IMG/VR virus record: IMGVR_UViG_3300025121_000013
Strand: one strand, 5' to 3'
Length of the DNA stretch: 64,000 nucleotides
Origin: a virus
Taxonomy: Duplodnaviria > Caudoviricetes
The position numbers and the translations under genes were made by a program. The notes beneath the pieces were generated by a model, which was not told where the DNA came from, searched no databases, and was given only the letters and a program-made list of their open reading frames with translations. Shown piece after piece: positions 1 to 64,000 of the stretch. Positions within the stretch are counted from its first letter, which is position 1; each line of letters starts with the position of its first letter.

Positions 1-7449: not shown

Positions 7450-9687
7450 TTGATGAGTATTTATCCCGCTCAGGCTAGGGCTGTTGATCCATATGCATCT
7501 TATGACAGCAATGTGATTAATCGTCTCACACGTTTGATCTCTAAGGGAAGAAATTGCATATTTCATTCTAACGCTGTCGACGTTGCCTTAGATACAACAA
7601 GCCCATCTGATTATGTTGTGGTTACAAATGGACAAATTATTAAAGATGATGTTCTTATAGATTTTACCGGAAACCATAGAGTTCAGATGAGTGATTCCAC
7701 ATATTACCTCCCATTGTCGTCTCCTTTTAGCGAAGCTGGAATATATTATATTGCTTTAAATTATTCATATATAAAATCTAGACCTGCGCCAAGGGCGTCT
7801 ATAAGAATTCTTCTTCCAAGTCAACGAGCAAATATTTCAGATGCCTCATACTTATTTTTAAAAGCAGTGTCAGTAAGTTTTAATGGAGTTTCCTATCAGG
7901 TTGATTCTTTTCATGATCTTGACCCAACAAACAATTCTGTAAAAAGAGAATATACCCAAGTTTGGGCTGGAACAGAAACGACCCTCCCATCTTTCGATTC
8001 AACAAATGATGAATCAAGATTGATATATGTTCAAAATGAAAAGGAATTATATTTTGGAACCTCAACTGGTTGGGAATCTTTTAATTCGATAAGAACGGCA
8101 GCAAATACGTCTTTATGTTCTGTGGGTCAAATGGTTTATATCTCCACAGATGGATTTGCAAGACCGGCAATTGCGACAAATGAATCTTATTTATGCGATG
8201 CTGGAGTTTTGTCTGTTGGAACGGTTTTAGCCGGAACAGGAAAAGTTCGTTTATATGGTTTTGTACAAAGCGTTCCCATAGAATCGGGAAGATCAATTCA
8301 TTACGGAGAAAATGTTTATTTATCTGAAACTGAAGCTGGGTCAATCACTGATTTGGCTCCATCAGATTTTCAACAATTTTTAGGAATCTCAGTAACCGCA
8401 GGCTCCAGTACAACAGTTTGTGATATTTGGTTTATGCCAGCGAGATCATCAATCCCTGGGCCAATTTCTAGATTTGATAGATATCAAGATCTTTTATTAG
8501 CGTCAGTCTTTAAAAGATTGACCGTTGATGATTTTAGCAATTTGGAATACACAGATATGATTTTAACCACTTCGACTTTAAATACAGATAATTATAGAAT
8601 GGAAGGAACTTCAGGAGAACAATTTGTTTCTAAAAATTTAACAGAATCCGGATATGATGGAACATTTATCACATCTGCGCAAATCACTTCAGATAGCACA
8701 GGGGATATAGATTGGTTTATTACAAATGATGGAACGACTTGGGAAAATGCAACTTTAAATTCAATTCATATGTTTGCAACATATTCCCAAACAATATCAT
8801 TGGTCTCAGGAACTTTTATTCCTAATGAACAAGTTTTATATGGAACTTCTGGAAACTCAGCAATAATTGCTGGGACAGATGGAACATCGACTTTATTAAT
8901 TTCAAATGTTTTAGACACAACGGCATTTGAAATCTTTGAGACTATTACCGGTCAAACAAGTGGAGCGATTGCAACCCTTCTTACAAGTGTACAAAAAAAT
9001 AGCGGGTTTGATTTAAGAATCAAAGCGGTTTTTAATGAAACAGGAAATATAAATGATTATGGGGTTATTTACGATCCCGACTTATCTTTGTTTTCAGTCT
9101 TAACGGGAATGGGTTCTGAAGAGGAAGAAGATTTTATAAGAAAGTTCGTTGGTAAATCTGGCGCTGGGTCAGAAATGCCAACATATTCTTCAACAAATTA
9201 TATCTCCCAAAGTTCTTCTTTAGAAACTGCAATTGGAGTTTTAGATAACGAAATGCCCATTGAGCCAGCCTATATAAGAACGTTTATTGGCAAGACCGGC
9301 GCTGGCTCTGAAACTCCGACTTATAGTTCTCATAATATTTTAGTAAATGGGCAGAGTCTTGAAACCTCTTTATCATTATTGGATTTATATCATGGATATG
9401 TTCCATTTCTTGAAAATAATACAACGGGAACGGTTGCAGCTTATAATTTAGTTAATGGAAAAAAAGTTGGATTAATTTCAATGAACGGAACTGACCTCAC
9501 GACTATAACCGGTGGAGATTCTGGACAAATTATAATTTGTTTATTTTTAGCTTCTTGCTCAATTATATCTGGCGCAACAATTCTTCTTCAGGGTGGAATC
9601 GATTTTGATGGTGAAGCTGGGGATACGTTAACAATTTGTTTAACAGCTTTAGGATGGCTCGAAATTGGAAGAAGTGTAAATTCTTAA
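7450..9687 (+). CDS. virion structural / tail fibre-associated protein
   Basis: 745 aa, Ser/Thr/Gly-rich; two tandem ~46-aa repeats (FVGKSGAGSEMPTYSS...SLETAI..LD); located with collar and Tfa genes. Confidence 0.65.
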   Translation: MMSIYPAQARAVDPYASYDSNVINRLTRLISKGRNCIFHSNAVDVALDTTSPSDYVVVTNGQIIKDDVLIDFTGNHRVQMSDSTYYLPLSSPFSEAGIYYIALNYSYIKSRPAPRASIRILLPSQRANISDASYLFLKAVSVSFNGVSYQVDSFHDLDPTNNSVKREYTQVWAGTETTLPSFDSTNDESRLIYVQNEKELYFGTSTGWESFNSIRTAANTSLCSVGQMVYISTDGFARPAIATNESYLCDAGVLSVGTVLAGTGKVRLYGFVQSVPIESGRSIHYGENVYLSETEAGSITDLAPSDFQQFLGISVTAGSSTTVCDIWFMPARSSIPGPISRFDRYQDLLLASVFKRLTVDDFSNLEYTDMILTTSTLNTDNYRMEGTSGEQFVSKNLTESGYDGTFITSAQITSDSTGDIDWFITNDGTTWENATLNSIHMFATYSQTISLVSGTFIPNEQVLYGTSGNSAIIAGTDGTSTLLISNVLDTTAFEIFETITGQTSGAIATLLTSVQKNSGFDLRIKAVFNETGNINDYGVIYDPDLSLFSVLTGMGSEEEEDFIRKFVGKSGAGSEMPTYSSTNYISQSSSLETAIGVLDNEMPIEPAYIRTFIGKTGAGSETPTYSSHNILVNGQSLETSLSLLDLYHGYVPFLENNTTGTVAAYNLVNGKKVGLISMNGTDLTTITGGDSGQIIICLFLASCSIISGATILLQGGIDFDGEAGDTLTICLTALGWLEIGRSVNS

Positions 9688-9699
9688 GGAGTTTTATAA

Positions 9700-10452
9700 A
9701 TGCCTGATTTAAAAGAAGTTAACACAAGACAATATAGAAAAATTTCAACGGGGGCGGATTATAATCGTCCGGTTGGAGTTTTGAAAGATGAGATACTTAT
9801 TGTAGACACTACAGAATCAGGTTATATAGAAATACAAACAGGCTTTTATTATAATATGGGAATCAACGAATTAGAAGTTTATTTAAATGGGATTTTATTA
9901 AGATCAATTCAAACCATCGATGGAATTGATTATGGAGAATATTCTGAATATTCTAATTATTCAGTTTTATTTGAGCCGTTGATTATAACAACTGGAGATA
10001 TTTTAAGATTTAGAGTCACTTCTGCAAATTATAGAAATAATGGGTCTGGACTCATCAGCATTTCAAATATTATTGATTCTTTACAAACCCAACAAAATAA
10101 TATTTTGCGTTTAGCAAGAGAAATTTTTGGATCGAATTATTCTTTTATTGGAGGCGGAGCCACACCCCTTGCTAGAGCCATTGGGGTTATAACCGTTGGA
10201 GATGCGACTCCAGATTTATCTGATAGACATGCTTGGTTTGTTCCTGCATTGGGAGTCACAGTTACAAATTTTGATGGGTGTTTAGAAGGAGATATAAGAT
10301 ATCTCATTTTTCAAGGAAATAACACAATTCAAAATAATGCAAATATTAAGTTAAATAATGCAACAAACTTTTCTGCCGTAAATTTAGATACTTTAACAAT
10401 TATTTTTGATGGAACAATTTGGTATGAATTAGCCAGAAGTGTGAATACTTAA
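9700..10452 (+). CDS. virion structural protein
   Basis: Shares a C-terminal module (DTLTI...W.E..RSVN) with 7450-9687. Confidence 0.55.
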   Translation: MPDLKEVNTRQYRKISTGADYNRPVGVLKDEILIVDTTESGYIEIQTGFYYNMGINELEVYLNGILLRSIQTIDGIDYGEYSEYSNYSVLFEPLIITTGDILRFRVTSANYRNNGSGLISISNIIDSLQTQQNNILRLAREIFGSNYSFIGGGATPLARAIGVITVGDATPDLSDRHAWFVPALGVTVTNFDGCLEGDIRYLIFQGNNTIQNNANIKLNNATNFSAVNLDTLTIIFDGTIWYELARSVNT

Positions 10453-10496
10453 AAAATATTTTAAATATTTTTTTGAATAAAATGGAGGAATAAAAC

Positions 10497-11147
10497 GTGG
10501 GAAGAAGAGGATTTATAGGGCCTGAAATTGTTGCGACCGAAGCTCTAATTTTAAAAGAAGCTTCGCAGCCAGCCCAAGAAATTGGATTTGGAAAATTATA
10601 TGTCGATACGACAAATAATGATTTATATTATTTACATCCAGTAGATGGTTTATATAATTTGCTTAAATCTTTAGTTCCTATCGGAACAGTGATCGCAGTG
10701 TCTTCTGAAATTATTCCTGACCCAAATACATATTTGGAGTGCAACGGCGCTCTCATTTCAAAAACTGATTTTCCAGAATTATATGCTTATTATTTATTAG
10801 CTGGTGGCGGGGTCACGGCTCTTTATGGAGAAACTGCAACAGATTTTTATTTGCCAGATTATCAAGGGAGATTTTTGAGAGGCTGGGATAATTCAGCTGG
10901 GAGAGATCCAGATGCCGCTTCAAGAACTATGGATCACGGGGCTTTAATTGGAGATTATGTTGGAACAATACAAAGTGATAATGTCGGTGCTCATGATCAT
11001 GATTATTATAGAAGGGTTGACGGTTCTGCAGATAGCGGTGGAAAAGGGCTAGATAACGGTTTGACTACAACGGCTACCGTTAATAATCCAACAGGAGAAA
11101 CTCGTCCATTGAATATCAATGTCATGTATTGTGTAAAGTTTATTTAA
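10497..11147 (+). CDS. tail fibre protein with phage tail collar domain
   Basis: PIGTVIAV...YLECNGALISKTDFPELY...LPDYQGRFLRGWD...ETRPLNINVMYCVK. Confidence 0.9.
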   Translation: MGRRGFIGPEIVATEALILKEASQPAQEIGFGKLYVDTTNNDLYYLHPVDGLYNLLKSLVPIGTVIAVSSEIIPDPNTYLECNGALISKTDFPELYAYYLLAGGGVTALYGETATDFYLPDYQGRFLRGWDNSAGRDPDAASRTMDHGALIGDYVGTIQSDNVGAHDHDYYRRVDGSADSGGKGLDNGLTTTATVNNPTGETRPLNINVMYCVKFI

Positions 11148-11167
11148 AAATATAAAGGGAGATTTAA

Positions 11168-11725
11168 ATGAAAGTTTATTCCTTTGATAGAAATACAAGA
11201 GAATATATCTATGAAAGAGAGGCTAGAGAAAATCCGAGGTCTCCTGGGGATTTTATTATTCCTGCAAATTCAACCACAATAAAGCCTCCAGAACCAGAAC
11301 AAAATAAAAAAGCAATTTTTTCTGGGGAAGGTTGGGAATTAATTCCTGATTATAGGGATCAAATATTTTTTAGTAAAGAGAATGGAACAAAATGTATAAT
11401 TAAAGAACTTGGGTTTGAACCACCAAAAAATTATATTTCTGAAGAACCTCCAAAACATTTTCATAAGCCAAAATATAAATATAATAAATGGACTGAAACT
11501 TCTTTAATTTTTGAAAATGTTTCTGTTGAGACAAAAGAAGATGTTTTAAAAATTATTTATAATAAAATATCTAATTTAGGAGAACAAAGAGCTCAAACCG
11601 AAAAACTTATTTCCATAGAAAAGAACGAACCATGCCCTTTATGGGATGAATTTATTTTAAGAAGAAATGAATTATTAGAGTTGGCCAATAATTTTATTAA
11701 AGATAATGGATTGGATAAGGATTAA
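11168..11725 (+). CDS. tail fibre assembly chaperone (Tfa-like)
   Basis: VYSFDRNTREYI...IPANSTTIKPP...GWELIPDYR directly after the collar gene. Confidence 0.8.
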   Translation: MKVYSFDRNTREYIYEREARENPRSPGDFIIPANSTTIKPPEPEQNKKAIFSGEGWELIPDYRDQIFFSKENGTKCIIKELGFEPPKNYISEEPPKHFHKPKYKYNKWTETSLIFENVSVETKEDVLKIIYNKISNLGEQRAQTEKLISIEKNEPCPLWDEFILRRNELLELANNFIKDNGLDKD

Positions 11726-12774
11726 AATAATGTATAGTATAAAACCTTCCAATGAATTTTTAGATGAATTAAGAAAGTTAAAAGAGAAAGAAGAATCTTT
11801 AAATATTCAACATACTTTAAAAGCAAAAATTATTCATTTAGAAGAGGAAATTATTATTTTAAAAGAAATATTAAAATTGGGAAAGGTAAATATTAGATAT
11901 AATCCAAGAGCCAAATTGTTCTTTAATTATTTAAACGGAACTATAATGGAGGAAAGCAATGAACCAACAACCCAAGAGTGCTAAAAGCATATGGAGAAAA
12001 ACTTAAAAATGTTACAGATAGAACTTCTTTGTAAAAGACTTTTAGAACAATTACAAAATAAAAGTAAAGGAACTAATTTAATCGAGTCAGTTAACGTAAT
12101 TTGTGAATATCTTGAAAACAAAGAAGATCCTGAGACTTATGAGATCGAGCTAATAAGCGATATGTATCAATTACAAGAAAGACTTAGAATTATTGAATCT
12201 GAATTAAATATGATTTTAAAGAAATCATTAAAGAGAAATTTACTTGGTGAAAAAATAAACGAACTACATAATAAAATAGATTTTTGAACAGAGATTTAAT
12301 TTATCGAAAAAATAAATATTTTAATAGCTCTTTCTACGGAGGAATAAAAATCTTATGGCTGAAGGCAAGCAATTAAGTCGAGACGATCTTTATTTATTAA
12401 TGTCATCTTATGAAAACTGGATTAAGTCGTATTCAGTGCTTTCAGAACAACAGAAAAGAAATATTGAAAAATCAGATGAAATATATGATTTGATTGAAGA
12501 TATTAAAACGAAAATTGCAGATTTAAAAGATAATGGAAATAAGTCTGAAGATGAATTATGTGATAAAATTTCTGAGTTAGATAAAAGATTGAATGAAAAG
12601 ATTGGCTCTTCAAATGTCGAAGCTATAAAAAATTATAATAGTTTAAAGATAATGTTATGGGGCGCATTCTTTGGAATGGTTGGCATTATAGGAAGTCTTA
12701 TAAAACTGTATTTTGATTTTAAATCTAATTTTGATATTTTAAAAGAATTGATAAAAAGTTTGGGGTTACCTTAA
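11706..12774 (+). CDS. three coiled-coil hypothetical proteins (11706-11984, 11991-12287, 12355-12774; the last has a C-terminal TM helix)
   Basis: ORF track; hydrophobic IMLWGAFFGMVGIIGSLIKLYF. Confidence 0.6.
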
Positions 12775-12794
12775 TAATTTTTTCGGAGGTTGAA

Positions 12795-14090
12795 TTGATG
12801 GTTATGGACGAAAAATCTATTATATATGTCATAGATGATGATATAGCCTCAAATTCTGTTATAAGCGATTGGATAGAAAAATTTTTTCCCAATTGCATTG
12901 TTAAATCTTTTTGTAGTTTTGAAGATGCAAATAAAGATGATTATATTGAATTGGTTGATGTTTTTATAATCGATGTAATGTTAAAAACTTTACCTTACAA
13001 TGGGATGGAACTTTGTAGAAAAATTCATGAAAATAGAAATAAAAGTGCATCGTATCTCTTCATATCTGGTTACGAAGATGGGAGAGATATGGTTGATAAA
13101 GTTTTAGACAATTCAGATTGTTTATTTGATTTTATTTCAAAACCTTTTTTACTTGAGCCCTTTATCAATAGATTAAAACTTTTAATTAAAACATCTCATT
13201 TAACTAGGCAAAATGAAAATAAATACAATTTGAGTGAAGGAAAATTTAAATATTTATATGAGGCTTCAGATGAGGGGATCATTATACATCACAATAATAA
13301 AATAGTTCATGCTAATATTTCGTTTTGTAATTTGTTTAAAATAGATTGTGATAAGATTTTTAAGGGAAGATATAAGGTCACTGATTTTATTACTAAAAGT
13401 GATCATGTTGTATTTTTTGATAAATTAAAAAATAATGAAAAATCAATTTATAAAATCAATGCATTGAAAAATGACAATACAGAATTTTTAGCAGAGTTTT
13501 CAACTGGTTATATGTTAAATAATATTGAAAAATGTGATGAAGAAAATGTTTTGGTCACAACAATTAGAGACTTAAGTGAAGTTAAAAAAGCTAAGGAAAC
13601 CATTTCTTTTATTTGGAGTATATTTAATTATTCTAAATTTTTTGTTTTAGTTTTATCCAATGATTTTAAGGTAAAATTATGCAATTGGTATTTGGCATCT
13701 AGATTAGGATATGATGATGAAACAAAAATTATAGGGTCAGATTGGAGAAGATTTGTCCCTCAAAATTATATTCCAATTTTAGGAAATTTAAGGGATATTA
13801 TTTTAAAAAATAGCGATAATAATTATCAAGAATTTGTGAATGATATTATTACTTTAGATAATAAGGTCATAACCGTTAGATGGTTTAACGGCATGATTCA
13901 AACAAATGGAAAAGGAATATTCTCGATAGGCGTTCCTATTGAGCAAACAAATGCAATTTTAGATTCTGAAGAGTCGATTCGGTCTTATTGGAAAAATATG
14001 ATTTTAAAAGATGGACAAGCCTTAGACATAATGAAAGAGGTTATAAAGGGTCAGCCAAAACAAAATCCAAATTCGTTTCTCGATATATAG
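12795..14090 (+). CDS. response-regulator receiver + two PAS-like domains, no output domain
   Basis: IYVIDDD, FIIDVML (phosphoacceptor Asp), ISG, ISKPF; PAS-like FKYLYEASDEGIIIH...VHANISFCNLF...TIRDLSE and KVKLCNWYLASRLGY...IIGSDW. Confidence 0.85.
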   Translation: MMVMDEKSIIYVIDDDIASNSVISDWIEKFFPNCIVKSFCSFEDANKDDYIELVDVFIIDVMLKTLPYNGMELCRKIHENRNKSASYLFISGYEDGRDMVDKVLDNSDCLFDFISKPFLLEPFINRLKLLIKTSHLTRQNENKYNLSEGKFKYLYEASDEGIIIHHNNKIVHANISFCNLFKIDCDKIFKGRYKVTDFITKSDHVVFFDKLKNNEKSIYKINALKNDNTEFLAEFSTGYMLNNIEKCDEENVLVTTIRDLSEVKKAKETISFIWSIFNYSKFFVLVLSNDFKVKLCNWYLASRLGYDDETKIIGSDWRRFVPQNYIPILGNLRDIILKNSDNNYQEFVNDIITLDNKVITVRWFNGMIQTNGKGIFSIGVPIEQTNAILDSEESIRSYWKNMILKDGQALDIMKEVIKGQPKQNPNSFLDI

Positions 14091-14101
14091 AGAGGGTTTT
14101 T

Positions 14102-14485
14102 ATGCTAACTGACAATTATAAGACACCTTCAAAAAGTGTTTCAACCACAACAATTGAGAATAGTGTCGTGTTTACAAATAATAATTTACAAGGACAATTT
14201 TATTTTGTTGATGCGACTGGAGAAATAACCGTGACGCTTGAGGATGTTGTGGATTGTATAGATGGAGCCAGTGCCACTTTTAGAACGTTAAACGCTCAAG
14301 TTTTAAATATAAGACCCGATGCGACAGATAGAATTATAAATTCTGATGGAACAGTTTTGGCCGTAGGAAATAAATTGACTTCTTCAGGCGCAGCAGGAGA
14401 TCAGGTTACAATTTTAAAAGATAGTTTAAGTGGATGGTCTGTGGTTGGACGAGGTGAACAGGCATGGACAGATGGCGGGGCCTAA
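14102..14485 (+). CDS. small virion structural protein (beta-rich)
   Basis: Start reassigned to MLTDNYK (14102) after GAGAGGG. Confidence 0.55.
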   Translation: MLTDNYKTPSKSVSTTTIENSVVFTNNNLQGQFYFVDATGEITVTLEDVVDCIDGASATFRTLNAQVLNIRPDATDRIINSDGTVLAVGNKLTSSGAAGDQVTILKDSLSGWSVVGRGEQAWTDGGA

Positions 14486-14593
14486 AAAATTTGGCTCATT
14501 TTATATCTGAAAACATAACTTTATCTATAAAAATTATATTTGGTAAAGAACCGTTTTTAAAATCAATGAAGAGAAATTTGGAGAAAAGACATC

Positions 14594-15235
14594 ATGGCTA
14601 ATTTCGAAATCTCATATAATAAAACTTTAAATTTTGAGGGTGGATATGCAAATCATCCAAATGATATGGGTGGGGAAACTTATAAAGGTGTAGCACGAAA
14701 AAAGAATCCAAATTGGGAAGGGTGGCCTATCATTGATCAGATGAGGAATAAACCAGGCTTTCCTTCAAATTTAGATTCTATTTCTGAATTACAAAAATAT
14801 ATAAGAAATTTCTATAAAGCTGAGTTTTGGGATAAGTTTTGGGGAGACAAACAATCAAGTCAAAATATAGCGAATGAATTATTTGATACGTCTATTCTTT
14901 GCGGTCCGGGAACAGCTATAGGGTTTCTTCAAGTTGCTTTAAATGTTTTGAATAAAGGTGGAAAATTATATCCGGAAATAAGTGAAGATGGTAATTATGG
15001 CATGAATACAAATAATTCTATTATAGCTTATTTAAAGAAAGATGATGAAAATCTTTTGTTAAAGATTTTAAATGTTTTATTGGGATATCATTTTATAAAA
15101 TTATCGAGAAATAAAGAAACCCAAGAAGACTTTATTAGAGGGTGGTTTAAAAGAGTTGAATTACCATTAAATGATGATAATGAATTTAGATCACAGGTTC
15201 AAAATGCTTTGACATTTAAACCATTGAGGTTCTAA
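14594..15235 (+). CDS. endolysin, glycoside hydrolase family 108 with peptidoglycan-binding domain
   Basis: EGGYANHPNDMGGETYKGV catalytic motif, FYKAEFWD, C-terminal FIRGWFKRV. Confidence 0.92.
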   Translation: MANFEISYNKTLNFEGGYANHPNDMGGETYKGVARKKNPNWEGWPIIDQMRNKPGFPSNLDSISELQKYIRNFYKAEFWDKFWGDKQSSQNIANELFDTSILCGPGTAIGFLQVALNVLNKGGKLYPEISEDGNYGMNTNNSIIAYLKKDDENLLLKILNVLLGYHFIKLSRNKETQEDFIRGWFKRVELPLNDDNEFRSQVQNALTFKPLRF

Positions 15236-15239
15236 AGCC

Positions 15240-15602
15240 ATGAAAGACGAAACTTTAAAAAAATCAGTAAAAATAAGATTTTTAGAGAATATTATGTCAG
15301 TTAAAGTTTGGATGTATTTGATCTCACTTTTCGTTTTAGGATTTTTTGGGGCATGGATAATTTACAATGATTTTGAATTGGTTTTTAGAGTTTTAAAATC
15401 TGATTTACAACCTGATTCATATGTATATATAGTTGAAATGTCAAGGGTTATAAAGGATACATTTTTAGGTTTATGTATGTCAATAACGAGCTTAGTGGGA
15501 ACTATTGTGGTTGTTAGAGAAACCTTTAAGGTTGGAAAACTAAGAGCCTTGAATAATGAGAAAACTGATAATTCAGAAACCATAAAAAGAATGGATATAT
15601 AA
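15240..15602 (+). CDS. putative holin (2 TM)
   Basis: Two hydrophobic helices, charged C-terminus, adjacent to the endolysin. Confidence 0.55.
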   Translation: MKDETLKKSVKIRFLENIMSVKVWMYLISLFVLGFFGAWIIYNDFELVFRVLKSDLQPDSYVYIVEMSRVIKDTFLGLCMSITSLVGTIVVVRETFKVGKLRALNNEKTDNSETIKRMDI

Positions 15603-15604
15603 AA

Positions 15605-15997
15605 ATGGATCCAAATTCAATTTTAACCTATGGAAAAGACACTTTAGATTATGTCGATGTTTTAAAATATGGTTTGGGTGGAATAGGCGTCTTTGGAATT
15701 TTAATGTTAATTTTTTCTAAAGGATTAGGCTTTCTATCTAAACGAAATATTCAAAATCATGAAAATACAGTTCAGAATGCGATTCCCTTAATTAACAATG
15801 TTACACAAAAACAAACAGAGGTTTTACAAAAAATTGATGCTTTAGAAAATGTCGAAAAAGATAAAAAAGAAGAAATTAAAAAAATAATCGAAGATACAAA
15901 TCAAGAAGTAAATGAAGCTTTGAATAGTTCTTCATTGAATATGACAAATAATTCTGTGAGGTCTAAATGGGAAGAATTACAAAAGCGGCATCGATAA
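15605..15997 (+). CDS. putative inner-membrane spanin-like protein
   Basis: N-terminal TM followed by coiled coil; overlaps the following lipoprotein gene. Confidence 0.5.
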   Translation: MDPNSILTYGKDTLDYVDVLKYGLGGIGVFGILMLIFSKGLGFLSKRNIQNHENTVQNAIPLINNVTQKQTEVLQKIDALENVEKDKKEEIKKIIEDTNQEVNEALNSSSLNMTNNSVRSKWEELQKRHR

Positions 15998-16533
15998 TTT
16001 GTTTTTTACTTTTTTTTAGTTTATCCTGTGCTTCTGCTCCCTATGAAAAACAATTAATTCCTGAACCAAACTTTCCTGAAAGTTTTAATTCTCCAGAAAT
16101 AAAAATAGATCCGAAGGAATTTTTAAAACAAATTAAAATTCCTGATATGCCCAATTTTATATTTGTTAATATTGATCAAACAGGAAAGATCATTCAAGTT
16201 CCTGATAATCAAATTGATGATGCAAAATACATTTTAATGACAGATGATGGATATAAGAAATTAGATGCTTTATTAAGCATTATTTTAAAATATGAAGAAT
16301 TGATGATAGCAAATGGAGAATTAACAAATATAAAAATTGAAAAAATTAATTTGTTAATTGATGCTTTAAAATTTGAAAGATATAAAGCTGATACATATAA
16401 AAGTTTATGGCAAAACACGGAAGAAACTTTAAGAAAAGAACAAAAATATAATAAATTAAGAGAAAGTATAGATAATGGAGTTTTTAGAGTTTTATCAGTT
16501 GGAGCGATAATCGCTTTAATAATGAGTTTATAA
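15967..16533 (+). CDS. lipoprotein spanin candidate with a C-terminal TM helix
   Basis: Signal peptide and lipobox FSLS-C; coiled coil; C-terminal VFRVLSVGAIIALIMSL. Confidence 0.6.
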   Translation: MGRITKAASIICFLLFFSLSCASAPYEKQLIPEPNFPESFNSPEIKIDPKEFLKQIKIPDMPNFIFVNIDQTGKIIQVPDNQIDDAKYILMTDDGYKKLDALLSIILKYEELMIANGELTNIKIEKINLLIDALKFERYKADTYKSLWQNTEETLRKEQKYNKLRESIDNGVFRVLSVGAIIALIMSL

Positions 16534-16548
16534 GGAGCCAAAAAATAT

Positions 16549-18894
16549 ATGCATCTTATTGGCCGAATCGGAATCATGCCTTCAGGAACTCCACCTGGCC
16601 CCACTTATATTTTGAATATGCCCCTTTTATTAAATTTTACGGATACGATTAGCAGTACATCTGGAACGACTTCTAGAACTGGCTCGGGCATGAATCCAAC
16701 CGGAGGTATTTTAGTTCAAGACACAGAAAATCAACCTGTTTTTAATGATGGATTAATTTATGTGCCACAAATTACAAATTATAGCATTGGAGAAACTTTA
16801 AGTAGTTCACAATATTGGAATTATATAGATGTGAGTATTGGGTCTGGAATTATCTCTTCGCCTTTATCTGGAGTCAATTCAGATTCAATTCAAGCGATAA
16901 ATGGTTTTGGTGGTTTCGGGCTTCATCTTCTTTTTGGAAAATATTCGGGAAGCAGAATCCCTGCTGTTGAAAATGATAATTTTTTAGTCATGGCGGCAAC
17001 GAAAAATGGGATATATAATGGAGCGTTAGGATTTAATTTTAGCAATAGCGGTGTCCCAGTTTCTTTACCTGTCGCTGTGGTAAATAATGGCGTAATCACT
17101 CTTGAGACAGATCTTCTTTCCGCTGGAGGAACTTTTAATTTTTCTGGCATAATTTCTTTATCAAATGGGTGGAGTATTATTTATATCTCAGGAACGGCTC
17201 CTGCCGGAATTGATGGCATGGAACCAACAATCGCCATTTTTGATGGAAATAATCCATCTGTTAATGGAACCGGAACAAATGATTTTTATGTTTTTGGACT
17301 TTTGACTTTAAAAACAGATTATCCCCTTCCTATTTTAATAAGAGATGTTATTTTACCAAAAGTTAATTTTGGAGATTATTCAGATCATACTTTAATTACA
17401 GATTTAAATTGGGTTTATGGACCGGGTTGGGAAATTATGTCATCGACATTAATTAACCCAAATGTTCCAAATATTGATCCCGGAGAAGAAATTGTAAATT
17501 ATGATTTTTCAACTTGGACAGATCCTCAATGTCCAGATGGTTGGGCTTTAGAGTTCACCCCGGATTTAAATAATTATGTTGAACAAAGTGTGAGCGGGCA
17601 TCTTCATATTGTTTCAAATGGAGATACTAGAGTTATTTTATCCAAAGGTTTAAATACGTTATTTAATTATCTTTATCATCAAATTATTTTTACGTTAGAA
17701 CCTGGTGGAGGCGGTGTCATAGATCTTATATCAATCGGAAGGGATTTTTCAGGAGGGTATCCTTATATTAATAGAGATATCTCTGCAAATTTTACAATTG
17801 CCTCTATAGGAATTGGGCAAGGAGTTTTAAATGATGCGCTATTTCTCAGAGCTGGAGAAGTACTTGATTTAGTTGTAGAATCTATTTCATCGAAGCCAGT
17901 CACTGATATTGAAAATTGTTTAGCCTGTGTCACGACACAAGACTATACCGATAGTTTTGAAATTGAGTGTGCAGTGGGAGGCCAGGGTGTTGGTGGATTA
18001 TTTATGATGGTGGACGATCCAACAAATCCTCAATATGGAGTTTTTGCCATAACTAATCGAGGAGGGGGATTTATAATCGCCTTAGTCGCTGGGGCGTACG
18101 CTCTTATCGATTCAATTTTTATTGGAGACTATGATCCTAAAACTATAAATTTCGCAATTACACAATTACCTTCTGGTGGAGGCTTACAAGTTAGAGCAAT
18201 TTTCTCTCCTACTCATTGGGTCACTGCCAATATTGACGATTCAATTTATACCTTTGGAAATAATGGATATTATGGCGTAACGACAATTACTTGTTCAAGT
18301 AATGAAATGAGTTTTTATAATTGTGATTTTCCTTTACCAGATTTTAATAGATCTGAGGATATAAATACTTTTGTCAGAACCGCAAGTTTAGATAATGCGC
18401 TTTCAGATGAAGGGACATGTGTGGCTCAGATTATCCCATGGTTTGACTCGAGTGATCAGAGTATTTGGGATGAAGCCGCTGCGACCCCTCCGGGAACAGT
18501 GATTGATTTAGTTAATTTAACCTCGACCATAGGTGGAGGCATGAGTCTATATTTTCCGGCTGGAGGTTCATCAACTGATATTGTTTTAATTTATCTTGAT
18601 TTAGGAACATTTACAGCTGCGTCAGTTTCGTGTGAATTTACACGATTTGAGACTTTTTGGATTGGAATTCAATGGAGAAATAACGGAACTGAAGTTAGAA
18701 TGTGCAGACGTTTTAATGGCGAAGATTGGGTTTATGGCGCGTGGACGGCTACTACAGGTTTTGATTTAAGCAATCCAAATATGATTATTGGCGGTTCAGG
18801 AGGGGCTTCAAAAAGACCTTTCAAAACAAAAAATTTAAAAGCTACGGATTCTGTTTTGGATGTTGCCACTATGAACTCTCAATTTGGATTCTAA
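16549..18894 (+). CDS. large virion/adsorption protein (beta-sandwich-rich)
   Basis: 781 aa, Gly/Ser/Thr/Asp-rich, Lys-poor relative to the genome. Confidence 0.55.
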   Translation: MHLIGRIGIMPSGTPPGPTYILNMPLLLNFTDTISSTSGTTSRTGSGMNPTGGILVQDTENQPVFNDGLIYVPQITNYSIGETLSSSQYWNYIDVSIGSGIISSPLSGVNSDSIQAINGFGGFGLHLLFGKYSGSRIPAVENDNFLVMAATKNGIYNGALGFNFSNSGVPVSLPVAVVNNGVITLETDLLSAGGTFNFSGIISLSNGWSIIYISGTAPAGIDGMEPTIAIFDGNNPSVNGTGTNDFYVFGLLTLKTDYPLPILIRDVILPKVNFGDYSDHTLITDLNWVYGPGWEIMSSTLINPNVPNIDPGEEIVNYDFSTWTDPQCPDGWALEFTPDLNNYVEQSVSGHLHIVSNGDTRVILSKGLNTLFNYLYHQIIFTLEPGGGGVIDLISIGRDFSGGYPYINRDISANFTIASIGIGQGVLNDALFLRAGEVLDLVVESISSKPVTDIENCLACVTTQDYTDSFEIECAVGGQGVGGLFMMVDDPTNPQYGVFAITNRGGGFIIALVAGAYALIDSIFIGDYDPKTINFAITQLPSGGGLQVRAIFSPTHWVTANIDDSIYTFGNNGYYGVTTITCSSNEMSFYNCDFPLPDFNRSEDINTFVRTASLDNALSDEGTCVAQIIPWFDSSDQSIWDEAAATPPGTVIDLVNLTSTIGGGMSLYFPAGGSSTDIVLIYLDLGTFTAASVSCEFTRFETFWIGIQWRNNGTEVRMCRRFNGEDWVYGAWTATTGFDLSNPNMIIGGSGGASKRPFKTKNLKATDSVLDVATMNSQFGF

Positions 18895-19171
18895 AAAAAT
18901 GAATGAGAATATGAATAAAGCCCAAGAATTGTTTTTTGAAATGGTTGAATATTTAGTGAACAAATATAATTGTGAAATAGAAGAAATGAAATTAGATTCT
19001 TTTAATCTTCATGTTAAGATAAATGGAAATAAAAAAGATCAATCTCTTTGTTATATTGAAATAGATGTTTTATATAAATTGATTTATCAAAGAATGATGA
19101 CTGATTCTGATGATGAAAATGAATTGGATGAAAATAATACTTTTGACAATTGGAAACATTTGATTGTTTAG
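18884..19171 (+). CDS. hypothetical protein
   Basis: ORF track. Confidence 0.5.
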   Translation: MDSKKMNENMNKAQELFFEMVEYLVNKYNCEIEEMKLDSFNLHVKINGNKKDQSLCYIEIDVLYKLIYQRMMTDSDDENELDENNTFDNWKHLIV

Positions 19172-19183
19172 TAGGGGAATCCT

Positions 19184-19843
19184 ATGCCTATAAGCCAAAA
19201 ACAAATAAGAAATTTAGTTTTTTCATCTGTCTCTGAAGCTGAGAATAATGGAAATAATGGAGAATTTTGCGTTGTGCTTTCAACGAGAATGTTTTATAGA
19301 TATATAAAATATGGGGCGGCATATACAATTGATCATGTTGTGGTTTTAGAAACCGGCAATGGTGGAGATACAAGATGGGTTGCTGAAGCACATGGAAATT
19401 TGTACGGTTTGGATAGTGATGATCATCCACAATATTTATTGAGAACAGATAATATAAAAACCATTGGGCTGTCTTTATGTGATAAAGATACGGCGTTAAC
19501 AACGGGGCTTGAAAAGATTTGTCTTCCTATTCCCTCAGAATATGATCAATGGTATATTATCAATGTTCAATTACATGCGTCAACGGCTTCCACATCAGGA
19601 GGGGTTGAATGCAATTTAGATAAAAAAAGTATTTCAGATGATTCGACTTCTGAGATTTTAACACAGAATGTTTTTTTAGATCAAGATGAAAGGGACAGCT
19701 CTTCTGCTACGACCCAGCCAACAATTGATATTTTAAATAACCAGGTTTTTACCGGGGATGAATTATGGCCAGGAGTCATAGATGATGGGACTGGAGCAAA
19801 AGGGGTTATTATGACTATCACTTTAAGCCTCTATCAGATTTAG
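19184..19843 (+). CDS. virion protein, paralog of 21280-21789 (shared N-terminal module)
   Basis: MPISQKQIRNLVF...NGEFCV...YIKYG...IDH..VLET..G...RWV. Confidence 0.6.
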   Translation: MPISQKQIRNLVFSSVSEAENNGNNGEFCVVLSTRMFYRYIKYGAAYTIDHVVVLETGNGGDTRWVAEAHGNLYGLDSDDHPQYLLRTDNIKTIGLSLCDKDTALTTGLEKICLPIPSEYDQWYIINVQLHASTASTSGGVECNLDKKSISDDSTSEILTQNVFLDQDERDSSSATTQPTIDILNNQVFTGDELWPGVIDDGTGAKGVIMTITLSLYQI

Positions 19844-19853
19844 GAAAAAATAA

Positions 19854-20282
19854 ATGGCTGCGACTATTGAATTTTTAATTGCAAGAAGAGATGAAATTGA
19901 AGAGCATAGATGGAAACAAGGAGATATTATTGGAGCACATTTATCTCCTCATGCATGGGGAACAAAAGAACTTCTTCATTATTTGGTTGTTCCAGCAACA
20001 GGAATTTCTTTTGATAATGCAAGAAAATTAGCTGTGGAACTTTTAGAAAATGAAGATTTTTTAATTTCAAGAAGAATTGCAAAAAGAAAATATAAAATAC
20101 CATTAGAAATTATAAAAGATGGTTGGTATCCTGAAATGAGCATTCCTTTGATCTCTGATAAAACATTTGGAGATCAACCCCTTAAAGCTAATAATATTGT
20201 GATAGATTTTTCTGAACATGTATCAATTTGTTTTGACAAACAAAAAAATTCTTTTAAATATTTGACTAAAAAGGTAAAATAA
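19854..20282 (+). CDS. hypothetical protein
   Basis: ORF track. Confidence 0.6.
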   Translation: MAATIEFLIARRDEIEEHRWKQGDIIGAHLSPHAWGTKELLHYLVVPATGISFDNARKLAVELLENEDFLISRRIAKRKYKIPLEIIKDGWYPEMSIPLISDKTFGDQPLKANNIVIDFSEHVSICFDKQKNSFKYLTKKVK

Positions 20283-20286
20283 GAAT

Positions 20287-21240
20287 ATGGCCTCAGCCTG
20301 GATTATGCCATCAAGTTATAATATCAGTACATATGGAACTATTGGATACGATTATACTTTGCTTTCAGCGTGGGAAGGGGATACCGATATTAATCTTGTG
20401 CTTGCGGCAAAAGGAGAAGTTCTTCAATGTGCTGAAGGACTTTATGATGACAAAGTGGATATTAGTGCGGCAACTGCAAATACAAATTATTTTAGAGTTA
20501 TTATGCCAATTTCAGGACAAGAAAATGATGGAACCGCATTGACAGGCCCTAGATTTAATTGGACAACAAATGATTTATCTAACCTTTCATGGGCTTTTAC
20601 AATGACAGGGGAAAATGCTCCAGGATTTTATGGGGTGTCAATCACATCGACAAATCAAAATACTGCGGATAATATTGGAAATATTTTTATAAATGGATGT
20701 CCTAACGCAAAAGTTATTTCTTGTATAGGAAATGGCGGAACGAATATTGGTTCTGGAGCGTACTCAGGTTTACATGTTTATTCTATGGGGGGAGGAAACG
20801 CATATATTGTAAATACTATTATTTATAAAACTGAATATGGCTTTATTTGTAATCCAGTTGGGGGAACAGGGTATTTTTATAATTGTGATACTATTTCTTG
20901 TACTCAAGTTGGGTTTTATCTTGCCTCTGGAGTTGGTGTTTCAAAAAATTGTATATCTGAAAGCAATGGAACAAATTGGTTTGGGGCATGGACAAAAACT
21001 AATTTCACAGATGGCGGAGGGGTGGTTTTTCTTGATGCTTTGAATGATAATTATCATTTAGATCCCACTGACACAATTGCCAGGGGTCAAGGCTCTGATT
21101 TATCATCAGATCTTTCATATCCTTTTAATGACACAATTGAAAAAATCTTAAGAACTGCTCCTTGGGATATAGGCGCGACACAAGACGCTTCTTCCCCCCC
21201 TGTTACAGAGATAAAACAACTTTATTTTTATTTTATGTAA
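20287..21240 (+). CDS. putative right-handed beta-helix (tailspike-like) protein
   Basis: Repetitive N/G/C-rich short beta strands, C-terminal DNYHLDP...WDIGA motif. Confidence 0.5.
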   Translation: MASAWIMPSSYNISTYGTIGYDYTLLSAWEGDTDINLVLAAKGEVLQCAEGLYDDKVDISAATANTNYFRVIMPISGQENDGTALTGPRFNWTTNDLSNLSWAFTMTGENAPGFYGVSITSTNQNTADNIGNIFINGCPNAKVISCIGNGGTNIGSGAYSGLHVYSMGGGNAYIVNTIIYKTEYGFICNPVGGTGYFYNCDTISCTQVGFYLASGVGVSKNCISESNGTNWFGAWTKTNFTDGGGVVFLDALNDNYHLDPTDTIARGQGSDLSSDLSYPFNDTIEKILRTAPWDIGATQDASSPPVTEIKQLYFYFM

Positions 21241-21279
21241 AAAAATAAGATACCCTTGAGTTTTTGATAGGAATTTAAC

Positions 21280-21789
21280 ATGCCTATAAGTCAAAAACAA
21301 GTTAGAAATTTAATTTTTAATTCTATTGCACAAGCAGAAACAGAGGGAAGAAATGGAGAATATTGTGTCATATTAGAAGTCAATTCAATTTATAAATTTA
21401 TAAAATATGGATCTGAATATGTGATAGATCATTTAAGAGTTTTAGAAACGTCACAAGGAGAAGAATCTAGATGGGTTTCTTTTGCTGGAGAATATTCATA
21501 TGTGGACATAAAAAATTCTATTTTAATAAAACCATCTGATTATTTGATTAAAGAAATTGATCATACAATTTTAATTAATGGAAGTTTAAATTCTGTAAAT
21601 ATTTCTTTACCACCATCAAATGGTTTAGAAGGGAAAAAATATAATATAAAATGTATAAATGATTCTTTTCAATGTTCTGTAACCCCACATGGCCTTGAAA
21701 CTATTGATAACGAAAATTCCCCCATCACTTTAATTCAAAATGAGTCAGTCACAATTCAATCTGATAATACAAATTGGTGGATTATTTAA
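21280..21789 (+). CDS. virion protein, paralog of 19184-19843
   Basis: Shared ~65-aa N-terminus; different C-terminus (ISLPP...GKKYNIK...ETID...ITL...ESVTIQSD..NWWII). Confidence 0.6.
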   Translation: MPISQKQVRNLIFNSIAQAETEGRNGEYCVILEVNSIYKFIKYGSEYVIDHLRVLETSQGEESRWVSFAGEYSYVDIKNSILIKPSDYLIKEIDHTILINGSLNSVNISLPPSNGLEGKKYNIKCINDSFQCSVTPHGLETIDNENSPITLIQNESVTIQSDNTNWWII

Positions 21790-21837
21790 CCCAACCTTTT
21801 AATTTTTTCGAAATTTCCTTTAAAAGTTTTTTGTAGT

Positions 21838-23270
21838 TTGGAGAATATTCAAATGACAGTTTTACGGAAAATACATTTGACTGATTCTAATGAAATGAAC
21901 ATTGTTTCTAAAGAAGATATTAATGGAGATTTTAATCTTGGGGTTTCTGTAATTCAAAGTTGCCATATTGATCTAAATAATAGTTCTGAAGAAAATTTGA
22001 TAAGCAATGAAACATATATTGGATCGTCAACATGCACAGAAAATTTTACTGGAGTTCAAGTATGTTTAAAAACTGATCAAAATTGTATTGTATATTTGGA
22101 TCAATCTCATGATGGAACAAATTGGGACATAACAAATGATTTTGAATATTATTATTCAATGGGAGGAAAAGGCTGGATAATTCAATCAGTAACAATGTTT
22201 ATACGGGTTCGTGTTACAAATTTAAGTACAAATAACACAACCGTTTTTAGATTGCAAACAAGTTTTTGCCCAGTTTTATCGACTCTACCAAAAAGTCTAG
22301 ATAAAAAGGGACGTTTGAAAACCACAACAAGAATTATAGATTCAGAGAATGAAAAAGAAGTTTATATTACTTATGCCAGAGAAATGAAAACTATGCAACC
22401 AACAAGATTAATAGGAACGGCATTTCACGATAATACAAAAGATACAAATTTTTGGACAGAAACTGTGACTGGTTCTGGTTCAGCTTCTCAATCTGGAAAA
22501 ATAGTTTTAGGAACCGGGGCAACGGCAAATTCTACGGTAAAATATCAATCGAATAGAAAAGCAAGAAATATTGCCGGAACAATTAATAGTTTTAGAGGAG
22601 CGGTGTCTTTCACTTCAGACGCGACAAGTGACAATGTTAGAAGAGTTGGGTGTTTCGATTCAAATAATGGTTTTTTCTTTCAATTATCTGGAAACACTTT
22701 AAGTGTCGCAAATAGAGATTCTGGATCTGACACAATAGTTTCTTCAGGAGATTTTAATGGGACATATGGAAATGATTTTTTATGGATAATAATTATCATT
22801 GTTTAGTAATTGATTATTCCGCTATGGGGGCACAATTTTATGTCGATGAAATTTTATTACATGCAATAATCTGTGGCCTTGGCCCTTTAACAAATAGTCT
22901 CGTTTTTCCTTGCACTGTCGAAAATATAAATTCAAATGGGTATGGAGCGAATATTTTATTTACAATTCGAATGATGTCAATTAGTAGCTATGCAAAAATG
23001 TTAACCCTTCCAGTATATAAACATATTTCAACCTCGACCACAACTATTTGTAAATATGGCCCAGGCATGTTACATAAAATAGTTTTAAATAATCCGACAA
23101 ATAATTTTATTACAGTTTATGACAATACTGCGGCTTCAGGAAATATAATTGCTATTATTGATCCCGATGCCAGCGCAACACCAATTGGTTTAGAATATAA
23201 ATGTCCTTTTTTCACAGGGTTAACAATTGTGACAGAGGGAACTCCAGATTTGACTGTTATTTATGAATAA
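21838..23270 (+). CDS. virion protein split by a -1 frameshift (21838-22806 + 22782-23270)
   Basis: Junction GAT TTT TTA TGG; a -1 shift at T_TTT_TTA (22776-22782) joins the frames into ...GNDFFMDNNYHC... Confidence 0.6.
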
Positions 23271-23422
23271 TTTTTAAAAAATAAAATCTTAAAATTTTTA
23301 GTTTTAGTCTTTAACTTTTTTGGGAAAACTATTTAGATATATTTACAAAAAGTATGAACAAATTTTAAACCCCTTCTCAGGGTTGACTTTGAGCTTTTAA
23401 CCAAAAAAGTTGGAGGCTTATA

Positions 23423-24655
23423 ATGGGTAATGATTATTCAAAATTATATGATTTTGTTTTAACAAGTATTAAAGAAAATAAATCAAGACGAGAAACTTAC
23501 GAAAAAGCTGTTAATGATTATGAATACAAATCATCTTTTGAAGGCTTTAAAACTTTATGGAAAAGAGTTAATCGAAAGTTCAATAATTCAACCCCAATTA
23601 TAAAAAAATGGTTTCCCACTCCTGAAGAATTTAAAGAAAGTGTTATTCAAGATAATTCCTTTATAGATATCATTAAGAAAAAGAAAAATATAAAAATAAC
23701 AGAATTATGTGATTTGTTATATTGTCCCCCTATACGCATAATTGAATTTGTGGATTATTATAGATCAAAAGGTTATGAGATAAGTGTGTTTTCAGATTTT
23801 GTTTGTCTGAGTAAAGACGCCCCAAATTTAAATGTTTCAAAGGTTGAAAAATTAGAAGATAAAGAAATTATCTTTGGCGTTGCCTCTGATATTCACTTCG
23901 GTTCAACATCCTGCCAAATCACCGCTTTAAATGAATTCGCTGAGATATGTAAAAACAATAATGTTAAATATATGTTTTCTCCAGGAGATTTAGTTTCTGG
24001 AATTAAAATGTTTCCAGGTCATGAATATGACGTTTATGAAATGTCAGCCGAAGGCCAAGAAAATTCCGCAATTATAAATCTTCCAAAAGGTTTTATCTGG
24101 TATATTCTTGGCGGAAATCACGATTATTCTTTTATCACAAAAGGAGGCGGACATAATCCTTTGTTAAGAGTTTCATCAGAAAGAGAAGATGTAAATTATG
24201 TTGGGTATGATGAAGTCGATATTCCTATATTAAATGGTGTGGATATGAAAATGTGGCATCCTTCAGGTGGGGTTCCCTACGCTATGTCTTATAGATTACA
24301 AAAAGGAATTGAACAAGCTGCCTATAATGAATTATCTAGCATCGCTAATGGTTTGAAAAATAAACAGAGTTTGAGATTTGTTTTATGTGGTCATTTACAT
24401 ATTCAATTACAAGCAATGTTTGGCTCTATTTTTGGAGCACAATGTGGAACGTTTGAAGGAAAAACAAACTATTTAAAAAAGAAAGGTTTGACTCCAAATA
24501 TCGGCGGATATATTATCAAGGCTACATTAGATAAAAATGGAATGTTCAAAAACTTCTCAGCAAAATTTTATGTATTTCCTGAGATTGAAAATGATTGGAA
24601 AAATTATAAACATTCAGTAACAAATAATAAAATAGAAAAACCTATTTTTGGATAG
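23423..24655 (+). CDS. calcineurin-like metallophosphoesterase with an N-terminal extension
   Basis: SDIHFG, GDLVSG, GNHD, HP, GHLH motifs. Confidence 0.88.
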   Translation: MGNDYSKLYDFVLTSIKENKSRRETYEKAVNDYEYKSSFEGFKTLWKRVNRKFNNSTPIIKKWFPTPEEFKESVIQDNSFIDIIKKKKNIKITELCDLLYCPPIRIIEFVDYYRSKGYEISVFSDFVCLSKDAPNLNVSKVEKLEDKEIIFGVASDIHFGSTSCQITALNEFAEICKNNNVKYMFSPGDLVSGIKMFPGHEYDVYEMSAEGQENSAIINLPKGFIWYILGGNHDYSFITKGGGHNPLLRVSSEREDVNYVGYDEVDIPILNGVDMKMWHPSGGVPYAMSYRLQKGIEQAAYNELSSIANGLKNKQSLRFVLCGHLHIQLQAMFGSIFGAQCGTFEGKTNYLKKKGLTPNIGGYIIKATLDKNGMFKNFSAKFYVFPEIENDWKNYKHSVTNNKIEKPIFG

Positions 24656-24661
24656 GAAAAT

Positions 24662-25410
24662 ATGATGCTAATCGAAGAAAACTTGAGAAGAAATAATTCT
24701 TTTCTGGAGTGTGATCAAAAAGATAAATGTTTCTTTTGTGATATTCCTTTAATAGAAATTTGGCAGAGAATAACTGAAGAAACAAAAGGTTCAATTTCTG
24801 GACCAATTATGTATGAATGTAAGATATGTAAGCAGAAGTATTTAACACGAACATTTTTATTGAAAGGAAAAGAAAATGTCATCATTTAAAACGGAAGATG
24901 TTGTTGTACTGGTTATCGCGACTGTATGTTTTTCCACTGAGTCGGAAAAATTTTTTAAGATTATCTCGATACCTGGAAATATTCCTCCTTATGTGAAAGA
25001 AGTTTCTGTTGATTTTATATCTGTTCCTTTAAAAGAAATATTTTTAGACATTGATGATAAACAATACAAATTTTATAAATTTTTAGGTTTAGATAAACAA
25101 AAAACTTTTTTGGAATATAAAGAATTGTTTATATCTAGAGGTTGGGTTAAAAAGAACTGAAATGAAAAAAGAACTTGATGGAAATATTGTAGATATAGAT
25201 TTAGAAAATGTGAGATGTGAATTAAAAGATTTAGGGTTTTATTCTTTTCCAAAGGAATATTTTTCATATGATAAAATCCATCTAAATTATAATTTTAAAA
25301 TCTATTTTGAAAATAATCAACTATTATTTGAAGATAAAACACCTATCCCTGAAACAGAAGAAAATTTTATAGACTTATTGTATATCAAAGAACAGATGGA
25401 AAGGCTATAA
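24662..25410 (+). CDS. three small hypothetical proteins (24662-24889, 24876-25160, 25162-25410)
   Basis: ORF track, coupled starts and stops. Confidence 0.55.
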
Positions 25411-25411
25411 A

Positions 25412-26278
25412 ATGGATTTTAAAATTGTTATAGAAACTGATTCTCATTTTGAGAATATCTCTAATATATTAATCAATAATTTTAAAAGATTGAATTGTAA
25501 GGTTGAAGAAATAAAATATATTCCTTTTTCTTTGAAAGATAGCTATAATAATCTTTTTACTGGAGAATATATGTTTCCCTTAGGATCCATCAATATGATG
25601 AGATCATTACAGAGATGTGAAAAGAAAGAAAATTTGATTGATTTTTGTGGATGGCCTTTATTCTCTTTTACAAATTGTTTTATGAGTTATTCTCAAACTA
25701 CAAAAAATGAAAAACATTTTTTTAATTACCCTTTTATGGTTAGAGAATATTCTTTTTTAGAAAATGAAAATAGTATTATTTTTGGAGAGTATAAAGATAA
25801 TGGACATATTTTTATAAGGCCAGATAGTTCTGATAAATGTTTTGCAGGAAAGATATTTGATTTAAATTCTAGAGATTATAAAGAGGCTTTACAAAAAGCT
25901 ACAGATTGGTCATGTGAAGATGTTGAATATATTATCATTTCAAAACCAAAATATATTATGCAAGAATGCAGATTTATTATTTATAATAAAAATGTTATAA
26001 CCAGTTCAATATATAAAAACAATGGAAAAAATGTTAGTTATCCTGAAGAACAAACTCCTCAAGAAGCGGTAGAAAAAGCAAGGTATTTTTCAAATTATTA
26101 TTCTCCATATCCTTTATTCGTTTTAGATTTAGCTTGTGATGAAAATAATGTTTGGAAAATATTAGAGATTGGAAGCATTCATGTTTGTGGTTTATATAAT
26201 TGTAATCTTAAAAAAGTATGTGAAAGTATTTCAGATTATATGAAGAATTTAAAAGGAAAGGGGGTGACGTTTAACTAG
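25412..26278 (+). CDS. ATP-grasp domain protein (DUF4343-like)
   Basis: FIRPDSSDKCFAG, ECRFIIYNKNVITSSIY, FVLDLA...KILEIGS...CGLY. Confidence 0.75.
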   Translation: MDFKIVIETDSHFENISNILINNFKRLNCKVEEIKYIPFSLKDSYNNLFTGEYMFPLGSINMMRSLQRCEKKENLIDFCGWPLFSFTNCFMSYSQTTKNEKHFFNYPFMVREYSFLENENSIIFGEYKDNGHIFIRPDSSDKCFAGKIFDLNSRDYKEALQKATDWSCEDVEYIIISKPKYIMQECRFIIYNKNVITSSIYKNNGKNVSYPEEQTPQEAVEKARYFSNYYSPYPLFVLDLACDENNVWKILEIGSIHVCGLYNCNLKKVCESISDYMKNLKGKGVTFN

Positions 26279-26408
26279 GAGGAAAATAAATGCTTTTTAG
26301 ATTAATTATAAAAATGTGGGATATCTGGAATAATTTTAAATGGCTATTAGATGGTGAAGCCCCTAGAACTCCAAACTGGATCTTTAATTTAAAGAAAAAG
26401 GTTAAAAA

Positions 26409-27141
26409 ATGTTCTTAAAAATCATGGATCTATATAACAATACTGAAATATTTTTTATATATTATCTTACCACATTTTTGATTTGTTGTGGGTGGATAGT
26501 TTATGGTTATTTATTTTTATTAATTTGGAATTATTTTTTTGTAAATAAAAGTGTTATTAAATTTGTGATAGGGGTATTTTTAACTTCTATATATTTATTG
26601 TCCATAATTTTAGGAATAATTTTTTCACCAGTTATTTTTGAAACTGTAAAATTTTCCTTAGAAAATACTTTAATATAAAGGATTGAAAAATGCCTCTTTT
26701 TTTAGTTTTGGGACTTTTCTTAAGTAGTATTTTATCATTTTGCATAGTTTTAAAAATGGCTAAAATGGAGAAGATAAAGTTTCCTGAAAACAATTGGCAT
26801 GTAGTTCTGTATATTTCATTTTTATTTATGAGCATTTTATATTTTATTATTGCTGTGATTAGTTCTCTATTTCTATTTTTAAATTTTCTTTTGACGGGAA
26901 TCTAGAATTCTAAAGGAGTTGAGAAATGTCTATATTGGTGTTATTATTATTTATAGTTTTGGGGGTTGTTTTAGGAATTATCTCATTTTATCTATTTGAT
27001 ATATTTCACGATCCTGAACATATAATGGACTTAACTTTAAAATATATTTTTCTAATTTCATTTTTCATTTCTTGTGGAATTGTGATAGCCTCTTTCGGAA
27101 AAATATGTTTCAGAATTTTTGAAGCGATCTTTTTGATTTGA
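26409..27141 (+). CDS. three small two-TM membrane proteins (26409-26678, 26690-26905, 26926-27141)
   Basis: Almost entirely hydrophobic 71-89 aa ORFs. Confidence 0.55.
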
Positions 27142-27156
27142 TGGGAATGTTTTGAA

Positions 27157-27642
27157 ATGAAGAAACTGAAAAGTCCCAATTCTTCTCAAGAAAAATCTCT
27201 ACCTGAAGATAAATCTTTAGTTGTATGTCGTGAAAATCATTTAGATAAACACATCATTCGTCAAATTCCTCTTTCTATTTGGGATAAATCAAAAAATAAC
27301 AAAGTTCCTAAATCACTCGATAAAAGAGATAAGAAAGGAAATTCTATGCTCAGTATTAAGGAATGGCAAAAAGAAATCCATCAATGTGCTAAGGATCATG
27401 GATGGTGGGAGACAGAAAGAAATTTTCCAGAAATGCTTTGTTTAATTCATAGTGAAATATCTGAAGCTTTAGAGGGTTATATAAAAGGAGACGATGAAAA
27501 TATTAAGGAAGAATTAGCCGATGCAGTGATTAGAATTTTAGATTTGTGTGAACATATGGGGTTTGATTTAGAATTAGAAATTTCAAAGAAACATACGTAT
27601 AATCTAACTCGTCCTTATAGGCATGGCGGAAAAAAATGTTAA
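27157..27642 (+). CDS. MazG-like NTP pyrophosphohydrolase
   Basis: LIHSEISEALE...EELADAVIRILD; the true start may be MLSIKEW at 27346. Confidence 0.85.
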   Translation: MKKLKSPNSSQEKSLPEDKSLVVCRENHLDKHIIRQIPLSIWDKSKNNKVPKSLDKRDKKGNSMLSIKEWQKEIHQCAKDHGWWETERNFPEMLCLIHSEISEALEGYIKGDDENIKEELADAVIRILDLCEHMGFDLELEISKKHTYNLTRPYRHGGKKC

Positions 27643-27893
27643 CTTTTCCATACATTTGTGAAATGTTAATTGATCAAAATAAATATATCGGTGAAGATCC
27701 AATTGGTCATAGCTGTTCAAATAAAGCGCGGTTTACAAAAGATGGTTATTTAATATGTGAAAAATGTTTAATGATTTTAGAGAATGAACCTGAGAGAATT
27801 ACTTTTCCAAAATGTGGGCATGGAAAAGAATTTCAAGATGAAATAATTAGAAATGCTTTGATAGAAATCCAAAGGACTTTTTCTTATGATTAA
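27636..27893 (+). CDS. hypothetical Cys-containing protein
   Basis: ORF track. Confidence 0.5.
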   Translation: MLTFPYICEMLIDQNKYIGEDPIGHSCSNKARFTKDGYLICEKCLMILENEPERITFPKCGHGKEFQDEIIRNALIEIQRTFSYD

Positions 27894-28359
27894 AATTTAT
27901 ACTGATGGGGCTTGTTATAGAAACCCAGGGCCTTCTGGTTGTGCTTGTATGATAATTCAAGATAATTTCATTTTTGAATTCTCAAAATACTTGGGATTTA
28001 AAACAAACAATTTTGCCGAATTAGCAGCCATTGAATTAGCTTTAAAAAACGTTAGAGATAAAGATTTGAAAGTTACATTGTATTCAGATAGTGAATATGC
28101 GATTAATATCTTAACAAAAGATTGGAAAATTAAAAAACATGTTGAATTTATAAATAATATAAAAAGTCTAATTGGAGAATTTAAAGATTTATCATTTGAA
28201 TGGGTCAAAGCCCATAATGGACATCCAGAAAATGAAAAGGTAGATCAGCTTTGTAAAGATAGTATTAATAATAAGAAAAAAGGAACATATACCGAAAGAG
28301 TTTATATAATTCAAGAAAATAGTATTCCATCTTTGATTATGGAAAGCACTTTTTTTTAA
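27886..28359 (+). CDS. rnhA: ribonuclease HI
   Basis: IYTDGAC..NPGPSG, TNNFAELAAI, YSDSEY, WVKAHNGHPENEKVDQL. Confidence 0.95.
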   Translation: MIKIYTDGACYRNPGPSGCACMIIQDNFIFEFSKYLGFKTNNFAELAAIELALKNVRDKDLKVTLYSDSEYAINILTKDWKIKKHVEFINNIKSLIGEFKDLSFEWVKAHNGHPENEKVDQLCKDSINNKKKGTYTERVYIIQENSIPSLIMESTFF

Positions 28360-28375
28360 AAAGGAAAAAGAAAGA

Positions 28376-29159
28376 ATGTCGATTGTTGATTATTACAATT
28401 CTTGTGATGATTGTAATTTAAAAAGAACTATTAAAAAATTAACTGATGAGATTGATTTTTTAAGATGCAAAAATAGAGTTTCATTGATTGTTTGTGATAT
28501 GATTAAAGATAAAGAACATAATCCATTCATTTGTGATGGAAAAGCGTCTAGACCCTTTTGGTGTCCAAGGAAAGGACTTTTAAATGTCAACAATGGTTTG
28601 GGTTGATACATTGAATTATAAGACATTTCTTAAATTTGTTAAAAGAGGAGAATTAAAATTTGTTCCTGATGATTATCATATTTTAAATAATCACAGATGC
28701 CCAAATCATTCTTGTAGAACTGAGATCGTTTTTCTTCATGGTAGATTTGAAGATAAACGCGAAGTTCATGTTTTTCAGCATGGTGATAAATTAGCAGAGA
28801 AATTTGTATTTTATGATGATGAGTACAGAGATGAAATTAGAAGAGGATATAAAACTTGTTTTAACTGCAAAGATGAAATACATTATAGAATTGTAAATAA
28901 CCCACAATCTAGCCATGATCTACCTTTTAAGATAGAAACTAGGGTTTTGCCTAATAAGAATTCATTGAAAATTGATTTTGAAAAAGATCCCATTATTAAT
29001 TACCAGAATATAAAATGTATATTTTGTGATCTAGAATTAAAAAAGAGTCAGATAAAAGAAATAAAAAATAAAAAGGCAACCGATGATAATAAAATTAAAT
29101 TAACTAAATATAGTTGTGAAATTTGTAAACAGGAATATATAAGGACAGATTTGATATGA
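28376..29159 (+). CDS. two Cys-rich hypothetical proteins (28376-28606, 28584-29159)
   Basis: ORF track; several CxxC pairs. Confidence 0.55.
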
Positions 29160-29536
29160 GCTCGACAATCATCGCTGGATCAAGAAATATTCAAGATTAT
29201 GAATTAGTCAAATATGCAATCGAAATCTCTAACCTTCAAATCGATCAAATTATTTCTGGAGGGGCAAAAGGTGTTGATATTTTAGGTGAAAGATATGCTA
29301 AAGAAAATAATATTCCTTTTAAGAGATATCCAGCTAATTGGGGTAGAGATGGAAAAAGAGCTGGATTTTTAAGAAATCAAAAAATGGCTGAAAACGCTGA
29401 TACTTTAATTGCTATATGGGATGGAGAATCAAAAGGGACAGAACATATGATTTCAATCATGAGAAAAATGAATAAGAAAATTTTTATATTCAACATGAAG
29501 AATATAGATTTAAAACCAGATATGTTTTTTGATTGA
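29156..29536 (+). CDS. SLOG superfamily protein (DUF2493/YspA-like)
   Basis: IIAGSR, IISGGAKGVD, AGFLRNQKM, WDGESKGT. Confidence 0.85.
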   Translation: MSSTIIAGSRNIQDYELVKYAIEISNLQIDQIISGGAKGVDILGERYAKENNIPFKRYPANWGRDGKRAGFLRNQKMAENADTLIAIWDGESKGTEHMISIMRKMNKKIFIFNMKNIDLKPDMFFD

Positions 29537-29741
29537 TAAGAGGATAAATATAAAATGAATAAAATAAAAATTCATTTAAAAGAAATAAAGAAAGATACTA
29601 AATTATGTTTTGAATGTAATGAAGATATAAATATCAATGATATTGATTTTAGAGATGAAGAATCTGCAAGAAAAACTTTTTTAGATGTGTTCAGTGATAA
29701 ATTAATATCTAAGCAATAAAAGTTAGAAAGGCTTACTATCA

Positions 29742-30434
29742 ATGTCAGACGCTCAGGAAAGAAAAGATATCTATAAGGTACTTAGTATACTAAAAGATAG
29801 CCAATACTGTATAGAGGATTTTAAACGGAATGAGAATGGTAAACAATTTTTATTTGAAATAGAACAAAGAGTGAAATTGAATATTTCTGAAAATTTGAAT
29901 ATTGTTGAAAAACTAAAATTGATTAATTATGACATAATCAATTTATCATTCAATATTGTTAAAACTATAATTCAAGGAAAGAAGATTTTGATTTTTGGTA
30001 ATGGTGGTAGTGCATCAGATTCTCAACATTTTGCTGCAGAAATGGTAAATAGATTTAAATACAATCGACATTCGTATCCAGCGATTTCTCTAAATACCGA
30101 TACATCAATTATAACAAGTATTTCAAATGATTTTGGATATGAATATATTTTTAAGAGACAGATAGAATGTTTAGGAAATCAAGGAGATATGGCGATAGGA
30201 ATCTCGACAAGCGGAAATTCTAAAAATGTTATATTAGGGTTAAAAGAAGCTTTTAAAAATGGTTTATGCACTGTTTCTTTTATAGGGAAAAATAATTCTT
30301 TTGTTAAAGAATTTTCAGAAATTGTTATCTCTGTTGATAGTGATGATACTCCAAGGATTCAAGAATGTCACATTCTAATAATTCATATAATATGTGATCT
30401 TGTTGAAAGGATCATGGAAGGGATAGACTTTTAA
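29742..30434 (+). CDS. gmhA: D-sedoheptulose-7-phosphate isomerase (SIS domain)
   Basis: GNGGSASDSQHFAAE, SNDFGYEYIF.RQ, GISTSGNSKNV, TPRIQECH. Confidence 0.93.
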   Translation: MSDAQERKDIYKVLSILKDSQYCIEDFKRNENGKQFLFEIEQRVKLNISENLNIVEKLKLINYDIINLSFNIVKTIIQGKKILIFGNGGSASDSQHFAAEMVNRFKYNRHSYPAISLNTDTSIITSISNDFGYEYIFKRQIECLGNQGDMAIGISTSGNSKNVILGLKEAFKNGLCTVSFIGKNNSFVKEFSEIVISVDSDDTPRIQECHILIIHIICDLVERIMEGIDF

Positions 30435-30436
30435 AA

Positions 30437-31716
30437 ATGAACTTAGGAATTATTCTAAACGAAGATAACAAAATCATTAATCATAGATCATTATTTAAAG
30501 TTCTCTTTAATCCTTTTTTTAGAACAATGGGGTTCGAAGTCGCAACTATAGGAGATGATAAAAGACTGTATAAAAGAGTGATTCAACGTTGTAAAAAAAG
30601 AAAATTAAAATTTCATTTTCATTATGATATGTCTAGAAAAACAAGAATTTTAAAAAGTCGAATCTTTTAGCTATAACTTTAACAATCTTTTAATATAAGG
30701 AAGGGTTTTAAAAATGAAAAGAGATCTTATAAAAAGATATTATCATCTATCAAAAATATATCCAATTTTCTTTTGGAAAGAATGTTCTTCTTGTAATAAA
30801 GAATTTAGGAGAGAATGGGGATGGAAAGTTAAAGTTGAGATGAATAAAATATATTTATGTAAAACATGTGCTGAAACAGAAAATGAAGTTTATAATTTTG
30901 TACAAAAATCCTTAAGACCACAATTACCAAAGTCAACTGTTCCAAACATATCCTTGATTCCCCCTCCGCCTCCAAGAAGTTGGAGTTATGAAGATTTAAG
31001 ACAATGAAATAAAATCCAAAGAAGAGGAGAGGAAGAATCTCAATATTAAAATTTTTAGATTGACATAGATATCCTACAGGTTTGGGCATAAACTTCATTT
31101 TCATCAAAAAACGATGAAAAAATGGGTATAGATCTAATCTTAAGACAATTTTTAAAAATTGCTAAAATTTTTTAAAGTTGATAGGGAGCAACCTACATAG
31201 AAAGGAGAAATAAAAATGAATCTTGTCAGATCTATTGCTTTTATTTTCTTTTCAGCAATTGAAAAAATCAGATATGGGATTTGGGTACTTAAAGGAAGGA
31301 AAGGAAAGAAACCTGTTCCTTTTATCTCTTTATAAGAAAGGAATATTTCTTTGACTATCATTAGTAATTTTTGGAGAAAAATGATGAAGAAAAATATTGA
31401 GATTATATTTGTAGACAAAGAAAAAATATTTCCTAATTATGGCCGTACAAAGATCTTTCCTAATTATGCTAGAATCATGATAAGAAATGACTTATCAAAT
31501 ATTGTTACAAAAAGTGTTTTGAAACATGAGCAAATTCATGCTAATAGATTATTAAAAGGGGAAGATACAGAAAATATTTTGTGGGAAGAAATTATTGCTA
31601 ATTGGGAATCTTTTAAATTTTTTCCTTTAGGATGGATTATATGTCTTTTATCTACAATGACAGATAAAGATCGTTTGATTTGGTATTTGAACAAATATCT
31701 ATTAAATAAAAAATAA
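30437..31716 (+). CDS. three hypothetical proteins (30437-30670, 30714-31007, 31351-31716; the last has HEQIH, an HExxH-like motif)
   Basis: ORF track; LKHEQIHAN...EE. Confidence 0.5.
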
Positions 31717-31773
31717 TGGGGTAGAGAAGACAGAATAATCAACAATATGATTAAAAAATGAAAGATTGATAAA

Positions 31774-32319
31774 ATGACAAGAACAGGAAAATTTCTAAGA
31801 TTTTTAGAAGAGACTAATGTTCTTCAAAAAGGAGAATTTCTTTTAAAAGATGGTTCTAAATCTAATAAATTTTTTAATTTTGGAAATATTAAAAATGGAA
31901 GAGATTTAATAGAATTAGGAAAGTTCTATTCTGATTATATTTATTTAAAAAAGATTTATGAAAAAATAGATTTTATTTTTGGGCCATCATATAAAGGAAT
32001 TCCTTTAGTCGTTTCAACGTCTTGTGCTTTGTCTTTTTGTTTTGGAATTGATGTTCCAATTTGTTATAATCGAAAAGAAGAAAAAGATCATGGAGAAAAA
32101 GGAAATTTCATAGGATATGATTTCACAAAAGAACCTTGTACATGTCTTGTATTAGATGATGTATTCACATCAGGAAAAACTAAGTATGAAGTTTTAGATA
32201 TGTTTTCTAAATATCCCAATGTTAAGATTTTAGGATTTTTGGTTGGAGTCAATCGATCAAAAGAAAATGATTTCTTGGAGAAAACAGGAATTCCTATTTT
32301 GTATTTAGCTTCATTGTGA
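31774..32319 (+). CDS. pyrE: orotate phosphoribosyltransferase
   Basis: GEFLLKDGSKSNKFFNFG, FGPSYKGIPL, RKEEKDHGEKG, VLDDVFTSG. Confidence 0.93.
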   Translation: MTRTGKFLRFLEETNVLQKGEFLLKDGSKSNKFFNFGNIKNGRDLIELGKFYSDYIYLKKIYEKIDFIFGPSYKGIPLVVSTSCALSFCFGIDVPICYNRKEEKDHGEKGNFIGYDFTKEPCTCLVLDDVFTSGKTKYEVLDMFSKYPNVKILGFLVGVNRSKENDFLEKTGIPILYLASL

Positions 32320-32333
32320 AAGGACATTAAGAA

Positions 32334-32838
32334 ATGGTTGATCCTTGTCAATTTTGTCCTCATGGAAAAAGTCAAATTTCGTTAACAGAAGAGAATGCAA
32401 CTGGAATATGGAAATATGATATAGAGAATATGCCAATTGGAAAAACACTTTTATTAAATTCAAAAGATTATGGATTTATCACAGGGACAGTTTATAAAGA
32501 AAAAGAAAAAAACTGGATTGAAGATTGTTTTGGTGAAGGGATTAACATACATATTAAAAATATTATTTCTTATGCAGAGATAAATGAAAATGTGGTATAA
32601 AGGATTTCCTTGGAAAATTAATTATATAAGATATTTTGGCGCATGCACTATTCAAGATTCTGTTTTTAAATGTAAAGCCTGGACTATTTTTGGAGCTTGG
32701 TTGAAATTCATGGATTTCATTGATGATGAGCACATAGATAAGAACCAATTTAATTTTTTTATTATGCTCGGAAATATTCATCTTGATTGGGATACTATAT
32801 TTCCAGAAGATAGTCAATATAAACGAAAGAATGGATAA
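32334..32838 (+). CDS. two hypothetical proteins (32334-32600, paralog of 36276-36524; 32584-32838)
   Basis: ORF track; shared WKYD.ENMPI.KTLLLNSK.YGFITGT. Confidence 0.6.
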
Positions 32839-32840
32839 AA

Positions 32841-33455
32841 ATGGAAAATACATTTTTTGGAATAGAATGGGTTTCAGAAATACCCAACCCTCCATTAGTT
32901 GTTAATTTATTTGCTGGCCCAGGGTGTGGAAAATCCACTTGTGCTTCTGGAATATTTTCCCTTCTAAAATTGAATGGAATTAAATCAGAACTTGTTTTAG
33001 AATTTGCGAAAGATTTAGTTCGAGAAGGAAGAACTGTTGCTTTAGAAAAACAATATTATATTTGGGCAAAACAATTGATGAGAATTGAAAGATGCATAAA
33101 TCAAGTCGATATTGTAATAACCGATTCCCCAATTTTATTATCAATACTTTACGATAATATGCAAAGTCCATCTCTTTCAAAAACCATTCTTGAAAGCTTT
33201 AATAAATTTAATAATTTAAATATATTATTAGAAAGAACAAAGCCCTATATTAAAGACGGAAGATATCAAAATGAAAAAGAAGCCAAGGATTTAGATAATA
33301 AATCTAAGGAAATGTTAGATAAATTTAATATCCCATATCATATCCATTCTGGAGACTCAAAAGGAATAAATGAAATAGTTTATTCAATCTTGTTAAATGT
33401 TTTTGGAATGAAAAGTAAATCCTTTATCATGGAAATGGTTGGAGGTCCTTCTTAA
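32841..33455 (+). CDS. P-loop NTPase / nucleotide kinase (AAA_28, NadR-like)
   Basis: Walker A GPGCGKST, ITDSPILLS, GRYQNEKEAKDLD. Confidence 0.8.
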   Translation: MENTFFGIEWVSEIPNPPLVVNLFAGPGCGKSTCASGIFSLLKLNGIKSELVLEFAKDLVREGRTVALEKQYYIWAKQLMRIERCINQVDIVITDSPILLSILYDNMQSPSLSKTILESFNKFNNLNILLERTKPYIKDGRYQNEKEAKDLDNKSKEMLDKFNIPYHIHSGDSKGINEIVYSILLNVFGMKSKSFIMEMVGGPS

Positions 33456-33457
33456 AA

Positions 33458-33628
33458 ATGATAACACAATTAGATAGAATTAAAAATATATTAAGATTCA
33501 TCAAGAAAAAGGAATGGCGACTTGTTTCTAGGGAATGGCAATATATAGGAGAAAAACTATTTAAGGGCTATGCCACGGATGAACTTTGGAATTTGGATGA
33601 TAATTTAATAGATTTTATCGATCTGTAG
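33458..33628 (+). CDS. 56-aa hypothetical protein whose last codon and stop come from the IS left end
   Basis: ATG at 33458 is open to ...ATC GAT CTG TAG; not in the ORF track (under 60 aa). Confidence 0.55.
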   Translation: MITQLDRIKNILRFIKKKEWRLVSREWQYIGEKLFKGYATDELWNLDDNLIDFIDL

Positions 33629-34842
33629 TCTGAAGAAGACTGGCGGCTTTAGACGTCCAAATGAATTCAGCACTTTCTTGGTTTTTAAAGAACATATTTA
33701 AAAGTCCTTCCTTTAGGAGTTTTTATGCCGAAATCTTCCAAATCTTATACAGTTAAAATTGGTGGAAATATTTTGAATAAAGTCAATTACTTAGAGTGGA
33801 TGATTGACGAACTAGAAGATCTTTCTTGCTTTGTCTTTAATTTCGGCAAAAGGTTTGGAGAAAAACATTGGGATAATTATGGACAAATGTATCATTTCGC
33901 TCGGAGATTTTTTCCAGATTTAAATACGAAAGTTTTGCAGAATTTTATTCGGCTTTATAGAAAGCGAGGTAAAAGACCACAACCAAAATCTCCAATAAAT
34001 CCAAGTATTTATATAGATCAAGCATTTAATATAAAGAAAACTAATGAGACTAAAATTACAAATTATTGGTTGAGATTTCACAAAAAGAATTTCCCTTTAT
34101 TTGGCAAAAGAATTCTCAATAGAATTTCAAAATTCTCCCAGGTCAAATTGATTCAAATCTATAAGAAAAACAATAACTTATATTGCAAACTTTGTCTCGT
34201 AAATCCTTTGGCTTTGCCAAAAGAAAATAAGAATTCAAAAACCATAGGTTGTGACGTTAATTTTAAAACTTTAGTTCTTTCGGATAACTCCTTCTTTTCA
34301 TTGGCAAAATTAGCACATCGAAAACTTGAGCATAAGAAAAATAATTCTAAAAAGAAAAACCTCACAAATTTCTCAAAAGATTTTTGCCACAAAATAACTT
34401 CTCAAATGGTCGAACATCTTTTAAGTACAGGATCAAAAGTTTTGATTCTCGAAGATCTTCGAACTTTGAGGAAAAACGCTTCGAGAAAATATGGATCATA
34501 TTCTAAGTTAAGAAATTATATAATAAATACAATGCCTTACGGAATGATCCAAAACTTTCTCGAATACAAATGTTTAGACGCTGGAATTTTAGTTCACAAA
34601 ATAAATCCTGCTTACACAAGCAAAACATGCTCGGCCTGTGAATCGTTAGAAACACAAAGACCGACACAGAACAGTTTTGTTTGTCAAAAATGTGGACTGA
34701 AATTACATGCAGATCTAAACGGGTCGAGAAACATCGAGAAGTTCTACACGAACACTCGATGGGCTACCAGTGAATCTAGCCCAGCCAAGGACCTTTAAAA
34801 CTTGGAGAAGCTGGGATCCTTTCGGACCGTCCAGAAGTTCAC
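33623..34842 (+). mobile_element. tnpB-only IS200/IS605-family element (IS1341-like, non-autonomous in this window)
   Basis: Sub-terminal hairpins at both ends, right end ...GAAGTTCAC, upstream flank TCGAT (one mismatch from the ISDra2 TTGAT target), ends matched by the 46-bp copy at 1226. Confidence 0.85.
33725..34798 (+). CDS. tnpB: TnpB RNA-guided endonuclease
   Basis: RuvC I IGCDVN, RuvC II ILEDL, NPAYTSKTCSAC...CQKC zinc finger, RuvC III HADLNGSRNI. Confidence 0.93.
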   Translation: MPKSSKSYTVKIGGNILNKVNYLEWMIDELEDLSCFVFNFGKRFGEKHWDNYGQMYHFARRFFPDLNTKVLQNFIRLYRKRGKRPQPKSPINPSIYIDQAFNIKKTNETKITNYWLRFHKKNFPLFGKRILNRISKFSQVKLIQIYKKNNNLYCKLCLVNPLALPKENKNSKTIGCDVNFKTLVLSDNSFFSLAKLAHRKLEHKKNNSKKKNLTNFSKDFCHKITSQMVEHLLSTGSKVLILEDLRTLRKNASRKYGSYSKLRNYIINTMPYGMIQNFLEYKCLDAGILVHKINPAYTSKTCSACESLETQRPTQNSFVCQKCGLKLHADLNGSRNIEKFYTNTRWATSESSPAKDL

Positions 34843-34885
34843 GGATAACTTTTTGAATTTAAGTTGGTAGAAGGAGAGTGATAAA

Positions 34886-37668
34886 ATGATCTGTCCAAAT
34901 TGTGATAAAGAATTAGAAGAATCGTATATAGATAGTTTTAATAATATACCTATTGAAAAAATTGAATTTTTTCATTGTAAAAATTGTAACCTATGTGTTG
35001 GAAAAATACATCCTATCTTAACCGATAAAGATTTTGTTGGCTATGTATGTTGGAAAAAAGATGGAGAAATAAATTTCAACAAAATGTATGATGTGAAAAA
35101 AGATAAAGGAATTATACTTGGAGGATGAAATGGAGAAAATCAAAGAGATTAAAAATCCTGAGCTTCTTAAAATTTTAGAAGATGAAAAGATTGACCCTTG
35201 TATATTTGTAGACATGGGAAATAGCATCTTAAAAATGATTGAAAAAGAAAAGGAAGAATATTTAAAACCTGATTATCCATTCAAAAATATTTTTAAACAA
35301 GAAAAGTCCATAGATGAAGAAATTCTCATCAAATATCCATGTAAGAAAGGATGAAAATGATCATAGTTCAGTGGGGAGTAAATAATTTTCTTGATGACTT
35401 TTCGAGCGACTATTCAGATTTTTTGCCAGAAGAGGTTAGAAAAAATTTTTCTATTATTCTGTTGTCAGGACATGAAGGATGTGGGGACCCGGAATGCGAT
35501 TTTGAAATGTATTGTCATGGGCTGCTTTCAGGAGGCATAAAAATTTGGGGGACTCAAGAAATAACATATACATTATGTCCTGGGGATTATGTCATACAAG
35601 TTTCTGAAGAAGAATTTGTGAGAGTCAAACGAAAGTTTTTTGAGGATTCTAAATTTTTCAACTTAGTAAAAGATAAAATAATTTCGTGCTAGTTAAATAA
35701 CCCAGAAGTTTTAGAAAGGAATCATGAAAATGAATTACGTTCAATGGTTTAAGAATGGTGATCATCCTGAAGATGGCCCTTCAGCTTTAGAAGGAAAGGT
35801 TGTTAGATATTTTAGAGATCCTGATATTTCTGGAGATACGATTTGTGATGATTGTAATCAGGAAATGAATTCCCATGGGTGGATTGATCAAAGTGAATAT
35901 GGTTATGTAGTTTGCCCAGGAGATTATATTTTCGAAACGTCTCCTGGTGTTTATAAACCTTTAAACGAAGATCTAGTTGAGATTATAAACGGCATGGTTG
36001 AAAATGCAATCAAAGAACATAATAAGGCAATATCATGAAAAAATATATCATTGAAAATTTGGAAGTTAAAGAAATTAATATTTATAGAGAAACGGAACAA
36101 TATGTTTATATGCCTGGCGGAAAGAGAAAAGAAAAATCTAAAAAGTATTTTTCATCTAAAGAAGAAGCCATGTTGTTTTTAATGAAAGAAGAAGTTAAAA
36201 AATTTGAAAACGATATCTTTTCTTTTCAAAGTAGATGGAGCAGACTTCTCGAATACAACGAAGGGATATTAAAAAATGTTTGATCCTTGCACGGCTTGTC
36301 CACATGGAAATAAACTAGAATTGAAAGAAAGTCCAACGAGTCCTTGGAAATATGATGTAGAGAATATGCCAATAAAAAAGACGCTTTTATTAAATTCTAA
36401 GGTTTATGGTTTTATCACAGGAACTGCCTATAAAGAAAATGAAAAAATTTGGATTGAAGATTGTTTCGGAGAGGGCTTTGGAATTAAGATTGAAGATATT
36501 TTGGCATATGCCGAAATAACATGATAAAAAGGAGATTACAAAAATGGCATTGACTTCATTGGAACAAGGATTTTTGATTGGGATTGGATTTGCAATTAGC
36601 AAGATGTCTGAAAATGAATTGAAGCCTTTGATCGATACCCTTGGACAATTAAAGACTCAGCTTGGTGGAATGTTAACATCTCCGGAATTCAATGAAGCTT
36701 TTAAAACCATTCAAAATGGATTTAATATGGCAAAGCCTCCAGAACCTGTTAATACCCCTCCGACGGATATTCCTCAAGAAAGTTAAATATAAATGTATAT
36801 CACCCCTTGTACAAAATGTGTTTTCACTTTGACATGCGCTAAAAAGAAAGAACTTTTGAAATCAATAAGAGATAATGGTTTTGGATCTTATGTTACAAAA
36901 TTAAATATAAAGTGTGATATTCATTGGAGAGAAATTCAACCTGGGCAAAGAATTATTTATGCCTTTTCTGACTTTAATGGTCCAGAGCATGATATTATTC
37001 TTTCATATCAAACAATTTCTGGAACAGTTATGAAAAGAATGAAGAAAATTAATAAGTTATTAGTTTGGTTAGATGATAATGATTTTACTAGAAGAAAAAT
37101 TGTAAAACTTCTTCCTTCTCTTGTCGAAATTTTAAATGAGCCAAAAGAAGCATTATGTTCGATGTGCAATAGGCCAATATCTAAATCAAATTTTGAAGGA
37201 TTCAATTGTGGATTATGCAACCCAGCTAAAGAATACATAGAAAATTGTGAGTTAGATTATGAAATATCTAAGTTATCTAAATTACCGGATTATTTTTATG
37301 ACGAGATGGCAAAAAATATGGCTAAACAGATAGATGAAGAAATTATGAAACTCTTTGAAAAAAGTAAAAACAGAAAAGAATAAATATCTAATATTCAATA
37401 TGCCTTCAGAAAAGGGATTTAAAAAATGAAAGTTTCAATTCATAAGCTGGAGAATCCTTCAAAGAAATCTGGAGATCGATATGTCTTTTCTGCAAAGTAT
37501 TGTTGTATGAACATGTTTAATGCTCTTCAGAAAAATGACGGAGTTATAATGCTTCCTCTGTTGTATTCTGACTTCGATGTTGAAACATCATTGAACATGA
37601 CTTTAAGCGGCACTCCAATCTCTTTTTGTCCATTCTGTGGATCAGAGATTAGCTTTGTTAGAAAGTGA
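34886..37668 (+). CDS. block of nine small hypothetical proteins
   Basis: ORF track 34886, 35118, 35351, 35724, 36035, 36276, 36544, 36793, 37426; 35351 and 35724 share HG...CPGDY. Confidence 0.55.
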
Positions 37669-37729
37669 AACATAATGTTCCGGCATATAGAACAAAAATA
37701 AAACTTTAGTTTTCTTTGGAGAATAAGAA

Positions 37730-38248
37730 ATGATTTTAGCTAGAAATAATCAAGTTGCTTATGAAGATTTTACAGTCACCGATTCTGAAGGAAATTTAAT
37801 TACGGGTTTAGACCAAAGTGATTTTACTTATAAATTATATAATGGCTCAGGAACAGATGTTTCTCTAACAATCTCCGTGACAATTTCAGCTTTAAACAAC
37901 GGAAATTATAGAGCTTCATTTACTCCCAATGCAATTGGAACATGGTATTTGACAATTTATAATTCGACATATTTTCCATGGGGAAAATCAGATTCTATAA
38001 TTGTTCAAGAAAATAATTTTGATACTTTGGATACGTTAATAAAGAGAATTCTTGGTCTGACTCAAGAAAATTATTATATTGATAATATGTCTTATAATAC
38101 AAATGGAAATCTTTTATCTGGAAGAATTAGGATTTATTCAAATCCTTCCAGTGTCGGAACAACCAGTGATGTAATTTCAAGTTATTTAATGTCAGCTTCA
38201 TATGATGCAAGTCAACAATTATCAAATTATTCTGTAATTAAATTGTAA
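37730..38248 (+). CDS. probable virion structural protein
   Basis: Ser/Thr/Asn-rich Ig-like pattern (GNYRASFTPNAIGTWYL), preceded by an AGAACAAA motif. Confidence 0.45.
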   Translation: MILARNNQVAYEDFTVTDSEGNLITGLDQSDFTYKLYNGSGTDVSLTISVTISALNNGNYRASFTPNAIGTWYLTIYNSTYFPWGKSDSIIVQENNFDTLDTLIKRILGLTQENYYIDNMSYNTNGNLLSGRIRIYSNPSSVGTTSDVISSYLMSASYDASQQLSNYSVIKL

Positions 38249-38253
38249 ATAAA

Positions 38254-38532
38254 ATGAAAACTGGAGAATGGTCTGTGTACTTAGTTGAGTGCTCAGACCA
38301 TTCTCTATATTGTGGTATCACAAAAAATATAGAGAAAAGAATAAAAGCCCATAATAAAGGAAAGGGAGCAAAATACACAAGGATGAGAAGACCTGTAAAA
38401 TTAATTGAAGTCTGCTCAGATCTTGATTTATCTTTGGCTTTAAGAACTGAATATTATATCAAATCTTTAGAAAGAAAAAAGAAAGAACCTTTTTTAAGAA
38501 ATTTTAAAAAGAGAAAGGTAATTGTTAAATGA
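38254..38532 (+). CDS. GIY-YIG nuclease family protein (UPF0213/YhbQ-like)
   Basis: WSVYLVECSDHSLYCGIT...RIKAHNKGKGAKYTR..RPVKL. Confidence 0.9.
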   Translation: MKTGEWSVYLVECSDHSLYCGITKNIEKRIKAHNKGKGAKYTRMRRPVKLIEVCSDLDLSLALRTEYYIKSLERKKKEPFLRNFKKRKVIVK

Positions 38533-38553
38533 ATATTTGGGAGAAAATAAAAT

Positions 38554-38772
38554 ATGTTATCTATTAAATATATAGTCGAAAATATAGATATTGTAGAAAA
38601 GGCAATGATAAATCGAGGTAATTTGAAAGCTGTTAGTTTATTGCCTAAATTGTTAGAATTATATAATAAGAAAAAGAAACTTCAAATAGATCTTGAAACT
38701 CTTAGGTTCGAAAAAAATAAAAAAACAAAAGAAATGGCTTTATCAAAAAGGAAATTAAAAGAGGAAAAATAA
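38554..38772 (+). CDS. stand-alone seryl-tRNA synthetase N-terminal (tRNA-binding coiled-coil)-like protein
   Basis: MLSIKYIVENIDIVEKAMINRG...LLELYNKKKKLQIDLETLRFEKNK resembles SerRS MLD.K.IR.N...V...L..RG. Confidence 0.7.
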   Translation: MLSIKYIVENIDIVEKAMINRGNLKAVSLLPKLLELYNKKKKLQIDLETLRFEKNKKTKEMALSKRKLKEEK

Positions 38773-39916
38773 TGGCAATTGCCCTAATCACTAAAGGAAT
38801 GTTAAAACCAAGGGGAATTCTTTCAGTCGAGTTTGGCCCTCCAATTACAGTGGTCAAAGAGTCGACACAAAAACCTGAGGTCACTGTTTTTAACGTTACA
38901 TTAAAAGAATCAAAAAATCAAACATTGATTGAAGAGAAAATTAAAATTGTTGTGAAACCAATCGAATAAATTTTTAGAATAAAAATATTTTATTTTTTTT
39001 GTTTTAAACTTTTTGGAGGTTATAAAACATGATAGTTTTAGATTCAAATAAAGAAGATAAAATTACCTTTGATGCTTTAATAGAGGGAGTTAGTCATAAG
39101 AATTTACAAGGCACTTTTAATATTATAATTGAAGGGATACATTTGGGGTTTCCTATTCAAGTTTATGAAGGGAGAATAATCGCTAAAATTCCTCAATTGA
39201 ATAAAGTTATAAAAACAGTTTTAAAAGAAAATAATTATGTCGAAGCGCATTTAGATATTATATCAGATGGATTTCATGTTAGGCCATGGAAGGATACAAT
39301 AAATATTAAATCGACTAAATCTCCTTTAAAAGAAATAAAAAAAATAAAGCCAGTGGTTAAAGTGAAGCCTATAAAAGAAGTCGAATATCCAGAAATGAAA
39401 TCTAAGAAAGGAAAAGATATAATCGTTGACGAAGATCCTCCAGAGGAAAATAAAAAGAAAATTGTGGATATCATTGAAAAGAAAATTTCTTCAAATCCTA
39501 TGAATAATGTTTTAGAAAGATTATATAGAGATATAACTGTAAAAGAACGTGATGACAAAGATTTAAAAGATTTAGATAAAAAAATATATATGAAAAATAC
39601 AGAGTCTTCACCTGTGATATTAAAAGAAACTAAAAAAGAAGAAATGAAAACTGATATAAAACCAATTAAAATTTTATCGGAAAATAAATCTTTTCAAAAA
39701 CCTTCAGAAATTAATATTAATGTTATTAAAGAAATGATGTCGTTTTATGGAATGAAAAGTGAATCAACACAAAATAGAATGATAGAATCGACCAAAGAAA
39801 CTTGTGATGATCCAGACACCATGTATAATCATATTGAGAAAATGATAAAAGGAAATCAATCAAATCTTACTCCGGCCACTCCAGAAGAATTTTTAAAAAT
39901 GTTTTCTCCAACTTAA
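38772..39916 (+). CDS. two hypothetical proteins (38772-38969, 39029-39916)
   Basis: ORF track. Confidence 0.6.
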
Positions 39917-39934
39917 AAATGAAGGGTTTTAAGA

Positions 39935-40444
39935 ATGTCAAGAATTGAATGGGATGAATTCTTTTTAAAAACTGCATATTTGGTTGCCGAAAGATCAACA
40001 TGTTTAAGAAGAATGGTTGGAGCAGTTTTAGTTAAAGATAAACGAATTATCGCTACGGGATATAACGGGGCTCCTTCGGGGCATAAACATTGTTTAGATG
40101 TTGGATGTATGAGAAAAGAATTGAAGATTCCTCGTGGAGAAAGATATGAAATTTGTAGAGCAATACACGCTGAGCAAAATTGTATTGTTCAATGCGCAAA
40201 ACATGGAATTCCAACTCAAGGCTCAATTTTGTATTGTACTTTAAAACCTTGTATGATGTGTGCAAGAGAAATTTGTAATACAGGAATTAAAGAAATTATA
40301 GTTTGTGGAAATTATTCAGATGACACTTCAGATAAATATTTAGAAGAATCTGGAGTCTCTTTAAGATTTATAAATCCTTTTAATTTAGATAAAGCCTTGA
40401 GTTGGGAAACAAAAATTATAGAAAAAAATGATATAGAATATTAA
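39935..40444 (+). CDS. dCMP deaminase (ComEB-like)
   Basis: STCLRRMVGAV, GYNGAP, HAEQN, PCMMC zinc-binding motifs. Confidence 0.93.
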   Translation: MSRIEWDEFFLKTAYLVAERSTCLRRMVGAVLVKDKRIIATGYNGAPSGHKHCLDVGCMRKELKIPRGERYEICRAIHAEQNCIVQCAKHGIPTQGSILYCTLKPCMMCAREICNTGIKEIIVCGNYSDDTSDKYLEESGVSLRFINPFNLDKALSWETKIIEKNDIEY

Positions 40445-40449
40445 GCTCG

Positions 40450-40668
40450 TCCACCACGTGTGGAAGGAGTAAAGATATTCCCACTTTAGGGATATCGGCA
40501 TTTTTAGTTAGAAAATTTACAAAAAAATAAATTTTGTTGCCTGGTGCTCTTAGCCTAAGATTTAAGCTAAGAGCACCAGACTCCGACAACCGCTTTCTCA
40601 TATTCCCCCAGTTTCCAGAAGAAGGAAATGGAAAATGAGATAGCGGCTCCGCGATATCGTGTGGTGGA
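40450..40668. ncRNA. orphan multi-branched structured element at a convergent gene junction
   Basis: Closing TCCACCAC/GTGGTGGA; 14-bp perfect CTGGTGCTCTTAGC/GCTAAGAGCACCAG; CCGCT-TCTCA-TTCC arm; GATATCG/CGATATC. Confidence 0.55.
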
Positions 40669-40673
40669 ATCCC

Positions 40674-40892
40674 CTAGTGAATAACCCCCTTTCCTTTACA
40701 CTTAGGACAAATCCGTTTGGGTGAAATGTATTTTCGGGTTCCGAATTCTCCTTCCAATGCATCTTTTCCCAGAACCCTTTTCTTGTTAGAATGGGTTCTG
40801 TAAATCCGTTGGGTAGTTTTGGAAGTGGTTATTGAATCCCCGACCCTATAGATAATCAGGATCGTTATTAAGCCGATAATGACCCAGAACAT
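40674..40892 (-). CDS. small membrane protein with a C-terminal CxxCxGxG motif
   Basis: N-terminal TM, CPKCKGKG; strong SD GAAAGGAG. Confidence 0.7.
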   Translation of the reverse strand: MFWVIIGLITILIIYRVGDSITTSKTTQRIYRTHSNKKRVLGKDALEGEFGTRKYISPKRICPKCKGKGVIH

Positions 40893-40930
40893 GGTCAGCT
40901 CCTTTCAAAAATATGTCAAATAACACTCCT

Positions 40931-40949
40931 CATATATTAATATATATAA
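40931..40949 (-). promoter_or_regulatory. 19-bp motif copy (2 mismatches)
   Basis: CATATATTAATATATATAA on the plus strand, 39 nt upstream of the 40892 start. Confidence 0.55.
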
Positions 40950-40960
40950 AAGAATACAAA

Positions 40961-41002
40961 AAAATGATCCGGGGAAAATACTTCTTCCCCCCGGATCATT
41001 TT
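40961..41002. terminator. intrinsic terminator hairpin
   Basis: AAAATGATCCGGGG / CCCCGGATCATTTT with A/T tracts. Confidence 0.8.
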
Positions 41003-41022
41003 CAATCAATAATTATTTTGTG

Positions 41023-41199
41023 CTATTCTTGAAATATCTTCTGTCCACACGTAGAACAAAGTACAACTGGAACTTTTATAAAAAGAATTTTCATTCGTCT
41101 TTTTCTATATACAAATTTCTTGTTTAAAATGTATATATAAAAATCTCCAACGATATAGAGAATTGATAAAGCAATGACGATTGAAAGGGCAAGAATCAT
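41023..41199 (-). CDS. 58-aa TM + CxxC protein (not in the ORF track)
   Basis: MILALSIVIALSILYIVG...LCSTCGQKIFQE; SD AAAGGA. Confidence 0.55.
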   Translation of the reverse strand: MILALSIVIALSILYIVGDFYIYILNKKFVYRKRRMKILFIKVPVVLCSTCGQKIFQE

Positions 41200-41247
41200 T
41201 TAGATTCCTTTCATGGAGATTGGCTTAAAGACGTTTTTATAAAGTTT

Positions 41248-42852
41248 TTATCTAATTATAAGATCAGATTCAACTGGAGTGACAATTAAGGCATTATCAA
41301 AATATAAAAGTTTGCAATCACTCAATCTTAATGTATTTATATATAGAAATGTTTGTTGACCATATTGAAAAGTAAAAGTCTCAACTTTTAGATAATATTC
41401 ATCTTGATCATTAACATAAAATACAGTATTTTTTGGTAGATTTCCAAATTTAATTTTTTTGTCTTCATCAATAATTTTAATATTCATATGACAAGACCCT
41501 TTATATTCAATTCTGCATCAACTTTTAAAACTTGATTGTATTCTGGAAATATAGAAAGAACTGTCGTTTCTAGATTTATTGCATTCCAATTATTTATTTT
41601 TTTAATTTTCATATAATATTGAGTGTCATATAAAAATACATCTCTTTCTTTGATACTATGAAAATTTACCCATGCCGATTCGAATTCTGCTATAATTTTC
41701 ATTTTAGATTTTCTCCACAATCAATTCAGCGTCAACTTTTTGTACAAAATCATTATCATGTAAAAAACGTCCACTTCGAAAAACAAGTTCAAAAACATTT
41801 AGTCTGTGGTTTCCAATACTACATGGTTCAATTTTCATGAAATAACAATTATTAAGATAAATTACCTCTCCATATTTAATTTCGGAAAATTTTATAATAT
41901 TATTTCTTTTGTTTTCTGGATTAAATTCTAAAAGTGTTTTTAAAAATAATTTAGCATATATTTTTTGTATTATTTCATGATCATTGAATGTCGATAATGA
42001 ACCATCTCTTAAACATATTGAATTTTTTACCCCCTGGCTATTATATAATTTTGTTGTTTTCATAAAAGGATTCTCTAAGGAACCAATGCAAAAGGGATCT
42101 CCAGAATGAAGTTCAAGAAATTTTGTAGAGGAAGAAAGTTGTCCTTCCACGGTAATTTTCATTTTAGATTTTCTCCACAATCAATTCAGCGTCAACTTTT
42201 TGAACTAAATCGGATTTATTTATTGATATTATATTTTTATGAATAAGATCTAGAGCATTCAACACATTACTTTCAGTACAAAATCCTTCAATTTTAATAA
42301 ACCAATTATTTTTTAGAAGAAAAATTTCACCTGGGTTAACATCATAAAAATTTGTGAAGATTCTTTCTATAGTTTCTAAATCAAATGTTATTTTTATATT
42401 TAATTTCGCTTTTAGAAGTTCAGTCATTACATTAATATTTTCAAAATTATATAGTAAACCATTTGTTAAATTTATTGAATTTACTTTTTTATGCGATCCA
42501 TTCAATGGAGATATTTTTATAAAGATTTGGTTTGTAATTGGGTTACGGATTGGATGAAAAATTTCATCTAATTTAACTTCAGAAAATGGAATAGTTCTTT
42601 CGTCTACGATAATTTTCATTAATTTATTTCACTTTTAGAAAGTGTCAAAGTTCCGTAATATTCAAAAACTGGTTGGCTATTGAGAATTTCATACATAGAA
42701 TAATTAATTAAACTAAATCCTTTGCCCGTGGAGCCTAATGTTCCCTCATCACTTTTAATAAGAAAATGACTTCTATTTATAGTAAAAATATCCCCTGGTT
42801 TTAAATCGCCAAAGGTTTTTTCTTTTTTATTTTCTATCTTGATTTGGATCAT
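41248..42852 (-). CDS. tandem array of five paralogous small beta-rich proteins (41248, 41484, 41704, 42164, 42619; two are double-domain)
   Basis: Recurrent F..L..G..F.....F(M/I)K...N...L..G....F.....V..V(D/E)AEL.I pattern; a related ORF lies at 47172-47396. Confidence 0.75.
41693..42202 (+). repeat. 50-bp exact direct repeat (41693-41742 and 42153-42202)
   Basis: TAATTTTCATTTTAGATTTTCTCCACAATCAATTCAGCGTCAACTTTTTG twice, spanning gene junctions. Confidence 0.9.
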
Positions 42853-42905
42853 GTTCGGTCCTTTCTGAACTCCATATTTTTGATGGTTTATAAAAGTTTA
42901 GGAAT

Positions 42906-43604
42906 TTAATATATGAGATTTATAAACCAAAGATTAGAAGGACATTGATTTAAAATTGTAAATTTTGTATTTTCTATTCTTGATTCGTAAAATGTATGCC
43001 AATGGCCACAATACCATAAATCAGGTTTGTATTTTTCCCAAACAAGATCCAAAGCGTTTATTGAAGGGTCATTTACAGGAGAACCTAAAATCATTCTTTG
43101 AAAATTTTGTTGTTCTAAAATTCTTTTAGGTATGGTATGAGAAATTACAATGTCGATCTTTAAATCTGGAAGATTTTGAATATCATTATAATTTATAATT
43201 TCTTCAGGCCACCAAGAAACTCCTTGAATTCTTAAGTTTTTATCTATTGAGTCTGCCCCTCCCATAAATAAAACATTTCTTCCATCGGGAAGAGTTAAGA
43301 AAGACCCTCTTGGCATATAATAAATATTTGTATCAATTGAAATTGGAACTCTTCCATATTTTTTAACTTTTAAAGTTAAATCTTCATGATTTTCATGATT
43401 TCCATCACACCAATATATTTTTGTTTTTTTCGGGTTAATTCCATATTGATTAAATTTGTTATTAGAGTTCGAATGGATATTATGTAGATGAGGCCACCAT
43501 CCAAAATCTCCACATTGTAAAATTATATCTGGTTTATAAAGATCGATTAATCTATTTAAATCTCCCCATCTACAATGAAGATCTCCACAAATAATAATAT
43601 TCAT
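42906..43604 (-). CDS. calcineurin-like metallophosphoesterase
   Basis: GDLHC, GDFGWW, DGNHENH, SHTIP, GHWH. Confidence 0.9.
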   Translation of the reverse strand: MNIIICGDLHCRWGDLNRLIDLYKPDIILQCGDFGWWPHLHNIHSNSNNKFNQYGINPKKTKIYWCDGNHENHEDLTLKVKKYGRVPISIDTNIYYMPRGSFLTLPDGRNVLFMGGADSIDKNLRIQGVSWWPEEIINYNDIQNLPDLKIDIVISHTIPKRILEQQNFQRMILGSPVNDPSINALDLVWEKYKPDLWYCGHWHTFYESRIENTKFTILNQCPSNLWFINLIY

Positions 43605-43627
43605 TTTTCCCCTATTTTTTGATTTTC

Positions 43628-43669
43628 TTTTATCGATCTACGATATGAAGAAGATCATAGCCCAGACGT
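43628..43669 (+). mobile_element. degenerate relic of the IS left end
   Basis: TTTTATCGATCT-N6-TGAAGAAGA-N9-AGACGT, compare 33613-33657 (N11 spacer). Confidence 0.45.
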
Positions 43670-43677
43670 TTTAAAAT

Positions 43678-46600
43678 TTATTTTAATGTTCTTTTAATTA
43701 TATCTTTGTCTTCTGGTTTTGACCTGATATCTAAAGTTGAAGAATTTCCAGAACAATTAATTTCATCAGAATATACTTTTAGAAAACCGGCTGAATTTGG
43801 AGCCAAGGTTTTAAATTCATTCGTTATAAATTCCGACATTTTTTTATGATCGATAATATCGGGAAATAGTACAGAAAAGGATTCTCCAGAAGAGTTTTTA
43901 AAAATGATATATTTCATCTAATTCTAATCTTAAAATACTTTTTAGTATTTTTAAAAAACGTTGTTGAAAATGCAAATAAACAACAAATCAATTGAAAAAA
44001 TAATATGTTAAAAGCAAAAGTCCATGTACTTAAATGATCGTTTGGATATTTCATAAAAATAATAAAAAACCATATTGTCTCAATAATATAAGTAATAAAA
44101 ATAAGTATTGATATATAATAAATAAAATTCTTTTTTAAATCACTCATTTTTAAGAATTCTTTTCTAAGATGCGATATCATTTTTCAATTTTCTTTTTTTG
44201 AGTTTTCACCCATTCTAAATAATCTCTTTTAATCTTATCAATTTTAATAAACTCTAACGGATCTTTTATCCAAAATTTCTTTTCAATATATTTAAAATCA
44301 TAGAAACATGCTTCAAAAGAAAATTTTAATTCTTGATATTTAAAATAATAAATTGGTGTATGATAAAAATTTATAAAGGAGTTTATTAAATTAAATGCAA
44401 ATTTAATTCTTCTACCCATGTATATCCACCAGAACATATTTAACACACTTAGACATAATAAAATCGATGTAAATATAATAGGGATATAGAGATTTTCTTT
44501 CATATATTCTCCTCTCAGAACTTTCGTTTTATTTTAATGTATTTATCTTTTAAAAGAATTTCTTTCATTTCTTCATTTTGAAAATAAATCGCCATTAAGA
44601 TTGAAAAAATTGCAAATACAAGAATACAAAGACAATTAAATATATTTCTTTGAACTATAAATCCAGAAGAACCAAAAGAAATAAACGCTATAATGAAGAA
44701 TATCATTTTTAGAGCGCTATTCATTTTTAATTCTCTTCCTCAGGAATAAAATCTTCTTCTTCTTCTTCATCATCATAATTATCTAGATCAATATTTTCAT
44801 CAACATTTCCCATCAAATTTCCTTGGTTTCCCCAACCTTGATTGGGATCATTTTCAGATCTTGTTTTTGGAATTTCTCCTTTAAAACATTTTGTATGAAC
44901 TGCAGCAATTCCATTGGATTTATTATCATTAAACATCAAATCACAAACGTCACCCCAGTCTAAATCCCATTGAATAGAATCCCTTAAATTTTCATTTATC
45001 TTTTCGTTAGAGAAAACTCTTCCATATGAATCATATTCTCCACTCATCACCTGAATGCAATTCCCATCTTTCAATAAAAACAATTTTGTAGTTTGACCTC
45101 GAAAACTATTTGATAGAATCGCTTCTCCACATTCCTTGCAGATAAAACTAAAACATCCTATGGGGTATTTTCCTTTCAGAACATGTTTTTAATGGAAATT
45201 GATCTAATTAAAACTTCTTATCTCAGCGTTCATTAAAACGGCAAATTCTTTTGCTAATTCAATATTTGGAAAAACCAATTTTGCTTCATCAATTAAGACT
45301 ACTCCTTTTTGTGGTGGCTTGTTAAATCTATAAGGAAGAAGTACAGTAAAAAATTCTCCCTGAGAGTTTTGAGTTTCATAGATTGTCACAAAGTCAATTT
45401 TTGGTTTTTCTTTTAAAAAAATTTTAACCTCGGGATCATTCCCAAAATGTCTTGTTAGTTTTTCAAGCTTTTGATCTTTTTTCCTCTTAGATATATTTTT
45501 TAGCATGTTTTCCTTCCTTTTTGGAAATGGATGGGGAGGAAGAGAGAATAACCTCCCCATCCATTTCCTTAGAAATACAACTCAATCGAACTATAGATTT
45601 CATTCTTTTTGTTAATAATTTTTATTCTTTTAAATCGTTTGGATTTCTATTTCGACAGGAACATTGATTTATATTAGGATGAGAGTGCCCTCTCTTTTCC
45701 AATGCTTCCCAAAATTCTTTTGCATTATGTCTGGTTAGTAGATTTTCTTTTGGCTTATTTACCCTTCCCTTTTCATGTACTGGGATTGGAAGTCCAAGAG
45801 ATTCACATTTCGCTTCAACCCAAGCTCTTTCATGATTCAATGAAACTTTCCAATGTGGAAATTCAGTTTCCATTTTTTCTCCTTTCTTTGTTATTCTTTT
45901 TTAAGAAGTTCAATAATTTCTTGAACGAAATAATAAATTGAAACTCCTAACATGCATAAAGAATATAGAATCAAGAACATTCCATGAGCTGGAAACTTTT
46001 CCAATAGAAAAACCCCAACGAAAATTCCACAATTGAGAATGCATAAAAGCAATAATTTCATCTTCAAAGGGTCATTGAATTTTTTCAATTTTTTATATGG
46101 ACCATATGGGTTAAAATTCTTTTGTATCATTCAGATTCTCCATTCTTGATAAAATAGTATCTCCATCGAATTGATTCCATTTCAAATGAAGAAGAACTCA
46201 TCGAAGAAATATAACCCAACAGAATTTTTCTTTTCAATCTCAATTCAGACATTTAAATTGATTTATTAATCATGAAGAATAACAAGTTCAAAATTCCAAA
46301 AGAATACCTCTACCAAGATATTGCCATCATTTTTGTCCCTTTCAAAACCAAACCCAAAATGTTTATAATGCGGATTAAAACAATCTTTTAATATAACCTC
46401 TAATCTCCCTATTTTTCTTGAAAAATATATCTTTTCATCATAGAGGTCGACAAAGTCCATGTGGTTTCCTTTCTTTACTTTTATTGCTCTGTGTCAGTAC
46501 CTTCAGTGTTTGCCATCATATCAATTGATATTGATTTTGCTAAATTATCAATTCCCATTTCTTCGATCATTTCTTTTCCTTCTTCAGTGAGGCTCAATAC

Positions 46601-46981
46601 TTCAGTTCCAATTGGAGGGTCATACCCATCATACCAGACCCCACAAAAATCCATGGCCTCTTGTAAAAGATGTTTCTTAATTCGAATATTTCTGGTCTCA
46701 TCTTCGAACTAAAAATATTCACAAATGGGACAAATCAAAAAATTGAGAACCCTATCGACTTGTTTGTAATTGATCCAATCAAAAAGGTTATCCCATGAAA
46801 AAATAACATCTACCATCGTCACATCCAATATGTCTGATATAATCGATTGGATCAATTCATCATCGGTCATATTATCAATTGAGATATTTCCATTGAATGC
46901 GTGACATACATATCTCCATAATTCATTATCAGGAAAGGATGAAAATGTATTTTTGTATATCTCAACCAGTCCGTTTCGCAT
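43678..46981 (-). CDS. block of small hypothetical early-type proteins, several membrane-bound
   Basis: ORF track 43678, 43914, 44177, 44515, 44727, 45204, 45622, 45891, 46266, 46709. Confidence 0.55.
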
Positions 46982-47016
46982 TTAACTATCTACTTTCAAA
47001 AAGTAAAACTCTATCT

Positions 47017-47035
47017 CATTTATTAATATATATAG
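47017..47035 (-). promoter_or_regulatory. 19-bp motif copy (exact)
   Basis: CATTTATTAATATATATAG, 36 nt upstream of the 46981 start. Confidence 0.65.
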
Positions 47036-47053
47036 TTAAATTTTTACAAAAAA

Positions 47054-47087
47054 ATAAAGGGGCATAAAACCTTCTCCGCCCCTTTAT
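47054..47087. terminator. intrinsic terminator hairpin
   Basis: ATAAAGGGGC / GCCCCTTTAT, T-tract on the minus strand. Confidence 0.75.
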
Positions 47088-47171
47088 ATTCTAATTCTTT
47101 ATGTTTATCTATTTTTCCCTAAATAGTATAAAAATGGAGAGATAAAAATATAAAGACTGATTTTAAATATT

Positions 47172-47753
47172 TTAGTCATAATTTAAAACTGCATTCTCCA
47201 ATACTTTAACATAAAGATCAGTTTTGATATGGCATAAATTTCCATTATCCAGGAATACTGAATTTCGTGTCTCTCCGTTTTTTAAGATGACTTTGGGAAT
47301 TTTCATTAGAAATAAACCATTAATAGTGAAAGGAATTCCACATTTAACATTTTCAAAAGTAACATCATTGTACTTTTCCGATTTCTTTATCTTCATCTTC
47401 CCCTTCTTTCTTTATGGCTTATTTTTCATTGAGATTTTTCTTGGTTTTTTATCGTCAAAAATTTCTTGAAGTTTTATTTCATCTATAGGCAATATAGCTG
47501 AATCAAGAAAAATTTCAGCATCTTTTCTCGCTGAAATATCATTTAAAGAATGAAAGGTATAAACTATTGTCAGTCTGTATTTCTTTCCAGATGTTGACTT
47601 CATTTAAGATACATAACCACTGAAGCCTACAGATTTAATTTCTAAATTTTCCTTTTTCTTTCTTCTGATCAATTTATTATATTGTCTTTTGGCCCATTTT
47701 TTAAATTTATGTCCGGCTTTTTGACCAGATATCTGTTCCTTATATGTGGCCAT
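47172..47753 (-). CDS. three small proteins (47172-47396, 47412-47603, and a 49-aa basic ORF at 47604-47753)
   Basis: ORF track plus a manual ORF MATYKEQISGQKAGHKFKKWAKRQYNKLIRR... with SD AAAGGAG. Confidence 0.55.
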
Positions 47754-47782
47754 ATGGTCTCCTTTAAAACTTATTTAAATAG

Positions 47783-47817
47783 CTCCGAGAGGGCTTTTGT
47801 TTCTTGCCCTCTCGGAG
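47783..47817. terminator. hairpin, probable terminator
   Basis: CTCCGAGAGGGC / GCCCTCTCGGAG perfect 12 bp. Confidence 0.65.
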
Positions 47818-47844
47818 GTTAAAGTTAAAAATTATTTTGATTGG

Positions 47845-49309
47845 TTAAAGAGAAGTTTCCTTCTTTTCATATCTGAATGTGGAATGCCAGGTTTTCTTAT
47901 TTTTTGCTGCGAAGATCTTTATTTTCGGAATTTCATCGATCTGTATGTCGAAAGAAGTTCTGTGAAAGACAAAAAGAAATCCGGCTATGAAGAATAGCGT
48001 AGTGAGCACTCTTTTCTCCTTTTCTTTTGGGAGATTTAGTTGGGAACAATGGAAAGGATTTCTGTTGCCCACAATGGAAGTTTATAATTCTTGAAATACC
48101 TTCTGGATCTTTCGATAAATTCGATGATGTCATCAGCGTAATCTGGGTGCATTCTCGAATTATAATATTTGATCTGGTCTTCAAAATTATCAAATTTAAG
48201 ACCATCGATGCTTCTGGCGGCTGCTGTGAAGAAGCCAATCGCCTTATCAAATTTATCGGGAGGCACGACCTTTTCAGGTTCTCCCTTTTTGTTAATTACC
48301 ATCGGCTTTTGCCTGCAAAAGGAAAAGCCGATATGAATCTGTGGATCTCCAATTTCGGTCCATGAAAAAAGAACTCCAGTTTTCTGATTGTTTTCATTTC
48401 GTACATATTCCAACAGATATCCACTATTCCTTTGCTTCCTCGGGCCGTCTTCCATAGAAGGCGATTCCTTTCTTATTGGTTGTTTGTTGTTTTCTTTTTA
48501 GACTTTTAAAATTGAATTCAGGAATTAAAATATATAACCATGAGATAAAGAATATGACAAAGGATATTGATAAATATAATTTCAGAGTTTTATAATCTAA
48601 TGTATGATTTTTAATTATGGTTAAACAAAATGAAAATATTCCAATTAAAATTATTAGTGCTATACATCTTAAAATAGTATTCTTTAGAGTCAAAATTATT
48701 CTCCCTTCTCCTTGGGATCTTTCCAATTTCCTTTTGCTAAAATATTTGAAATATAAATTGAGCATCTTGTGAAAAAACATTCCGTATCTACAGGATAATC
48801 AAAATCTATTGAGTTCTTTGTAATTAGGAGAGGACAATGATATTGTTCATTTTTTTTAATTTTTAAGGGACAATATTTGAGGAATACAGCAAAAGCTTTT
48901 TCATTTCCAGGAAAGGTTTTTTGTTTTAAATCGTGAAAACTCATTCCTCAACAATTCTAAATGATTTACATAATGCAACGTTAAAAGATTTTCCGTTAAT
49001 GAAATTTAATTCTTTTCTTTGTCCCAACCCTTTTCTATATTCAATTTTTTTAACAATCAATTCTGAGAAATCTGGGACGGATAATAATATATCTTTAAGA
49101 ACATTTGTAGTTTCAGGCTCTTCAAGAAAAAAGCAAAATCCATCATCAACAACATTATATTTTGCCCAATTGATCCAGCCATCTTCTTTTTCATAATTAG
49201 AAAACATAAATCCACGAAGATGGCCATTAATTTGAGAAAATATTTTCCATCCAAAACCATTTTCGGGAATCGGAAAAACTTCACTCCCATTTTCCAGTTT
49301 ATTGCACAA
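47845..49309 (-). CDS. block of hypothetical proteins (47845, 48036, 48424, 48696, 48941)
   Basis: ORF track; the 48941 ORF probably starts at TTG 49309 (SD AAGGAG), not inside tRNA-Lys. Confidence 0.55.
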
Positions 49310-49344
49310 AGAGAATCTCCTTAAGATCAGTGATATCAAGATGA

Positions 49345-49416
49345 TGGGGCCGGTTGGGCTCGAACCAACGACTCTCTGCTTAAAAGGCAGATACTCTACC
49401 ACTGAGTTACGGCCCC
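49345..49416 (-). tRNA. tRNA-Lys(TTT), CCA not encoded
   Basis: GGGGCCG acceptor, TCTGC CT TTT AA GCAGA, GGTTCGAGCCC. Confidence 0.92.
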
Positions 49417-49434
49417 ATTTAGACACGTAATATT

Positions 49435-50429
49435 TTATTCTTTAGGAAGATTTTCTAAAATAGTTCTAAATGTAATATAAATATATTTTTTACTTTCCTT
49501 ATTTATAAATGAAAAATATATTCCCGATCTTGTTGAAATATATTCTTTCTCAATATCAGTTTTTAGTTCTCCTAAATATTCTAAACAAATTCCATATATA
49601 GTACTTTGATAAATAGTTGGTTCTGTCGAATTTTCATCTAGAGGGTCTTTTTCATATATTTTCATAAATCTTTGTATCAATTCTTTTTGTGTTGTTAAAC
49701 AATCTTTTTTTATAACCCAATCTATCAGTAATTGACACTCTGTTTCACAAATATCTCTTAGAACACATTCAGAACAAATTGAAGGCAACCCATGAATTGT
49801 TATCCTTTTCACATTAAAACCACTCCGAAAACTATCCCCTGAATGAAGCCATATATAACTTCAGATTGACTCCATTTATTATCCATGTGTGGATATTTAG
49901 GAATATTGATTAAACAAGGAATATTAACGCTAATCGGAAAAGATATACTTAAAATAAAAATATATATTAAATATATTGGGCTTAAAATTAAAAATGGTAT
50001 AAAAGGGGGAACCCAAAAATATAAACCTCTAATAAATAATGCTACATTTGCATACAAAAGATAATTTTTTTCATGAGAAATAAAAACTTCTGTGATTTGA
50101 GAAATGCCATCACAAATTCTATATCCAAAAAAGTTTCCACAGCTTTTTTCTGGATTATAATTTTTTGGATCTTTATCGATAATCGTTGCAATCCATGTTC
50201 CCCATCCAAACGACTCACCGATTTTATATAAGATATAACCAATAAATTCACAAAAGAAAATATTCCAATGAGTTTTAAAATATAAAATTATCCCAATAGA
50301 AATTCCAATTCCTAATTTTGCAAATGTGTCCATTTCTATTTCTTGAACTTTAATATCAGAGCCACGTACCCTATGTAAAAAACTAAATACAATTCCTATA
50401 AAAATCACAATGAAAAATTTAATTATCAT
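49435..50429 (-). CDS. hypothetical protein with CX2CX5CX3C (49435-49812) and a multi-TM membrane protein (49809-50429)
   Basis: CSECVLRDICETEC; several hydrophobic helices. Confidence 0.6.
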
Positions 50430-50432
50430 TTT

Positions 50433-50822
50433 TTAAAATTTATCTTTGATTATTGAACTAATCATTTTTCCATCCGCTTTTGTTCCAAAATGATTTTTAA
50501 TAATTCCAATAGCTTGCATTTTATTTTTCAAAGAACTAAAATCAATATGATTTGAAATCCACATTAATAATTCTTCTTCAGATATAGGTTGAGGTATGTA
50601 CTGTTTTAAAATTGAAATATAAACTTCATCTGGCACTGGAAACTTTTTTGCATCATCAGCCATTTTATTTAAAAGATTTATTATTCTTTGATCTTCGATT
50701 TCTTTTTTTGTATCTATTCTTGCCAATTCTCCCATTATAATAATCAATACATTTTTCTTTATTTCATCTTTTTCTTTTCTAGCTTTTTGAAGGTCGGCTT
50801 TTATTTTCTGTTGAATTGTCAT
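50433..50822 (-). CDS. GatB/YqeY domain protein
   Basis: IQQKIKADLQKARKEKDEIKKNVL...E...LKQYIPQPISEEEL...MQAIGII...ADGKMIS. Confidence 0.8.
   Translation of the reverse strand: MTIQQKIKADLQKARKEKDEIKKNVLIIIMGELARIDTKKEIEDQRIINLLNKMADDAKKFPVPDEVYISILKQYIPQPISEEELLMWISNHIDFSSLKNKMQAIGIIKNHFGTKADGKMISSIIKDKF

Positions 50823-64000: not shown

Follow-up and report, generated by a model that had tools for sequence, protein, structure and literature searches.

The phage gene c0, located at positions 12795..14090 (+ strand) of the window, namely the whole 64,000-nucleotide stretch of DNA analyzed here, encodes a member of a sensor family that is paired with a small membrane protein, c1. The pairing of c1 and c0, in which a modular sensor (REC, PAS, or both) accompanies a membrane protein, often near endolysin genes, is new here. 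The source record of the window is a 139-kb IMG/VR virus contig, and the source phage is giant and uncultivated.

Domain Anatomy of the Sensor

The open reading frame of c0 is unbroken and comprises 431 codons from a TTG at 12795; the likely start codon, as read from the sequence, is the ATG at 12798, 8 nt downstream of a putative GGAGG ribosome-binding site (12785..12789, +). The product is arranged in the order REC, helical linker, PAS-A, PAS-B, and a 30-residue C-terminal helix. Searches of Pfam and NCBIfam and inspection of the AlphaFold2 model for an output domain revealed no kinase, GGDEF, HTH/DNA-binding, or other such domain, and they agree with the initial sequence-only reading of c0 as a REC-PAS-PAS protein devoid of kinase, GGDEF, and HTH.

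The REC domain (12816..13151, +; residues ~8–119) was assigned from PDB alignments, comparison of a family profile with PDB receivers, the AlphaFold2 model, and conservation in 84 family receivers. In the model, residues 8–119 adopt a (βα)5 fold of five strand-helix units (pLDDT 85–98). A phmmer search of the PDB matched receivers of the ArlR, PhoB-family, and PhoP types, the family profile matched the PhoP receiver (3e-17), and partial NCBIfam matches were to PhoB and YycF. Alignment with the reference receivers ArlR, DrrB, and one PhoB-family regulator places D14/D15(/D16) in the acidic pocket, D60 at the phospho-Asp, S91 at the T/S position, and K116-P117 at the K-P position, with F111 as a further REC residue, and thereby bears out the earlier statement that the receiver residues (DDD, phosphoacceptor D, S, and KP) are intact. 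The Pfam Response_reg model (PF00072) gave no match above its gathering threshold on c0 or across the whole virus record; the c0 receiver is therefore divergent. PF00072 is present in the relatives P0003–P0007, and the sole PHROG match of c0, phrog_731 (unknown function), is made via the REC domain. Across the family receivers (n = 84), D60 is conserved in 94%, S/T91 in 82%, K116 in 74%, and P117 in 79%; this conservation shows constraint on the receiver throughout the family.

A long helix (13152..13265, +; residues 120–157 in the AlphaFold2 model) continues helix 5 of REC into PAS-A (13275..13568, +; residues 161–258), which was detected by Pfam PAS_9 (residues 160–262; 29.2 bits, cut-off 27) and PAS_8 and by TIGR00229 (24.7 bits, cut-off 22.9) and is poorly modeled at residues 212–247. 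PAS-B (13641..13937, +; residues 283–381), the family-defining core, was recognized from Foldseek matches to PAS structures and from conservation; the window copy has no Pfam match, and PAS-B weakly matches PAS_4 in 17 of 25 relatives. The fold of the PAS-B model (pLDDT 88) is clearly that of a PAS domain: it matched 3bwl with a TMt of 0.82 and an rmsd of 2.0, as well as many further PAS structures, and in the full-length model the two PAS domains together gave matches to PpsR, FixL, and LOV-PAS. It is followed by a Jα-like C-terminal helix (13956..14048, +; residues 388–418), assigned from AlphaFold2 models and conservation.

Two specific sensory readings of c0 were rejected. A LOV photosensor would carry a GXNCRFL-type motif with an adduct-forming Cys, which is absent from the translation, and a heme-PAS of the FixL/DOS kind, which has its proximal His on the Fα helix, does not fit R333, at which position 84 of the 167 family members have His. 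Part of the family may bind a cofactor, to judge from this His-bearing position in the alignment.

A Phage Family with an Invariant Core

Distinct relatives in the c0 family number at least 160 (138 representatives at E ≤ 1e-10); they are carried by viral contigs of 17–269 kb and by metagenomic contigs, the latter in 53 loci. The last PAS domain and its C-terminal helix are common to all of the relatives, and the N-terminal part is interchangeable, being REC, extra PAS domains, or nothing. Approximately 36 of 169 members consist of PAS and helix alone, and in a further 25–30 another PAS domain replaces REC, such that about one-third of the family is REC-less and retains the same membrane partner. 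In one clade the receiver carries H14 and E116 substitutions, and c1 is still present. In the alignment, PAS-A appears as an insertion that most of the family lacks; the REC-insert-PAS form was also found in P0010, P0014, P0015, P0017, P0034, and L029, the first five of which align with the window protein end to end, PAS-A included. Compared with 167 members, the window PAS-B retains N297, L300, L304, G305, E346, V361, W363, F364, N365, G379, and P381, and in the C-terminal helix the conserved R396 and D406 are present and the conserved I410 is conservatively replaced by L.

Genomic context was drawn from IMG/VR and JGI/ENA contigs. In 50,697 GenBank phage records, no match was obtained by tblastn of P0001, P0028, and one c1 member, and megablast of the window region against GenBank phages yielded nothing, as did scans of IMG/VR with the single proteins P0034 and P0010. 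Two scans of 185,579 cellular genomes revealed no c0 relative; these were limited to core-motif patterns that had worked elsewhere and are thus short of an exhaustive HMM search. The family is apparently restricted to phages. The PAS-plus-helix core and c1 are two protein families without an entry in Pfam, PHROGs, or GenBank phages.

These data bear on the possibility that c0 is a piece of a host sensor gene that was acquired recently and is functionless or decaying, a notion to which the resemblance of PAS-A, taken singly, to the PAS domains of bacterial histidine kinases and the failure of the Pfam receiver model to score REC might lend some support. However, the reading frame is intact with every key residue present, more than 160 relatives occur in conserved synteny on viral contigs, and the core-motif patterns matched nothing in cellular genomes. 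The GC content at 12–14 kb (0.258, against 0.26–0.36 over the remaining window) was likewise treated as within the range of the window. A sporadic, decaying host fragment had been the outcome envisaged as fatal to the sequence-only reading; what was found instead is a large, conserved family on viral contigs, of which the window copy keeps the invariant residues. The fragment explanation has next to no likelihood: the family and synteny data already refute it.

An Obligate Membrane Partner

The obligate partner c1 (12355..12774, +; 139 residues), which was absent from the earlier description, combines a conserved motif near the N-terminus with a coiled coil and, toward the C-terminus, a single membrane helix. 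Four residues of the motif (D11, L12, Y19, and N21) are almost invariant in the alignment, and the membrane helix spans residues ~97–118 by hydropathy. The N-terminus probably lies inside the cell, given the absence of a signal peptide. The gene is located directly 5′ of the PAS-family gene in all 41 non-redundant loci having at least 500 nt of upstream DNA, mostly with a spacing of −4 to +36 nt. Pfam and PHROG searches with 30 c1 members revealed no consistent family and no match to a known holin, antiholin, or spanin family, and the Atlas clusters nearest to c1 by features are all viral, mostly hypothetical proteins without a name. A conserved His just before the membrane helix was considered as a phosphotransfer site and rejected, being missing in the window copy and in several clades.

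A third gene, c2 (11991..12287, +), which encodes a 98-residue coiled-coil protein without a membrane helix, is a frequent member of the module: homologs are located upstream of c1-c0 in 19 of the 33 non-redundant loci having at least 1.2 kb of upstream DNA, and in L028 the gene order is c2, endolysin, c1. No family was found for c2 in Pfam or PHROG.

The retention of c1 is informative about the alternative that c0 mainly disturbs host two-component signaling and thereby reprograms host expression during infection, either because a c1-tethered receiver drains phosphoryl groups from host kinases or because its PAS domains pair with host PAS proteins. In keeping with such a role, the receiver is both intact and conserved, no kinase of the phage was found, and a membrane tether would set the receiver beside membrane-bound host kinases. 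On the contrary, the REC-less members and the H14/E116 clade all retain c1, and the conserved function therefore does not need phosphotransfer; in addition, a gene of the late operon would probably be expressed too late to reprogram the host. Thus, we regard this alternative as improbable. For the same reason, namely that the REC-less third of the family keeps c1, two roles that had been proposed at the outset, a phosphate sink for a host kinase and a dominant-negative partner of host PAS proteins, are both weakened.

Genomic Context and Endolysin Adjacency

Upstream of the module in the window are genes for a tail fiber (10497-11147, +; phrog_523, 4e-28) and a tail-fiber assembly protein (11168-11725, +; phrog_105, 3e-22). 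Tail-fiber genes 5′ of c0 constitute a late structural context. Downstream, an open reading frame for a 127-residue protein without a PHROG match (14102..14485, +) is followed by a gene for a GH108 muramidase-type endolysin whose tail is of the PG_binding_3 type (14594..15235, +; phrog_315, 6e-29; PDB 6v3z, 3.8e-25), which also matched PDB 2is5 and 2ikb. The phage context proposed initially is borne out by the virus contig, the upstream tail-fiber genes, and this downstream endolysin; the placement of c0 "just before the lysis cassette" holds in that the endolysin at 14594-15235 is nearby, but the 127-codon frame at 14102-14485 lies between the two. That frame forms a cluster of its own in the neighbor comparison and is not conserved in related loci. 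Three genes follow the endolysin, the products of which were classified by features only: a 120-residue holin-like protein with two membrane helices by hydropathy and no PHROG family (15240..15602, +); a 130-residue inner-membrane spanin-like protein (15605..15997, +; hydropathy and sequence), which has a membrane helix at its N-terminus and, as read by eye, a charged C-terminal region resembling a helix; and a 188-residue outer-membrane spanin-like protein with an N-terminal signal and a lipobox-like L-S-C (15967..16533, +), the gene of which overlaps the one before it. Since separate two-helix holin-like and spanin-like genes follow the endolysin, the window phage has no need of c1 as its only holin. 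A scan of the window for promoters and terminators gave no signal above shuffled controls.

Across loci, endolysins of three unrelated classes adjoin the c1-c0 pair or lie at most two genes away. The GH108-type endolysin of the window is two genes 3′ of c0. In 10 loci an amidase-type endolysin gene precedes c1: in six the two are immediate neighbors, in three an HNH gene separates them, and in one the contig end cuts the arrangement. In five loci, a phrog_894-type endolysin is located directly 5′ of c1. In operational terms, a holin is a small protein with one or more membrane helices whose gene neighbors that of the endolysin; c1 answers to this description in the amidase and phrog_894 clades, is not adjacent to an endolysin in others, and in the window is accompanied by another holin-like gene. 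These arrangements fall into at least five separate lineages of a PAS-B tree built by a quick tree method. In L003, L004, and L028, c1 directly follows the endolysin and is the sole predicted membrane protein in ~16 kb. Adjacency is not universal, which speaks against a role in lysis: about half of the well-flanked loci have no lysin identified within a few genes of the pair, and candidate lysins in several other clades have no family match. Moreover, position alone is weak evidence, because all of the genes belong to one long late operon.

It is accordingly necessary to weigh the alternative that c1-c0(-c2) serves a late process other than lysis, such as membrane-associated virion or tail-fiber maturation, superinfection exclusion, or membrane counter-defense, and that closeness to endolysins reflects the usual placement of accessory genes at the junction of the tail and lysis regions. 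The window pair does lie between tail-fiber and lysis genes; in L006 and L007 the genes that come after the pair encode a tail assembly chaperone and a protein of 930 residues, the chaperone in L006 being a point in favor of this alternative; tail-fiber-like paralogs (cluster c13) follow the pair in L003, L004, and L028; and several loci have no identified lysin near the pair. By contrast, lysins make up approximately one gene in 100–300, and chance would hardly place three non-homologous endolysin classes directly beside the pair in several deep lineages; in three loci, c1 is the only membrane protein next to the endolysin. Furthermore, we know of no role for PAS or REC sensors in virion assembly. 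On balance, a late function other than lysis seems rather unlikely. Lysis is the most likely target, because the pair is repeatedly found beside unrelated endolysins and c1 is sometimes the only nearby membrane protein.

A Tentative Model for Control of Lysis Timing

The explanation that we favor, to which we would give slightly less than an even chance, is that c0 works as a sensor in the cytoplasm and, through its control of a holin-like or antiholin-like c1, sets the timing of lysis. We infer physical contact between c1 and c0, phosphorylation, and any effect on lysis, as follows. The sensor c0 and c1 would be the two obligate subunits of the unit, with c2 often alongside; c1 would be held in the membrane by its C-terminal helix, with the coiled-coil domain facing the cytoplasm; and the last PAS domain and helix of c0 would dock on this cytoplasmic domain and alter the activity of c1. 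The initial claim that c0 has no output domain is correct as to enzymatic and DNA-binding domains, but the invariant C-terminal PAS and helix are themselves most likely the output, acting via protein-protein contact. The N-terminal parts would be exchangeable inputs: in the window protein, D60 may accept a phosphoryl group from acetyl phosphate or from a histidine kinase of the host, and the extra PAS domain may bind a ligand. In this manner, c0 would advance or delay the triggering of c1 according to the signaling or energy state of the host. Any phosphodonor would be of host origin, since no HisKA-type kinase was found in six viral records carrying the c0 family; among the HATPase_c matches in those records, the one checked is a topoisomerase subunit, and the other, which is about as long, presumably is one too.

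A sensor linking the state of the host to lysis timing was among the roles suggested at first; synteny with three unrelated endolysin classes now lends this proposal support. It is also tempting to speculate that c1 represents a new kind of holin or antiholin, with one C-terminal helix and a large cytoplasmic coiled coil, that is gated from the cytoplasm by the c0 PAS sensor, which in this phage would receive a two-component phosphoryl signal via its intact receiver; in this specific form, the idea is possible but doubtful.

Comparison with Known Systems

Response regulators in which PAS domains are the only domains besides REC are an architecture in bacterial response-regulator censuses. Similarly, c0 has a CheY-like receiver with all of the phospho-acceptor residues followed by PAS domains; in such a layout without enzymatic or DNA-binding output, the output must be protein-protein contact. 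Unlike these regulators, members of the c0 family turned up on viral and metagenomic contigs alone, share an invariant C-terminal PAS and helix with an optional REC, and always occur with a dedicated membrane-anchored coiled-coil partner. The short LOV/PAS proteins (PpSB1-LOV and W619_1-LOV; PDB 5luv, 3sw1, and 8q5e), which are among the Foldseek matches of PAS-B, share with c0 an N-terminal cap helix, a PAS core, a Jα helix, and the lack of a fused effector, the layout being exactly that of the stand-alone family members. On the other hand, c0 does not contain the flavin-binding Cys motif, sequence kinship is undetectable beyond the PAS fold, most members have a fused REC or PAS input, and the family is phage-borne and has a membrane partner.

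With regard to lysis, RI and RIII of T4 act on the holin T and adjust its firing to a signal, RIII working from the cytoplasm on the cytoplasmic part of this one-helix holin (PMC11413866, PMC8385771). As proposed here, c0 would likewise be an accessory protein encoded with lysis genes. RI and RIII contain no PAS or REC domain and show no similarity to c0 in sequence or fold, and the T4 signal is superinfection, whereas that of c0 would be a phosphoryl group or a ligand. Like class III holins (T4 T), c1 is small and has one membrane helix, and in some clades it is encoded directly beside an endolysin; its large domain is N-terminal and presumably cytoplasmic, with a short tail past the helix, which is the reverse of T4 T. 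No relevant report of PAS or REC proteins in phage lysis cassettes emerged from a literature search; the only Rec domain described in a survey of jumbo phages is divergent and of another kind, being linked to NAD/ADP-ribose systems (PMC7824862).

Implications

If c0 does control lysis, phage release would be coupled to the phosphorylation, redox, or metabolite state of the host. Burst size and phage fitness are set by lysis timing, and to our knowledge the known means of tuning lysis (T4 lysis inhibition and dual-start holins) do not read host signaling. A gated c1 would constitute a direct wire from host kinase or energy signaling to the lysis clock, widespread in uncultivated large phages. 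Both c1 and c0 are small genes, and the pair offers a concrete object for synthesis and for tests in laboratory strains. Should the target prove to be a process other than lysis, the obligate pairing of a sensor with a membrane protein in more than 40 distinct phage loci is still a regulatory unit that has not been described previously.

Domain architecture of c0

The REC-PAS-PAS protein c0 is encoded on the + strand by the open frame 12795-14090, and the in-frame ATG at 12798 is likely its start codon, because a GGAGG sequence (12785-12789) lies 8 nt ahead of it. The Pfam Response_reg model gives no score on the REC region of the window protein, and the N-terminus is identified as a receiver by four other lines: partial NCBIfam matches of residues 10-135 to PhoB, YycF and FixJ; phmmer matches to solved receivers in the PDB; a profile built from 86 family members, whose matches comprise the PhoP receiver (3e-17) and over 200 further receivers; and an AlphaFold2 model (mean pLDDT 81) in which the REC region folds into five strand-helix units (pLDDT 85-98). 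Alignment to the PDB receivers places D14/D15 in the acidic pocket, D60 at the phospho-acceptor, S91 at the T/S and K116-P117 at the K-P position. A long helix (residues 120-157), PAS-A (161-258), a second helix (260-279), PAS-B (283-381) and a 30-residue C-terminal helix (388-418) follow; PAS-A scores above the Pfam PAS_9 cut-off and is modelled poorly at residues 212-247. The tandem PAS part aligns to PpsR, FixL and LOV-PAS structures (Foldseek), and residues 265-431, modelled separately (pLDDT 88), match single PAS domains (3bwl, TMt 0.82) as well as short LOV proteins, with which they share a cap-helix, PAS, Jalpha layout. By profiles and model alike, c0 lacks any output domain (kinase, GGDEF, HTH or otherwise), which confirms the sequence-only reading of a receiver with two PAS domains and no output domain.

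In its working, c0 is comparable to response regulators with a PAS output, and its core resembles short LOV and short PAS proteins. Its structure and residues agree with those expected of REC and PAS domains; it falls below the Pfam REC threshold and fails both the LOV test and the haem test. A haem or LOV cofactor was rejected for window c0, because R333 replaces the relevant His and the LOV motif is absent from the translated sequence. In the family, the F-alpha-helix His of the core PAS occurs in 84 of 167 members; its position, taken without structural superposition, is near the proximal His of haem-PAS sensors, and the subset that carries it might bind a cofactor.

Composition and distribution of the c0 family

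Searched exhaustively, a set of 1.84 billion representative proteins yielded 138 matches at E up to 1e-10. The commonest form has about 295 residues, with REC followed by the C-terminal PAS and helix; the REC-insert-PAS form of the window is found in fewer members (P0010, P0014, P0015, P0017 and P0034, each alignable to the whole of c0, at 28-35% identity). In other members REC is replaced by one PAS domain or two, and about 36 consist of PAS and helix alone. Since the N-terminal parts thus differ, PAS-B with its C-terminal helix is, judged from the sequences, the invariant module of the family. Fourteen positions are strongly conserved over 167 members (N297, L300, L304, G305, E346, V361, W363, F364, N365, G379, P381, R396, D406 and I410), with W363 present in all 167, and window c0 retains every one of them except for the conservative change I410L. 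Among 84 family receivers, D60 is conserved in 94%, S/T91 in 82% and K116 in 74%. At the first acidic-pocket position, H14 occurs in about 17-19% of family receivers, as does E116 in place of the conserved Lys; the similar tallies suggest, without proving, that both belong to one pseudo-receiver sub-group.

Pattern scans of IMG/VR and metagenomes, confirmed by tblastn, located the family on seven IMG/VR contigs (17-269 kb) and in 53 metagenome loci, including activated-sludge assemblies. No relative was found by tblastn in 50,697 GenBank phage records, or by pattern-limited, non-exhaustive scans with the same core motifs in 185,579 prokaryote species represented by one genome each. Because matches are viral or metagenomic, with none in these cellular genomes or GenBank phages, the family seems confined to phages that are uncultivated, for the most part large, and probably virulent, within the reach of a pattern-limited cellular scan. 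The proposal that c0 is a dead host fragment is hardly credible: the sporadic, decaying gene that it calls for is clearly not what was found, which is a large family on viral contigs.

A membrane partner encoded directly upstream

When ORFs were called in all loci and clustered by BLASTP, the immediate upstream neighbour of the PAS-family gene fell into a single cluster, c1, in 40 of the 41 non-redundant loci that extend 500 nt or more upstream; the sole exception, L046, also has c1 on inspection (41/41). The spacing between c1 and c0 is mostly -4 to +36 nt. The c1 proteins (113-189 residues; window member 12355-12774) share an N-terminal motif with near-invariant D11, L12, Y19 and N21, a variable coiled coil and one membrane helix near the C-terminus. 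They lack a signal peptide, and their large N-terminal part is therefore probably cytoplasmic. No Pfam or PHROG family matches c1, and the Atlas clusters closest to it in features are viral throughout, most of them hypothetical proteins without a name. The c1 protein is a predicted obligate membrane partner of c0, new here, and its family is hitherto undescribed. Another small coiled-coil protein, c2 (window 11991-12287), is encoded with the pair in 19 of 33 loci. One large clade contains further small conserved ORFs without a family match: c12 (100 residues; L009:7659-7961) between c1 and c0 in 9 loci, and c5 (L009:8920-9159) and c3 (L009:9162-9425) just downstream of the pair in 15 and 19 loci.

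Late-gene setting and association with endolysins

The IMG/VR record containing the window has 139,369 bp (GC 29.5%) and an estimated completeness of 45% (CheckV), so the phage genome is probably about 300 kb. From about 6700 to 40400, every window gene lies on the + strand, closely packed. Upstream of c0 are a tail fibre gene (10497-11147; phrog_523), a tail-fibre assembly gene (11168-11725; phrog_105) and three small ORFs (11706-11984, c2 and c1). Downstream, a 127-codon ORF without a match (14102-14485) precedes a GH108-type endolysin (14594-15235; phrog_315 at 6e-29, PDB 6v3z at 3.8e-25), a two-helix membrane protein (15240-15602), a protein that combines an N-terminal membrane helix with a charged C-terminal part read as a coiled coil (15605-15997), and a lipobox protein overlapping the preceding gene (15967-16533), all on the + strand. 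By their features, these four genes (14594-16533) would be a cassette of endolysin, holin and two spanins, and so suggest that the host is diderm. In the lipobox protein, a further membrane helix is predicted at the C-terminus (residues 167-188), unusual in an outer-membrane spanin. Elsewhere in the window, a 410-residue late protein (23423-24655) has as its sole GenBank phage match a hypothetical protein of the archaeal Halorubrum tailed virus BLv36 (27.5% identity, E 3e-25), and for a 523-residue protein (59089-60660) no match was found. One of the eight window tRNA genes, a tRNA-like gene (52606-52692, - strand) next to tRNA-Leu(taa), has a four-base anticodon (ggcc) and no amino acid assigned by ARAGORN.

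Three unrelated endolysin classes adjoin the c1-c0 pair or lie within two genes of it. The GH108 type stands two genes downstream of c0 in the window. An amidase (phrog_435; PDB 4rn7) is upstream of c1 in ten loci, directly adjoining it in six and itself preceded by a two-helix holin-like gene; in three, an HNH homing endonuclease separates amidase and c1. A phrog_894 endolysin is directly upstream of c1 in five loci, and in L028 it lies between c2 and c1. In L009, L005 and L015, the region upstream contains, at a distance of five to seven genes, an SLT-domain protein and a weak candidate for GH19; in L021 the distance is greater. These arrangements are spread over at least five separate lineages in a quick PAS-B tree. 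In L003, L004 and L028, no membrane protein other than c1 is predicted within about 16 kb, and c1 comes right after the endolysin; an only membrane protein immediately following an endolysin is the classical holin signature. The link to lysins does not hold throughout: in L006/L007 a tail assembly chaperone follows the pair, and no recognisable lysin was found near the pair in several well-flanked loci. That the module serves another late membrane-associated process is a less likely but serious alternative.

The HNH insert (phrog_119, 3e-57) sits exactly between amidase and c1 (L008:5778-7136; also L045, L048 and L049) in some phages of one clade; their relatives lack it. Another small HNH gene comes after c0 in 12 loci (cluster of L002:10578-10913). 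The related phage contig L009 has in its late region, shortly before an SLT-domain lysin, a gene for an alpha/beta hydrolase (L009:2791-3780) similar to the C-terminal part of PHB depolymerases (PF06850, 1.4e-15).

Possible phosphoryl donor and role in lysis timing

No HisKA domain was detected in the window record or in five other virus records carrying the family (four 45-80% complete, the fifth 16%). The HATPase_c match that was examined is a topoisomerase subunit, as presumably is the second, an ORF of similar length. If the receiver is phosphorylated, the phosphoryl group would therefore come from a kinase of the host or from a small molecule, for example acetyl phosphate. The module might mainly interfere with host two-component signalling, an improbable role that is weakened by the many members without REC that still have c1.

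Searches of open papers turned up no account of a phage lysis cassette that includes a PAS or REC protein, and a jumbo-phage survey reports only a different Rec variant, linked to NAD systems (PMC7824862). The nearest functional analogy, without homology, is the control of holin T by RI and RIII in T4 (PMC11413866, PMC8385771). Both kinds of protein to which c0 would belong are known: response-regulator-like sensors and phage lysis accessory proteins. The interpretation in the sequence-only reading is partly supported, the link to lysis timing being retained and interference with host two-component signalling weakened. Tentatively, at somewhat less than even chances, we propose that c0 controls a holin-like or antiholin-like c1. 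As a cytoplasmic sensor, c0 would bind the cytoplasmic coiled coil of c1 through PAS-B and its helix; phosphorylation of D60, or a ligand in a PAS domain, would alter this contact and shift the time at which c1 acts, so that lysis timing may be adjusted to the state of the host.
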